A DNA stretch of 64,000 nt from Nitrospirota bacterium (GTDB lineage: Bacteria; Nitrospirota; Nitrospiria; Nitrospirales; Nitrospiraceae): contig CAVPBK010000004.1 in NCBI GenBank assembly GCA_963701855.1, forward strand, positions 224,001 through 288,000, written 5' to 3'. This document shows positions 1 through 64,000 of the stretch, piece after piece. The notes under the pieces are model-generated. The model ran no database searches, had not been told where the DNA came from, and worked only from the letters and a program-made list of their open reading frames with translations. The position numbers and the translations under genes were made by a program. Every line of letters begins with the position of its first letter. The first letter of the stretch is position 1.

Positions 1-923
1 AACCGCAAGAGCGTCATCGACATGAGCAGCAGCCCTACTCCCAGGGCGGACCAGAGGTAGCCCACCTCGACCGGCCCCAGACCCAACAGCTTATTCGCAA
101 AGACCGGAAACAACGTCGTGAGGGCGCTGGCGCCGAATCCGTAACATCCCGCCGTGAAAACCAGCAGCAGGATGACGCGTTGTTTAATCGCGACGAAGGC
201 CAGTCCCTCGCTGAAATCTTGGAATGCTGAGCCACGGGTCATTTGTGATTCTACAGATGGCTGCCCTGTTTCCAGTCTCACTAGCCCGAGGCAGAGCGCT
301 GCCACGAAATATGTGACCGCGTTCAGACAGAGCACTTCCTGCGAACCGAACAAGGCGATTCCTATTCCGCTCAACGCAGGACCGAAAATGATGCCCAAGC
401 TGGTCGTGCTCTGAATAAGCGCATTCGCAGCCGTGAATTGCGCCCTTGGGACAATCAGAGGCACCGACGACGTCAGTGCCGGACTGAACGTCGCCATCGC
501 CACCGCGTCGAGAAAGACAAGGACATACAAGAGATTGACTGTGAAGGTGTCGGTTGACACGGCGCAGGGAATGATCCCGATCAGCATTGCCCGCAATACG
601 TTCGATCCGATGAGGAAGAATTTTTTCGGCAATCGGTCCACATAGACGCCGATAACGGGACCGAGCACGATGGGAGGAATCGTATGAAGGAGTCCGATAA
701 TGGTGGTTTTCACCGGCGAACCGGTAATGGAATACACGAACCAGAGCAGGGCAAGGTTCGAAATTCCATCGCCAACTTGGGACACCAGCTGACTGAGCCA
801 GATCAATCCAAAATCTCGCGTGAACAGCAGGCGCCAGGGACGCACCGCGCGCACCTCTGTTTGTGTCGCTCCATTGTGCCACGCAGAATCTCGGTTGATT
901 ATCAAAGTCTGCCAAGACCTCAT
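1..923 (-). CDS. MFS transporter (DHA3/macrolide-efflux-like), 3' end runs off the window
   Basis: Manually translated frame not in the ORF track. ATG at 923 overlaps the BON-gene stop (ATGA) and reads ...PWRLLFTRDFGLIWLSQLVSQVGDGISNLALLWFVYSITGS...GVYVDRLPKK.... Paralogous to 1777-3060. Confidence 0.88.
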   Translation of the reverse strand, partial: MRSWQTLIINRDSAWHNGATQTEVRAVRPWRLLFTRDFGLIWLSQLVSQVGDGISNLALLWFVYSITGSPVKTTIIGLLHTIPPIVLGPVIGVYVDRLPKKFFLIGSNVLRAMLIGIIPCAVSTDTFTVNLLYVLVFLDAVAMATFSPALTSSVPLIVPRAQFTAANALIQSTTSLGIIFGPALSGIGIALFGSQEVLCLNAVTYFVAALCLGLVRLETGQPSVESQMTRGSAFQDFSEGLAFVAIKQRVILLLVFTAGCYGFGASALTTLFPVFANKLLGLGPVEVGYLWSALGVGLLLMSMTLLR

Positions 924-1714
924 CCCTCCCTCTCGATCCTGACCTTATCCGTCCTCACAGCTTTTACCCCCGGGACCTGCCTGGCCGCTTCTGCCGCTTC
1001 CAAGATAATTACTTGGAATCGGACGGTGCCGCTGAGCGAAACTATTCCCTGCTCCGTCTTCACCTCGAAGTTGGCCGCGGTTACGGTCACACTTTGGGCA
1101 AATCGTTCTTTGACATAGCGGGTAATGATGTCGTCCTGTTTGTGCGTGATGACGTCCGGCAGATCTTTGACCACCTCTAGTTTGTTTGACACAGATTTCA
1201 CGGTCGGCACGGTGCTCGCGATTTTTTCTGCGGTGGCCTTCTCCATCTCGGTGGACACCTTCCCCGCAAGCGTGATTCCGTCAGATCCGGCGTCCACCTC
1301 GATCTCGTACGGAAACAGGAGGGGATCTTCCAGCAACGCGAGTTTGACCGTCAGAATCAGCGAGGATACGCCTTTCTTGCCCGTACCCTCTTTTTCTTTC
1401 TCTGCCCCCTCTTCTCTTACGTCTTTTTTCGCCTTCGATTCCTCGCCCTTGGATGTCTCTGCCTTCGGCTGAGCTGGTTTCGATTCCTGAGCGAACGACT
1501 GAGCGGGTGGCAGGTCTTTCTGTGGCTTGGCAGGAGGCTTGGGAGCCGCCGCTTTGCCCTGATCGGCGGGGGACTGATCTGACGTGATCGAATTTTGATC
1601 ACTCTGGGCGAGCATCGGATTCATGAGCTGATCCGTAAACAGGGCACACAGGCAAAACACCAGGAGCAGGTGACCCAACCCGGAATTGTCGCACCAGAGA
1701 AGGAGCTGTTTCAC
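920..1714 (-). CDS. Exported double BON-domain (OsmY-like) protein
   Basis: Probable GTG start at 1714 after AAGGGA. Hydrophobic N-terminus, Pro/Lys/Glu linker, then two BON repeats (IEVDAGSDGITLAGKV...VSNKLEV; FEVKTEQGIVSLSGTV...VPGVKAV). Confidence 0.85.
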   Translation of the reverse strand: MKQLLLWCDNSGLGHLLLVFCLCALFTDQLMNPMLAQSDQNSITSDQSPADQGKAAAPKPPAKPQKDLPPAQSFAQESKPAQPKAETSKGEESKAKKDVREEGAEKEKEGTGKKGVSSLILTVKLALLEDPLLFPYEIEVDAGSDGITLAGKVSTEMEKATAEKIASTVPTVKSVSNKLEVVKDLPDVITHKQDDIITRYVKERFAQSVTVTAANFEVKTEQGIVSLSGTVRFQVIILEAAEAARQVPGVKAVRTDKVRIEREG

Positions 1715-1776
1715 ATCCCTTGCATCCTTGTCTATCGGGATCCGCCTCGGCAACGAACACGATGGATTCGCCGGAC

Positions 1777-3060
1777 TTACGAGGCCAATAGCTCGTGAGC
1801 CGTCTGGTCCGGCTGTCGTCGGCTGCAGAGAGCCGCGACGACCGCGGTGCCCAACAACAGCACCCCGATACCCATGAGGCTCGCTGCAGGTCCAACAACG
1901 TCCGCCACCCACCCAAACCCGGCCATCCCGACCATGGCCGCGGCCATGGCACCGGTGCTGAAGGTAGTAAAGACACGGCCTAAGAGGGGTTCGGGCGTCA
2001 ATTCTTGCAACATCGCCCAGACAATTGGCGTGAAGATGGCGGTGCTGCCGCCGAACACGATGATCAGGGCCGCGGCCATCACAGGTGCCTCTAACATGCC
2101 AAGCGTACACACCGCGACAGCACCGACAGCCAGGGCAGCGGAAATCAACCGCAAGCGGTTTTGAAAATCTCCTTGATTGATCCATGCCAGCCAGGCGGAC
2201 GCACCCAGCATCCCTATCCCGAGCGATGACCACAGCCACCCGAGTTCGACGGCACTCGCATCGAGCAGTTGCGTCGCAAATACAGGCAGTAAGAACACGA
2301 AGGCGCTCGCGCCCAAACTGTAGAGGGCAGCAGTGAGCATAAGTAGGAGGACCGTCCGGTGTTGGAAGAATACAAATCGAAATCCGACCAAAAGATCTTG
2401 GAAGATAGTCGCTGTACTAGCCAATCGCTCGCGCATATGCATGGTCTCATGCAGACGCACGGGCATGAGGCACAGCGCGGAGACCAAGAACGTGAACCCA
2501 TCCAGGTACAGCACATTGTGGGCTCCGATTATAGCAATGCCAATTCCGCCTACGGCTGGACCGATCAGCAGACCGATGTTGGTCGTGCTTTGAATCATTG
2601 CATTGGCGGCAGTCAGTTGAGCGCGCGGCACGAGAAGAGGAACGGCTGACGCCAACGCCGGGCCAAAAACCGTTGAGACAATAGCCGTCAGGAAGACAAG
2701 CACGTAGAGCCGTTCGAGCGTCAGAGACTCCATAGCGTACAGCAGAGGGATGAGTATGACCAATCCCGCACGGATAAGGTCTACCCAGATCAGTACCGGT
2801 TTTTTCTTCATCCGATCGAGATAGACACCGATCAGGGGACCGAAGACTAACGGCGGAATGGTTTGGAGTAATCCGATCAGCGTCATCTTAAAGGCTGAAC
2901 CGGTCAGTTCATACACGAACCACAGCAGCGCCACTTTGTTCATGCTGTCGCCGATCTGGGAAACGGCTTGGCCGGAAAACAAAAACCCGAAGCTCCTCGT
3001 TCTCAGCAACTCCCATCCGGATCCTACCCGGCCATCATTGACCTTGACGTTATCAGCCAC
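1777..3060 (-). CDS. MFS transporter
   Basis: 427 aa, about 12 hydrophobic segments, MFS motif-A-like GVYLDRMKKK, GGAGG RBS. Confidence 0.92.
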   Translation of the reverse strand: MADNVKVNDGRVGSGWELLRTRSFGFLFSGQAVSQIGDSMNKVALLWFVYELTGSAFKMTLIGLLQTIPPLVFGPLIGVYLDRMKKKPVLIWVDLIRAGLVILIPLLYAMESLTLERLYVLVFLTAIVSTVFGPALASAVPLLVPRAQLTAANAMIQSTTNIGLLIGPAVGGIGIAIIGAHNVLYLDGFTFLVSALCLMPVRLHETMHMRERLASTATIFQDLLVGFRFVFFQHRTVLLLMLTAALYSLGASAFVFLLPVFATQLLDASAVELGWLWSSLGIGMLGASAWLAWINQGDFQNRLRLISAALAVGAVAVCTLGMLEAPVMAAALIIVFGGSTAIFTPIVWAMLQELTPEPLLGRVFTTFSTGAMAAAMVGMAGFGWVADVVGPAASLMGIGVLLLGTAVVAALCSRRQPDQTAHELLAS

Positions 3061-3154
3061 AACAAAACCTCCCCCAACCCTTCAATCACAGATGCATCGT
3101 TCGAACACCCGCTGGAAATTGTTTTCGAGAACACCAGCCTCCTTTCGCTCATGT

Positions 3155-4243
3155 TTACACACCGATCGATAAAGCAGGCAAGGGGGAGAAACTCCCTGCC
3201 TCTGCCTCCCTTTCGTACGTACTACCGAGGGTGTGCCTATACACTCGGAGATAGTCTTGCGCCATACGTTCCACACTGAACCGCTCCTCGAAGGTCTGTC
3301 GACATTGCCGACGGTCGATTTCAGGAATACGGTGGATGGCCGTCGTCAGCTCGTCGACTCCCTCGCAGACGAATCCCGTAGTTCCGTCTTCAATGATTTC
3401 CGGAATTGACCCACGCCGGTAGGCCAGCACAGGGGTTCCGCAGGCCAGTGCTTCAATCAGCACGAGCCCGAACGGTTCCGGCCAGTCGTAAGGACAAACG
3501 AGCGCCATTGCCTGACCAAGAAATTCATTTTTTTCGGTATCAGTGATCTCGCCGATGTACTCGATTAACGGATCAGAGAGCAGCGGCTCGATTTCGGTGC
3601 GAAAGTACTCCTGATCCGCCGGATCGACCTTCGCCGCAATCCGCAAAGGAATCCCTACCCGCTTGGCGAGTTCAATTGCATGATCCGGTCGCTTCTCGGG
3701 AGCGATACGCCCTAGGAAGGCCAGATAGTCACCGGAATTCGGATGGAAGGCGTACAGATCTCTTGGCAAGCCGTGATAGACCGTCGCATGCCAATTTGCC
3801 CAGGAGACAGGTTTCCTCTGAGAATTCGAAATCGACACCATCGGCATCTCCGCATACTCGCGAAACACCGGCTCCAGTTCGGGCAGATCGAGCCGACCAT
3901 GGAATGTGGTCACCGTTGGGGTTGGATTCCGCCTGGCGAGAGGGAAACCCATGAAATCGAGATGGGAATGAATGATGTCAAAATCGCCGGTTTTTCCGAG
4001 GGCCTGCTCCATCAGCATCGTCATGGGCGCATCGCGATTGAAGATTCCTGTATTCAATCGCAGGGCGCGAGCGCAGATCGCTTCAAGGCGAGCGGTGGTG
4101 ACCGAATCTCCGCTCGCGAACAGGGTCACGTCGTGACCGAGCCGAACGAGCTCTTCGGTGAGGTAGGATACGATCCGTTCCGTTCCTCCATAGAGTTTGG
4201 GTGGAACGCTCTCCCACAAGGGTGCGACCTGGGCAATTCTCAT
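3155..4243 (-). CDS. Glycosyltransferase family 4
   Basis: MRIAQVAPLWESVPPKLYGGTER N-terminus, FLGRIAPEKRP, EPFGLVLIEALACGTPV. AAGGAG RBS. Confidence 0.95.
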   Translation of the reverse strand: MRIAQVAPLWESVPPKLYGGTERIVSYLTEELVRLGHDVTLFASGDSVTTARLEAICARALRLNTGIFNRDAPMTMLMEQALGKTGDFDIIHSHLDFMGFPLARRNPTPTVTTFHGRLDLPELEPVFREYAEMPMVSISNSQRKPVSWANWHATVYHGLPRDLYAFHPNSGDYLAFLGRIAPEKRPDHAIELAKRVGIPLRIAAKVDPADQEYFRTEIEPLLSDPLIEYIGEITDTEKNEFLGQAMALVCPYDWPEPFGLVLIEALACGTPVLAYRRGSIPEIIEDGTTGFVCEGVDELTTAIHRIPEIDRRQCRQTFEERFSVERMAQDYLRVYRHTLGSTYEREAEAGSFSPLPALSIGV

Positions 4244-4686
4244 CTGACTGCTCCTTTCATCATGGGCTTATTTTTTTCGGTCGCAATGCGACGACTCGTA
4301 CTTCAGGAATCACATCAGCGTCGATTTTTTCTCAAGGACCAGGAACCCGCTCTCGCTGCGTGTTTTTGTCGAAGTGGAGACACCTAAAACTCCCGGAGAT
4401 ATCTTTGATCAAATACATGTCTCCCTTGAGGACAACCGAGCGCCCTTGAGCGTTAGTGGAGACGTCTCAAGGCGGGTACATGAGACCAACCTGATGGACC
4501 AGACAAGCCGGTAGTGGGTCGATTTGAAGTTAACACAGTAGCATGTTCATCAAACAGAAAGTGATCACTGTTGCTCATCTCTCAAATGAGCCGAGCCTTC
4601 GCATTAGATCTTACAGATAGCTCCTCGGGTCCGTCCCGGGGGTTGTCAGAGTAGAGAATTGCATACAACCCCGCATCCCAGAGGCT

Positions 4687-5135
4687 CTACGTGACACCAC
4701 CCTGCCAGGACGAGCGGGGGACTCCAGACGTCCCATGACGATCTCTTCTATTGCTCGTATCGGTTGCCCTCGCTTCATTTTCGAGCTGGTGCAGCGACAG
4801 CACATGTGTCCCATCCTTCAGTTCGCGATCTTTTGCTTCAATACGATCTCCTCGGCCAATACATTCGCGCATCTGGGTATCCGGATCGACATGCAACCTC
4901 ACTTCCTTACCGTCAATCCGCTCGACGAAATAGTTATTGCCTTCTACGCGCAGCACTTGGCCCTTGAGGGGCTCGATACCCTGCTATGTTTCTTCACCGC
5001 ACTTCACGAGATCCGCTTCTCCGGCTCTCCGAGTAGCACAGGGATCGAGGCCAATTTTCTCTGCTGACTGAAGATTAGACAGCCCTCAGGCACAGCACGA
5101 AACTACACGACATGGCACCGACGACGAATTTGTAG
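4687..5135 (-). pseudogene. Decayed exported protein of the '...GEVLRVEG...GDRIEA...' small-protein family
   Basis: A signal-like start (VGAMSCSFVLCL) is followed by a frameshift and an in-frame stop before KGQVLRVEGNNYFVERIDGKEVRLHVD...GDRIEAK. A paralogous tail lies at 45134-45235. Confidence 0.55.
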
Positions 5136-5504
5136 ATAGATACCATAGAGAGAAGCCTCCTCGATTAGCTGTATATACACACACAATGACCTATCATGGG
5201 CTCCTTGAAGAGTGTTTGGACCTATGCAGATGCCTAGTTCTTGGGTGCAGATTAGGCTTAGACTCTTGCAGCGAGAAGTCTCCCCTTCATTCAATGCTTC
5301 CCCGTCAGCATGCATGGTGCTGACGAACGTTCGACGACCTGCCCGGACAGGTCACAGTCTGAGTGAACAAACCACAATCCCATGCCTTGGTGTACATCGC
5401 CATGGAGCGCTGAGGCGCATCACGTCGGCGATTCAAGTCCTCGACAATCTTGAGCGGCAGCGCAATCGCAAAACGCTGAAAGATCCACCGCACACCAGAT
5501 GCTT

Positions 5505-5680
5505 GCTCGGCCAAACGTCGCCGTACTTGTACTGACTTTGATTGAACATCCGTGATTGCATGCAACAGCCGAAGCAATTCGGCGCACATGCCTGTCTTGA
5601 GAAGGCATACACATCGCCGGAAGATTTGGCCAGGCCATTCAGCTTGCGGTGGCGATTGTGGGAGAGATGCCCAGATGGGG
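5505..5680 (+). pseudogene. Response-regulator receiver C-terminal remnant
   Basis: Broken frames give VAVLVLTLIEHP*...FGAHACLEKAYTSPEDL..AIQLAVAIVGEMP, resembling the beta4-alpha5 end of a REC domain. Confidence 0.35.
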
Positions 5681-5722
5681 TCACCGACTTCACCATCCAG
5701 TGGATGGCGCTGAAGTGGCAGC

Positions 5723-5869
5723 TCAGACGTGCCGGGAGTCGTAGTGGGGATATTTATTGGGATCGCATGCATAATCAATCATTTTCATCACATCTTTCGC
5801 GACAGCCAAACCGATCCCGACGATCATGACCACAAGGGCGGCCCCAAGGCCAAACATAAATATCGGCAT
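5723..5869 (-). CDS. Small single-TM hypothetical protein (48 aa)
   Basis: AAAGGAGG RBS before the ATG at 5869; MPIFMFGLGAALVVMIVGIGLAVAKD.... Confidence 0.45.
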   Translation of the reverse strand: MPIFMFGLGAALVVMIVGIGLAVAKDVMKMIDYACDPNKYPHYDSRHV

Positions 5870-6189
5870 CCTGCCACCTCCTTTTTCCTTGTTTGCTAGC
5901 CAGGTAAAACAAAGGCCCGACACCTTCGCATCGCGCCTTTGGGTCGTCCGTGCTGGTCCATGCAGGCGACGATGTACCACGTGGCTTAGGCCTTGGTTCC
6001 ATCGCGGTTTCTTCGGCACCGCCTTCAGCCTAGCGTAAGGGGTGCCCGAGGATCACCCACCGATGATAAGCTAGCCCAGTCTCAAAATCTGGTCTGCTTT
6101 GATCACTTTCGAACGGATTAGGCGCCCATCACCCCGGCCACTCCTGCAACTGGTCCGATGGCCCCGAGGGGCGACGGCTAGTGCATCTT

Positions 6190-6385
6190 GAGCGAGAAGC
6201 GGCTGGCCCCGGCGCTGCTGTTCAAACAAAGCAATCTGGGTCAAATTCCATCCGGCTGAGGGTCCAGCATGGCTGTATGGGTTAGAGGAGGCCTCTGATC
6301 ATCGCCTGATACGTGAATAGCCTCCACCTCGTTCGGCTAGAGTCGAACAGGAGGACTTATGGCGTGCGCACGATGCGGTGGGATT
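6190..6385 (+). repeat. Dispersed copy of the segment at 44535-44754 (Crp/Fnr fragment, leader and start of a CxxC mini-gene)
   Basis: Both copies share GAGCGAGAAGCGGCTGGCCC..., CCATCCGGC..AGGGTCCAGCATG..., and GAACAGGAGGACTTATGGC.TGCGCACGATGCGGTGGG. Confidence 0.85.
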
Positions 6386-6627
6386 TGGAATCCAACCGCA
6401 GATGACAGCTAATGAAGTTACACAGGCTTTGTCGCCTCCGTCGCCCGTGTTGCCGATGTTAAACCTTTCATTCTCGTTCCCGATCTGGCAGGATGCACCG
6501 CAGCCGGTCAGTGGGGCCAGCGGTCAACGGACTACGCGCCGCCGATCTCCTCGGTCCAGACCAGCTACAACCAAGCCTCAACGAGTACCTGCTACAGTTA
6601 ACGCTATGTCGATCCACACCTTGAAAC

Positions 6628-7382
6628 TGGGCTGCTGCCGGTTTCACAGACACCGAGTTAGGTGTATGAATGAAACCGGAGGTAAGGCATGGAGCGACGG
6701 AAGTTTACGCGAGAGTTCAAAGTTGAGGCGGTGAAGTTAATCCAGGAGCGCGGAGTGACGGTGGCGCAAGCCGCGCGGGATTTGGGCGTGCATGGGACGG
6801 TGTTGCGCCGATGGGTGCAGGCGTCTGCCGCCGACGCGACGCAGGCCTTTCCGGGCCAGGGGCAGATGAAACCTGAGCAGGCGGAACTCGCACGGCTCCG
6901 ACGGGAAGTTCTCAAGTTAAAGGCGGAGCGCGACATCTTAAACAAAGCCGTGGTAGGTTCAAGCGATCAATGCAACACCCTCTGGGGTACAGTGGAGTGG
7001 GAGGGTGATCGTGATGGGACAGATCGGGCGGCGAGGCAAGCCTGCGACCGTGTTGCATCACTCCGATCGAGGGAGCCCGTACACCAGTGAGCCCTTCCAG
7101 CGGCTCCTGGTCGACCACGGCGTGACCTGTAGCATGAGCCGAGCCGGCCACTGCTGGGACAATGCCGCGATGGAGAGCTTCTTCTCCTCGCGCAAGACCG
7201 AACGGACGGCGAACAAGACGTACCGCACGCGAGACCAGGCCAAAGCGGACGTGTTCGATTACATCGAGCGCTTCTACAATCCCAGGCGACGGCACTCAAC
7301 GTTGGGGTATCTCAGTCCGATGGAGTTCGAACGCCAGGCGGAATTAGCGTAGGGTGGTGTCCACTAAACCGGCAGCAGCCCA
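6628..7382 (+). mobile_element. Internally deleted IS3-family element
   Basis: Terminal IRs TGGGCTGCTGCCGGTTT (6628) and AAACCGGCAGCAGCCCA (ends 7382). Contains orfA (MERRKFTREFKVEAVKLI..., 6689 to about 6950) and only the C-terminal rve part of orfB (HHSDRGS...CWDNAAMESFF...RRHSTLGYLSP, ends 7352). Confidence 0.93.
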
Positions 7383-7501
7383 GTTCCTATCGGATGAAGC
7401 TAGGGAACTTCATAGTACCCTCTTCCTCCGAACGGCCTACAGTAATCGGTAACGGTTTCAAAGAAGGCAAATGCCTCTCTGAACGCTTCAAGAGAAGGCA
7501 A

Positions 7502-7651
7502 ATGCCTCTAATAAGCTGTCCCAAGTGTCAGAGTGAAGTAAAACCCATCGAGAGTTGGCGCATTGCCGCTAACCTCAAAGTGGAAGAACCTCCCCAGCCC
7601 ATGTGGGCCTGTCTGAATCCGACCTGCCTACACAAATGGCCAAAGTCGTAG
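7502..7651 (+). CDS. Small zinc-ribbon-like protein (49 aa)
   Basis: MPLISCPKC...WACLNPTCLHKW, with CxxC and CxxxxC pairs. Confidence 0.45.
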   Translation: MPLISCPKCQSEVKPIESWRIAANLKVEEPPQPMWACLNPTCLHKWPKS

Positions 7652-9715
7652 ATCGCCTGCTTGTGGACCACCCTACGAAGCTGGCTAAGTTTGAAATGTT
7701 CATGCTTTCGATGAATCGAGAACTAGAGCGCGACGAAGCAAAAGGCTCGAAAGCGGCGTGATTTTAGACTCAGTGTAGGCAGGCTTCCGATGCAGGTCTC
7801 GATTGCGCCTTCATTCCTGTACATTCCGGAACTATTGTCTGGCTTGCTTCAGCTTTTCACTTCCTCTTCAGATGGCGGCTTCTGGTCGCTCTCACTCGCT
7901 TGGCAAGTGGTCGTAGTCTGGCCAGAGGACATACGTTCACACCTGGAATATCAATGATACGGCAAAGCTAAGTATCCCTGATGATATAGGGGAATGCAGA
8001 GAGGCAAACTCTGAGTTAGAACAGGCACGGCCTACTTCAGGTCATGTTCCGATTAAGAACATGGTACCTCGCATTCACTTTCTGTGTTCGTAGCGGATCT
8101 TAGTACACGGTCGTCAGCTTATTATCATTGATGGCTGATAACGAATCCAGATAACTGGTGAGCAAGCCAGACTCTGAAAATGAGAAGTATATCTTTGAAT
8201 TCTGTAGGATTCTCAGTTTGAGAACATCGTGTACGGGCTTTTGTTCTTAAAAGTATTTCGATTCACGTAATCTTCTCTTGTTACAACCTTGTAATACCAG
8301 GGGGTCAGAGGTCAATTTGGGTGGAAGTGCAAATAATCAACCTCCTTCCAAAGACGGCTCGATAGTCTTGGTCCACGATATGCCTCCGACATCTAGCCTC
8401 TCCAGCCCTTCGTTGGGTTTTGCCTCATGCCCTGTGTTGGCTTCATAAGGCCACCCAACATACTCTGATTGTAGATTGACTAGGACCTGCCTGACCAGGC
8501 CAAGATTCGGGATCAAAATTAGTCGAAACCTGTGATATGGAATCGCGTGTACGCCCCTCACCATAAACCCAGCGACAAAGGCGGTAGCCGCGAGTGCGTC
8601 GCCTTACATCAGATATCCTTTCTTCTTCTTCGCGTCGCAGGTGACCGGCTATTCTCTACCGCTGCTTATCCCATTTCCCAGACACGCAATTCGTCTTGTT
8701 GGTCTAGACCGAATGCTGGCATAGCGGCCTCGTAGAGGAGGCCATTCTAGAAGGGGTGCGAACGAGGGCGCAAGGGTCGCAGGCGCGGATCGGGCGAGAT
8801 TCACGGGAAATAGTTATGATTTCGCAGGTAATGATTGAGGACGCTGCAAGTGAGCCGGTACACTTCAGGCGGTATTGAGGCACATCTCACGAATCAAAAT
8901 TTCTTTAACCGCGAGGGCCTCCAGTGGTCCGGCTCATTCTCCCATGTCTATCTCTAACCTATCTAGAACCAGGCAAATAGTCAACAGTCGCCCGGCTGAA
9001 TACTACAACATCTCCGGTCTGCACACGAGAATCTAACATCTCGTGCAACGCTTCAACTGATACGAGGCACCCCTCGATCCTGTAGTGAGAGTCTCAACCC
9101 CGCATCAGATCAGTGTACAGCGGCTGGTCAGACCACGGCTCTTAAAACATCGGAAGCTAACGGCTTCAAGAAGTCTTATAATTGTACTGCGAGACTCGCC
9201 AACCCCACGATTTGGGACTGCCTTGCGATGGTGAGGGGAATGGACAGTCGTTGGAAATTATCAGGAGGTCAACGTGATTGAGGAGCCCAAAGGGAGCCGT
9301 GTTTTGTGGCAACCGCTCAAAGTAGAGGCTCGCGTCTTCGAAGTCTCAAATGAGCAATGGGGAGTGTGTTCGGGAGGCTTCGTATGTTATGCTCATCGAA
9401 AAGAGCGGCAGCATGGCGACATATCTTTGTAGGCCGGTAGACACAGGGGAAACTAGGGCAAGTTACAAAGAAATTGTCCAATGGCTGAGAAACGAAGGCG
9501 CGGCGCACCGTCACGGAAGTTCTCGCTCTTGGACGAAAAGGAAAGTAATAAACTGGTGATCGAATGTACGAGGGAACGAAGACGAACGCGCAAGGTCGCA
9601 GGCGCGGGTCGGCGCACGCATGTCTCGGTGAACAATCAGGCGGAAGGAAACGCGCTTCCGCTCAGTGAGGTTCTTACCGAACCACGGAAGCCATCGCCGT
9701 TAACCGTGCAGAGGG

Positions 9716-9898
9716 TCAATCTAGAATGAGATGTCGGTGTTTGTTGGGCACCGATTCTCCGCAGTCAACGCAGTAAAAGTTGCCCGTGAAACCGCCGAAG
9801 CCGCTAGGCTCCAATTTTAGTGTGAGATGCTCACAGAGTGGTTGACCGCCGCGCTGAGACTCCATCATTCGTACTGCAGTAGCTTGAGCGTTCATCAT
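9716..9898 (-). CDS. Small CEH...CxxC hypothetical protein
   Basis: GGGAGG RBS; PLCEHLTLKLE...TGNFYCVDCGE. Paralog at 41379-41540. Confidence 0.6.
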   Translation of the reverse strand: MMNAQATAVRMMESQRGGQPLCEHLTLKLEPSGFGGFTGNFYCVDCGESVPNKHRHLILD

Positions 9899-10135
9899 GA
9901 TATCCTCCCCATGTTCTACAAGCCGACTGTTCTAGACAATTCCAGTTGTTTGTACCGTTTATACAATTCGAAAGGGACTGGGGAGATCCCTAGTTTAACT
10001 GGCCATGTGAATATGCCCAGGCCAATGGGGTGTATGCCTGTTTGACTTCCTCTTTCAATCGGGCGAGGATCGGCGAGCGCTCTAGCGAGCTTGGTGTGTA
10101 GTTGCCTCTACGGGGAAGAAAGGAAGGTGCGGACG

Positions 10136-10348
10136 ATGGGCGAACTCGTGCATGCCTATTCTCTGTACGTCAATCAGCAACGGGTTCCTGAAGTCTTCAC
10201 GACGAGGGAGGAGGCTGAAGAACGAGCCAAGCCTTACCTACAGAGCCAAGCCGCGCTTCAGATCAAGACAACCACGGGGGCAGTTCGTACTTGGAATTAT
10301 AGATACGATCTGAAGCAGTGGGTGGAAATGATGGGGAGGGTGAGCTGA
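10136..10348 (+). CDS. Hypothetical protein (70 aa)
   Basis: Purine-rich AAGGAAGG upstream; MGELVHAYSLYVNQQRVPEVFTTREEAEERAK.... Confidence 0.55.
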   Translation: MGELVHAYSLYVNQQRVPEVFTTREEAEERAKPYLQSQAALQIKTTTGAVRTWNYRYDLKQWVEMMGRVS

Positions 10349-10652
10349 ACCAGAGGCTTGTCTATCCTACCAACGCTTTGACAACTTCCTCGTACCTCAA
10401 CCTCTCCAATCCCTCTCGCAACAGACTCAGCGGTATGCTTTCCCTGTGCACGTACGTCTGACCCTGAACATTCGCCGCAGAGTGTCCGGCGATGATCTCA
10501 CAGAGATTCTGAGGGCAACCAGCGCCGATCAGTTTGCTTATCCCTCCTCTCCCCTGCTATGTTGCGGTTGCCACTTGGCCATGTCGCCTACGGACAACGA
10601 AACACCAGCAAAAGGGGGATAACATGGAGGATCAGGACGGCTTTGGAATCCC

Positions 10653-11398
10653 TTACTCACTCCGATATCTTTGCACCATCTGGTAATAGAACCTATCCGC
10701 CAATGGTTGTACGTTCACACAATCTGCCTGGTTATACGCTAAAAGTCGCTCTCTCGCCTCCTCATCTCGACGATGCCGCCAGCGATTCCAGAGTTGGCTC
10801 GCATTGGCACCGCTCATGTCCCACAGATCAGTGCGACGTGGCATACCGAGTTGGAGCTCAATGGCTTTGAGACCGCCACAATAGCCGAGCTGCCGACCCA
10901 GCAAGCACAGATCGATATGGGGCTGGTCCAGCGGGAAGCCTTGGATACTTGCGAGGAGGACGGGCAAATCGAACAACGTCCCGTTGAAGGTCACGAGTAG
11001 ATCGTACTGGGCCAACTCCTCGCAGAGCCGCCGTCGAGTGAGTAAATCTCCTTCGACCAGCGACGTGCGGCCGCCATGTCCATAGAGTCCCACGACGGTA
11101 ATCTGTCCAAAGGAATTCGTTTCGATGTCGAGGTATACGGCCCGAGGGCGGAGCCATTCGTAGAGTCGCCATTGATCGGTTGCGTGCAGATGGAGAGCGA
11201 AATATCGAGCGTCCTCCTGTGCGCGATGTTCTTCCGCTTGATTCAGCGCGTCATCGTACGAGCGTTCCGGTCGAGACCGATGCCGGGGATGGAGGGGGAA
11301 GAAAGAAAGTCCTTCCAGGATCCAATGCCCCCCTACCACCACCATCGTTCGGTTCTCAGCCTCACTCTGGGCAGGAAACAAAAGGACGACTCAATCAT
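10653..11398 (-). pseudogene. RNase H-like (YprB/RNase_H_2) exonuclease with a disrupted N-terminus
   Basis: Core motifs YLDIET, LVTFNGTLFDLP, HIDL and LLAYNQADC. The likely true start (MIESSFCFLP, 11398) is followed by a TAG and a frameshift. Confidence 0.75.
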
Positions 11399-11547
11399 GT
11401 TAGGCAGCCCAGAGTTAATCGGTGAGTGCCTACACGGTTAATGGCACATTTCCCTCGGCGCGATTATTGACCAACACATACGCTCGCCGGTTCTCTGTTA
11501 CAGCCTTTCCTTGTCAGGGGATGATGTAGGTGTTTGGCCTCCCTTCG

Positions 11548-12165
11548 CTAGACGCAGAGGTGGTCGAACTTGCGAATGAAGCCCTGCTGCAACTGTTGAT
11601 CAGCTTCCAAGGTGTTACCATAGACCTTGATGTACTCAAGTAGGGCCGCTTGAAAGTTGTTTCGATAGAGGATTCGGTTTGCCACATCAGCAATAATGCC
11701 ATTGGGGCCTTCCTCAAGTATGCGCCACCCGTTCGTTGATCGCGCTTCATGTAGTAGGCCACACCGCACTCCCACGTAAAAGTCTTGTGCGGATGTCGCG
11801 TCGAAGGTGGCGGAGAATGGTTCTCGGATTTGAAGGAATTCGACAATGAGGTTTTGGCTATTTACATACTCGTGCGCCTGTAAGGTTTCCCCCAGCTTAA
11901 GATACCGATAGTTGGAGCCCTGGGCGGTGGATTCTAGAAACTCGATAAGACAGCAGAGAATGCTGACGATGGAGAAGCCCTCTCCTTGTAACGTACCCAT
12001 ACCTTGCAGAACTTTGATTTGAGATAGGTAGCGCAAGTTAATGCGTGTCTCGAAGTAGTCTGAAAATGCCTCACGCCACGCACCAGCGTCGTTTTTCCTG
12101 AGTCGCTCGCGCATCGCGCACCAGTCCACAGGTGCCTTCTCCGCGATGAAGCTATCCTCATTCAT
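11548..12165 (-). CDS. Hypothetical protein with an RxxxxH (HEPN-like) motif
   Basis: GFSIVSILCCLIEFL helix and FYVGVRCGLLHEA. Start uncertain (12165 or 12222). Confidence 0.7.
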   Translation of the reverse strand: MNEDSFIAEKAPVDWCAMRERLRKNDAGAWREAFSDYFETRINLRYLSQIKVLQGMGTLQGEGFSIVSILCCLIEFLESTAQGSNYRYLKLGETLQAHEYVNSQNLIVEFLQIREPFSATFDATSAQDFYVGVRCGLLHEARSTNGWRILEEGPNGIIADVANRILYRNNFQAALLEYIKVYGNTLEADQQLQQGFIRKFDHLCV

Positions 12166-12269
12166 GCTCTTTGATTCTGCCTCAGAAATCTGAACGTTGT
12201 TGATTGGTTGAATAGTGGGCAATCCTCACGCCGATTCATCCCCGTTGTCAAGCGACCGGGCCGTAGGTG

Positions 12270-12560
12270 GTCGCGGGGCACCGGAGACGCCGTGGCTCGC
12301 TGTACAGGCCGCGCGGATCAAGCCGCGCACCCGCTGATCCTCCAACGCTCGATCGGAGAGAGGGGTACGCAACCCTTCATCGAACCCGCTGCGCGACACG
12401 TCTAGGAGACGGCACCGTACTGCCGTCTCCAACTCACGACGCTGTGCCTTGATGAACGCGGACGTCACTCGGATACCCTGCGATCTGCGCCGATTGCTCC
12501 TAGGTCACCCCTTGTTCGAACGACCACCCCAAAGGTGTCCGTTAAAACCTGAGAAGTCCC
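12270..12560 (-). mobile_element. IS3-family relic (IR-like end plus orfB N-terminal fragment)
   Basis: AFIKAQRRELETAVRCRLLDVSRSGFDEGLRTPLSDRALEDQR...ASHGVSGAPR matches IS3 OrfB N-termini. GGTGTCCGTTAAAACC... at 12534-12560 resembles an IS3 end. Confidence 0.65.
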
Positions 12561-12625
12561 CCTTCGTGTAAACGAACTCACGAAGGTCGAAGAGCAAGCG
12601 GGATATAAAATATTGAACTCCATGG

Positions 12626-14266
12626 TCAAGTTGAGCGCTCTTTGTATTTCCGGTAGAGCCGGATGAGCGTGTTGGTGGAACTGTCGTGCTTGAGTGCAGA
12701 CTCGGACTTGCTCTCCAGTTCTGGGATGATGCGCCCGGCAAGTACTTTCCCCAGTTCAACGCCCCACTGGTCAAACGAATCAATGTGCCAGATGGTCCCT
12801 TGCACAAACACGCTGTGTTCGTACAGCGCAATGAGCGCTCCCAGGGTCTTCGGGGTCAGCCGCTCTAGAAGAAGCGTACTGGACGGACGGTTGCCTTCGA
12901 AGCTCCGGTGTGGAACCAACCAAGCCGGTGTGCCCTCGGCTTGAACCTCCTGCGGTGTCTTCCCAAATGCCAGTGCCTCTGCCTGGGCAAACACGTTGGC
13001 CAAGAGCAAGTCGTGGTGGCGACCAAGAGGGTTCAGCGGCTGAGCAAGCGCGATAAAATCGCACGGGATGAGTTTGGTCCCTTGATGAATCAGTTGGTAG
13101 AAGGAATGCTGACCGTTGGTTCCAGGCTCCCCCAAATAGATGGGCCCGGTTTGGTAGGCGACCTCTGCCCCGTCAAGCGTGGCGTGCTTACCATTGCTCT
13201 CCATGGTCAACTGCTGGAGGTATGCCGGAAAGCGCTTCAGGTATTGCTCATATGGCAGGACCGCCATGGTCTGTGCATCGAAAAAGTTATTGTACCAGAG
13301 GGCCAAGAGTCCCATGAGCACCGGCAGGTTGCGCTCGAACGGAGTCGTGCGGAAATGCTCGTCCATCTGATGGAACCCGTCGAGCATGGTGTGGAACTGT
13401 TCGGGGCCGATGGCGATCATCGTCGAAAGACCGATTGCCGAGTCCATTGAGTAGCGCCCGCCGACCCAATCCCAAAACTTGAACATATTGGCGGTGTCGA
13501 TCCCGAACTGCGCCACTTCTTCGGTGTTGGTTGAGACCGCAACAAAATGTTTGGCGACAGCTGTGGGATGTTTCAACGTCTTGAGAGCCCAGTCGCGCGC
13601 CGTGCGCGCGTTGGTCATCGTCTCCAGCGTCGTGAAGGTCTTCGACGAAACGATGAACAGGGTCTCTTCGGCATCGAGGTCTCGCGTGGCCTCGACGAAA
13701 TCGGTGCCATCGATGTTGGAGACGAAGCGAAAGGCCAAATCGCGCTGGCTATAGTGTCGCAACGCCTCATACGCCATCACCGGCCCCAGGTCAGATCCAC
13801 CAATGCCGATATTGATGACGTTGCGGATCGGTTTGCCGGTATGGCCTTTCCATTCCCCACTGCGCACCCGGTTGGAGAAATTGGCCATTTTCGCAAGCAC
13901 GGCGTGGACCTGAGACACGACGTTCTTACCGTCCACGATGATAGAGTGCCCTTTGGGAGCGCGCAGGGCCACATGCAGGACAGCCCGCTTCTCCGTGACG
14001 TTGATTTTGTCCCCGCGAAACATGGCATCGATGCGGGCCCGCAGACCGGATTCCTCTGCCAATTGCAGCAAGAGTGTGAGCGTCTCATCGGTAATGCGGT
14101 GCTTCGAATAGTCGAAATAGATGCCAACGGCATCGACCGCCATACGCTCCCCGCGGGTGGCATCCTCCGCGAAGAGTGTCCGAAGATGGAGATGTCGGAC
14201 CAGTGAGTAATGGGCGGCCAGGGCCTTCCACGCTACGCGTGTGGCGAGTGGAGCGATTGCTGTCAT
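12626..14266 (-). CDS. pgi: Glucose-6-phosphate isomerase
   Basis: [49 protein letters not shown]. Confidence 0.98.
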
Positions 14267-14487
14267 GCTACTTCCCCTTCGGTTTGCGGCTCATTGATCC
14301 AGGACCGGACAATGGCCAAAAACTGGTCGGCCTCACGTTTGTCCAGTGTTTCATCGACAGATAAGATCACGTTGAGACCAGTGGTAGAACAACTCGAAAA
14401 CGCATTCCTTCTCGCACCTTCATATCTGTGTCGCTAGGGTCAAGGATTAGAACGCTCATGCCGGGTGAAATTTCATATTGTGTCGAG

Positions 14488-16023
14488 TCACGAATTCTTT
14501 CCCTTCTTCTTCCGCTGTCGCACCAATTCGGTTGGCAATGGCCAACTGTGCCCTTGAGCCAGTAGCCCTTGCGCATCCTGCGGCCCCCACGTGCCGGCGG
14601 CGTAGTTGGGGAAATCACCGGGCGGTGCCACAGCCCAGACCTCAAGCACCGGCATCAGCAGCCGCCAGGCCGCTTCCACCTGGTCGGCGCGCATGAACAG
14701 CGTGGCGTCACTCTTCATGACATCCCAGAGTAAAGTCTCATACGCGCCCGGCGACCGGGCAGCAAACGTATCCTGGTAATTGAACTTCATCTCCACCGAC
14801 CGCAGGTGCATTTTGGGCCCGGGGTGTTTGGCCTGAAAGCGCAGCACGATGCCCTCGTCGGGGTGGATGGACATCGTCAGACGGGACGCCTGCCAATCGA
14901 GAGTCGCCTCGGGTGGAAACGACTGATGCGGCACGCTGCGGAATTGGATGACAATTTCCGAGGCCTGTCGGGTGAGCCGCTTTCCGGTACGGAGGTAGAA
15001 CGGCACGTCCTGCCAGCGCCAGTTGTCGAGGAACAGCCGGAGCGCGACAAACGTCTCAGTTTGAGAATCAGGCGGCACATCATCTTCTTCCCGATAGCCA
15101 CGCACGTTCTTGCCGCCGACCCACCCCAGGCCGTATTGCCCGCGCACCACGTGTTGATGGACGACGTCCGGGTGAATCGGACGAATGGCGTGGAGCACAT
15201 CCACTTTCTTGTTGCGAATCTCATCGGCATTGAACGAGACCATCGGTTCCATGGCCACGAGACACAGGAGTTGCATCAGGTGATTTTGCACCATGTCGCG
15301 CAGCGCGCCCGTGTGGTCGTAATAGCCCCCCCGATGTTCGATCCCCACCTCTTCAGCGGCGGTGATGGTCACATACTCCACATACCGCCGATTCCAGAGC
15401 GGCTCGAAAATTGGATTGGCAAACCGGAATGCCAGAATGTTCTGGACCGTCTCCTTGCCCAAGTAATGGTCGATGCGGAAGATCTGGGATTCCTCGAAAT
15501 TGGCGGCAAGAATGGCGTTCAAGGCGCGGGCGGATTCCAGGCCATAGCCGATCGGTTTTTCAACCACAATCCTTGTCCACTCCCGGTCAAGCGCCAACCC
15601 AGCCTTGCCAAGGTATTTTGGGATTTCACCGAACAGGCTCGGCGGCGTGGCCATGTAAAAGATGCGATGGGCTTTGGTACCCCATTCCTTTTCCAGCTTC
15701 GCACAGTGCTCACCTAACGTCGTATACGTGTGGAGCTTCTTGAAATCGCCCCGCTGATAGTGGAGATGCCTGGCAAACTCGCGCCATGCGCCGCTTTTCA
15801 CCACTTTGTGGCGGGCGAACTTCTTGACGCCGGCGTGGAGCCGCCGGCGCAGCGTTTCGTCGCTGACGTCCACGCGATCCACCGCGATGACCGAGAAATC
15901 AGCAGGCAGACTGCGGTCCTCGGAGAGGTCAAACAAGGCCGGCACGAGTTTCCGCCAGGTCAAGTCACCGGCTCCGCCAAAAATGACAAAGATCGTCGGT
16001 TCGATGTGGTCATCCGGTTTCAT
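14488..16023 (-). CDS. zwf: Glucose-6-phosphate 1-dehydrogenase
   Basis: [41 protein letters not shown] at 16023 follows GGTGGGAG. Confidence 0.97.
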
Positions 16024-16117
16024 CGTTCTCCCACCTTTTCCCGTTTCGAGGTTCGTCACACGCGGATCGCTGTTCAGCGTGGCCGCGCTCGTCACATCAG
16101 AGACCCTCATTCACACG

Positions 16118-16993
16118 TTACTTCGAGAGCAGTTTGCGGATAGATTTCAATTCCCGCCGACGTTTCTCGGTAGTCTTGGGATAAGCCATGTTCAGTCCAT
16201 TGAGCGCATCAAGAATAATTTGGGACACAATCAACCGGGCATTCTCCTTATCATCGGCGGGCACGACGTACCAGGGCGCGTGATGGGTACTGGTCGCGTT
16301 CAGGCACGCCTCATACGCCTTCCTGTACTGCTTCCAGTATTTTCGCTCGTGAATGTCCGCGAGGCTAAATTTCCAGTTCTTATCGGGGTCATCGATGCGC
16401 GCCAGGAAGCGCGTTCGCTGTTCCTCCTCCGACAGGTGCAGAAAAAACTTGATGACTCGCGTGCCGTTCCGGTAGAGATGGTTTTCCAGGTCCACGATGG
16501 AGCGATACCGCTCATTCCAGATGGAGCGCTCGTCGAGCAACGAGTCCGGCAGCCCCTGAGTGCGCAGGATTTCCGGATGCACCCGGACGATCAGCACTTC
16601 CTCGTAATAGGAGCGGTTGAAGATACCGATGCGGCCACGTTCCGGCAGAGAACGGGTGGTGCGCCACAGAAAGTCGTGCTCCAGTTCCGTCGCACTCGGG
16701 TGTGTGAAGCTGAACACCTGGCAGCCTTGTGGATTGACACCGGACATCACATGTCGGATGACGCCGTCCTTTCCGGCGGCATCCATCGCCTGAAAAATCA
16801 ACAGGACCGCATGGCGGTTGGACGCATAGAGCAGACGTTGCAGCTCGCTCAACTCCTCCACCTGTTTCTGGAGGAATTTGCTGTACTCCTTCTTCGACTT
16901 GTACAGAGACTTCACAAGCGTCGGCCACTTTTTGAGGTTGAACTTTTTCCTTGCCGGCACCCGGAATTCCTTGGAATTGATATTCATCTTCAT
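16118..16993 (-). CDS. ppk2: PPK2-family polyphosphate:nucleotide phosphotransferase
   Basis: [11 protein letters not shown]alker [27 protein letters not shown]. Confidence 0.95.
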
Positions 16994-17158
16994 GATTTGA
17001 CCCTGCTTAATCCCTCCACGCTTCGGTTTTGCACTTCATGTTTGCTCTCGCCAATACACCGGCAGCTTAATTTAGGCACACGTCTTCCCCGCCGGCACTT
17101 TCCCTTTCTGCCTTTCGCCATGACGGACAAGAAATATTTTCCAGCGCATAGCCGCCTT

Positions 17159-19651
17159 CTAGGCCACCGCCGCAGGAACGAGACGTTTGATCATCACGAC
17201 CTTCACGGCGTCGTTCACGACAAGGCATGAGACCATCGCATAGACGAAAATCGCGAGCATCTGCCACCAGGGCAATGGCGTCACTCCCGGGAGATACAAT
17301 AAACGTCAGGACGGTGCCGACGAGCACTTCCACCACAGCAGCAATCACAACAGCCCTACTGGGCATCGTCGCCCAGAACCAGCGGCGCTCCCGCGCGGAT
17401 ACGATGGAGAACGCGGCAAAGTAGAGCAGAGTGAGGAAACTGAAGGTGTAGAGGGCATCGTCGCTTGTTGCCAATCCGAAAGGTGACCAGCAGCTCCACA
17501 AGACGAGAAGCGACTCCGCGACCATCAAGGTGCCCAGCACCACGGACACGGTGATGAAGCCCCCAATGTTCCACGTCTCCGGTTTCTTGGACGGTCGAAC
17601 GCGGTCGGTGGCCAGGGAAATCTTTGCGAAGTCTGTTACGAAAATCAGCAGCAGCATCGCAAAGGCGGACATGATGAACTTGCCGGTCACCATGAACGCG
17701 ATGGCCACAAAGGCCGTCTTCAGGATCGTCCGGCTGATCTTGTTGATGATGTAGGTCAGGATGCGCTGGTAGATCATCCGCCCCTGCTCGACCAGCGCCA
17801 CAATATTCGTCAAGCCCGGTTCGGTCAGGACGACGCTTGCGGCGCCCTTGGCCACGTCGGTCGCGGCACTGACGGCGATGCCGACCTCGGCTTGGCGCAG
17901 TGCTGGTGCATCGTTGACGCCGTCGCCCGTCATGCCGGTGACATGCCCCGCGGCCTGCAGGTGCTGCACCACGATATATTTGTCCTCCGGAAATACCTCC
18001 GCAAAACCATCGGTGCCAGGGAAAAGATCCCCCGTCTTGTCGCCCGCCTGCGCGCTCGCGGCCTTCAGGTCCGCCATGCGCCGGATGATGGGCAGCCCGA
18101 CGCCGCGCGCGATTTCACCGGCGACCGCCAATGCATCGCCGGTGAGCATCTTCACCGAAACGCCGAGCTCATGGAGTGCGGCGATGAGTTGCTTGGCGTC
18201 CGGTCGAGGCGGGTCATATAACGTCACCAATCCGACCAATGCCGGCGCGCCCGTCTCGGGGCCTCGCGCTACCGCCAGCGTCCGATAGCCCTTCGCGGCC
18301 GATTCGCTGACGCGGGCCTCCAACGCCTCGATTGCCGGGGGCTGCAGTCCGCAGACTTCGGCGACGGTTCGCACAGCGCCTTTCATCACGCGAAAATGCT
18401 GCCCGTTCTGCTCGGCCACGGCTTCCGTACGCCGGTTTTTCGTATCAAACGGCGCGAAGGAGACGGGCGTGACCTTGGGGAGGCTGTCGAAAATGTGCCG
18501 CTCCTTTGCCACGGCCAGGAACGCGAGGTCAATCGGATCCTGGTTGGCCTCCTGCGACGCGAGGGCGCCGGCAAACAGCACGTCGGCTTCCGTCGCCTGC
18601 TCCAGCGGAATCACGCCGGTGACGGCCAGTTGGTTCATCGTGATTGTGCCCGTCTTGTCCACGCAGAGCACGTCCATGGTTGCCGCATCCTCCGCGGCGC
18701 TGAGGCGTGTGACCAGCACGCCGCGCTTGGCCAGCTCCTTCGACCCGACGGCCATGCTAACCGTGAACATGACGGGAAGGGAGAGCGGGATCGCACTCAT
18801 GAATAGGATGAGCATGAGCGGGACCACCTCGATGAGCGGCGTGCCGCGTACAAAAGACATGACGACCACTATGCCCACCAGCGCACCGACGACGAGGAAG
18901 AGCCACCGCACGACCTTGGCCATCACCGCATCAATGTGGAGCTTCGGTCGCGCCTGCTGGACGAGTTCCGTCGTGCGGCCAAATAGGTCTTTGCCCCGGT
19001 CAGCATGACTACGCCGTTGCCCTCGCCTCGGCGCACGATAGAACCCGATGAGAGTACGTCGCCGGAGGCCTTATCGGCATCCTTTGACTCGCCCGTGAGG
19101 GCGGACTGGTCAATGCTCATCGTTCCGGTGAGGAGTTTCACGTCTGCGGGAATGATGTCGCCGGGACGTACCCGGACAATGTCACCAGGGACCAACTCCC
19201 GAGAGGGAATCACCTGCCAGTTAGCCTCGCGCAGCACGCGAGCACTCACCTGCAACCGTCGGCGCAATGTCTCGACGACACCGGCGGCCCGGCGCTCCTG
19301 CATAAAACTCACCACGGCATTGACGACCAGTAGCGTGCTCACCACCGCGAGGTCCGGGTATTTACGGAGGACGGCTGACAGGACCATGATCAGTTCGAGC
19401 ATCCATGCCGACACGCCCCAGAATTTTCCGAGGAATCTCAGGATCGGATGCCCCTGTTGTTCGGGCACTTCGTTGTAGCCGTTCTCCTTCCGGCGGATGT
19501 CCACATCGGCATGTGCAAGTCCAATATCGGGATTGACTTTGAGCGTCGCGAGCGTATCCGGAACCGACCCGGAGGCGATGTCAGGGGGCTTGGTGTTTGC
19601 TGGCTTCGCGGAGGCCAGCTCGGCTTCGAGTTTATTTGGGGTCGTTCGCAT
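17159..19651 (-). pseudogene. Plasma-membrane-type (P3A) H+-exporting P-type ATPase with two frameshifts (real or assembly errors)
   Basis: DQSALTGES, CVDKTGT, KGA, DPPR and MTGDGVNDAPAL. The frame changes near 18982 (GAKTY|GRTTELV) and near 17293. The reconstructed C-terminus ...NDAVKVVMIKRLVPAAVA* stops at 17159. Confidence 0.9.
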
Positions 19652-19681
19652 CGTGAATATCCGGTCTGGCACCTGCACGGT

Positions 19682-22066
19682 TTACGCCGGTTTGCTTGGG
19701 TTGGTCGCGCCCCACGTCCAGTTACGAATCTCCGGCATGTCTTGACCGTGCTTGTCGATGTATTGCTTGTGATCGAGGAGCTTGTCCTTGAGCTGCTGCT
19801 TGAGGTAGAGGCCCTTGTCGCCGGTCTGAGGCAAGCGGTCGATGGTATCCATCGCGAGATGGAAGCGGTCCAGATCATTCAGCACCGTCATGTCGAAGGG
19901 CGTCGTAATGGTGCCCTCTTCCTTATAGCCACGGACATGGATGTTGTCATGGTTGGTACGGCGGTAAGTCAGCCGGTGGATCAACCATGGATAGGCATGA
20001 TAGGCAAAGATGACTGGTTTGTCCTTGGTAAAGAGCTCGTCGAAATCCCTGTCGCTCAACCCGTGGGGGTGCTCGCTCGGTGGCTGTAGCTTCATGAGGT
20101 CGACCACGTTGACCACCCGGATTTTCAGGTCGGGCAGATGCTCGCGCAGGATGGAAACGGCGGCGAGCGTCTCCAGCGTGGGTACGTCGCCACAGCAGGC
20201 CATGACCACGTCGGGCGCAACGGCCTGGTCGTTGCTGGCCCACTGCCAAATGCCGATGCCCTCGGTGCAGTGCTTGAGGGCGGCATCCATCGTCAGCCAC
20301 TGCGGCGCCGGATGCTTGCCCGCGACCACGACATTGACGTAATGGCGGCTGCGCAGGCAGTGGGCCATCACCGACAGCAGGCAGTTGGCATCCGGCGGAA
20401 AGTAGACTCGCACCACCTCGGCCTTCTTGTTCACGACGTGGTCGATGAAACCAGGGTCCTGATGGGTGAAGCCGTTGTGATCCTGGCGCCAGACATGCGA
20501 GGTCAGCAGGTAGTTCAGTGAGGCGATCTTGCGCCGCCACGGCAGGTGTGCGGTAACCTTGAGCCACTTGGCGTGCTGGTTGAACATCGAATCGATAATG
20601 TGGATAAACGCCTCGTAGCAGTTGAAGAGCCCATGCCGCCCCGTGAGCAAGTAGCCTTCGAGCCAGCCCTCGCATTGATGTTCGCTGAGCATTTCCATCA
20701 CCCGCCCGGCGGGCGCGAGCCATTCGTCGTCCGCCACGGTCGCGGCGTCCCACTGGCGTCTGGTCACTTCAAACAGCGCCCCCAGGCCGTTGGAAAGCGT
20801 TTCATCGGGACCAAAGACCCGAAAATTGCGCTGCCCAGCGTTGAGCTTCGCCACATCGCGCAGGAATGGCCCGAGCACATGGGTGTCGCCGATGCCGGGC
20901 GCCCCCGGCGCTGGCACGTCGGCCGCGTAGTCGCGGAAATCCGGCATCCGCAGGTCGCGGAGCAGGATGCCGCCGTTGGCATGGGGATTGGCCCCCATGC
21001 GTCGTTCACCCTCGGGCGCAAGTTCGGCCAGTTCCGGTTTCAGACGGCCCTGCTCATTGAAGAGTTTCTCCGGCCGGTAACTCTTGAGCCAATCTTCCAA
21101 CAGCTTGAGGTGTTCGGGATGGGTGGCCGGGTCGGAGAGTGGCACCTGGTGCGCACGGAACGTGCCTTCAATCTGCAAACCATCGACGATCTTCGGTCCC
21201 GTCCAGCCCTTGGGTGAATTGAGGATGATCATCGGCCAGCGCGGACGCGTGGCGTCCTTATTGTTGCGGGCATTGCTCTGGATTTGCCGAATGTCCTCGA
21301 TGGCCTTTTCCAACGTACTGGCCATGAGTTGGTGCATTGCTTCCGGCTCATGACCTTCGACGAAGTGGGGCGTCCAGCCGCAGCCACGGACAAACTGCTC
21401 CAACTCCTCATGTTCGATGCGGGCCAAGATGGTGGGGTTGCTGATCTTGTAGCCATTGAGATGCAGGATCGGCAATACCGCACCGTCAGTAATCGGGTTG
21501 AGAAACTTATTGGACTGCCATGCAGTCGCCAAGGGACCCGTCTCCGCTTCACCGTCGCCGACGACGCAGGCGACGATCAGATCGGGATTGTCGAACACCG
21601 CCCCGAACGAATGGCTAAGGGAATAGCCCAGCTCGCCGCCCTCGTGGATCGAGCCAGGGCACTCTGGCGAGGCGTGGCTGGGAATCCCTCCGGGAAACGA
21701 GAATTGTTTGAAGAGCTTCTGAAGCCCGGACTCATCCTGGCTGATGTCGGGATAGATCTCGCTGTACGTGCCCTCGAGGTACGTGTTGCCCACGACCGCC
21801 GGGCCTCCATGCCCGGGGCCGGAGACGTAAATCATGTTGAGATCGTATTTCTTGATCAACCGGTTCAAGTGCACGTAAATGAAGTTCTGCCCGGGGGTCG
21901 TCCCCCAGTGTCCCAGCAGCATGTGTTTCACATCCGCGAGCACCAGTGGCCGCTTCAGCAGCGGATTATCGCTCAAATAAATCTGGCCGACCGACAGATA
22001 GTTGGCGGCGCGCCAATAACCATCCATCCTGTGGAGCAGTTCCAGTGAAAGAGTTTGTGTCTTCAT
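19682..22066 (-). CDS. xfp: Xylulose-5-P/fructose-6-P phosphoketolase
   Basis: [55 protein letters not shown]. Confidence 0.98.
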
Positions 22067-22141
22067 GGTTTAATTCTCTCTTCCCCGGGCAAAATCGAGA
22101 ACGCAGCAAGGCGTCTTGGCTATCATGCGTTTTGCATCCAT

Positions 22142-22483
22142 TCAAATGGGGCGAACAACCCGGCCGGCCACAGCGGATATAACGCCATTCAGAATCCGGC
22201 GGAGCGAGGCACCAGCCCCGAACAGGGCGAACATGAAACGCCGAAATTGAGCCCGACTGAATGGCCGCTTTTGGCAAAAGACCACCCGGCGTAAATATTC
22301 TTCCAGCGTGAGCTTCCCCACTTCGTACGCTTCGAGGGTCAGGTGATGTTGATCCTCCATCTCGGCCCATTCCAGCTTGAAGGCCGTCGCCGCCCGTTTG
22401 CGGACATGATGATCCCACCCGTTGGTGAGCAGGACACCGCCGACATCCAGAAACAACGTCGTGATCGGGACCGCTCTGTTCAT
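22142..22483 (-). pseudogene. Truncated HAD-family phosphatase
   Basis: Motif I FLDVGGVLLTNGW is present. Similarity ends after QFRRFMFA and motifs II-IV are absent. Confidence 0.75.
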
Positions 22484-22524
22484 GTGGCCTTCATCAACGC
22501 CGTCAGCCATCGTAGGCAGTTCGC

Positions 22525-24765
22525 TTATCGAGTCAGCAGTATGGCGCTAGACCGAGGGCTCAGGTGGTACGTGTGTGGATCTTCCCAAACAGGTTCCTCT
22601 CCCGGAGCAAACAGGTCCTGTGGCGCGTCGCGAGCGGTGTCAACGGCCACATGCCACTGAGCCTCCGGCAATACGGGGGGTAACCAAAAATCGACCGCAT
22701 CGGCGCCGGCATTAAACATCAGGTAAAGTGCGCACTGCTCATCTTCGTGGATCAGACAAGCAAACTGTTTTTCTTTCGGGTCAGTCCAGTGAGGTAAATC
22801 CCCGTGCGGGCTGAACCAGTGGATCTCAGCATCCGTGTAGAATTCCTCAGCACTCAGCATCCGATGCGCTTGACGAAAGGCGATCATGCCACGGGTGAAG
22901 CGGAAAATTTCCCTATGCTGTTCCAAACAGCTCCAGTCATGCCAGCTCGTTTCGTTGTCCTGGCAGTACGCATTGTTGTTGCCGCGTTGCGTGCGGCGAA
23001 ATTCGTCCCCTCCCAAGAGCATCGGTACGCCGCGCGAGATCAAGAGGCTCAGCATGAAGTTCTTGATCTGACGTTTCCTGATGGACTGGATCTGGCCATC
23101 CGCTGTCTCACCTTCCGCGCCGTAACTCTCGCTGAAGTTGTAGTTTGTCCCGTCATGGTTGTTTTCTCCGTTTGCTTCATTGTGCTTGTCGCGATAGCAC
23201 ACGAGGTCGTTTAGCGTGAAGCCGTCGTGGCAGGTAACGAAATTGATGCTGCTCCCGGGGCCTTTGCCGGACGTGGTGTAGATGTCAGCACTGCCGCAGA
23301 TGCGGCTGGCAAACAAACCGAGCATCCCCTCGTCGCCGCGCCAGAACCGTCGGATGTCATCACGGTACTGACCGTTCCACTCCGCCCAGCGGGGTTCGGA
23401 GAAGTTCCCGACCTCATAGGCTCCGGCAGCATCCCATGCCTCGGCGATGATTTTCACATCCCGCAAGATCGGATCCTCGGCAATCCGCTCGAGCAGCGGG
23501 GGATTGGACAGCACGTTGCCGGTGCGGCCCCGCCCGAGCACCGCGGCCAGGTCAAAACGAAATCCATCGACATGCATCTCCACCACCCAGTAGCGCAACG
23601 CGGTCAAGATGTATTCCCGCACCACAGGATGGTTGGCATTAATGCTGTTGCCGGTGCCCGTGTAGTCCCTATAAGCACGTTTATCGTCCGCCAGCAGATA
23701 GAAGATCGTGTTCTCAATCCCGCGGAAACAGAGCGTGGGCCCCAGCTCGTTTCCCTCGGCTGTGTGATTGAACACCACGTCCAGGATCACCTCGATGCCC
23801 GCCCTATGGAAGGCCTGGACCATTTCCTTGAACTCCAACGTCTGCTGACCCTCCCCTCCCGAACTACTATAAGAGGCTTTCGGTGCACAGAAGGCGACGG
23901 GATCATATCCCCAGTAATTCCCGAGTGGCTGGCCTGTTTGCGGATTGGCGCTTATCGCGTGGTGTTCATTGAATTCTTGCACCGGCATCAGTTCTACGGC
24001 CGTCACCCCCAGTTCCTTGAGATAGGGGATCTTTTCCATGAGGCCCCGATACGTGCCGGGATGCGTCACCCCGGAGCTGGGATGGATCGTGAAGCCACGC
24101 ACATGTGTTTCATAAATGACCATCTTCGACCAGGGGTGTTTGGGCTGACAGGCCCCCTGCCAGTGAAAGTGCTCCTGCGTGAACACGCATTTCGGCATGG
24201 CACCGGCATTATCGACCATCGAACACCCCGCGTCTCCGTCAGGCACAGACGGATCGTATCCCCGAGCCGGAGCGAACTCCCAGGTGGGCAACTTCGAGAT
24301 CGCCGTGGCGAAGGGGTCCAGGAGAAGTTTGTTGAAATTGAAACGATGGCCGTCCGTGGGTTGATACGGGCCGTCCACACGATAGGCATAGAGTTGGCCC
24401 GGGCGAATTCCCTCAACCCAGACGTGCCACACGTCACCAGTGCGATTGCGTGCAGAATCCAGGTCAATCACCCTGCTGGCCGTGGCATCGTCGGGATGAT
24501 CAAACAACTCCAGCCGAACGCGGCTGGCGTGTCGGCTGAAGAACGAAAAGTTCACTCCTTCGCCACGTGCATAGGTGCCCAGAGGCAGTGGCACACCCAC
24601 TCGGACATCAGCACGCTCGCAGACCGCTCTCACATATTCATGCAGAGAACGTTCGGACCTCGCCGGACTCATGGACGCGTGAGACGTTTCTGCAGCCTGG
24701 CCTGATACGGACGGCATCAGGCCTGTGGGCTGTTCCAGTTTGCTCGGTTGTTTTGACTTGTTCAT
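22525..24765 (-). CDS. glgX: Glycogen debranching enzyme
   Basis: NYWGYDP, DVVFNHTAEG, VDGFRFDLA, IAEAWD, NFVTCHDGFTLND, QRGNNNAYCQDNE. Confidence 0.97.
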   Translation of the reverse strand: MNKSKQPSKLEQPTGLMPSVSGQAAETSHASMSPARSERSLHEYVRAVCERADVRVGVPLPLGTYARGEGVNFSFFSRHASRVRLELFDHPDDATASRVIDLDSARNRTGDVWHVWVEGIRPGQLYAYRVDGPYQPTDGHRFNFNKLLLDPFATAISKLPTWEFAPARGYDPSVPDGDAGCSMVDNAGAMPKCVFTQEHFHWQGACQPKHPWSKMVIYETHVRGFTIHPSSGVTHPGTYRGLMEKIPYLKELGVTAVELMPVQEFNEHHAISANPQTGQPLGNYWGYDPVAFCAPKASYSSSGGEGQQTLEFKEMVQAFHRAGIEVILDVVFNHTAEGNELGPTLCFRGIENTIFYLLADDKRAYRDYTGTGNSINANHPVVREYILTALRYWVVEMHVDGFRFDLAAVLGRGRTGNVLSNPPLLERIAEDPILRDVKIIAEAWDAAGAYEVGNFSEPRWAEWNGQYRDDIRRFWRGDEGMLGLFASRICGSADIYTTSGKGPGSSINFVTCHDGFTLNDLVCYRDKHNEANGENNHDGTNYNFSESYGAEGETADGQIQSIRKRQIKNFMLSLLISRGVPMLLGGDEFRRTQRGNNNAYCQDNETSWHDWSCLEQHREIFRFTRGMIAFRQAHRMLSAEEFYTDAEIHWFSPHGDLPHWTDPKEKQFACLIHEDEQCALYLMFNAGADAVDFWLPPVLPEAQWHVAVDTARDAPQDLFAPGEEPVWEDPHTYHLSPRSSAILLTR

Positions 24766-24804
24766 CGGCGGTCTTCTGTCGTCCTACTCCCGTACGAAGT
24801 TCCG

Positions 24805-27351
24805 TCACCGCTGCCAGAGAATGCGATCGACTTCCAGGGGGACCGCCACACCGGAGCAGTGCGGGATGATGCGCGCCGTATAGTCCGTCGCGAAACGGGC
24901 CGCCGAAACGGATGCACGATAAATCCCCCCGCGCGACTCGCAGGCCAATGGCCGGACGCACGTCATCTCCAGTCGGATCGGATCGCTGCCATTGATTCCA
25001 TCGGCATACAGCTCGACCCGCACGGCCTTCGGGTCGAGGTCGTTGAGATACACCTCTGCCTCAAAGATATGCTGGGCCGCCGTTGTCTGGACCGTCATGT
25101 CGCCGAAATGTAGCGTGCCCCATTTCCCTTTCAGCGTCTGCTCCCAATTGACCACCGCTCTGCCGACCGCACTGTTCTCAGCAGCCCGTTCACGGTAGGC
25201 AGCGGCGGCCGGAAGGTAGTGTCGCTCCACGTATTCGCGCACCGAGCGGTTGGTGGAGAAGTGCGGAGTCAACCGCGCCATGCTTTCCCGCATCCGTGCC
25301 ACCCAGGCGCTGGGGATACCCTCCCCGTCGCGAGCATAAAACTCCGGGATCACCTCGCGTTCGAGTAAGTCATAGAGGGTGTCGGCTTCGATCGCGTCCC
25401 AGGCCGGGTCATCACCATGTTCCTGGCCGTCCCCCAATGCCCACCCTACGTCAGGTGTATAGGCTTCTGCCCACCAGCCGTCCAATTCCGAGAGATTGAG
25501 GCCGCCATTGACGAGCACCTTCATGCCGCTGGTGCCACAGGCCTCCCAGGGGCGTCGTGGGGTGTTCAGCCAGACGTCCGCCCCCTGCACCAGGTGCTCG
25601 GCCAGCAGCGTGTCGTAGTCACTCAGGAACATGATGTGGGAGCGGGTCTCTGGCTGGCGGATGAACTGGATCCATTCCTGAATCAGAGCCTGTCCTGCCC
25701 GATCCTCCGGATGGGCCTTGCCCGCGATAATGAGTTGCACCGGTCGCTGCGAATTCGTCAGCAGTCGCAGCAACCGTCCCGGGTCGTGCAGCAGCAGATT
25801 CGGTCTCTTATAGGTCGCGAACCGGCGGGCAAAGCCCAGTGTCAAAGCATTGGGGTCGAAGAGATGTGTCGCCCCCTCCACCGCCTCTGGCGATGCGCCG
25901 GAGGCGGCTAGTAGCCGGGACAATCGCTCGCGGGCGTAGTCGATGAGGGAATTACGGGCGGTGGTGCGTAGCTGCCAGAGCTGCGCGTCCGAGATGTGGC
26001 GCATAGCCGGCTCCACGTGTTCCGTCGTTCCCCGCCAGCGTTCTTTGCCACAGGCCGCCGTCCAGAGCTCGTCAGCGGCCGCTGAGTCCCAGCTCGACAT
26101 ATGGACACCGTTGGTCACGTGTCCTACCGGGACCTCGCTCTCGGGCCAACGGGAAAAGAGTGGCTGAAAGAGGCGTCGGCTCACCTGGCCATGCAAACGG
26201 CTCACGCCATTGGCCGCCCCGCTCCCCCGGATGGCCAGATAGGCCATATTGAACGGTTCCGACGAGTCGTTCGGGTTCTGGCGGCCCAAGGCCAGCATCT
26301 CGTGGACGGGGATGCCGAGTTTCTGCTCGGCATACCCCCCGAGGTATTGCTTGATGAGCGCCGGAGCAAACCGGTCAAAGCCCGCGGCCACTGCCGTGTG
26401 GGTGGTGAAGAGGTTCCCCGCTCGCGTGACGGCCAGCGCGACGTCGAAGGGCTGCCCAGTCTCGTGCATGAAACTGCCGGCGCGTTCCAACACGGCGAAG
26501 GCCGCATGGCCTTCATTCAAGTGACAGACTTCCGGCTGAATGCCGAGCGCTGTGAGCAGGCGCCATCCACCGATCCCGAGCAGCAGTTCCTGTTTGAGGC
26601 GCAGCTCCGGCCCGCCGCCATAGAGCTCGCTGGTAATGCCTCGATGCGCGGGGAAGTTCGCCGCGTCATTGCTGTCCAGCAGATACAGCTTCACTCGGCC
26701 GACCTGGACTTGCCAGGCGCGCAGCCAGACCGAGTAACCCGGTAACGCGATCTCCAGCCGCAACCACTCGCCGTTCGCTTGGCGCAACGGCGTGATCGGC
26801 AATTGTCCGGGGTCGTTATACGGGAAGAGGGCCTCTTGCGCACCGTCCTTGTCGATCACCTGGCGAAAATAGCCTTGCTGGTACAGCAGTCCCACGCCGA
26901 CCACCGGGGCGCCCAGATCGCTGGCGGCTTTGAGCTGATCGCCGGCCACGTTACCCAGCCCACCCGAGTAGATGGGCAACGCTTCGCTCAACATAAATTC
27001 CATGCTGAAATACGCCACACAGGTCAACGGAGAATGCGGGTAGCTGTGCTGAAACCACGCGGGCGCCTCCGCTGCATCGCGCCTGGTTTGCACCAGATCA
27101 TCAACGTGTGTACGGAAAGCTGGATCGCCTAACACGCGCTCGATCTGGTCACGCGAGACCGTCTGGAGGACCACCCAGGGGTTATGCGTGATCGCCCAGA
27201 GTTCGGGATCAAGCTGCCGCCACACTTCGTCAGTCGCATGATTCCACGACGAACGCAGATCCAGGGCCAGCTCGGCCAGGGCATCGAACCCTTCAATTTC
27301 CGTCGGTAGTAGATGGTAGATCGGGTGGCTGGCACGGGTATGTGTGCTCAT
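24805..27351 (-). CDS. glgP: Alpha-glucan (glycogen) phosphorylase
   Basis: YSGGLGNVAGD, HLNEGH, FARRFATYKR, and the PLP lysine motif EACGTSGMK. Confidence 0.97.
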   Translation of the reverse strand: MSTHTRASHPIYHLLPTEIEGFDALAELALDLRSSWNHATDEVWRQLDPELWAITHNPWVVLQTVSRDQIERVLGDPAFRTHVDDLVQTRRDAAEAPAWFQHSYPHSPLTCVAYFSMEFMLSEALPIYSGGLGNVAGDQLKAASDLGAPVVGVGLLYQQGYFRQVIDKDGAQEALFPYNDPGQLPITPLRQANGEWLRLEIALPGYSVWLRAWQVQVGRVKLYLLDSNDAANFPAHRGITSELYGGGPELRLKQELLLGIGGWRLLTALGIQPEVCHLNEGHAAFAVLERAGSFMHETGQPFDVALAVTRAGNLFTTHTAVAAGFDRFAPALIKQYLGGYAEQKLGIPVHEMLALGRQNPNDSSEPFNMAYLAIRGSGAANGVSRLHGQVSRRLFQPLFSRWPESEVPVGHVTNGVHMSSWDSAAADELWTAACGKERWRGTTEHVEPAMRHISDAQLWQLRTTARNSLIDYARERLSRLLAASGASPEAVEGATHLFDPNALTLGFARRFATYKRPNLLLHDPGRLLRLLTNSQRPVQLIIAGKAHPEDRAGQALIQEWIQFIRQPETRSHIMFLSDYDTLLAEHLVQGADVWLNTPRRPWEACGTSGMKVLVNGGLNLSELDGWWAEAYTPDVGWALGDGQEHGDDPAWDAIEADTLYDLLEREVIPEFYARDGEGIPSAWVARMRESMARLTPHFSTNRSVREYVERHYLPAAAAYRERAAENSAVGRAVVNWEQTLKGKWGTLHFGDMTVQTTAAQHIFEAEVYLNDLDPKAVRVELYADGINGSDPIRLEMTCVRPLACESRGGIYRASVSAARFATDYTARIIPHCSGVAVPLEVDRILWQR

Positions 27352-27392
27352 ATATTTTCCTTCCGTGTTGGCTCGGACGGAATCCCTGACCG

Positions 27393-28613
27393 CTACGGGG
27401 TTGCCGCCAACGCATGAGAGAGTGCTTCTTTACCGACGAGGTGATAACCAGTCGCTGGCGTGACGATGCGTACTTTGTTCCCTTCGAGCAAGGCGGCATT
27501 GGGGTGGGTCACGATGCGGTCGGTTATGGAAATCCCCTCTGTCACCTCGATCGTTCCTGTGAGGATTTTGCCCACAGCGATCGCTTTGAAGTGCACGCGG
27601 TCGTCCTCCGTCACCACGGCCACTTGTGTGCCGTGCTCTTGGAACACCATTGCGCTGGACGGAATCGTGAGAGCAATCCTATGAGTCGGCACCGTAAGAA
27701 GGACCGTGGCATAGGAGTCGGGCCAGAGGGCTTTGTCCTCATTGTCGATCGTGAATTCGGTGACCGCCGTGCGCATCTCCGGATCGAATCCGCGGGCGAC
27801 GGTCCTGAATTTGGCGGTGAAATGACGATCGGGCAATTGCGGCACGGTCACGTTGGCCGTCAGGCCTGGGTTGAGGTAGGCTCCGAACGACTCCGGCATG
27901 TTGACAAATAGGCGCATCCTGCTGACGTCGGCCACAGTAAAGAGGTTGGCGCCCGTGTGGCGATTCGTGATATTGCCTTCCTTCGTGACGTAGTCACCGA
28001 CGTTGACATTGCGTACGGTCACTACGCCGTCGTAGGGCGCGATGATCGTCTTGAACCGGATCATCGCCTCGAAGTTCTTGACGTTCTGCTCCGCTGCGCT
28101 GACCTTCGCCGCTTGGGCTCTTGCCTCCGCCACCTTCACTGTGATCGACTGTTCGGAAACCGCATGGCTTCTGCGCATTGCCACCCAGCGCTTCGCTGTG
28201 ATGTCGGCGAGACCATAGAGGGCGCGCTCCGACGCCAGATCGGCCTGGACCTGTGCATATTGAGCGTCGAGGGCCGGCGCGTTGATATCGGCGAGGATGT
28301 CGCCTTTCTTCACCAGCGCGCCGTAGTCCGCGTACCACATTTTCACATAGCCCGAGACCTGCGCGTAGATCGGCGCCTCAAACCAGGCCACAATATTGCC
28401 TGGGAGCGTAATGGTTTCGGTCGGCGCCATTGGCTGTGCATTGGTGACGGCCACGGTGCGCACGGCGTTTTCGAGCGTCTGCTCGTGCACCGCAGCGGTG
28501 TCGAGCTTGCTCTCAGAGATCCGATAGCCGCCGTACAGCACGCACAGGAGGATCACTGAAATTGTGACGAGTGCCACACGTCTTTCACGCAGGGTCTTCA
28601 TGAGGATGTTCAT
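27393..28613 (-). CDS. RND efflux membrane-fusion (periplasmic adaptor) subunit
   Basis: N-terminal TM; lipoyl-like halves IYAQVSGYV...GALVKKGDILA and IIAPYDGVVTVRNVNVGDYV. Confidence 0.92.
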   Translation of the reverse strand: MNILMKTLRERRVALVTISVILLCVLYGGYRISESKLDTAAVHEQTLENAVRTVAVTNAQPMAPTETITLPGNIVAWFEAPIYAQVSGYVKMWYADYGALVKKGDILADINAPALDAQYAQVQADLASERALYGLADITAKRWVAMRRSHAVSEQSITVKVAEARAQAAKVSAAEQNVKNFEAMIRFKTIIAPYDGVVTVRNVNVGDYVTKEGNITNRHTGANLFTVADVSRMRLFVNMPESFGAYLNPGLTANVTVPQLPDRHFTAKFRTVARGFDPEMRTAVTEFTIDNEDKALWPDSYATVLLTVPTHRIALTIPSSAMVFQEHGTQVAVVTEDDRVHFKAIAVGKILTGTIEVTEGISITDRIVTHPNAALLEGNKVRIVTPATGYHLVGKEALSHALAATP

Positions 28614-31600
28614 ATGACGTACGGTCCTTTTGGCGAGCGGCTCGACTGCTGTAGATGATGGCGTACACGCAGGGCACGAACAACAGCGTAAAGAAAGTGG
28701 CGACCGTCAAGCCGCCCATGACGGCCCGACCCAGCGGCGCATTCTGGGAATTACTCAGCGACATCGGCAGCATGCCGACGATCATGGCCGATGCGGTCAT
28801 GAGCACCGGACGAATGCGGGCTTTCCCGGCTTCGACCGCGGCCCGCAGCGCGTCGCCGTGCTCTGCAAGCTGTTCGCGGGCATAGGCCACGACGAGAATC
28901 GAATTGGCGGTCGCCATGCCCATCGTCATAATGGCGCCCGTCAGCGCCGGCACTGAAATATTTGTGTGTGTCAGGAACAGCGACCATGCGATGCCCGCCA
29001 ATGCACCGGGCAAGGCCGTAATGATGATGAAGGGGTCGAGCCACGATTGGAAGTTGCCGACGAGCAGGAGATAGATGAGCACGACCGCGGCGATGAGACC
29101 GACCACCAATTCGACATAGGCCGATGTGCATTGATTCGGCCTGGCCATGGATTGTGAGCGCTGCGCCACGGGGTAACTCTTTCTCCATGCGTGTCGCGAC
29201 CTGCTCGACATCTGCCAGCACGCCCCCGAGGTCGCGCCCTTCGGCGGACACATAGATGTCGAACAGCGGCATAATGCTCGCGTGCGTGACCTGGCCAGGC
29301 GTTCCGACCGATGAAACCGAGGCGACATTGCCGAGCAGATGCGTTTTATTTTCCACAGAGTTGAGATTGCCCAGATCGACAGGGATGGTCATCAGATCTT
29401 GAATACTCGTGAGTTGCGGCTGCGGGGTATAGATGTTGACCTGGTAGGAGAGGCCGGTCTTGCGATCGAGCCAATATTGCTGGTCGACCTGTTGGGTGCC
29501 GGACGTCGAAAAGAGCAGATTGTCGGCGATGTCCAATTCGGTCATCTGTATGCTGAGTCCGAAACTGCGATGGCCTTCGACGAAAAGGGTCGGCGTGTGC
29601 ATCGTCTGCTGGATCGTCACGTCGCTGGTGCCATCGATCTTGCTCAACTCACCCGCCAATTTGCGTACGAACTCGTAGTTGGCTTGCATCTCCATGCCGT
29701 TGATCTGGACATCGATCGGCGAGGGCGAGCCGAAGTTGAGAATCTTCGCGGTCAGATCAGCCGGCTGGAACGTGAATTCGGTGCCCGGATAGCGCTCATT
29801 CAAGCCTTTGCGGAGCGTGTGCCGATAGTCCCAGACCGGCGACCTCTCATTCTTCAAAGAGATCGTCAGGTCGCAATCCTGCGTGCCAATCGTCGGCGTC
29901 GGAATGAAGGCGAGGTTATGCGGTCCGACCGGCAGCCCGCAATTGCTGATGATGCCTTCGATCTGACCGGGCAACATCTCCGCGATGTCGTTTGAGACGA
30001 GGGACGCGACGCGGCTTGAGACCTCCAGGCGCGTGCCGAGCGGCGTCCGCATATGCATCTGCAAGGTCCCCGACTTGATCTCGGGGAAGAAGTCGCGCCC
30101 GTTGAAGTAAAACAGGCCGAGGGAGCCAAGCGCGATGGCCAGAGAGATTCCGACGAACGGGCCGCGCTGGACGATCGCCTGTTTGAGCAGCACATTGTAG
30201 TGATCACGGAACCGCTCGAAGCCGCGCTCGAACCCCTGCTGGAGGCGGGCGAAGACGCCCCGCGGTGTCTCCGTTTCGGGCCGCCCGCCGTGCTCATTGG
30301 CCTGCGGTGCGTGGCGTGCTACAAGCATATGTTTCGCCATGGTCGGCACCAGCGTGTACGACAGGACGAAGGAAGCGAGCACCGCGAAGATGACCGCTTT
30401 CGCCATCGGCATGAACAGCCAGCCGGACACGCCGCTGAGCTCGAAGAGCGGGAGCCAGACGATGATGATGCATAAAGTGGCGACGAGCGTCGGGGCGACG
30501 ATCTGATTGGCGGCGTCGATGATCGCCTCTTCGAGCGGTTTGCTCATGGCGAGATGGGTGTCGATATTCTCGATCATCACGGTCGCGTTGTCGACGAGCA
30601 CGCCGACGGCCAGCGCCAATCCGCCCAACGTCATAAGATTGATCGACTCTCCGGCCATTTGCAGACCGATAAGCGAGGTCAGGATGGAGAGCGGGATCGA
30701 GGTGGCGACGATGACCGTCGCCCGCCCTGAGCCGAGCAGCAGGAGCACGATGAGACCGGTCAGCGCGGCGGCGATCAGCATTTCGCGCACGACATCCGTG
30801 ATCGACTCCTTCACGAACATCGAGGCGTCGTTTATGATTTTGACCTGCACGCCCGCAGGCACCACTTTTTCAATGCGCGGGATCGCCTGCTTCACCGCGT
30901 TGACCACGGCCAGGGTCGACGCCTCGCCGCTCTTCATCACGACGATCATGACGGCCTGTTTGCCGTCCACCAGCACGGCGTTTGTTTGCGGAGGGCCGGC
31001 GAGTTGCACATCCGCGACGTCGCGCACATAGATGAAGGAATTTCCCTTTCTCTTGATCGGGATATTGTTGAAGTCCTCGACCTGCATCGGCGAAGCGTTC
31101 GTCTGGACCATCCAGTCCGTCGCCTCGATCTTCTGGTCGCCCGCCGGCAGCACGATGCTCTGATTCCGAAGGGCTTTGTGGATATCACTCGCGGTGAGGT
31201 GACGGGCGAGCAATTTCTGCTGATCGAGCGACACCAGCAGCTGCATGGGCTGACCCCCGTATGGATGCGGCAGGATCGCTCCAGGGATCTCCACAAGCAG
31301 GGGTCGGATTTGCGTGATGGAGAGGTTATAGAGGTCCGCCGGCGTCAGCGTGTCGGAGGTGATTTGGAGCATGGCCACCGGCACCGAGGACGCTTCGAGC
31401 CGCATGATCATGGGCGGCGAAATATCCGGCGGCAGCTGTTTGACGACCGTCTGTGAAATTGCCGCGACCTCGGCCTCGGCGCCGGCGACGTCGATGCCGT
31501 CCTGAAGAAATATATTGGTGATGCTGAATCCGTAGTAGGAGTGGCTTTGGATATGCTTAATGCCTTCGACCGTTGAGGTCAAGGCGCGTTCGAAGAAAAA

Positions 31601-31795
31601 CGTGATGCGGCCGGACACATCGCTCGGCAACAGGCCGGCGTAGGACCAGACCACGGAGATGACGGGAATCTTGATATTCGGAAAGACGTCGGTCGGTGTT
31701 TGGAGCACCGACTTCGTTCCGAACAATATGATTAAGATCGCCAGAACGACGAAGGTGTACGGCCTGCGCAGGGCAATGAGGACAATCTGGTTCAT
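28585..31795 (-). pseudogene. RND efflux permease (AcrB/CusA superfamily) with one frameshift near 29126 (real or assembly error)
   Basis: MNQIVLIALRRPYT..., LAVGVLVDNATVMIENI. The C-terminal TMs (ARIRPVLMTASAMIVGMLP) continue in another frame. Confidence 0.9.
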
Positions 31796-32009
31796 GCCGG
31801 GAAGTCTGCCATAAGCGGTTTGGTTTACTGTCATGTGGACACAGCTTTCATAAAGGATTGGTGTTGCGCGCCGAAAAGGATGCCACGCCACCATCTCAGC
31901 CATGAAGCCATTGATGAACTCGGATTTCGCTTCATAGTTAGTCGCCCATGGAATTCATGAAAAATCACCACTACACACAGTGCATGGCACAGGAGTTAAC
32001 GCACAGATG

Positions 32010-32189
32010 AGGGCGTGCGTGTCCATGCCGAGAAAGAGCGGGCCATCGAGCTTCGACTGCTCCCGATACAGACAAATGGCCTGACTGATGGCGAGGATAT
32101 GGCACTTCATTGAAGGCTATGACGAGCTTGGGTACGTTCACCAGCATCGATAGGTCCACTGGCTTCCCTGCACGAAGACTCACATCCAC
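32010..32189 (-). pseudogene. pgm: Phosphoglucomutase N-terminal remnant
   Basis: VSLRAGKPVDLSMLVNVPKLV joins directly to AFNE|HILAISQAICLYREQSKLDGPLFLGMDTHAL, then similarity stops. Confidence 0.8.
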
Positions 32190-32199
32190 GACTCTTTCC

Positions 32200-33324
32200 T
32201 CACCTGTACGATGATGTGCTCTCCAAGGTCTGCAATATTTTGTCAAAGGGCTTGTTGAATTTCTCGACGCCCTCATCTTCCAGTTGCTGCGTCACGTGCT
32301 CGATGTTGATGCCCAGTTCCGACAATCGCTCTAACACCAATCGAGCTTCTTCGACATCGTGTTCAAGGCGGGCTTTCGGATCGCCGTGGTCACGGTACGC
32401 GTCGAGGGTTGCGAGAGGCGCCGTGTTGATCGTGTCCGGTCCGATCAGGGCTTCCATGTATTTCACGTCGCTCTCGTCCGGGTTCTTGGTGCTGGTACTG
32501 GCCCAAAGCAGGCGCTGGACACGCGCCCCTCGAACGGCCAGCTCCTTAAACCCGCTGCTCCAGAAAATCTTTTTGTAGATTTGATAAGCCATTTTCGCGC
32601 TGGCAATAGCCACTTGTCCGCGCACCTTTTTCGCGAGGTCTGCCGCCTTGCCGCCTTGCACGATGACTGTCTCCAGCAACGGATCCACCAGTCCGTCGAT
32701 ACGGCTCACAAAGAAGCTGGCCACCGAGGCCACATGTTGCACAGGCTTCCCGCGCGCCGCCCGTGCGGCGAGGCCGGCGAGGTACGCCTCTGCCACATGG
32801 CGATACCGCGGCAACCCAAAGAGCAGTGTCACGTTGACGTTGATGCCTTCGCTGATGAGCTCCTGAATGGCCGACAGCCCCTCGCTCGTGGCTGGGACCT
32901 TGATCAAGACGTTGGGTCGGGCCAGCGCCTTCCACAATCGGTGCGCTTCCTCAACCGTGCCTTTCGTGTCATGTGCCAGGTGGGGGTTGACCTCCAGGCT
33001 GACATAGCCATCATTGCCGGCAGTCTTGTCATACACCGAACGGAACTCGTCAGCGGCGCTCTGCACGTCTCGCTGGCTGAGCGTTTCATAGATCGCGTTC
33101 ACCCCTTTCCCCTCCAGGGCCATGGTGCGAATGTCCGCGTCATACTCATGGCTGTCGACGATCGCCTTCTCAAAGATGGAGGGATTCGAGGTCATCCCTC
33201 GCAGGCCGTCTTCCTCAATCAGACGTCGGAGCTGTCCGCTGGTGATCAGATCGCGTCGGATGTAGTCCAACCAGAGGGATTGACCGAATGTTCCCAATGT
33301 CTCCAAAGGATTGGCGTTCATCAT
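32200..33324 (-). CDS. tal: Transaldolase
   Basis: GQSLWLD, GMTSNPSIF, VSLEVNP, LIKVPAT, NVTLLF, ASFFVSRID, LWASTSTKNP. Confidence 0.96.
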   Translation of the reverse strand: MMNANPLETLGTFGQSLWLDYIRRDLITSGQLRRLIEEDGLRGMTSNPSIFEKAIVDSHEYDADIRTMALEGKGVNAIYETLSQRDVQSAADEFRSVYDKTAGNDGYVSLEVNPHLAHDTKGTVEEAHRLWKALARPNVLIKVPATSEGLSAIQELISEGINVNVTLLFGLPRYRHVAEAYLAGLAARAARGKPVQHVASVASFFVSRIDGLVDPLLETVIVQGGKAADLAKKVRGQVAIASAKMAYQIYKKIFWSSGFKELAVRGARVQRLLWASTSTKNPDESDVKYMEALIGPDTINTAPLATLDAYRDHGDPKARLEHDVEEARLVLERLSELGINIEHVTQQLEDEGVEKFNKPFDKILQTLESTSSYR

Positions 33325-33535
33325 CGTGTCTCCTTGCGTTCCAGTTGTGCCACTTCCATCGCGCATCCCCTCGATGAGTCTGATTCTAGTCTCCAGATTC
33401 CGCTTGATTGTAGGCTCAGCTGTGCTTCGACGATCGCCTCCGGCTGAACGACCGGTAGTGGGTGCGTTCCCTCAACGGACAGAAGGCCGACACTCCTATG
33501 AGTTCCCGCTCGCAATCTGATCGCCACACACGGCC

Positions 33536-35017
33536 TCAGATCGCCGCCACCTTGTCATAGTACTGATGATCTTCTCTGTAGCCTCCATGCCCTTCCCCGA
33601 TCGTCGCAAACGTGTCGACCACCTCGATCGCACGAAGATACTTCACCATCTTGTATCCCGTTTTCGTTTCGATGCGCAGGCGACAGGGAGCCCCGTGCGG
33701 AATCGGCAGAGGAGTCCAGTTCATCTCATACGCTAGAATAGTTTGAGGGTCGAGGACCTCATCGAGCGTCAAGACTTCGTAATACGTGAGGGGCGCGTAC
33801 TCCGCTTGAGGAAACGCATGGAAGACCACGTACCGTGCCTGGGGTAGGGGCCTGCACAGGTCCAGGATGGTACTCATCCTCACCCCGCCCCATTCCGCCA
33901 CAGCCGACCAGCCCTGAATACAATTATGTTTGGTGATTTGCTCCTGCTTCGGGAGCGCACGAAGGTCCGCCAGAGACAGCACCAGCGGCCTCTCCACCAG
34001 TCCACTGATGACCATGCGCCACTCGACAAACTGTGCCTCAGCCTGTTTCACATAGGTCTCAGATTCGGGCGGGTACCCATTCACCCGAAAGTACGGCGAA
34101 ATCTCTGCTTTGGTGTACTGCTGTCGGGACCGCAAGCGTCCGAACAGAGCCCGGATAAGCGGTTCGATGACGGCGGTGGCGGTGACTTGAAACTGTCGTT
34201 GATGACGCAGCGTGTACACGGTGGCCCAGAGATGGAAGAGTACGACGCCGATCAACGCGATCGAGGCGATCCAGAGGGCGAGCCCCACATTCGGGGTGGT
34301 GGAGCCCACCACCATGTCGCTGATGTCCTCGGGGAAATGCACGACGACCACCAACGTGAGATGCACCAGCGTGTAGACGACCAAGGTCATCAATCCGAGA
34401 AAATGGAGGCTGCGCGCGGCTTGGCGCCCGCCGAAGAGTCTCGGATACCAGGGAAAGCGGGCGATGAGCGCCGGCGACATACAGAGTCCGGTCAGGATCA
34501 TCAGGGGAGCCACGAGAAAGACCACCCCGGCATAGGTGAGTTGCTGCAACGGATCATACGGGTGAAACGCGCTGTCCGGCGGGATCTGAAACCTGGCATA
34601 CGTCAGGAGGCTCTCCCAGGCCTGGGGGATAATCGTCCAACTGGTGGGGAGCAGCCGGCGCCATTGGCCGGTGACACCCAGCAAGGTCACATAGCTGAGG
34701 CCGTTCAGGACCCAGACCGGGACAATCAGAAAATGCCAGTTCCGTGAAGCCCCCAGATTATGGTGCCCACCGGGGAGGGCGACGAGGGAGTTGATATGCT
34801 CTGCCTCATCCATTGAGGTCCAGAGGCGATCTGTCGGCATCACTTTCTTGCCGAATTTGATCCATTCGCTCCCGGGCGTGGTGTCATCGTTCCAGTAGAG
34901 TTTCGGATGGTCCGCAAGGATCTGTACGCCGCTCCGCATCAACACAAAGATGCAGAACAGATTGATGAAATGGTTGATCCGCAGCCAGAGAGGAAATCCT
35001 AACAACTCCTGCTCCAT
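33536..35017 (-). CDS. Cytochrome b / sulfite-oxidase-family molybdopterin oxidoreductase fusion
   Basis: N-terminal TM domain with candidate heme His (NHFIN, WHF, LHF, VHL). C-terminal HNCIQGWS, LAYEMN and HGAPCRLR...GYKMVK. AAGGAG RBS. Confidence 0.88.
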   Translation of the reverse strand: MEQELLGFPLWLRINHFINLFCIFVLMRSGVQILADHPKLYWNDDTTPGSEWIKFGKKVMPTDRLWTSMDEAEHINSLVALPGGHHNLGASRNWHFLIVPVWVLNGLSYVTLLGVTGQWRRLLPTSWTIIPQAWESLLTYARFQIPPDSAFHPYDPLQQLTYAGVVFLVAPLMILTGLCMSPALIARFPWYPRLFGGRQAARSLHFLGLMTLVVYTLVHLTLVVVVHFPEDISDMVVGSTTPNVGLALWIASIALIGVVLFHLWATVYTLRHQRQFQVTATAVIEPLIRALFGRLRSRQQYTKAEISPYFRVNGYPPESETYVKQAEAQFVEWRMVISGLVERPLVLSLADLRALPKQEQITKHNCIQGWSAVAEWGGVRMSTILDLCRPLPQARYVVFHAFPQAEYAPLTYYEVLTLDEVLDPQTILAYEMNWTPLPIPHGAPCRLRIETKTGYKMVKYLRAIEVVDTFATIGEGHGGYREDHQYYDKVAAI

Positions 35018-35243
35018 CCATCTCTCCTTGTGAGGTCCGATGAGCGATCCATCGGTAAGTCGTCAGGTTGACCCTCCGACCTAGCGCTGACCAACAGGAC
35101 AATGATCGTCAAGAGGCATTGATCAGCTGTGATCCCAAATGCTTATGTCCCAATGCCCACTCGTCAGCACAATGGACGGAGGGTCTACCTTCCGCACTCT
35201 CTTTTGTCCCCCAATAGGTCTCTTCATCATAATTCTTCACGCA

Positions 35244-35501
35244 TTATTCATTCTTCGTGTTCGACTCCTTCCGGGGTGAGCGTATGCGTTGGCTGATCTT
35301 GGTGAGCGCCGCACCTTTGTGCATGGCCATGTGGTCGGTCTTGTCGCTCTTGATCAAATATTGCGGCTCCTCCTTCGAGGCATGGACGATATAGGTCTTA
35401 AACTTGATGGCGGAGGTGACCTTCTTCTTGATCGTTCCCTGGACGTGGCCCGCTTCCGAGTTCCAGCTCACATGATCTCCGGCTTTGAAGACGTATCCCA
35501 T
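35244..35501 (-). CDS. DUF2945/HVA1-like small protein
   Basis: FKAGDHVSWNSEAGHVQGTI...ASKEEPQYLIKSDKTDHMAMHKGAAL. Confidence 0.8.
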   Translation of the reverse strand: MGYVFKAGDHVSWNSEAGHVQGTIKKKVTSAIKFKTYIVHASKEEPQYLIKSDKTDHMAMHKGAALTKISQRIRSPRKESNTKNE

Positions 35502-35680
35502 TGGTATGATTTCTCGTAAATGCTTCGTGCTTGTATTGCTTCGGGTGACGGTCGCCGAGTCGATCACGTCCTAGCCCGTCACCCGCAACATCCCGACCAG
35601 AGTGGTGCTTCAACACCCACCCGCGAGTGGCTGGCAACAACTTCGGTACGTGCCGGTGCCTTTGGCCATATCGCCCAGAA

Positions 35681-37770
35681 TTAGGCTGTCTTCTTTTCGA
35701 GTAACACCAGCACCTGCTTGCATACGTTTTCCACAGTGAAGCCATATTCGTGCATGACCACCGGCCCGGGAGCCGACGCGCCAAACCGGTCCACCCCGAT
35801 CACGTCTCCCTGGTCCCCCACGTACCGGTGCCACCCCTGCGTACGCCCGCTTCGACCGCGAGCCGCGCATGGACCGACGGGGGTAACACCGAGTCGCGAT
35901 AGTCCCGAGATTGGGCCTCAAACAATTCCCAACTCGGCATCGACACGAGGCGCACGGCGATGTGCTGCTCCTGCAACGCCTGTTGCGCCGCCACGATGAG
36001 GCCGACCTCCGATCCGCTGGCGATCAAAATCACGTGCGGGTTGCCCTGCGGCGCATCGGCCAGGATGTATGCCCCGCGGCGGAGACCGTCCGCCGACGCA
36101 AATTGCGACCGGTTGAGCGTCGGCACCGATTCTGCCGCGTCAGGATCAAGGCCACCGGCCGGTCCCGCGTTTCGATCGCCACCCGCCATGCCACCGCCGT
36201 CTCGTTGGCGTCGCCAGGACGGATGACCATCAGCTGCGGAATCGCCCGCAGACTGGCGACCTGCTCCACGGCTTGATGGGTCGGGCCGTCCTCACCCAGT
36301 GCAAGGCTGTCATGCGTGAACACGTACACCACCTGGATTCCCATCAACGCGGCGAGTCGAATCGGCGGGCGCATGTAATCGGAGAAGGTCAGAAACGTGG
36401 CGCCGAACGGGATGATGCCTCCATGTGTGGCCAGGCCGTTCAAGATCGCCCCCATCGCATGTTCGCGAACCCCAAACTGCAGATTGCGGCCGGCATAACT
36501 CCAGCCGCCGCCGGCCGACCCTTGCAGATCACCAACCGCCATGGCGGAGTTCTCAAAGTTGCCTGCATCGTTCAGTTCCGTATACGTGGATGGATTCAAG
36601 TCGGCCGAGCCGCCGATTAGGCCGGGGAGGTTCTGACTGATCGCTTCCATTATTTTTCCCGACGCGACGCGGGTGGCCAGGCCTTTGGCATCGGCGGGGA
36701 ATTGCGGAATGTTCGCGTCCCAGCCTGGTGGCAGTTCTCCCGCGATGAGGAGGCGCAGTTCGCGGGCGAGTTCCGGATACTGCTGTTCGTATGCCGCAAA
36801 CTTCTCATTCCATTCTGCTTCTGCTTGCCGACCACGGTGAACGGCTTGGCGACAATGCTGCTCGACTGCGTCTGGCACAAGAAATGGTGGTTCGACGGGC
36901 CACCCAAGGTTCTCCTTCGTCAGCTGTGACTTCTTCCTCGCCCAGCGGGGAGCCATGCGCCGCAAAGGTGTCCTGCTTATGGGGCGACCCATAACCGATA
37001 TGCGTCCGCACCAGGATCAGTGAGGGGCGCTCCGTCTCCTGCCGCGCCGCGCGGATGGCGCCGTCGATGGCGTCCACGTCGTTGCCATCATCGATCGATT
37101 GCGTGTGCCAGCCATACGCCGCGAACCGTTGCGCACGGTCTTCGGTGAAGGTCAACTGCGTCGAGGCGGCGAGCGTGATGTGATTGTCATCGTAGAGATA
37201 AATCAGCTTGCCCAGTTTCAAGTGCCCGGCGAGCGAGGCGGCTTCCGCCGCGACGCCTTCCATCAAATCGCCGTCGCTGACCAGCCCGTAGGTGAAATGA
37301 TGAATGATCTCAAACCCTGGCCGATTGTAGCGGGCGGCCAGATACGCTTCGGCAATGGCCAGGCCAACTCCATTCCCAAATCCCTGACCGAGCGGACCAG
37401 TGGTGACTTCTACCCCGGGGGTCACCCCGCGCTCGGGATGACCCGGCGTGAAGCTGCCCCACTGGCGAAACTGTTTGATTTGTTCGAGCGGCAGATCATA
37501 GCCCGTGAGATGCAGCAAGCTGTACAGGAGCATCGATCCGTGGCCGGCTGACAAGACAAATCGGTCCCGATTGAACCAGTGCGGATTCGTCGGATTATGT
37601 TGAAGAAATCTGGTCCACAACACATACGCCATCGGGGCGGCACCCAACGGCAGACCCGGGTGGCCGCTCTTGGCTTTTTCCACCGCATCCACCGACAGGA
37701 ACCGAATCGTGTTGATCGACAGCTGATCCAATTGCGCAGGGGTAAGACTTGTTTCGCCTATGGTATTCAT
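35681..37770 (-). pseudogene. tkt: Transketolase with three frameshifts (real or assembly errors)
   Basis: [49 protein letters not shown]. The frame changes near 36927, 36128 and 35841. The reconstructed end ...[16 protein letters not shown] stops at 35681. Confidence 0.93.
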
Positions 37771-38044
37771 CGTGCGTTTTCCTGGCTAAGCTCGCGGTGT
37801 TTGCCCCGCCTTGTGATCGAGCGAGCGCAAATACCTAGCGGATCTCTTTCATTCCGAGAAACTAGCACCGATAGATCTGTTGCTAAGCGATGCGACGTAA
37901 ACACAAGAAGCATACATACAATAGTCCAATCGCTGAATAGGGGTGTGCTCCTCACCGCCCCTTCTCGACCAGCACGACCTTCTTCTTGCTGACGCTCTCC
38001 CGACCAACGCATTGAGCACGTGAAGGATGAACGAGCCGTTTCTA

Positions 38045-38362
38045 TCACATGCCCCCACGCTGGGTAGCGTCCTTATGTGGCGGTGTCCAGTGATACCCGT
38101 CCTCTCCATGTAGCCGCATTTCCTCAGCCACATTCTCTTTCAGTAAGCGGTCGATTCTCGCTTGGGTAAAGCTTCGATCGGCTAAGATGGGCCATCCAAT
38201 GCACAGCGTAAATTGTTTCTTCCCATTATCAACGGTAAAGGTATGAGTGCGCGATGCGTCGGCTCGATGCGCAATGCCAAAATTATCGAACTCCTTCTTT
38301 AGGAATGTTTTGACCACCTCAACATTTGCATCGATCCATGACGTTTCATTCATGTCTGCCAT
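38045..38362 (-). CDS. Hypothetical protein (105 aa)
   Basis: AAGGGTG upstream of MADMNETSWIDANVEVVK...; globular composition. Confidence 0.55.
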   Translation of the reverse strand: MADMNETSWIDANVEVVKTFLKKEFDNFGIAHRADASRTHTFTVDNGKKQFTLCIGWPILADRSFTQARIDRLLKENVAEEMRLHGEDGYHWTPPHKDATQRGGM

Positions 38363-38533
38363 TGGCGTGTCACCCTTCTTCAAGAAGTTCGTGTCATTCC
38401 CATACGTGGTCGGTCCTCCTGACCGCCATCCTTGGAGGGGCACTCGACGATCCACAATGGGGCTCCTCAACGTATTTCTGAGTGAGTCGCCGGATGTTGG
38501 AGCATAGGGTCAACAGCCGATCACCCTTGTGCT

Positions 38534-39178
38534 TCAGAGATTCTTCCGCAACCGCACGACTCGGCCCAAGATGCGCTGCTGTTTCGTCTTGGGGAAGTCT
38601 TGATACCGCCGGTTGAGCGGATAAAGAATAGCCTGCCTGCCGATTTCCTTGAGCTGCCGTACAAGGGCTCCTTTTGAGCCGCCGGCCTCACTTTCCACCA
38701 CCACATAGTCACCAGGCTCACCGGAAAGCTCAGGATTGACGAAAATGATTTCGCCTTCGCTGAAGAGGGGCTGCATAGAATCGTCTCGTATCTGTAGCGC
38801 GAAGGTGCGTCTCCCAGGAATGTCTGTTTCAAGCAGCCCTTTCGCGTGGATGAGACGAGGCAGCGGCTCGGGCTCGACCATCTGGTCGATTTGATCCCAC
38901 CCTAGAAGCGGCACCTTCCTCATTGAGCCGAGGGGGGAGGGATGGGTGTTCTCTGTGAGTTCGAACAGTTCCGCTGCGTGTGGCGGGCCCCCGGATCGCA
39001 GGAAATCAGCATGAATGCGAAAATATCGCGCAAACTGTTCCCAGATTTTCGGATCTGATGGGACCTCGTCGACCAGAATGTTGGCAATCGTCCGCACAGA
39101 GACTCCCACCGCAGAAGCCAGCTCCTCTTCAGTCAGTCCCTCACCGAGTTCTCGATGAACAAGTCTTTTCAAGTCCAC
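38534..39178 (-). CDS. XRE-HTH plus S24 peptidase (LexA/CI-like) regulator
   Basis: HTH GLTEEELASAVGVSVRTI, then VPLLGW, FALQIRDDSMQPLFSEGEIIFV, LYPLNRRY and ILGRVV. GAGGAGG RBS. Confidence 0.9.
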   Translation of the reverse strand: MDLKRLVHRELGEGLTEEELASAVGVSVRTIANILVDEVPSDPKIWEQFARYFRIHADFLRSGGPPHAAELFELTENTHPSPLGSMRKVPLLGWDQIDQMVEPEPLPRLIHAKGLLETDIPGRRTFALQIRDDSMQPLFSEGEIIFVNPELSGEPGDYVVVESEAGGSKGALVRQLKEIGRQAILYPLNRRYQDFPKTKQQRILGRVVRLRKNL

Positions 39179-40140
39179 AACGGAATTCCTCCTCTACCTG
39201 TTCGCGGCGTCTGGCATTGAGTATTCCTGCCCGAGTGAAACATATTCATACCCCGCATCGGCGAGAAGCACCGCGTCGCCAGGAGAGCGCATATCTCGTG
39301 ACAGCCCACTGTTTCAGTCCCGTCAATCACGAATTTGCAACCCGGCGCAACGGACGCATAATCTCGTAGAGAATTGCTCGCTCGCGGGAAGGGGCCGACT
39401 GGCATGCCCGTTCCGTCCCGCTTCATTGTTCCGACCCACTTCGGCTCTTCCAGCTCCATTCTCCGCTCTATGATTCAGCCTCCCGGTTGTCGGGTCAACG
39501 CGATGTGTGCTTGGGTTCAGAAGGTCACGGTGTTCTCAGTCGTTGGCGTCACTGTAGCCCCGCCATATGATCGATCCATGAAAGGATCATGAAGAATTTT
39601 TCATCAGCCCTGAATGACTAGAAGAGCGGCGGTCGTCGTGGAGCAGCCAGACGCAGCCATTGCAGGGTACAATTTCATGGAATACGCCCCCTGCTTCTGA
39701 AATTCCCGTCGCTGGAATCGCATCGTGCATGTCGACGTATCGCTTGCGGAGGTGAACGAACACTATAGCGTCGAGGTCGGCATGCTGGGGAGATCCGAAG
39801 CCGGACTGAGATTCCTAACACCTCCTGCTCCGTCCTTCTCTTCTTGATGGGTCCCGATGAGGAATCCAACGATGAGGCGTCAGGGCGCCCCCTGACCTGG
39901 CGCCGCCAACATGACGACGATCGGCATGAGGCATTAACTAGCTGTGACCAGAAATGCTCATGTCACGACCTCCTTCGAGCACAGTGCAAGTCTCAACCGG
40001 GTATGTGCGCGTAGTCTCCGGGCCTCAGCAAAGGGCGTGAGAGCATGAACCTGACGCGGTGCACACATATTTCAGGATTTCACAGGCAGGCCAAGCGGTA
40101 TGCGTATTTCTGGCCTCATCCAGCGCACTCCCTTTCTACC

Positions 40141-40482
40141 TTACTTCGATGGGCTCTTGCCCTTCTCCTTAAGGTCTTCTGCGGCAAGAGCCGCTCCACC
40201 CCCTTGAGTCTTTTCGACGTTTTGTTCCAATTCTTGCCGGGTGACGGGCTCGGGTTTCTCCCTTTTCATTCCTCCCGTTAACACGTCACTCCGTGTACCC
40301 GGACCAGTGCCGCCCTGACCAAAGGTTCCTCCACCTGGAGTGCTTCGTTGAATCTCCTGTGGCACATTATCTTTGGGATTACCTGAGGTCCCAGGCTGAA
40401 CCCCGAGGATCTCCGCCAACGCTCCTGTGGCCACGAACACACTCACACACACGACACCGCCCCATATTTGCACCTTGTTCAT
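40141..40482 (-). CDS. Exported Gly-rich hypothetical protein
   Basis: AAAGGAGG RBS; signal peptide MNKVQIWGGVVCVSVFVATGALA. Confidence 0.7.
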   Translation of the reverse strand: MNKVQIWGGVVCVSVFVATGALAEILGVQPGTSGNPKDNVPQEIQRSTPGGGTFGQGGTGPGTRSDVLTGGMKREKPEPVTRQELEQNVEKTQGGGAALAAEDLKEKGKSPSK

Positions 40483-40651
40483 CACAAACCTCCTTTGGCG
40501 TGAGAGTAGTGAGTGCACGATGCACCTCCTACTCAAGCAGAAAGATATCCTGCATTGGTGGCGGAAACTTTGATGCTAATTCCTAACGCTACTATCAATA
40601 GCCACTTAAAGTCTGAGCAATAGTGCACAAATTCAGCGGTTTTACCATCAT

Positions 40652-40745
40652 GGCTTGGCCGACAAGTAATCATCCGCTTGGTGCACGGAAGCGTATCTGA
40701 TGAGGTGTTGCAGCAGATGCCGTCCCCCGGTCTCGGCGTTTCATG
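40652..40745 (+). pseudogene. Universal stress protein C-terminal remnant
   Basis: GRQVIIRLVHGSVSDEVLQQMPSP resembles the USP GSVxxxVLxxAPCPV motif. Confidence 0.35.
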
Positions 40746-40980
40746 GAGGAAACGGACGAACGGTGGGAAAAGCTCGACGGATGACGAACTTTTTATATTC
40801 TGTGAGGTTGCTCTATTCATAAATACCGCCTGCGTCTTCCAATCCTCTCGCTCGGTCATCTTTTCGGTCTTCTCGACGGAATTGCAATAGCTCCTAATCT
40901 TGGAAAGCTACGAAATTTGAGAAGAGCCGTTGCTCGGCCATTTTCCGAGGCAGCCCCTTCTCGCCACATGTTGAACTCGA

Positions 40981-41181
40981 TTACGCAAGCTGCGAGCGGA
41001 GTGCGACCTCATAAGTGGAGTAACCAAGTTGGCTAAGCAACAGCCGTCCATCTCGCGACATCCGATCAACGGCGACGAATACTTCTCCCCAACTGAAATG
41101 GGAAAGTTCGGTGACCACCTCGTCAAAGCGGCACGGACCGCTCTGTAACTTTTCAATAATCGCTTCTTCTATGGGTAGCAT
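40981..41181 (-). CDS. Small winged-helix-like hypothetical protein (66 aa)
   Basis: GGAGG RBS; MLPIEEAIIEKLQSGPCRFDEVV...SWGEVFVAVDRMSRDGRLLL. Confidence 0.65.
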   Translation of the reverse strand: MLPIEEAIIEKLQSGPCRFDEVVTELSHFSWGEVFVAVDRMSRDGRLLLSQLGYSTYEVALRSQLA

Positions 41182-41378
41182 GGCGTCAGACCTCCGGTTG
41201 AAGTGAGATGCTCCCGCTGATGTCACGTATTATGGACAGGCATGCGCCGTTGGTAAGTCAGCACTTCCCTAGTATTGGAGTAAGACCAGTCCTACGAAAT
41301 CCCTCGAAGAAGCGGGCCGGATCTCTCCCGGCGACCGCAGAGCCGTATACTAAGGTTGTGGGAAGCTGTCGGCGCGAG

Positions 41379-41540
41379 TCAGCGAGCAACTGCGTCACCG
41401 CAGGCCGTGCAGCAATAGCTGCCCGTCATATAGCCATCTTCGTTCCGTTCCACATCGACTTTCAGATGCTCACAGAGCGGTGGGTACTTCACTTGGTAAT
41501 TCCACTTCGCTCGTAATTCAGCAGCCTGCGTCTTTGTCAT
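41379..41540 (-). CDS. Small CEH...CxxC hypothetical protein (53 aa)
   Basis: AAGGA RBS; PPLCEHLKVDVE...TGSYCCTACGD. Paralog of 9716-9898. Confidence 0.65.
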   Translation of the reverse strand: MTKTQAAELRAKWNYQVKYPPLCEHLKVDVERNEDGYMTGSYCCTACGDAVAR

Positions 41541-41820
41541 GACATTCCTTTCGTTCCTTAACTTCTCATCGACACGTCGATTCCAGGAACTTACCTCATC
41601 ACTGATGTCCGCGCATGATGAGTCAGTCCAACCGCTGGTGCTGTCTTCTTTTGCACACATCTAGAACTGATCACGCGGGGAAGAATGGAGCTTACGGCAG
41701 CGGAGGGAGGGGTAACTGTAAGAGAGAACCTAGATGAGACTATGCATAAGATATCTTCTAGGTGAGTTGGAGAGTTGATGCATGGAGTGCGTGGCCTGAC
41801 GTGATCCTGCACGTTTCGTC

Positions 41821-42057
41821 TTAATCTTCCGACAATACTGGAACCTTTCCGTCGGTAATAGCTTGACCCGATTTGATTCTATGGGTATTAGCGGTCTCTT
41901 CCATGGCGTAGGTAGTGTCGTCTGTATAGGACTTCGCTGTGACTATCCCCTCACGCTCCGAAGAAATCTCAATCTTTGGCCTCCACTCGTCCTTCCCCAA
42001 CAGTTGCGACGGGGTCGAGCTGATGGTGTATCCTCGATATTCGACATTCTTGGTCAT
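41821..42057 (-). CDS. Hypothetical protein (78 aa)
   Basis: MTKNVEYRGYTISSTP...WRPKIEI...; start overlaps the upstream stop (ATGA). Confidence 0.55.
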   Translation of the reverse strand: MTKNVEYRGYTISSTPSQLLGKDEWRPKIEISSEREGIVTAKSYTDDTTYAMEETANTHRIKSGQAITDGKVPVLSED

Positions 42058-42221
42058 GCGGGTGGCTCCGAGTGAGAGGCCATGAACCGATCAAGATCCT
42101 CCTTCGTGATCGTCCCATCAATCACAATTGTTTCCCCTGCGCTGTCGGCCAATGGAGCCTCAGATCCGTGCTGGACGGCCCATGTTAATAACTTCGTCAG
42201 GTTCTCCCACGTCATTTCCAT
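42054..42221 (-). CDS. Hypothetical protein (55 aa)
   Basis: GGAG RBS; coupled to the next gene by an ATGA overlap. Confidence 0.45.
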   Translation of the reverse strand: MEMTWENLTKLLTWAVQHGSEAPLADSAGETIVIDGTITKEDLDRFMASHSEPPA

Positions 42222-42480
42222 ATTTACTCCGGCAGCTCCAGCTGCCCGGCCCATTCAGCCTCAGGCCCGCAGGGTATGCGATGGGTCTCAAGGTGTGAGT
42301 GCATTCCCGGCGATACACCGATCGTTCGCAACTCATTATTCCACTCGATGAGTTCGATAATCTGCAATCGATCTCGTTTAGACCTCCATGCCAAGGACAT
42401 GACAGCCGGGCAATCTGGGAGGAATAGCGGGTACGCGGAGCAACAGGACAGGCCCCTGCAGACCCAAGGGGTAACCATCA

Positions 42481-42747
42481 TTATCTTGTGCCTTGTGGAA
42501 TACGAACCTCGGCAATCCGGGCCCCGTTCACCACTTTGGCGATATTCATCACCATTTCTTTTACCGATTCCCTGTGAAGCTTTGGACCAGGCGGCACTTC
42601 GGCCATTTCAGTATGTATGGCTTCAGCGATTGAGTCGGGCATAACCTTGTGCTGCTGCTCTAGCGCACGACACAGTCCAACAAATGCAATCGTAAACGCG
42701 GTAACGACATCGGATAATTCCTGATTATTTTGCTCATTCAAAGACAT
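42481..42747 (-). CDS. Hypothetical protein (88 aa)
   Basis: AGGAGGG RBS; helical amphipathic composition. Confidence 0.55.
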   Translation of the reverse strand: MSLNEQNNQELSDVVTAFTIAFVGLCRALEQQHKVMPDSIAEAIHTEMAEVPPGPKLHRESVKEMVMNIAKVVNGARIAEVRIPQGTR

Positions 42748-42908
42748 GATTCCCTCCTGGTGTGTTGTAATGGATGCGCGACTCAAATCCCATTTCTCGT
42801 TACTGTGGTCGTGACAGTCTCCTCTGCAGGATTACAGTTTGTTCGCCTGATCGAGCAATCTGGCTATGCGTTTCCGGCAGAACTGCCTAAGCTTTGGCCA
42901 GAACCTCG

Positions 42909-43268
42909 CTAAGCGACCGCCAGTGTCTCCATGGCCTGAGTTGCCCTGATTGTATCCATCACCTGCGTGAAACACCCCGGACAGTAGGTGTGCGTTTGAA
43001 GGCAATCGGCCGGATTGATGCCATGGGTCTTTCGATACGTTCGCTGCGTGACCCAGCATGCACGATCAAGATACGGGCCGATCTCGTCACGAATGAGTCG
43101 GCAGAGACAACAGACAGGGAGTAGTGGCGTCTCTGTCCTCAAAGCGGACGGAGCGGCATGCGTGGTCTTAGCGAACAGGGTGTTAACAGAGCCAACCGCT
43201 CCGCCTTTCATGGCTCCGCTCCCTATATCCATGCTGCGCGACATCAGACTTCGCCTCGTCAGTCCCAT
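42909..43268 (-). CDS. Stand-alone CxxC...HxxCxxC domain protein
   Basis: LPVCCLCRLIRDE...W...Y...THTYCPGCF. Start uncertain. Confidence 0.6.
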   Translation of the reverse strand: MGLTRRSLMSRSMDIGSGAMKGGAVGSVNTLFAKTTHAAPSALRTETPLLPVCCLCRLIRDEIGPYLDRACWVTQRTYRKTHGINPADCLQTHTYCPGCFTQVMDTIRATQAMETLAVA

Positions 43269-43496
43269 GATGGATCGCCTGTTGGCTGTGGCCCTACGCG
43301 CGGTAAGCCTGATGCGTCCTCTTTCTCGTGAGTTCGCCTCATCGCCCTTCGAGTCTGCTTATGCTGATGAGCGGCCTGTTCATGAGGCTCTTCGGTTTTC
43401 TCGTATTGGTCGACGGCTTGTTTTGCCATGGTCGTCTCCTTTGAAGGGTTCGCTGTAGTATGCCGATCAGACAGCGCGCCGTCTGATCACAATTGC

Positions 43497-43916
<420 letters not shown>

Positions 43917-43986
43917 TCACTGATTCTGCTGAAAGTGGCGAGTTCGCGCGCATACCGCTTCGCAACGGATCTCGCTCCTGTGTTCG

Positions 43987-44286
43987 CTAATAGATGATGG
44001 GTGGGCGCTTCTCATTGATCACCAGCATCAATCGTTGTTGTTGCAGGGGTCGCTCGGGATCTCGCGTGTAGTGAGAGAAGTCATCTGTCACCTCAACCTG
44101 GCTGAGCGGAACGGAGATCTTCTGTTTCAAATGGACCACGTGCGTTTCGATCGAGAGGTCCACCGATTGATCCGTGCAGCCCGTCACTGTGGTGTTCAGG
44201 TCCGGCGCATCGAGAAAATGCACCGTGACCCGCTCTTCCGGATTAATCCACGGACGGATTCGGTTCTGCTTTTCCTCATTCGTCAA
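43987..44286 (-). CDS. Hypothetical protein (99 aa)
   Basis: AAGGAG then TTG at 44286; RIRPWINPEERVTVHF...HYTRDPERPL...RPPIIY. Confidence 0.6.
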   Translation of the reverse strand: MTNEEKQNRIRPWINPEERVTVHFLDAPDLNTTVTGCTDQSVDLSIETHVVHLKQKISVPLSQVEVTDDFSHYTRDPERPLQQQRLMLVINEKRPPIIY

Positions 44287-44509
44287 GTGCACGCTCTCCT
44301 TCACGCTGGAACAAATGATCCGAGCAGTTAACCCAACTAAGATGGTCGGTTGCTTGTGTCGCCATGGTCGTCTCCTTGAACAGTTCCCCATAGTATGCTG
44401 AGAAGACAGCGTAGGGTCTGTTCACATTTGCTCACTGTTAAAAAAATATCTGGCAGACCGCAGGACGCTATTCCTATGCGAAGATTCAGCAGGAAAACGG
44501 GAACCTAGG

Positions 44510-44580
44510 ACTTAGTGGATCAACTTTTTAACTCGAGCGAGAAGCGGCTGGCCCGGACGCTGCTGATATTGGCCCAGCTT
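44510..44580 (+). pseudogene. Crp/Fnr-family regulator fragment
   Basis: DLVDQLFNSSEKRLARTLLILAQ is the typical C-helix/hinge region of Crp/Fnr proteins. Confidence 0.6.
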
Positions 44581-44727
44581 CATCAATTTTTCAAACTGAG
44601 CACTTTGAGTCAGTTCCCATCCGGCCAAGGGTCCAGCATGATCGTATGGTTTAGAGGCAGCGTTTGATTGTCGCCTGACACGTGAACAGTATCCACGGCT
44701 CTCGACGAGAGCGGAACAGGAGGACTT

Positions 44728-44916
44728 ATGGCATGCGCACGATGCGGTGGGTTTCTAGTGATTGAGGACTGGGATGGTTTCGTCAGCAGTTTCCGTGAGA
44801 AGCAGCTCCGGAGTATGGAATGTGTGAGATGTGTAAACTGTGGGTCCATCGACGATGCCGTGACCCTTGCGAATCGTCGTATTGAAAGGAGCACGATATG
44901 CTGTACTACGCACTGA
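44728..44916 (+). CDS. Small CxxC...CxxC zinc-ribbon protein
   Basis: AGGAGG RBS; MACARCGG...RCVNCGSIDD...NR. Confidence 0.7.
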   Translation: MACARCGGFLVIEDWDGFVSSFREKQLRSMECVRCVNCGSIDDAVTLANRRIERSTICCTTH

Positions 44917-45065
44917 TGTTCTTGGTGATTGGAGTGATTGCCGGAGCTCTGAATATGGCCGGGGTGGCCGCGGTGGCGGTTCAGATTTCCTGGATCCTGT
45001 TATTGATCGGGATCGTGTTGCTGGTAATCCATCTGATCACGAATCGCTCCATCCGGGCCGTCTGA
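44898..45065 (+). CDS. DUF1328/UPF0391 (YtjA-like) small membrane protein, 55 aa (not in the ORF track)
   Basis: AAGGAG RBS; MLYYALMFLVIGVIAGALNMAGVAAVAVQISWILLLIGIVLLVIHLITNRSIRAV*. Confidence 0.85.
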   Translation: MLYYALMFLVIGVIAGALNMAGVAAVAVQISWILLLIGIVLLVIHLITNRSIRAV

Positions 45066-45352
45066 TCAGCAGATTCATCTGAACCAGAGCGTGGATCGAC
45101 GATCGACCGTTGTGGCTATTCAGGGAGATTCCGATGCAACTGGCAGACACCCCCGGTAAGGGGGATCGTATTGAGGCGCAGGTGAACCCTGAAAATCATG
45201 CGCTGTCGATTCGCTCAGCCCGAGGAACTGAGTAGGCATTGTTCTAGTGAACATCTGCAGGTGAGCGACGCGAGAATTTGCCGCAGCCGTCTTTTAGTGC
45301 TTAGCCAAGTGCAGGTTTCATGTTTTTCATTTTTTTTAACAGGGAGATTCAC

Positions 45353-45628
45353 ATGAGCAGATTCATGATTGTCGCAATGGCATTTCTATTCGTGTTCGTT
45401 GGAATGCAGCAGCTTGCCCAAGCCGATGAGGTGAAGGCCGCTGTTGAAGATGCGAAGGGAAAAGCGAACGCGAACGCTGAGAAGGCCAAAGGGGAAGCGA
45501 AAGCCCTCACGGAAGAAGCCCAAGGGAATAAGGTGAAAGGCGAGATGGAACGGGCGAAAGGACAAACCAAAGCAGCCGGAAAGCGAATTAAAGGCGAAGC
45601 GAAAGAACTGAAAGCCAAGACAGAGTAA
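45353..45628 (+). CDS. Exported Ala/Lys/Glu-rich (CsbD/LEA-like) protein
   Basis: AGGGAG RBS; signal peptide followed by repeated AKG(E/K/Q)AK units. Confidence 0.7.
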   Translation: MSRFMIVAMAFLFVFVGMQQLAQADEVKAAVEDAKGKANANAEKAKGEAKALTEEAQGNKVKGEMERAKGQTKAAGKRIKGEAKELKAKTE

Positions 45629-45876
45629 ATAGGCCGACCGGGTGGGGGCTAATTGACCAGATTGTTTCCTATCTTCTCGCCAGCATGATTAGGTGTGTTC
45701 GGTCGTCCCTCGTTCAGCGATCTCACATATCTCGGAACAAGGGGTCATAGACCTGCGAACACCGCTGAGGGATGGGGTTGCCAGGCGAGTTCCGAGTTCC
45801 ATGTGGAGGGGTTAGTAAAAAACAAAACTCGACTTGTCCAAAATTAGGTGGGGCCGTACAGGCATCGAGAGAAAGG

Positions 45877-45906
45877 TGGCTGGCCGACTCTCATGAGTCG
45901 ACCAGC
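45877..45906 (-). terminator. Stem-loop immediately downstream of the precursor-peptide gene
   Basis: GGCTGGCCGACTC-TCAT-GAGTCGACCAGCC, followed on the minus strand by ACCTTTCTCTC. Confidence 0.5.
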
Positions 45907-45918
45907 CCCGAGGTTTAT

Positions 45919-46062
45919 CTAGCGATGGCCATTGGAATGGCCAAACAAACGGCCAAACGCGTTCCCATGATGACCGCCAGAAGCCTTTGCAGTGATGTCC
46001 CGCAGCAACTCGTGCGTCACGAGCGCTGGCTGGACATACGCCTCTTTCTTCTCTGTGTTCAT
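45919..46062 (-). CDS. Putative RiPP precursor peptide with a lasso-type leader, 47 aa (not in the ORF track)
   Basis: MNTEKKEAYVQPALVTHELLRDITA-KASGGHHGNAFGRLFGHSNGHR*. Carries YxxPxL and a Thr at -2. Its AAGGAGG RBS overlaps the end of the PqqD gene. Confidence 0.78.
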   Translation of the reverse strand: MNTEKKEAYVQPALVTHELLRDITAKASGGHHGNAFGRLFGHSNGHR

Positions 46063-46068
46063 TCTTCC

Positions 46069-46410
46069 TCACCTCCTTTCCTGTTGAAGTAGTTTCTCCT
46101 GGACCAGATGGTTGACCAGGGAAACAAGATCGTCCCGGGCTTGCTCGGGGGCGACATCAAAGCGGTCGCTCAGTACCGCATGAATGTCGCTGATGGTGTT
46201 GTGGCCGGTACAGTGCTCCCAAATGACGCTGCCCAACCGGTTCAGGGTGTAGTACCGCCCGGTGCTCAGGTTCAACAGCACCGTCTCGCCATCCAGGCTC
46301 GTGCCCTGCACATCGGGGCTGGGCCGGAGGATGATTCGACCCAGCATCGTGCGGTCGATGGCAGGCTCTGTTGCGAATAGTGGTGGAGTCGTCCGCAGTG
46401 GGTCCGCCAT
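46069..46410 (-). CDS. Stand-alone PqqD-family RiPP recognition element
   Basis: LDGETVLLNLSTGRYYTLNRLGSVIWE...I...L..RFDV..EQARDDL..LV..L.QEKLL. GAGGAGG RBS. Confidence 0.9.
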   Translation of the reverse strand: MADPLRTTPPLFATEPAIDRTMLGRIILRPSPDVQGTSLDGETVLLNLSTGRYYTLNRLGSVIWEHCTGHNTISDIHAVLSDRFDVAPEQARDDLVSLVNHLVQEKLLQQERR

Positions 46411-46755
46411 GGGCCTGTCCTCCTCGGTCTGTTGTTCTATGACTTGCGCTATGGCGACAACATTGCGTTGGCCAGTCCAAATTCCCTTAACCACCACAAT
46501 CATCGGTAGAATCTGACTGGGCTCAACTCTGCTCAAAAAATATACTCTGCCGGAACTACCCCCCTAGAGTTCGATACAATAAGGGTTAGCAGGACCAATA
46601 TACTGGTCACTTTTGACCACTATCAGATCTGCGCGAATTGGTTCTGATATAGGGCTGGAGCCAGGTGTACTACGACGTTAGAAATGAGCGCAGGATGGGG
46701 CAGCCATGAGCCGAGGAAGCAGCCGGAAACGAAATGCCACTAATGGAACGGCAGG

Positions 46756-46963
46756 CTAGCAAGCTGCAGAAAAGCCATTTTGCACAGCAGAACTTCAATG
46801 GCCTGCACGTCTGTGACAAGAGGAGATCCCCCTCCGCAGGATGCTCAAAAAGTATGTCCAGCAAGGCCGCAGCACGCGAAGAGGCAATGCGTACTCTTTC
46901 GGTACGTGGAGCCTCTTAAGGAATCGAGAACGCCGCCGGTGGACGTTTTCAGCATCCTGCTAG
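46756..46963. repeat. MITE/REP-like element with terminal IRs and CTAG ends
   Basis: GCAGGATGCTCAAAA (46836) and TTTTCAGCATCCTGC-TAG (46946-46963). A second outer left end CTAGCAAGCTGCAGAAAA lies at 46756. Confidence 0.75.
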
Positions 46964-46996
46964 GAGCCTGTCACAAGTCAGCGAGGTAGGACAGTC

Positions 46997-47460
46997 ATGA
47001 GACGAGCCATGATTACGCTGATCTGGCTTATCACGGCTGCCCTGTTACTCCTTGTTTCACAAGTTGCCTTTGCGAACAGCTTCTCCGCCCCTTGTCTCGG
47101 ACCTCGACGGCGAGACCATCGAAGTCCTCCACAACCAACACCCTGACCGCATCCGCCTCAGCGGCATCGATTGCCCAGAGAAAGGCCGGGCCTACGGGAA
47201 ACGAGCCAAGCAGGCCGCGTCTGAGCTTGTGTTTGGCAAAGAAATCACGCTTCAGACTCACGGCTTCGACAAATACGGGCGTACCCTTGCCGATGTGCTT
47301 TGACCCGATGGCACAAACGTCAACCACTCGCTAGTTAAAGATGGCTGGTGCTGGTGGAATCGGAAGTATGCGCCAGAGAATACGGTGCTAGAAGGGCTGG
47401 AGAAAAACGCACGAGAAGCCAAGAAAGGGTTGTGGGCGGATCCGAATCCCTTGCTCCACC
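46997..47460 (+). pseudogene. Thermonuclease (SNase-like) pseudogene, nearly full length
   Basis: Signal peptide, a frameshift, then DGETIEV...IRLSGIDCPE...DKYGRTLADVL*PDGTNVNHSLVKDGW...AREAKKGLWADPNP. Confidence 0.88.
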
Positions 47461-47582
47461 TGTCGATAAGGGGCAAAGGATCGTTTCGGCTGGTCTGTAG
47501 CGGTACGCCAAAGAGTAGAAATCTTTCTCCACATTTTCCCCAGTTCTGCGGAAACGCTATGCTACAAGCCGCATTGATAGTG

Positions 47583-47674
47583 GAGTGGGTACTTTGAGTT
47601 TTCAGGTGGGTAGTTGGAGGTAGTAACAGACAGTTGCAGGTTGTCAGGCGGTTCAACTCCCCTGCCCTCCACCA
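47583..47674 (+). other. att-like relic: 3' half of a tRNA-Ala-like (or tmRNA-like) sequence preceded by short direct repeats
   Basis: GCAGGTTGTCAGGCGGTTCAACTCCCCTGCCCTCCACCA gives a T-loop and a ...TCCA-CCA end with no 5' half. GTGGGTACT, GTGGGTAGT and GGAGGTAGT lie upstream. Confidence 0.6.
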
Positions 47675-47813
47675 GCTTTTTGACCTGTAGCCAGCCGTAG
47701 TAATCCCGCATAGTCACCCACACTTCGCTGTCAGGTAGCAGGTAGACGAGACGCCGCCCCGTCTTGCGGCTTGATTCGTACCCTTCTAGCCTGGACTTCC
47801 CTGTGCGGTTCCC

Positions 47814-48139
47814 ATGCCCTTCACGCTTCGTCCCTATCGTCGCTTTCTTGTCCAACGCTCCGTCACGTACCACACGGAGTCATTTCAAGGCCAAGGCACA
47901 ATCTTGTATCTCTTGTGTACCGCCTGACGTCTCTCCGGCGATCTGCCCATGCGACCAGGGGAAACGCTCTCGGTGACCGTCGCACTGCCCAATGAGCAAC
48001 GGATAGAAGTACCTAAGACCGTCGTGTGATGGTCGAGGGGTCAGGAGTTTGCGGTTGAGAATATTTCCGTCGAGCCGCACACACATGCATGGCTGCGACA
48101 CTCGTGAAACGATTGGTGCAGAAACCGAGCCATCCATAG
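47814..48139 (+). pseudogene. PilZ-domain protein pseudogene
   Basis: MPFTLRPYRRF...QGQGTI..L..TA*RLSGDLPMRPGETLSVTVALPNEQRIEV..VV*WSRGQEFAVE, with two stops and a late frameshift. Confidence 0.65.
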
Positions 48140-48364
48140 GCACTTGATGAACTCGTAGAGCAATCGATCCGGCAATTCGCCCAGGAGGCACTCCGGAGAC
48201 GTGGTGGGAGAAGGAACATGATTGGGTAAACCGATATGTCTTCGACTATCTTATTAACTACTGTGCCCCTGGTGGCCTGCTGTATGGTTCGGGCCAAATC
48301 GGAATAGAAGTCGGTGTTCCTCAACCGCCAGGTTATAAGAGGAAGGGAGTTCTGCGAGATGTGG

Positions 48365-49789
48365 TTATCTGGGAGCAACCAGGGGCCACCTGTTGAAACT
48401 CTTGATGGCATAGCTGAACCAAGACCCGTTGCTCGCACCCCCCCGTTCGCTATTGGTCGGATGTTCTGGCTTCAACGAAAGTTCCTTGGCTCGACAGGCA
48501 GCATCTTTAAAACGTGGACTCATTAGAGCAATACGGCGGTATACGGTTACCGCTTCTGCTATCTGCCCGACTGATTCGAGGGTCCGTGCGAGAAAATACT
48601 GGACATCGATAACCTCTTCCTGAGATGCCGACTGATCGTTCAAGGCAGCGTGGAACGCCCGAATCGCGGCCCCATGGTCTCCCGCAGACCTGTAGCAGAG
48701 TCCAATCTGCGCCTGAGCTTTCAGTTGATAGGACGGACTCTTTCCCGCCAGCTCGAGCATCTCGATAGCCTCTGTCCATTGGCCTTCCTTCCTCATGGCT
48801 ACTCCCTTTGCATAGAGGAGGGGCTCGAGGGTGCCGACCGAATGCGTGGCTGTGAGTTCCGGAGATGGACTTGCCTGCCTCCACTGCGGTGAGCTGGGTT
48901 GCAGAGGGGCAGCATCGATCTCGCTAGGATCTTCCGGAACATTGGCCCAAACACACAAGCTTTCTCGTGCCGCAAGCGGTAGAATTTTGCTTTTACTTCG
49001 CTCGAAAGCGGCCTGAGCGACGAGCTTGGATGTAATGATCGGAGCCTGCTCTGCAAAGCCATAGGTCAACGCAATATTGGACACCTGATTGATGAGACGA
49101 GGATTACCTCTCGTCAAACGATGCACCAAGGCACAGGCTTTATTCGTAAACAATGAGGGATGTCCGCCGGCAACGTTTAACCGGTGACGAATGTAATGCC
49201 CCGTCTCAGCCTCTGAAAGCGGTTCTAAGTGATAGTCGACGACAACCCGTTGGGCAAACTGAATCATGTCGATCCGTTGCAGTAATATGTGAAGGTCCGG
49301 CTGGCCGGAAAGGATGATCTGCAGCTTCAACGCTTTCCCATCGTTTAAATTGGACAGAAGCCGCAGTTCTTCGAGCAGTTCGGTACCAAGACTCTGGGCT
49401 TCATCAATAAGAAGAATGACCCGTCGGTGCTGTTTAGATTCCTGAATCAGAAACTCCGAGAAGACATGATAGGCCTCAACCGGGTCCAGCTGCTTCTGGC
49501 TCAACCCGAGGGAAAGCAGAACCCAGGGAAGGAGATGTTCAATGTCATAGCGCGCGTTCGTGACAAGACCGATCGAATGCTTCTCCCTATGCTCTGAAAT
49601 AAGTTTCTGCAGGAGGGACGTCTTGCCCATCCCTGGATCGCCGGTGAGCACCATAAACGGCGCCTCGTTGATAAGTCCATACTCCAAGCTGCTGTAGGCC
49701 GCGCGATGCGTGGAGCCGGGATACAGAAAGTCGCTATCCGGCAGGAGCGCGAAAGGTTTGGTCCGAAGATTGTAAACCGACTCGTACAT
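48365..49789 (-). CDS. ExeA/GspA-like AAA ATPase with a C-terminal TPR region
   Basis: YNLRTKPFALLPD, Walker A GDPGMGKT, Walker B LLIDEAQ, LSGQPDL and GNPRLIN. TPR-like helices at the C-terminus. Confidence 0.92.
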   Translation of the reverse strand: MYESVYNLRTKPFALLPDSDFLYPGSTHRAAYSSLEYGLINEAPFMVLTGDPGMGKTSLLQKLISEHREKHSIGLVTNARYDIEHLLPWVLLSLGLSQKQLDPVEAYHVFSEFLIQESKQHRRVILLIDEAQSLGTELLEELRLLSNLNDGKALKLQIILSGQPDLHILLQRIDMIQFAQRVVVDYHLEPLSEAETGHYIRHRLNVAGGHPSLFTNKACALVHRLTRGNPRLINQVSNIALTYGFAEQAPIITSKLVAQAAFERSKSKILPLAARESLCVWANVPEDPSEIDAAPLQPSSPQWRQASPSPELTATHSVGTLEPLLYAKGVAMRKEGQWTEAIEMLELAGKSPSYQLKAQAQIGLCYRSAGDHGAAIRAFHAALNDQSASQEEVIDVQYFLARTLESVGQIAEAVTVYRRIALMSPRFKDAACRAKELSLKPEHPTNSERGGASNGSWFSYAIKSFNRWPLVAPR

Positions 49790-50052
49790 TCAGGGTTACC
49801 TTCCGACAGGAGGAATTTGAATCTAGTGAGAGAGCAGCTTTCGCAAACTAGCAGGGGTTGCTGCCATTTGCCCAGCCTTGTTCAGCCCCGTCTCCAACAC
49901 AGAGACGGGAATTCTTCACCAACGACCGACATCGTAAACTTCGGACTATCCCACGAGTTCTGTTGTTTCCCCTGAGCCATCATGTTATGCGCAGGATAGT
50001 GTGGGAAAGGGGTGCTTGGCCATTCCTCAGGAGGTGGGGAACCTACCCGAAA

Positions 50053-50125
50053 TGGTGGTATCGCAAAACACCGCAGAGCTAATCCGCAGCGGGTGCCGCC
50101 GTGGGAGTGGCGGAAGCGGAAGTGA
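50053..50125 (+). pseudogene. Thermonuclease 3' fragment
   Basis: WWYRK is joined to NPQRVPPWEWRKRK*. Confidence 0.7.
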
Positions 50126-50332
50126 GTTGAGAATCGAGCGGGCCCCAGACTTTCTTCTCCATCGTTCGCATGTCGCCAATGACGTGCGCAATCTCCCCTG
50201 AGGCGATCCTTCCTTCTAAGGCCAGGAACCCTGCTTCCGAGGTACTTCCTTTAGGTCTGTCGCTGGCCAAGACATGCGCTAGTCTTTGTCCATGAGCGAT
50301 ATGTTCCACAGCCTTCACCAAGGAGGACGATC

Positions 50333-50578
50333 ATGACCTGTTCACGCTGCTCTGGTTTCATGGTAGAAGATCACTTCCTAGACCTTCAGGGCTCATATGG
50401 ACAGATGTGGACGGCCAGTTGGCGTTGTGTAAATTGCGGTCGTGTCCACGACTCCGCGATCGAGCAGAATCGCCTGGCCCGACAGGAGAAGGTCTTGGCA
50501 CTCCCAAGTGGTGAGCCAGATTATCAGGATGACGAAGTTCATCTTGGAGCAGAGTCCATCATCAGACAAGCGGCCTGA
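50333..50578 (+). CDS. Small CxxC...CxxC zinc-ribbon protein (81 aa)
   Basis: AAGGAGG RBS; MTCSRCSG...WRCVNCG...NR. Paralog at 54133-54414. Confidence 0.8.
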   Translation: MTCSRCSGFMVEDHFLDLQGSYGQMWTASWRCVNCGRVHDSAIEQNRLARQEKVLALPSGEPDYQDDEVHLGAESIIRQAA

Positions 50579-50888
50579 TGTAACCTGGCCGTGCGACCAC
50601 AATTCTCTGACGCTTAACTCGCTTCCCACGCAGCAAACTGTAAACAGTCGGTGTGAATCTATGCGTCGAGCACCTTGAACAGGCCTCCGCCTGCCGACAC
50701 CGTCTCCCTCCACCCGTCTTTGTCTCACGCCACACAAACCTGACACGATACGGGTCGATACAAAGCGCCCCCATTCGGAGTTACTTCCTTGTGGTCTGTC
50801 CCTCTTCCAAGGCCTCCTCTACGCTTCTCTCTAGAGGAACCGGCCATCGAACCAGGAAGTCACGGAGGGCCGTCAACGAGATACATCC

Positions 50889-51251
50889 ATGGCAACAATA
50901 CTCGTCATTGATGATCAGGAACCAATACGCGCACTCCTCCGTGCCGCGCTGGGAGGGAACGGCCATGAAGTCCTCGAAGCATCGAATGGCCTGCTTGGTC
51001 TTGAGCGGTATCGCGATCGAGCAGCGGACTTAATCATCACCGATATGGCCATGCCTGAGATGAACGGCCTTGAAATGATGTTGGAGCTGAACAGGTGCTT
51101 TCCCAAGGTAAAAATCATCGCTATGTCCGGTGGCCCAGAGAGAGAGGGCGGGCTACAGGCGGCCAAGCTGTTGGGTGCGCGTCAGACGTTTCAAAAGCCC
51201 TTTGATATGAGAGCGTTGCTCGATGCCGTTCGATACGAATTGGCGCATTAG
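50889..51251 (+). CDS. Single-domain response regulator (CheY-like)
   Basis: ILVIDD, DLIITDMAMP, IAMSG, QKPF. Confidence 0.93.
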   Translation: MATILVIDDQEPIRALLRAALGGNGHEVLEASNGLLGLERYRDRAADLIITDMAMPEMNGLEMMLELNRCFPKVKIIAMSGGPEREGGLQAAKLLGARQTFQKPFDMRALLDAVRYELAH

Positions 51252-51449
51252 CGGCCAAGGATGACGCCTCCCCAGATCGCTAAAGCGCAATGGCTGGCGC
51301 GGGAGCGGGAACCGAAGGGATTGCACGCCTTTGGCTGAGTCACGCCATGCCAATATCCGTCTGCCGATCAATACCACCATTTTCTTTCCCACTTCTCGCC
51401 TTGCGGTTTCCTCAGTCCATTCCTAGAATACGCCACCCCGCGAGACCCC

Positions 51450-51797
51450 TATGCCATTCTCTGGGTGCTGAGTAGTGGATCGGCGTTTCGGAGTGGCAGG
51501 AGTGACTATATACGCCGATCCAGGCACCATTCGCCGCAAAGGGAATCTGGTGAAGGTGTGGCATGTGAACGACTTCAAGACTGTACAAATCGTAAAGGGC
51601 AACTCGTATTTGTCTATCAAGACGCAACACCAGCAAGACTGCACAGGAGACTGTGAACGGATACTTGCGCTTATGACGTTCTCTGGAAATATGGGGAATG
51701 GGAAGGTGGTCTATAGAGACTCACATGAAGGAAAGTGGAGACCTGTTGCACCAGGGAGCCTCACGATCTAGGGGAACTTGTCTGCAACAAGCAGTGA
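51450..51797 (+). pseudogene. Surface-adhesin-E-like exported protein, disrupted
   Basis: TIYADPGTIRRKGNLVKVW...DC...FSGNMGNGKVV...W.PVAPGS. The signal region is out of frame and there is a premature stop near the end. Confidence 0.55.
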
Positions 51798-51858
51798 TCG
51801 CGCAGATAACTCTGTTTGGTTCGATAACGCAGCGGGGGACGACGCACTGACCATACAA

Positions 51859-52242
51859 AGTGTCGAGCACAACGGTCATGAGAAGCTCTCCTGGAACTGG
51901 TGTTGCAGTTGCACGGCGAGTTCAGAAAACGTTTGGAGCCGATCTGCGTGACACCGCTCCAAGTGGGCGTGATTCTCTTTCTGCGTCGTCATGCTGACAC
52001 CAAACTGACGGATTCCGCAACCGCGTTGTGTGTCAGGCCGCCGACTCTGAGTGAGGCGGCACGAGACCTTTTGCGGAAGCGGTGGGCTATTAAGCGACGG
52101 TCGGTCCAGGATCGCCGTGCCGTGCACTTGTTGCTCAATCGGCGTGGTCACGCGCTCGCCCTCAAAAATGGAGCAGCGGATCCGCCACGTGGAGGGCACG
52201 CTGACCGAACAGGACCGAAGAGCCCCGGGCATCCGCATATAG
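51859..52242 (+). pseudogene. MarR-family regulator, frameshifted
   Basis: VTPLQVGVILFL, RPPTLSE, RRSVQDRRAVHLLLNRRG. The N- and C-termini fall in other frames. Confidence 0.7.
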
Positions 52243-52335
52243 AGTAGACACTTTCGCAATCCTTCGGTGGCGGTGGGGCATGGGAGACGAAAAACCGTCC
52301 TTACAGCACTGGCGGGAAAATCGGCGTAGGCGATG

Positions 52336-52824
52336 CTAGGGTGCCTTGCAGATCGACGCTAGAGCTGCCAACCTCGTCCGAAGAAAATTTCTGATATTGT
52401 TCCACTGCACATCCCCGCTCACCATGCCTATAGGTGTTTGTGCATTTTGGAATCGGCTCTTCGCTGTCGGCCCACCAATTTGAAGAAGCACGGCTCTTGT
52501 CTCTGCGGCCCATATCCCCGCTTCTTTACCCCATCTCGCCGTGAATTCATCTCTCTGATCTCGAAAGGTTCCGGCCCTTCTACTCTGCCAGTACTCATTA
52601 TCAATGCGTTCTCTCAGTGCGTACCCATGCTCAAGCTGTTTGGTACATCTAGGGGCTGATGGAGTTGCGGCTGTTTGCCCCTCGGTTGTCTCTGGGGGCT
52701 TTTCAACTTCTCCATTATCCTGGCGCACTGTCCGCTCATCAGTGGTTGGTACCTTGAGCGGCGCGCTGCAGGCACTGAGAATTAGAAAGAGAAAAATACC
52801 AAGCAGTTTGTTTGCCATTGACAT
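52336..52824 (-). CDS. Putative lipoprotein
   Basis: MANKLLGIFLFLILSA-C lipobox. Confidence 0.7.
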   Translation of the reverse strand: MSMANKLLGIFLFLILSACSAPLKVPTTDERTVRQDNGEVEKPPETTEGQTAATPSAPRCTKQLEHGYALRERIDNEYWQSRRAGTFRDQRDEFTARWGKEAGIWAAETRAVLLQIGGPTAKSRFQNAQTPIGMVSGDVQWNNIRNFLRTRLAALASICKAP

Positions 52825-52920
52825 GTGCTCACCTTGCAGGTCCGGTTCAGAAGGATAGCTATTTCGACAAGCACAAGCAACTTCTATAGGAGCCGTCTTC
52901 ATCTTCTATTAAGGACGGAG

Positions 52921-52974
52921 TGTAGTGCTCCCCTGAAATCAAGCCACCTGGGTTGATTTCAGGGGAGCACTACA
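52921..52974. mobile_element. 54-bp TG...CA miniature IS relic (two fused terminal IRs)
   Basis: Perfect 22-bp IR TGTAGTGCTCCCCTGAAATCAA / TTGATTTCAGGGGAGCACTACA around a 10-bp spacer. Confidence 0.7.
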
Positions 52975-53167
52975 GTGGTCTTCAGGAAAGACATTACCGT
53001 CCAGACCTATGGTCACGACAAATACAAGCACACCCTCGCCGATGTGCTTCTACCCGATGGCACCAACGTCAATCATACGATGGCCAAAGACGGTTGATGC
53101 TGGTGGTATCGAAAGTATGTGCCAGGGAGTACGACGCTAGAGAGGCTAGAAGTCGAGGCGCGAGAGG
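52975..53167 (+). pseudogene. Thermonuclease internal fragment
   Basis: VVFRKDITVQTYGHDKYKHTLADVLLPDGTNVNHTMAKDG*CWWYRKYVPGSTTLERLEVEARE. Confidence 0.85.
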
Positions 53168-53237
53168 TGAGAATCTCTGGGGTATTGTGGAAGGCACGAG
53201 CCCCCATCCGTTGAGACGCTATGTGGATGTTCTTTGG

Positions 53238-53708
53238 TCATCTATCTCCTTTGCGCCTCCTTAGGCTCCCTCCTATGCGGTCGCGCTCGTGCTCGAAGCC
53301 CAGGGCGATGTAGTACAGCGCGTAATCGAAGAACTGGCTGGCCAGGTGCAGCAGCTCCAACTCCCCGCGCAGTTCCATGGCGTTATCGGACAGACCTTCA
53401 CGCTGGACGAAATCGCGCACATGCTGCTTGGTGGCGGTGATGGCCCAGAAGACGTGGCTGTAGGCCACGCCCTGCTGGGCGCGGCGCGCGCCCAGCTCGG
53501 TGTAACGCCGCTCCACCTGGGTCTCGGCCTTGTCCAGCAGCCAGTCACACAGGTTGCGGTAGATCTCGCGGGTGCGGGCTTCGAGTTCGCTCGCCGGGAC
53601 TTTGTGCAAATCGCTGCACTGGGGAGCGTTCCAAGCCTTCTCGCTGAGCTCGCGAGAAAGCTGTTCGATGTGACTCTCGATAAGCTGCACCAATCGGACG
53701 GCAAGCAT
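53238..53708 (-). CDS. All-helical hypothetical protein (globin/RsbR-N-like fold possible)
   Basis: 156 aa, GGAG RBS, strongly GC3-biased codons, YTELGARRAQQGV motif. Confidence 0.75.
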   Translation of the reverse strand: MLAVRLVQLIESHIEQLSRELSEKAWNAPQCSDLHKVPASELEARTREIYRNLCDWLLDKAETQVERRYTELGARRAQQGVAYSHVFWAITATKQHVRDFVQREGLSDNAMELRGELELLHLASQFFDYALYYIALGFEHERDRIGGSLRRRKGDR

Positions 53709-53787
53709 GGAGCATCTCCAGGTAGAACAAGCGTCTGCGTAGGAAAATTCGCGAACCCCTAATTCTGGGCGGTGACTTTACTAGATA

Positions 53788-53962
53788 GATGGCACTAACG
53801 TCAATCACACATGGTCAAAGACGGTTGGTGATGGTGGTATCGGGAGTATGCGCCAGGTGACACATTGCTGGAAGGGTTAGAAGCGGAAGCACGAGAGACG
53901 AAGAAAGTCTTGTGGACCGATCCGCAGCCGGTGCCGCCGAGGGAGTGGCGGAAGAAGAAACG
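53788..53962 (+). pseudogene. Thermonuclease C-terminal fragment
   Basis: [54 protein letters not shown]. Confidence 0.85.
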
Positions 53963-54132
53963 ACGGTGGAGTCGAGCAAGACCATTTGTTCTGCTCCCTC
54001 TTTCTCACATCGGCAATGACATGAGCACGCCTCCTGAGACAATCCCCCCTCCTAAATCCCAGGAGGTCTACTTCCGAGGTACCTCCTATAGGTCTATCGC
54101 TGGGCATGCCGTGTGCTATCCTTTATTCATGA

Positions 54133-54414
54133 ATGACGAGTGCCAAGACCTGCACCAAAGAGATTGATCTACTCTGCTCACGCTGCCGAGATCTCATGGT
54201 AGAAGATCAATTCCTAGACCTTCAGGGCACATCTGGACAGATGTGGACAGCCAGCTGGCGGTGTATGAATTGCCGTCATGTCTACGACTCCGTGATCGTA
54301 CAGAATCGCCTGACCCGGCAGGAGAAGGTCTTGGCACTCCCAAGTGGTGAGCCGAACTATCAGGATAAAGAAGTCCATCTTGGAGCAGAGTCTTTTATCA
54401 GGAGAGCGGCCTGA
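54133..54414 (+). CDS. Zinc-ribbon paralog of 50333-50578; original start/RBS appears mutated (possible pseudogene)
   Basis: CSRC...WRCMNC...QEKVLALPSGEP...VHLGAES.IR.AA. AAGGAGG...ATGACCTGT of the other copy reads AAAGAGA...CTACTCTGC here. Confidence 0.6.
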   Translation: MTSAKTCTKEIDLLCSRCRDLMVEDQFLDLQGTSGQMWTASWRCMNCRHVYDSVIVQNRLTRQEKVLALPSGEPNYQDKEVHLGAESFIRRAA

Positions 54415-54435
54415 CGTAGCCGACATACAGCAAGG

Positions 54436-54732
54436 ATGAACGAACCTGAAGAGGGAGATGCGCTGATGCAAGCAAAAGGAAAACGGGAAATAATGACATA
54501 TCCGCAATCGGCGGGACACTTAGCCTTAGCCGATGAGAGCCTGGCCGTACTTCAACCACCCAAAGCCAAGACCCGCTCCCAGGTGCAGAGCGTAAGACAG
54601 GACAATACAGAGGAGGCTTCTGACGCTTACGCCCTGGCTCCCGCAACGGGAATGATTGTGGACATTGGGCTGTCAACCATGCTGTGGTGTCTCATCATTC
54701 TCACCATGTATTGGATTCATGTACAACTCTAA
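54436..54732 (+). CDS. Hypothetical protein with a C-terminal TM segment
   Basis: Hydrophobic end IGLSTMLWCLIILTMYWI. Start uncertain. Confidence 0.45.
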   Translation: MNEPEEGDALMQAKGKREIMTYPQSAGHLALADESLAVLQPPKAKTRSQVQSVRQDNTEEASDAYALAPATGMIVDIGLSTMLWCLIILTMYWIHVQL

Positions 54733-55005
54733 CCTCTAGGTTCAAGCCGCCCCCACTCGCATCCCGTACTCCCATGGGAGTGGCGGAAGAGGTGCAGGTG
54801 AGCGGAGAGTGTCGGGCCTGCTCCACTTTCCCCCTACTTCAGACAACGCTCCTCTTAGCTTTGCTCGTACACTAATGGCTAGGCATGGGGATCCCCGAAC
54901 AGGCTCCCGTCCTGCCGACAAAGCCCTCCCTTCCTCTCGCCACAGCACAGCGATGTAGATGAATGCCTGGGCGTGGAGGCTCAGAAGTGGTAGGCAGACT
55001 CTAAC

Positions 55006-55539
55006 TTAATTCCTTTTGATGCTTCCCGGAACCGAGGAGTTATAATTGGGATTAAGATTCTCCCAGACCCCGTGATGAGCTTCGCTCATCCCCCAGCCTC
55101 GCACGTAGAGGAGCGACAGCACCGGCTCAGTCTCGAATCGCTGCGTGCCCGTTACTTGTCCGACCACCGTTATTCGCGCCCACTGCCGATACTGGTGGGG
55201 GAATTGTTGCTTTACTGTCACCACCCAGTAGTTGCCAGATTCTGGACCATCCGTGTCGACGGGGTGGTGGGGTACATAATCTTGGTCCAGCGGTCGGTTC
55301 TTGACATGCAACCAGAGGTACTGCTCACTCTCTTCTTCTTCAATGATTGTTCCCCCCAACAGCACCACCTTCCCACGATACGTCTCTGGATGGGCGATCA
55401 GCGCGGTGAGCGTAGTGCCAGGCTCTGCCATCCGCACATATTGGCGCGGCACGGTGGTGCATCCCCAAAGGGCTACGGTCATGGTGATGGCCATTGTAAA
55501 GCGCGCAGACCGCCGTTGGAGCCAAGCACACGGAGTCAT
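55006..55539 (-). CDS. Slp-family outer-membrane lipoprotein
   Basis: LWG-C lipobox; PETYRGKVVLLGGTII, RPLD, ITVVGQVTG. Start uncertain. Confidence 0.8.
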   Translation of the reverse strand: MTPCAWLQRRSARFTMAITMTVALWGCTTVPRQYVRMAEPGTTLTALIAHPETYRGKVVLLGGTIIEEEESEQYLWLHVKNRPLDQDYVPHHPVDTDGPESGNYWVVTVKQQFPHQYRQWARITVVGQVTGTQRFETEPVLSLLYVRGWGMSEAHHGVWENLNPNYNSSVPGSIKRN

Positions 55540-56141
55540 AAGGCGATGTCCTTGGTTGGGTTGTGTTCGCAGTGAGCTGCCTGACATGCTGTGGTCCTCA
55601 CGTCTCGCCCGTGCAGAGATCATGTCGTCGTCTGACACCGGCGCGGCCAAGGCGAACAACCGCGCTACGATGTCGGCCCCACAAGACCTCTTTGAATATG
55701 ACAGGCAGGTTGTAAAAGGCATGGGAGCCGCATATGGAGGCGTATTGTAGGAGGATGGCGAAGAAAGGCGCAAGACCTACATGGGGGAATGGTACGAGCG
55801 ATAGCGGCGGGCTTACGAGGGACAGACTTGAAGAGGCGTCATCTAGACCGCCATGGCAACCCCTTGGATTTCAAAGCGTAGAAAAAGTAACAACGATGGT
55901 TGGATCGCTTACCCTCAACCAAATCGCACCTCGTACGACCCGGTTGCTCACCAGGCGAAGCCTCTCCCTCTTGTTACCGCCAGTCGCTTTAAGTCAGATC
56001 CCTTGGTACTGATAGCATTGCACCCAGTGTCAGCCGTGTGAGCTGGCGGAAGAGGCAAGAGCCTGAGCGGGCAAGCTCTTTTCTTGGCAATGGTACACAC
56101 CTGCATCGTTCTCATTGGAACAAGAATCGTTAGCTTAATCA

Positions 56142-56203
56142 GGTCGAGGGTGTCCTAGACGGCGACACCCTCGAAGGCCTGAACTCCCGAACGCATCCGT
56201 CTC
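56142..56203 (+). pseudogene. Thermonuclease N-terminal fragment
   Basis: VEGVLDGDTLE..|PERIRL. Confidence 0.6.
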
Positions 56204-56284
56204 CCGCAGTCCCAATGACACACAAAAGAATGCCGCGACCCACTCAATCTTAAGAATGAGGAGGCGCAACATTCTAGCGTGCCA

Positions 56285-56371
56285 TCATTTGTCATATGGC
56301 CACCACAAAATCATAGACGCCCCTAATACGAACACGCCGACTAAACCACCGAAGGCAAGAGCAATTTCCAT
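56285..56371 (-). CDS. 28-aa single-TM small protein (not in the ORF track)
   Basis: GGAGG RBS; MEIALAFGGLVGVFVLGASMILWWPYDK*. Confidence 0.45.
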   Translation of the reverse strand: MEIALAFGGLVGVFVLGASMILWWPYDK

Positions 56372-56498
56372 AATAACCTCCAAGGGTAGATGGTGGATTC
56401 GACTATGGTTTTCTCTGAATCGGCTGATTTCAGTAGGCCATAGCCGCTGCTTTGATACCACAAGCGCCTGTATAGGTCAACTAGCAGTACTAGCGCCA

Positions 56499-56625
56499 AT
56501 AACTCACTGGTGAATAACGGTTGGTGGTGGTATCGAAAGTATGCGCCGGGTGAGCTTGAGAAGCTAGAAAAGGAAGCGCGAAACGTGAAAAATGGCTTGT
56601 GGGCCGACCCCAAGCCGGTGCCCCC
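56499..56625 (+). pseudogene. Thermonuclease C-terminal fragment
   Basis: NSLVNNGWWWYRKYAPGELEKLEKEARNVKNGLWADPKPVPP. Confidence 0.8.
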
Positions 56626-56847
56626 GAGAGTCACGAAAGAGGAAATCATGCTAGGAGGCAGGCGTCATTTTCTGGCATTAGCGCGCGCCTTTGTCGCTCG
56701 ATCGGCGCCAGAATCGTGGGGCAAAATAAATCCGGTTGGGGGCGTCATCCACAAACCAAGCTCGCTCGACCCGAAGCCATAATGTGGTTCTTGGCGACGG
56801 GATACGCCCCTCATGAGATCTGCTTCAGAGGCTAGTTTCGTGTGACG

Positions 56848-57018
56848 CTGAGTGCTCAAAAAATCCGTCCATCAAGATCGCAGCGAACCATCACTGTACA
56901 AATGGTGGCTGGGATGATCCCAACTGCGCGCGTCCAACGAGGGCCTTCTGAGGCCGCGCGTTGCGCGAGCACAGGGATCGTCCCAGTTCCCCCGCCTCTT
57001 TTTTCAGCACCCTGCTAG
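56848..57018. repeat. Second MITE/REP-like element related to 46836-46963
   Basis: Left end TGCTCAAAAAATCCGTCCA.CAAG..CGCAGC, right end TTTTCAGCACCCTGCTAG. Internal stem CTGGGATGATCCC...GGGATCGTCCCAG. Confidence 0.7.
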
Positions 57019-57021
57019 TAT

Positions 57022-57351
57022 TCATCTACGATACACCACGGTGACCTGGGCGAGAAAGTCGATGAGTTCAGCGGTGTGCCGTCGGATCGCGCTCCGGTCT
57101 TCTCGCGCTGCCGCGTGCTCCAAAGCCTCCCCTATCGTACTGATGGCGTCGAACCCGTATCCTCCTCCGTCCCCTTTCATACGATGACCGATCATACGAA
57201 TTGGCGCCAGATTATTTTGTTGCAACGCAGTTTCGAGTGCCTGCACGTCACGTTGACGATTCTCCAGAAATCCCGGAACGATCTCTTCAAGGCCCGGGTC
57301 GATGTACACGGTGATACCATTCACGGCACGTCTGTTCGGTCCCGTGGTCAT
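57022..57351 (-). CDS. Hpt phosphotransfer protein
   Basis: [17 protein letters not shown]pt motif. Start overlaps the kinase stop. Confidence 0.92.
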
Positions 57352-60300
57352 AGAGTACGCCTTCCGTTACAAGCCTGGAGGACTTCTAGGAGGGTGTGCT
57401 TCTTGATGGGTTTGGTCAAGTGGGCATTGCAGCCGGCTTCAAGAATCTTGACCCCGTCTTCTTTGAGTGCCAGAGCGGTCAAGGCAATCACCTGTGTGGG
57501 AGGGAGATCATGCTCCCGTTCCCAGGCCCGGATTGCTTTTGTAGCCTCATAGCCATCCATCACCGGCATCTGCACATCCATCAGGATGAGGTCGTAGTAG
57601 CCATTCTTGAATAGCTCCAATGCGATGGCTCCGTTATCCGCGATTTCGAGGCGATAGGGAGTCTGCTTCAAATAGGAACGGATCAGCAACTGATTGTCCG
57701 TGGAATCTTCTACCAATAAGATGCGAAGTGCCCTGACTTCGGTAGGAATTGTAGGAGCACCTGATGCTGAAGCAGTCGTAAGTTGGATGCCCTTAGAACG
57801 CTCAAGAGCGATGCTGATGGTCTGGAGCAGATCCGATGTCCTGATTGGTTTGATCAAATAGCCACCCAACCCCATGTCATAGGTCCTGGCGATATCGTCG
57901 GCCCAATGGTCAGAGGCCATCATCACAATCGTCAGACCCTGGGCAGGGCCGGCCCGCCTGATCTCTTCAGCGACCTGGAACCCATCTATCTCCGGCATGC
58001 GACAGTCGAGAAGCAAGAGCTTGTATGGCCGCGCCGAAGCAGCAGCTCGCCGCCATTCTTCGATGGCCTCACGACCGGACGCAGTATCCGTCACCTCAGC
58101 TCCCAAGGCCGCCAACGTTTGGCGAAGGATCATGCGGTTGGTGGCGTGATCATCGACTACGAGGGTTTTGACGCCTTGAAGATTAAGGGCAGACTTGTCG
58201 TGTGTGGGTGTTGGGCTGGATTGCACCGCAAGCTGCACACAGCAATGAAATGTGCTGCCCTCTCCGAGAGTGCTCTCCACCCAGATTCGTCCGTTCATAA
58301 GCTCGGCTAATTGCCTTGAAATGGTCAGGCCTAAACCGGTTCCCCCATACTTGCGCGTCGTTGAAGCGTGTGCTTGCGTGAAGCTATCAAAAATGACCGC
58401 GAGCTTGTCGGGCGGAATACCAATCCCTGTATCGCTAACAGAAAATCGAATGGCTCCGGGAATGGGGAGTTCCGGAGCCTGCATGACCCACACCGTGACA
58501 GACCCACTGTCGGTGAATTTGATCGCATTGCTGATGAGATTGATGAGGATCTGGTGGAGCCTAGTGGGGTCTCCAATCACGGCACGAGGGACGTCAGGCG
58601 TTAGGTGGCAGGCAAGCTCGAGACCTTTTTCATTGGCGCGCATGGCGAGAATCTCGATAGCTTTCTCAACCAGGTCACTCAAATCAAAGTCAGTTGATTC
58701 CAGCTCCAGATGGCCGACCTCGACTTTTGACAGGTCGAGAATATCGTTGATCAGATTCAATAGATTTCCGCCGGCGCGGCGGAAAATGCGCAAGTATTTT
58801 CTTTGCTCGGGGGTCAGATCCGTCTCCCATAATAGATCGGCCATGCCTATAATGGCGTTCATGGGTGTCCGAATCTCGTGACTGACGCTGGCAAGGAATT
58901 CATTTTTTGCTGCGCTCGCAATTTCCGCTCTCTCCTTCGCCTGGCGCAGGGCTCTCTCTGATTCCCCGCGTTCCATGGCTTCCATCGCGAGAGTCACCAT
59001 CGTGGCGAATGACGCGGCAACAGTCATTTCATCAGCGGTCCATGTGCGACGCGCACCGAGGTATTCATGGCACAAAACGCCAACCGTTTTCCCTTTGTGT
59101 CTGATCGGCGCATCGAGCATCGCGCCGATCCCGAGCGGCGTGAGATACGACGATGAAAATTCACAGGTGCGGGGATCGAATTGAGCATCGTGAGCGGCGA
59201 GAGTATTTTCTTCCCTCTCCAACGCCTGAAAGTAAGACGGGAATTGGCTGGCCAGGAGAACGGTTCCTGCACTATGCTGACGGGTGAGAACCTCGTACAG
59301 ATCTTGCAGTTGGATGGCTGAGCGGTCTTCCTGGAACAGCCAGATGCTTGCGCGCTCGACCGCCAACACGCGGCTCGCCGTCTCGGTGATGGCCCGAAAC
59401 GCTTGGTGGAGGTCTCCGGAGATGATCGCCTGGCTCTGGGTCAATTCGAGCAGCCCGGCCTGAAGTTCTTGGAGCAAACTGAAGCGCCGCCTTTCTTGCC
59501 TGGCTACTCGTTTGCTCTCTGTAATGTCACGGCATGTGCAGATGACGTCGGATTTATGTCCGTCGCCACGGGTGAATTGCTGCCAGGCAACTTCGACGTC
59601 GAACGGTTCACTAGTCTTCTTTCTGCCAACCAATTCGCCTCGCCAATATCCGACACGTACCATGAAGGGGAGATGGTGTTGCTCGATCGTGACCTGTTGC
59701 TCAGGACTGTAGAGATCCCTCCACGACGTTCCAATCAATTCTTCAACTTTGTAGCCATACATGGCGGCGTAGGCCTGATTCATATAGGTGTACAATCCAT
59801 CGGCATTCAGAATGGCAAGACCTTCCATGCCGTGATCCACAGCGCGCTGGAGTTGAACCAGCGTCTCATGCACACGTTTCTGCTCAGTGATATCTTCCGA
59901 AATGCCGAGCAAATACCGGGGGTGTCCCTGCTGGTCCACAATGGGGATTTTTTTCGTATGAAGTATCCGCCGCCCTCTCTTTCTCGTCTCCAGGGGTTCT
60001 TCTGGAATATCAACGAGACTTCCACTCCCAAGAACTTCCCGATCCTTGCTCGTAAAAAAGTCGGCTTCTGCCTTCGAAAAGAAGTCGTAATCGTTCTTGC
60101 CTAGCAGATCATCGCGCGAGTACCCAAGCAGATCCTCGCCGGCACGATTGAATTGAACGAACCGGAGATCTTGAGCATCCTTCACAAAAATCATATGCGG
60201 AATGTTCTCAAGAATTGACTGCATGAAGCGCTCCGTCCCCTGCACCTCCTGCTCAATGCGTTTGCGCTCAGTGATATCATTTCCGACCGCTAGGATGCCT

Positions 60301-60779
60301 CGTACTTTGCCCGTGCCGACAACGATACGACTGACACCCCACAAAAGTGTGTGCCGGCCACCCTTCCGGTCGATGACCTCATGTTCATACGCGGGAGTGG
60401 GCACCCCTTCAAGCACCTTGCGCATGATAGCAGACACTGCCTCGCGGATTTCTTTGGGCAAGAAGGTTGTGAGGTAATCTTTCCCCATGACCTTTTCTCT
60501 AGACCAGCCATAGATTCGTTCAGCTGCGCGATTCCACTCGAAGATCCGGCACTTGGGCGTCAGCCCAATGATCACGCTTGGGCTGGTTTCCAATAAGCTG
60601 CGATAACAGTCTTCGCCCGAAGGCCGCGCCTGCCCGATAGCGCGCGGACCAAGATAGCTGGTGGCTGGAACACGAATTCGTGCAGAGGGTCTGTTTCGTT
60701 GTAGCGCTTCGGCGTGGCGTGGAGATTGACTCTTTTGGGTAGAGTTCGAACGAGAGATAGTCTTGGATCGCTTGATCAT
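57348..60779 (-). CDS. Hybrid sensor histidine kinase (3 PAS, GAF, HisKA, HATPase, 2 REC)
   Basis: [36 protein letters not shown]. Three PAS/PAC repeats ending in DITE, a GAF (MLDAPI) and two receiver domains. Confidence 0.96.
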
Positions 60780-60852
60780 AGACTGCGGTGCAAGGATGGC
60801 TGTTCGGCCAAGGAACTTACATTATGGATGGCCCTGCGACAGTACCGAGCCA

Positions 60853-61860
60853 TCATGTGTCGTGGTTGTGTGGGACCAGGGTGAGAACGCCGGCTTGCTT
60901 AGCCCTGTTTCTGCCTTCTTGTTTGGCTTGATAGAGCGCTTGATCTGCCGCCTTGATCAAATCGGTGGTAGAAGCGTTCCGGCTTGGGATGGTACTGGCG
61001 AAGCCCGCGCTGATGGTGGTGCAGCCACCATCGGGGTGCGTAATGCCGAGAGCCTCAATTCGTTGCCGAAGCGTTTCCGCCACCTGCGCCGCTCCTTCCG
61101 TGCGGGTACCGGGAAGCACGACCACGAATTCGTCGCCGCCGTATCGAGCAACCAGGTCTCCTGGTCTGTTGACGGCTCCTGAGATCATGGCTGCAACCTG
61201 CCGGAGACATTCGTCGCCCGACGTATGCCCGAGGGTATCGTTGTAGGATTTGAAACGATCAATATCGAGCATGATCAAAGAGAGCGGCGTCAATTCGCGG
61301 ACGGCACGGCGCCATTCCTGGTCCAGGAAGTCGTCAAATTGCCGGCGGTTAGTAATGCCGGTGAGGCCGTCAAGACAGGACAGGCGCAGCAGCATCTGGT
61401 TCGCTTCCTGGAGTTGACGCATGACCTCAAGAAGCTCCTGCTCACGGGCCCGGCGCCGGTCGATTTCGTGGACCAGCCGCAAGACCGATCGGATGCGAGT
61501 CAAGAGCTCGATCTTGTTGATGGGTTTTCCGATGTAGTCGAGCGCGCCTGCAGCAAAGGCAAGTTGAAGATCGACGGGATCGGTTTTCACGGTGACCATC
61601 ATGATAGGCGTGTCACGGAATCGCTCGACCGCCTTGATCTGGCGGCAGGCTTCGATGCCGCTCATTTCCGGCATGACGATGTCCATGAGGATCAGGTCGA
61701 CTCGAGTGGCAGCGCCATGCTTCCCGTCATCGAAACCCAGCAAACGGAATGCTGCGGCAGCCGAGTCGGCGACCAGAAGATGGTCGTAGCCGGCAGCCGA
61801 CAGGATCGACTGAAGCAAGAGGCGGTCATCTGCAGAATCATCGACTATTAAGATGCTCAT
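60853..61860 (-). CDS. REC-GGDEF diguanylate cyclase
   Basis: REC, then [25 protein letters not shown]-site and ARYGGDEF. Confidence 0.95.
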
Positions 61861-61910
61861 GCGCTCTGACTCCAGTGAATACGAGTGGTGAGCCGGAGAA
61901 ATCGTACCAA

Positions 61911-62549
61911 CTAGTCCTGGTAAACTCCAGGATAAAGCTTTTTGACACAAGGCTGACAGATGCCGTGGCTGAATTCAGCCTCGGAATGTTCGCCGATATA
62001 TTCTTCCAGCTGTTGCCAAAATCCGCCGTCATTGCGGATCTTTTTACAGGATGCACAGATGGGGATGAGCCCTCTGAGAACTTTGACATCCCGCAGAGCT
62101 TTTTGCAGCTCATCGTTGCTTCGACGAAGCTCTCCTTCTCGCGCTTTGCGGCAATCCATTTCTTTTTTCAGCGCGAGCGCGGAGGAGGCTCGTGCCAAGA
62201 GTTCCATGCTGTTCACCGGCTTGGTGATGTAATCATTCGCTCCCGCTGCAAAGGCAGCTTGAAGATTGGAGAGATCGGTTTTAGCCGTGACCATAATGAT
62301 GGGAATATCGCACAGATGCGGCCGGCTCTTTATCTGGCGACAGGCTTCAACTCCATCCAGCTCCGGCATGAGGACGTCCATCAGAATCAAGTCAATCTTG
62401 GTGGACGGCTCATGGCCGTCCATGCCAAGCATGGGGAATGCGGCCTTTGCCGAGTCAGCGCTCAGAAGATCCGCATGGCCGGCCTTCCCAAGGATCGCGC
62501 GAAGGAGTACCTGTTGGTCTGGAGAATCGTCAACGATAAGAATGCCCAT
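61911..62549 (-). CDS. Response regulator with a C-terminal CxxC...HxxCxxC domain
   Basis: REC, coiled coil, then [11 protein letters not shown]...SHGICQPC. Confidence 0.92.
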
Positions 62550-62621
62550 GCCGACTCCTGTCAGGCGCTCGCATAGAGTCTGCGAGCAATCACCTTATCA
62601 GTATAGCAGGCGCCCATGGGG

Positions 62622-63068
62622 CTACTGGAGCTTGGCTCGAACAAGATCGCTGATCTGCTTGCCATCTACTGGCCGGCCGGCCACACGAACCATCACGGCT
62701 TTCATCACCGCGCCCATCTCTTTCAGCGATTGAGCGCCTGTTTCCTGAATGATCGCATCCACAACGGTGGAGAGCTGCTCGGCAGAGAGGGCCTGAGGGA
62801 GATAGGATTCGAGAATGGTGATTTCCTGTCGTTCTTTTGCAGCGAGTTCTGCTCGGTTACCTTTTTCAAATTGCTCGACCGATTCCCGGCGTTGCTTGAT
62901 CATGGTCGTCATGACGCGGCTCATTTCGGCATCATCGAGATCCTTTTTGATCTCCATTTCCTTGTTCATCACGGCGGCCTTGATCATGCGAATCACGTCC
63001 ATCCGCAGTTGGTCGCGAGCCTTCATCGCCAGCTTCAGATCTTCGGTCAGACGGTCGTGTAGGGACAT
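62622..63068 (-). CDS. yqeY: GatB/YqeY domain protein
   Basis: MSLHDRLTEDLKLAMKARD, KQRRESVEQF, YLPQAL, MGAVMK. Confidence 0.93.
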   Translation of the reverse strand: MSLHDRLTEDLKLAMKARDQLRMDVIRMIKAAVMNKEMEIKKDLDDAEMSRVMTTMIKQRRESVEQFEKGNRAELAAKERQEITILESYLPQALSAEQLSTVVDAIIQETGAQSLKEMGAVMKAVMVRVAGRPVDGKQISDLVRAKLQ

Positions 63069-63255
63069 CAGAATCTCGCGGGTAAGAGGGCTTGGTTGGG
63101 GTGGAGAATACCCCTTCATTCGGCATCAGTCAATGTACGGTCTCACCGGTGCAGCCGTCTACCCGGCGTGGTTTTCATGTCGAGCGGGGAGTATGATATT
63201 ACCAAGACTAGGTTACGGCTCGAAACAAGATGGAAGAATATATGAAGGAACGACT

Positions 63256-63897
63256 ATGGTGAGGCAACGCTCAGCGGTTGAGCTGATGACAGCCCTTACG
63301 GTGGCAGTTCTCGTGGCGAATTGTGCAAGTGTCGCCACTCAGACAAGTCCGGCGTTCTGGCTCCGTTCAGCACCTCCGCTAGCGCCCATCCCTGCCGATG
63401 TCCAGCAAATGGCGATGCTGTATCCGTGTGGAGGGACGCCTGCCTGGTCCAACGCCTATGGCCACTTGGAGGGAGCGGCATTCCAGTTCAAGACATTTCG
63501 CCCGAATCTGAGGATCATCGATCACTCCCTTATGCAAACCATCGTCTCGGAACATTGCTTTCAGGTTGGCGGACTAGTCTCCGAAGATAGTGCCGTCCGC
63601 ATCGGGCAAATCTTGGGGATAGACAGCCTGTTGATCTATCGAATCGAAGGGCCAACGATGCGCGACCGATTCTTTGTACGCCAGCATCGCGATCTTCCTC
63701 CGGCAACCATCACGAGTAAAATTACTTGAGTCGAGCATGGGGAAGTCGTCTATCCAACGTAGTCACAGCGCATGGAGATGAGGCTGAGGGAGTTGGGTGA
63801 TCACTCTCAGACAATATCGGCTATCATCGATGGAATCGCGAGGCATTAGACCGTGGCATCATACAGACGGTTCATAATTTGCGTCGCGCATTTGATT
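63256..63897 (+). pseudogene. CsgG/TolB-like lipoprotein, disrupted
   Basis: Lipobox-like VAN-C and AVRIGQILGIDSLL. Stops at 63727-63729, while coding-like sequence (VEHGEVVY) continues. Confidence 0.55.
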
Positions 63898-64000
63898 AAC
63901 CATATGGATATGAGGGGATACGAATGAATCATCGATGGAAATTTATGCAACATAGTGGGGTCGCTATGGTCGTGGGTCTGTTTGCCCTCTCGCTAATCAC

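Follow-up and report, generated by a model that had tools for sequence, protein, structure and literature searches.

Linear polyphosphorylated peptides are the products of the LPP clusters (lppA-K-B-S-D-N) of Bacillota, in which, according to the main text of Popov et al. (Nat Commun 2026; PMC13381572), the kinase LppK polyphosphorylates a linear peptide at its Ser3 and the nucleotidyltransferase has no detectable effect; the same text describes LPP as restricted to Bacillota. Ser3-phosphorylated lasso peptides are known from the bsf cluster of Bradymonas sediminis, whose kinase BsfK phosphorylates core Ser3 and requires B1, as given in the article text of Duan et al. 2023 (PMC10368454). Paeninodin and pseudomycoidin are phosphorylated or phosphoglycosylated lasso peptides, and for pseudomycoidin the text of a review (PMC8498205) has a nucleotidyltransferase adding a hexose to the phosphate.

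The locus analysed here lies in a window of 64,000 nucleotides (contig C4, positions 224001-288000) from a genome of the Nitrospiraceae. This family includes the main nitrite oxidisers, and the lineage is central to nitrification. A literature search over main texts yielded no description of the precursor family in Nitrospira; a WasteFams preprint in which the words 'Nitrospira', 'PqqD' and 'ribosomally synthesized' occur deals with a PQQ-like cluster and has no relation to it.

Results

Precursor gene and stand-alone RRE

The features of the cassette are given below in window coordinates.

45853..46429, minus strand: duplicated 'RRE + precursor + hairpin' cassette, 577 bp, delimited by blastn and common to two clusters on contig C3
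45878..45907, minus strand: stem-loop following the precursor gene, of terminator or attenuator type, from folding
45919..45987, minus strand: predicted core KASGGHHGNAFGRLFGHSNGHR (residues 26-47) and stop codon, with Ser28 (45981-45979) as core residue 3
45988..46062, minus strand: leader, residues 1-25, MNTEKKEAYVQPALVTHELLRDITA, with the RRE-binding motif Tyr9-x-x-Pro12-x-Leu14 and with Thr24 at position -2
46069..46410, minus strand: RRE (PqqD-family) gene, 113 aa plus stop, PF05402
46072..46078, minus strand: precursor RBS AAGGAGG, overlapping the last codons of the RRE gene, read from the sequence
46419..46425, minus strand: RRE gene RBS GAGGAGG, 8 nt before ATG 46410, read from the sequence
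46597..46626, minus strand: weak and uncertain sigma-70-like promoter match, 9/12 hexamer matches, upstream of the RRE gene

The preliminary description had proposed a 47-residue ORF directly after a PqqD/RRE gene, with its own AAGGAGG site, a downstream hairpin and the leader features of lasso peptides. All of these were recovered: the ORF at 46062..45919 (minus strand) translates to exactly the 47 residues described, the ribosome-binding site lies at 46078-46072 and the hairpin at 45907-45878, and the leader carries both YVQPAL and Thr24-Ala25. The precursor ATG stands 6 nt past the TGA of the RRE gene, so that the gene begins at the 7th nt past its neighbour's final base. The last codons of the RRE gene read E-R-R-stop with the precursor RBS inside them, and this site is conserved, because most of the aligned relatives' RREs end in QQERR.

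The candidate small proteins matched in 66 of 66 cases at E <= 1.3e-4, and in relatives the near-invariant leader MNTEKKEAYVQPALVTHELLRDITA is followed by a hypervariable core, the pattern that the preliminary description had named as support for its proposal. Residues K6, Y9, P12, H17, L20, R21, D22, I23 and T24 are invariant across the 66 proteins and are encoded by several synonymous codons; over 85 distinct leader DNA sequences, differences per site at codon positions 1/2/3 amount to 0.20/0.15/0.49. The precursor goes unrecognised by library models, since the small ORF gave no match in Pfam and, in NCBIfam, only 'rhodolasso', not significant at E 0.13 (12 bits, where the cut-off is 30). 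Judged from its sequence and conservation, the 47-codon ORF is a real, conserved precursor gene of RiPP type with a lasso-type leader.

The RRE ORF extends from ATG 46410 to the stop at 46071-46069 and matches PF05402 at E 2.2e-18 (66.8 bits, cut-off 23.4); its best NCBIfam match is the lasso PqqD chaperone NF033536 (59.4 bits, below the cut-off of 80). A longer start at TTG 46536 (155 aa) was rejected because GAGGAGG lies just ahead of ATG 46410 and the alignment with relatives begins at the Met encoded there; the same stretch stands before the Met in relatives' RRE genes, reading E-E-D-R-P-M if translated through. The nearest solved RRE is the lasso B1 protein PbaB1 (9x90, E 3e-8), with LppB (9x8z) at E 0.0088. 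At 3 of 49 conserved columns the window RRE departs from the consensus (range in 35 aligned relatives 0-8), its substitutions at strongly conserved columns being C81S, R90Q and G106K.

The modelling of the RRE-leader complex suggested in the preliminary description gave a score of 0.53 against 0.00 for the best of three controls, with a partner pLDDT of 54 and runs agreeing in 94% of contacts. Among solved complexes 116 of 157 attained the mark, and among mismatches 2 of 215; a pass at <= 0.60 counts as weak, so that binding is supported weakly. The pass may also reflect likeness to solved B1-leader complexes, since such structures exist.

The predicted core and the downstream hairpin

Leader cleavage is placed after Ala25 by analogy with the lasso B2 rule (Thr at -2). 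Assuming such a cut, Ser occupies core position 3 in 85 of the 86 TA-type precursors, whose leaders end in Thr-Ala, and Gly occupies position 4 in 74 of 86; Ser28 would, by the same kind of analogy, be the phosphorylation site. Core position 1 is Lys in the window peptide and variable across the family (G, K, T, Q, R and others). None of the 22 residues that follow Ala25 is Asp or Glu, which bears out the earlier statement that this core cannot form a lasso macrolactam, and only 28 of 86 family precursors have Asp or Glu at core positions 7-9.

Five of the 22 core residues are His, and the C-terminus reads H-x-x-G-H-R. Metagenome relatives have cores with the pattern GN..FG.LFG..H.HR and C-termini HSHGHR, HGHGHGHR or HSHRHR. 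Metal binding is not a family-wide trait, because His makes up only 5% of residues across TA-type cores.

The hairpin downstream of the precursor gene has 13 pairs, 9 of them G-C, and is followed by ACCTTTCTCT; its folding energy is -30.6 kcal/mol (z -4.0), and none of 200 shuffles folds as well. Folds of <= -25 kcal/mol occur within 70 nt past the stop in 98 of 108 precursors, compared with 50 of 524 random 70-nt stretches from the same loci. The promoter search found 1 site, where shuffles give 0.6.

Contigs from RNA libraries (four runs, three studies, without strand information) lie on the cassette at 45920-46162, 45934-46127, 45927-46107 and 46080-46523 with 0-1 differences. They cover the precursor gene and do not prove transcription or translation, since DNA can occur in such libraries. 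Within 45700-46700, the stretches 45700-45903 and 46550-46700 carry no such contigs; this is not read as marking transcript ends, which contigs are unable to show. Matches in DNA runs from soil, rhizosphere and mine metagenomes, with 0.33-0.71 of the sampled words, do not enter into the evidence.

Complete clusters in the same genome and across Nitrospiraceae

A profile search of the window gave no B2, Asn-synthase-type or radical-SAM match. The genome's matches to PF13471 fall on C3 (two) and C6, those to PF00733 at C4:28571-29689, C1 and C5, and of its 23 matches to PF04055 the only one on C4 is at 335065-335550; all lie outside the window, in agreement with the earlier observation that it has no B2 peptidase, lasso cyclase or radical SAM gene. 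The search of the rest of the genome proposed there led to contig C3, on which two clusters each hold an RRE, a precursor, an HPr-kinase-like kinase, an NTP_transf_5 nucleotidyltransferase, a lasso B2 and an ABC exporter. The ABC gene of one cluster is broken. The nucleotidyltransferase matches PF14907 at E 4.8e-63, and the B2, with the domain Transglut_core3, scores 47.3 bits with NF033537 (above the cut-off of 33). The kinase is Hpr_kinase_C-like, scoring below both cut-offs (PF07475 26.3 bits against 33.3; TIGR04352 58.3 against 200).

The same gene order recurs across Nitrospiraceae. In the 36 loci with at least 6.5 kb past the first TA-type precursor, a kinase was found in 36, B2 in 36, ABC in 35, nucleotidyltransferase in 33 and PqqD in 35, and the lasso cyclase was absent from all clusters examined, with an Asn-synthase homologue in none of these 36. 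An ordinary lasso cluster in related genomes, raised in the preliminary description as a possible source of the cassette, was accordingly not seen. An Asn-synthase-like tblastn match beside one cluster (L067) proved to be housekeeping purF next to purL, not a cyclase. The only full-length Asn-synthase match of the present genome is of the AsnB type (TIGR01536, 420 bits against 267) and lies 195 kb from the window; among five further carrier genomes scanned with the general Asn_synthase model, one lacks a full-length Asn synthase altogether. Several Asn-synthase homologues are present in some other genomes of the Nitrospiraceae. Lasso-type machinery without the ring-forming enzyme implies that linear phosphorylated peptides are probably made.

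In 16 of 59 loci, precursors of the same leader family are accompanied by a pair of ATP-grasp genes resembling RiPP maturases (TIGR04187-like, E 2e-34 and 2e-14, both under the cut-off) and by a second PqqD gene. The precursors adjoining the ATP-grasp genes form a separate subtype, with a leader ending in Thr-Gly and cores rich in K, S, T, D and E. A tblastn search of this genome (E <= 1e-3) found no ATP-grasp homologues, only PqqD and kinase matches.

Comparison with described systems

With reference to the main text of PMC13381572, the family resembles LPP in its conserved YxxP leader, its variable C-termini and a conserved Ser three residues past the cleavage site. The C3 clusters share with LPP a stand-alone RRE together with an HprK-like kinase, an NTP transferase, an MsbA-like exporter and the lack of a cyclase; for the NTP transferase the likeness is one of name, and that text gives no accession. 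Polysaccharide genes adjoin LPP, and in C3 the MsbA-like ABC exporter is followed by a UDP-glucose dehydrogenase gene. In our own comparison, the leader agrees in register with the LPP motif YxxPxVLxHQxIxFETxxS (consensus A1 of that text) at 8 of 10 positions, namely Y, P, two hydrophobic positions, H, Q/E, I/L and T. F and E of the motif are D and I here, and Ser comes one residue later, which matches a cut after Thr (SpI) in one case and after Thr+1 (B2) in the other. The SpI/SipW-like LppS is described as cutting after Thr(-1), whereas the Nitrospiraceae clusters carry a lasso B2, with Thr at -2, and none of the five C3 genes (PqqD, kinase, PF14907, Transglut_core3, ABC) gave an SpI-type Pfam match. 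The window RRE is closer in sequence to lasso B1 proteins than to LppB, and LPP cores are longer, with 45 residues in the case studied.

As far as the article text of PMC10368454 describes it, bsf has the same gene set (K, B1, B2, N, D), a Ser3 substrate and a YxxPxL leader. The C3 kinase residues H188, G203, G206, G208, K209, T210, D226 and D227 reproduce the BsfK motif H...G..G.GK[ST]...DD with identical spacing. In contrast to the Nitrospiraceae family, which lacks a cyclase and a conserved acidic acceptor and carries Thr at -2, bsf includes the cyclase BsfC, a lasso product and a penultimate leader Ile. Paeninodin and pseudomycoidin likewise have an HPr-kinase homologue and a nucleotidyltransferase as tailoring enzymes in the text of the review (PMC8498205), but their kinases act on a C-terminal Ser and their products are lasso peptides, whereas the window peptide ends in Arg. 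NCBIfam HPr-rel-A (TIGR04352 HprK_rel_A, TIGR04353 PqqD_rel_X) also pairs an HprK-related kinase with a PqqD-family chaperone; unlike its members, the C3 kinase stays far below the TIGR04352 cut-off and the window RRE reaches only E 0.034 (15.1 bits against 35).

Considered by class, the lasso features present are the RRE and the YxxPxL leader with Thr at -2, together with B2 in the C3 clusters and not in the window; those absent are the Asn-synthase-like cyclase and, in the window core, an Asp/Glu acceptor at 7-9. Of graspetide features, an ATP-grasp maturase in the genome and an acidic residue in the window core are absent. The class is no longer wholly unknown, LPP and bsf, as their article texts (PMC13381572, PMC10368454) present them, being close analogues, and the family would stand among the linear phosphopeptides, a kind described only recently, as a variant that depends on B2 and is specific to Nitrospiraceae.

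Origin of the window copy

In blastn the cassette aligns with C3:27867-28444 (582 nt, 84.4% identity) and with C3:40212-40778 (570 nt, 83.9%), and beyond 45853-46429 there was no further match of the window to the C3 clusters. Each C3 precursor shows 84% identity to the window precursor over 45 aligned residues; together the two complete clusters indicate, on sequence grounds, that the window copy is a duplicated 5' piece of an existing cluster, neither a stand-alone system nor a decayed ordinary lasso cluster. Of the origins offered in the preliminary description, maturation in trans of a different RiPP class is the best fit; its unmodified metal-binding peptide is neither favoured nor dismissed.

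The copy is isolated in a gene-poor, repeat-rich stretch, next to a repeat element with 122 blastn matches in the genome (its own place included). A solo precursor on contig C12 has no RRE and an in-frame TAG in its leader, and is already dead. A different MAG has a precursor (L017) whose sole companion is a 40-residue PqqD match, without enzyme genes, and its full cluster is found on another contig (L029).

Discussion

We consider it probable, on balance, that the window holds an orphan duplicated cassette of a cyclase-less, lasso-derived RiPP system present in many Nitrospiraceae, matured in trans to a phosphopeptide. Its His/Gly-rich peptide would, by analogy with the described systems, probably become a linear Ser3-phosphorylated peptide. 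The RRE would bind the leader via YxxPxL, and the kinase, with the help of the RRE, would phosphorylate Ser28, core residue 3. B2 would then cleave after Ala25, with Thr24 at -2, and the nucleotidyltransferase might extend the phosphate, for instance with a sugar; this step is the weakest, because the LPP nucleotidyltransferase is described in the main text of PMC13381572 as without detectable effect. The ABC pump would finally export a linear 22-residue cationic His/Gly-rich phosphopeptide. Phosphorylation, cleavage site and export are proposed by analogy only. We infer maturation in trans by the C3 enzymes because the window copy comes without enzyme genes, and the part given to the nucleotidyltransferase, like any biological role of the product, is putative.

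That the cassette might instead be a non-functional, decaying duplicate in a repeat-rich region, intact by chance and with a product of no importance, appears unlikely to us, though several observations are of the expected kind: the copied segment is only 577 bp without enzyme genes, its surroundings are gene-poor and filled with repeats (the 122-match element among them), the C12 precursor lacks an RRE and has a TAG in its leader, the L017 precursor likewise lacks enzyme genes, and the window RRE is substituted at three strongly conserved columns. The core has 5 non-synonymous changes against 1 synonymous relative to its paralogue, which fits a diversifying core and also relaxed constraint. 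Against decay, the two ORFs are intact, as are their Shine-Dalgarno sites and the 13-bp hairpin, and at 16% DNA divergence the RRE, which shares 83 of 113 residues with its C3 paralogue, has a dN/dS of 0.42 and the leader one of 0.35. Ser28 and the nine invariant residues of the leader are all retained, RNA-library contigs from three studies match the cassette with 0-1 differences, and a protein at least 90% identical is present on 2 contigs. Still less probable is a peptide working without the C3 enzymes, unmodified or RRE-bound, for example as a His-rich metal binder or an RRE-titrating regulator. The cassette does carry its own RRE and no enzyme, and the His-rich core and relatives' C-termini are patterns that could bind metals; yet the leader and Ser3 are those of the enzyme-linked copies, which points to the same processing, the His share of TA-type cores is as low as stated above, and the literature search yielded no RRE-precursor pair working without enzymes.

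A true lasso peptide, with a cyclase encoded elsewhere or too divergent for detection, would agree with the lasso type of leader, RRE and B2, with PbaB1 ranking ahead of LppB, and with the several Asn-synthase homologues of some other Nitrospiraceae. We regard it as very improbable, given a window core without Asp or Glu, acidic residues at 7-9 in just 28 of 86 cores, no Asn-synthase homologue in 36 loci, a single full-length match of AsnB type in this genome and no full-length Asn synthase in one carrier genome; position 1, moreover, is Lys here and varies in the family. Cross-linking by ATP-grasp ligases in the manner of graspetides, which leader relatives elsewhere in Nitrospiraceae may undergo (16 of 59 loci), seems even more improbable for the window peptide. 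Neither ATP-grasp gene has a homologue in this genome, the precursors linked to them are the Thr-Gly subtype, and an ester or amide cross-link is chemically impossible because the core has no Asp and no Glu.

Beyond the orphan cassette matured in trans, a wider and more tentative reading, possible though not the likelier one, is that Nitrospiraceae hold a lineage-specific RiPP platform, with one near-invariant leader family, two routes, dispersed cassettes and a loss of the cyclase independent of LPP. One route may be the B2-dependent, cyclase-less kinase/nucleotidyltransferase path to linear Ser3-phospho (possibly phosphoglycosyl) peptides and the other ATP-grasp maturation in some species. 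Dispersed 'RRE + precursor' cassettes, the window's among them, may supply new cores for maturation in trans, and the His-rich subfamily, including the window peptide, might be exported metal-binding peptides. If the cyclase was indeed lost separately from its loss in the Bacillota LPP, lasso machinery would have led to linear phosphopeptides repeatedly in evolution.

The family provides some 80 different natural cores behind a single leader, and the prediction for it is clear and testable: Ser at core position 3 should be phosphorylated and the leader removed after Thr-Ala. With cassettes like that of the window it is also a natural example of substrate genes scattered from their enzymes, and genome-mining tools that require enzymes beside the precursor miss such precursors. 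Overall, if the proposed maturation is true, linear phosphorylated lasso-derived peptides would not be a speciality of Bacillota, and would have had a separate origin in a Gram-negative lineage, with the classical B2 peptidase replacing the signal peptidase.

The cassette and its surroundings

A 47-codon ORF adjoining a gene for a PqqD-family leader-binding protein (RRE), preceded by its own AAGGAGG ribosome-binding site (RBS) and followed by a hairpin, had been proposed in the preliminary description of this DNA, and every one of these elements was found in the window sequence:

46425-46419, minus strand: GAGGAGG, RBS upstream of the RRE start
46410 (ATG) to 46071-46069 (TGA), minus strand: RRE gene, 113-residue PqqD-family protein (PF05402, E 2.2e-18, 66.8 bits against a cut-off of 23.4)
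46078-46072, minus strand: AAGGAGG, precursor RBS within the final codons of the RRE gene
46062 (ATG) to 45919, minus strand: precursor ORF of 47 codons, its ATG six nt past the RRE stop
45907-45878, minus strand: hairpin 3' of the precursor ORF, 13-bp stem with 9 G-C pairs

The ORF translates to MNTEKKEAYVQPALVTHELLRDITAKASGGHHGNAFGRLFGHSNGHR, and ACCTTTCTCT lies directly 3' of the hairpin stem. The hairpin folds at -30.6 kcal/mol (z -4.0), with equally good folds in 0 of 200 shuffles. Stem-loops in this position characterise the family: folds of -25 kcal/mol or lower occur 3' of 98 of 108 precursors versus 50 of 524 random stretches.

Convergent with the cassette is a 102-residue ORF (45320-45628, plus strand) that has no Pfam match; its N-terminus is hydrophobic and its repeats are rich in Lys, Ala and Glu. 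Contig C7 of the same genome holds a stretch 86% identical to this region. The gene for an AAA_22 ATPase of 474 residues, with TPR repeats at its C-terminus, lies 2 kb away (48365-49789, minus strand) and has a 77%-identical stretch on contig C11; no connection between this gene and the cassette was found.

Conservation and distribution of the precursor family

When the window precursor was searched against a large protein collection, 66 proteins of 33-66 residues were recovered, all at E <= 1.3e-4. In their alignment K6, Y9, P12, H17, L20, R21, D22, I23 and T24 are invariant, E4, K5, E7, V10, L14, V15, E18, L19, A25, S28 and G29 are at least 90% conserved, and the sequence is hypervariable beyond position 29. 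A scan of prokaryotes at one genome per species yielded 59 loci; the titles of 57 name Nitrospira, Nitrospiraceae, Nitrospirales or Nitrospirota. A pattern search of these loci and the window's genome gave 111 intact precursors.

Precursors whose leader ends in Thr-Ala (TA type) number 86, with 85 distinct DNA sequences across the conserved 21 codons. Compared in pairs, these 85 differ per site by 0.20 at codon position 1, 0.15 at position 2 and 0.49 at position 3, and three to five different codons encode the invariant Pro, Arg, Thr and Ser, which together are the signature of protein-level selection. Sequence comparison thus identifies the 47-codon ORF as a real gene belonging to a RiPP-precursor family. 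The precursor occurs in 60 of 201 searched genomes of the window's taxonomic family (55 of the 150 of high quality), in 10 of 39 genera and in 5 of 30 other genomes of the window's own genus, and its distribution is therefore patchy. Two RNA-library contigs of run X17 follow the leader and then diverge (at 45977 and 45992), which suggests that the same library contained precursors of relatives in which the leader is shared and the core differs.

A sister subtype was observed at 16 of the 59 loci (L057:15518-19600; L024, L029, L034, L038, L042, L051-L054, L056, L058, L063, L064, L067, L070), where two genes resembling ATP-grasp RiPP maturases (TIGR04187-like, below cut-off) come after the exporter, accompanied by another PqqD gene and often by another HPr-kinase-like one. 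The 25 precursors of this subtype have the same leader family, here ending in Thr-Gly, and graspetide-like cores in which Lys, Ser, Thr, Asp and Glu are abundant, so that a single leader family seems to serve two maturation routes.

Complete clusters elsewhere in the genome

Whole-genome scans located two further PqqD genes and two B2-type (leader peptidase) genes, all on contig C3, in two clusters inverted relative to each other and composed as follows:

Gene 1: PqqD/RRE gene
Gene 2: precursor, 84% identical to that of the window over 45 aligned residues
Gene 3: HPr-kinase-like gene (PF07475 26.3 bits, TIGR04352 58.3 bits, both below cut-off)
Gene 4: NTP_transf_5 protein (PF14907, E 4.8e-63)
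Gene 5: B2 peptidase (NF033537, 47.3 bits, above the cut-off of 33)
Gene 6: MsbA-like ABC exporter

The genome-wide search for B2, kinase and nucleotidyltransferase genes suggested earlier was thereby answered, both clusters holding all three, and tblastn of the whole genome found no homologues of them outside the two clusters. The window resembles these clusters over 45853-46429 alone (84% over 570-582 nt), an interval that corresponds exactly to RBS, RRE gene, precursor and hairpin, and it therefore holds a cassette duplicated from the 5' part of the cluster. Of 113 RRE residues, 83 are identical, and dN/dS values are 0.42 (RRE), 0.35 (leader) and 1.55 (core, from 6 changes only).

The clusters (C3:18000-36000 and C3:34000-52000, loci L010 and L011) lie within a large inverted duplication of 93-100% protein identity. 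In copy A the ABC exporter is broken (504 aa plus a second frame versus 608 aa), the UDP-glucose dehydrogenase is shortened (376 versus 433 aa) and the secretin is in two pieces (382 + 364 versus 785 aa), representing either pseudogenes or assembly indels.

The earlier interpretation thus holds in part: the window ORF is a non-lasso precursor whose leader is of lasso type, and it is probably matured in trans; the system to which it belongs is complete elsewhere in the genome, on C3, and has published analogues.

Gene content and absence of a cyclase

At the 36 loci that extend 6.5 kb or more past the first TA-type precursor, homologues of the kinase and of B2 were present in 36, the exporter in 35, the nucleotidyltransferase in 33 and PqqD in 35; the three loci lacking a nucleotidyltransferase at threshold have more distant NTP_transf_5-like matches. 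An Asn synthase homologue was found in 0 of these 36 loci. The sole full-length match in the window's genome, at C4:28571-29689 and 195 kb from the window, is of AsnB type (TIGR01536, 420 bits against a cut-off of 267) and scores 175 bits with the lasso cyclase model NF033535, below its cut-off of 525. A full-length Asn synthase is absent from one of five other carrier genomes, and in two single-chromosome carriers all matches lie hundreds of kb from the cluster. As the window's genome is 97% complete, an overlooked cyclase is unlikely.

An apparent Asn-synthase match adjoining the cluster of L067, from a complete Nitrospira genome, was rejected as purF. The same locus carries a fatty-acid-hydroxylase-family gene (11853-12893; PF04116, E 1.9e-24) between the kinase and nucleotidyltransferase genes, a possible extra tailoring enzyme.

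Integrity of the window copy

Several observations, the family-wide stem-loop among them, count for a live copy. The two ORFs, their RBSs and the hairpin all remain intact. Of 49 strongly conserved columns, the window RRE differs from consensus at 3 (C81S, R90Q, G106K), within the range of 0-8 among 35 aligned relatives. RNA-library contigs from three studies match the cassette with 0-1 differences: 45920-46162, 45934-46127 and 45927-46107 cover the precursor whole or minus its last few codons and extend into the RRE gene, and 46080-46523 spans the RRE gene with 113 nt of upstream sequence; such contigs are proof of neither transcription, strand nor translation. Modelling of the RRE-leader complex, as earlier envisaged, gave 0.53 versus 0.00 for the best control (partner pLDDT 54, contact agreement 94%), a weak pass (<=0.60) that may reflect likeness to similar complexes already solved. 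Counted against a live copy are its solitary position in a gene-poor, repeat-rich stretch and the solo precursor on contig C12, which lacks an RRE and whose leader is interrupted by an in-frame TAG.

This fourth, dead copy (C12:43555-43787; L071:5556-5788) retains a recognisable RBS, leader and hairpin and is 79% identical to the window; its Leu19 codon has become TAG, and the upstream RRE gene is reduced to ~20 nt. Long ORFs are unusually few at 40-52 kb of the window. Just upstream of the cassette lies a dispersed repeat of ~200 bp (46756-46970), which blastn places on 11 of 15 contigs with 122 matches, its own place counted; 83 of these matches reach 100 nt or more. A second repeat (47077-47457) gives 34 blastn matches on 8 contigs, again with its own place counted, and the 83-codon ORF in it (47052-47303) encodes half of a staphylococcal-nuclease domain (PF00565, E 2e-10). 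The transketolase split into an N-terminal domain and remainder in two overlapping ORFs (36033-37770) and the lone 100-residue TPP-enzyme N-terminal fragment (43500-43799) reflect either frameshifts or assembly indels in housekeeping-type genes.

Predicted core Ser3 and relation to phosphorylated peptides

Lasso B2 peptidases cut with Thr at -2, and the lasso acceptor is an acidic residue at core positions 7-9. Such a cut would start the core at residue 26; Ser would then be core residue 3 in 85 and Gly core residue 4 in 74 of the 86 TA-type precursors, and only 28 have an acidic residue at core 7-9.

According to PMC10368454, the bsf lasso cluster of Bradymonas sediminis comprises K, B1, B2, N, C and D genes, core Ser3 is phosphorylated by BsfK, and B1 (the leader-binding protein) speeds the reaction. 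The BsfK motif given there (H148-G163-G166-G168-K169-S170-D186-D187) recurs with identical spacing in the C3 kinase (H188, G203, G206, G208, K209, T210, D226, D227).

The 'linear polyphosphorylated peptides' (LPP) of Bacillota, to which Popov et al. (PMC13381572) restrict them, carry the leader motif YxxPxVLxHQxIxFETxxS; an SpI-like peptidase cleaves after Thr(-1), Ser3 is polyphosphorylated, and deletion of the NTP transferase had no visible effect. By our own comparison with that motif, the Nitrospiraceae leader Y-V-Q-P-A-L-V-T-H-E-L-L-R-D-I-T-A-x-x-S is in register, agreeing at Y, P, two hydrophobic positions, H, Q/E, I/L and T, whereas its Ser comes one residue later. This offset is expected if B2 cuts one residue past Thr and SpI directly after it, in which case Ser would occupy core position 3 in both. 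No description of the Nitrospira family was found in the literature searched. The window RRE is closer in sequence to lasso B1 proteins (PbaB1 9x90, E 3e-8; TbiB1, 2.5e-4; TfuB1, 1.3e-3) than to LppB (9x8z, 8.8e-3). Given this affinity and the restriction of LPP to Bacillota, the Nitrospiraceae system looks like a separate, B2-based route to an LPP-like kind of product.
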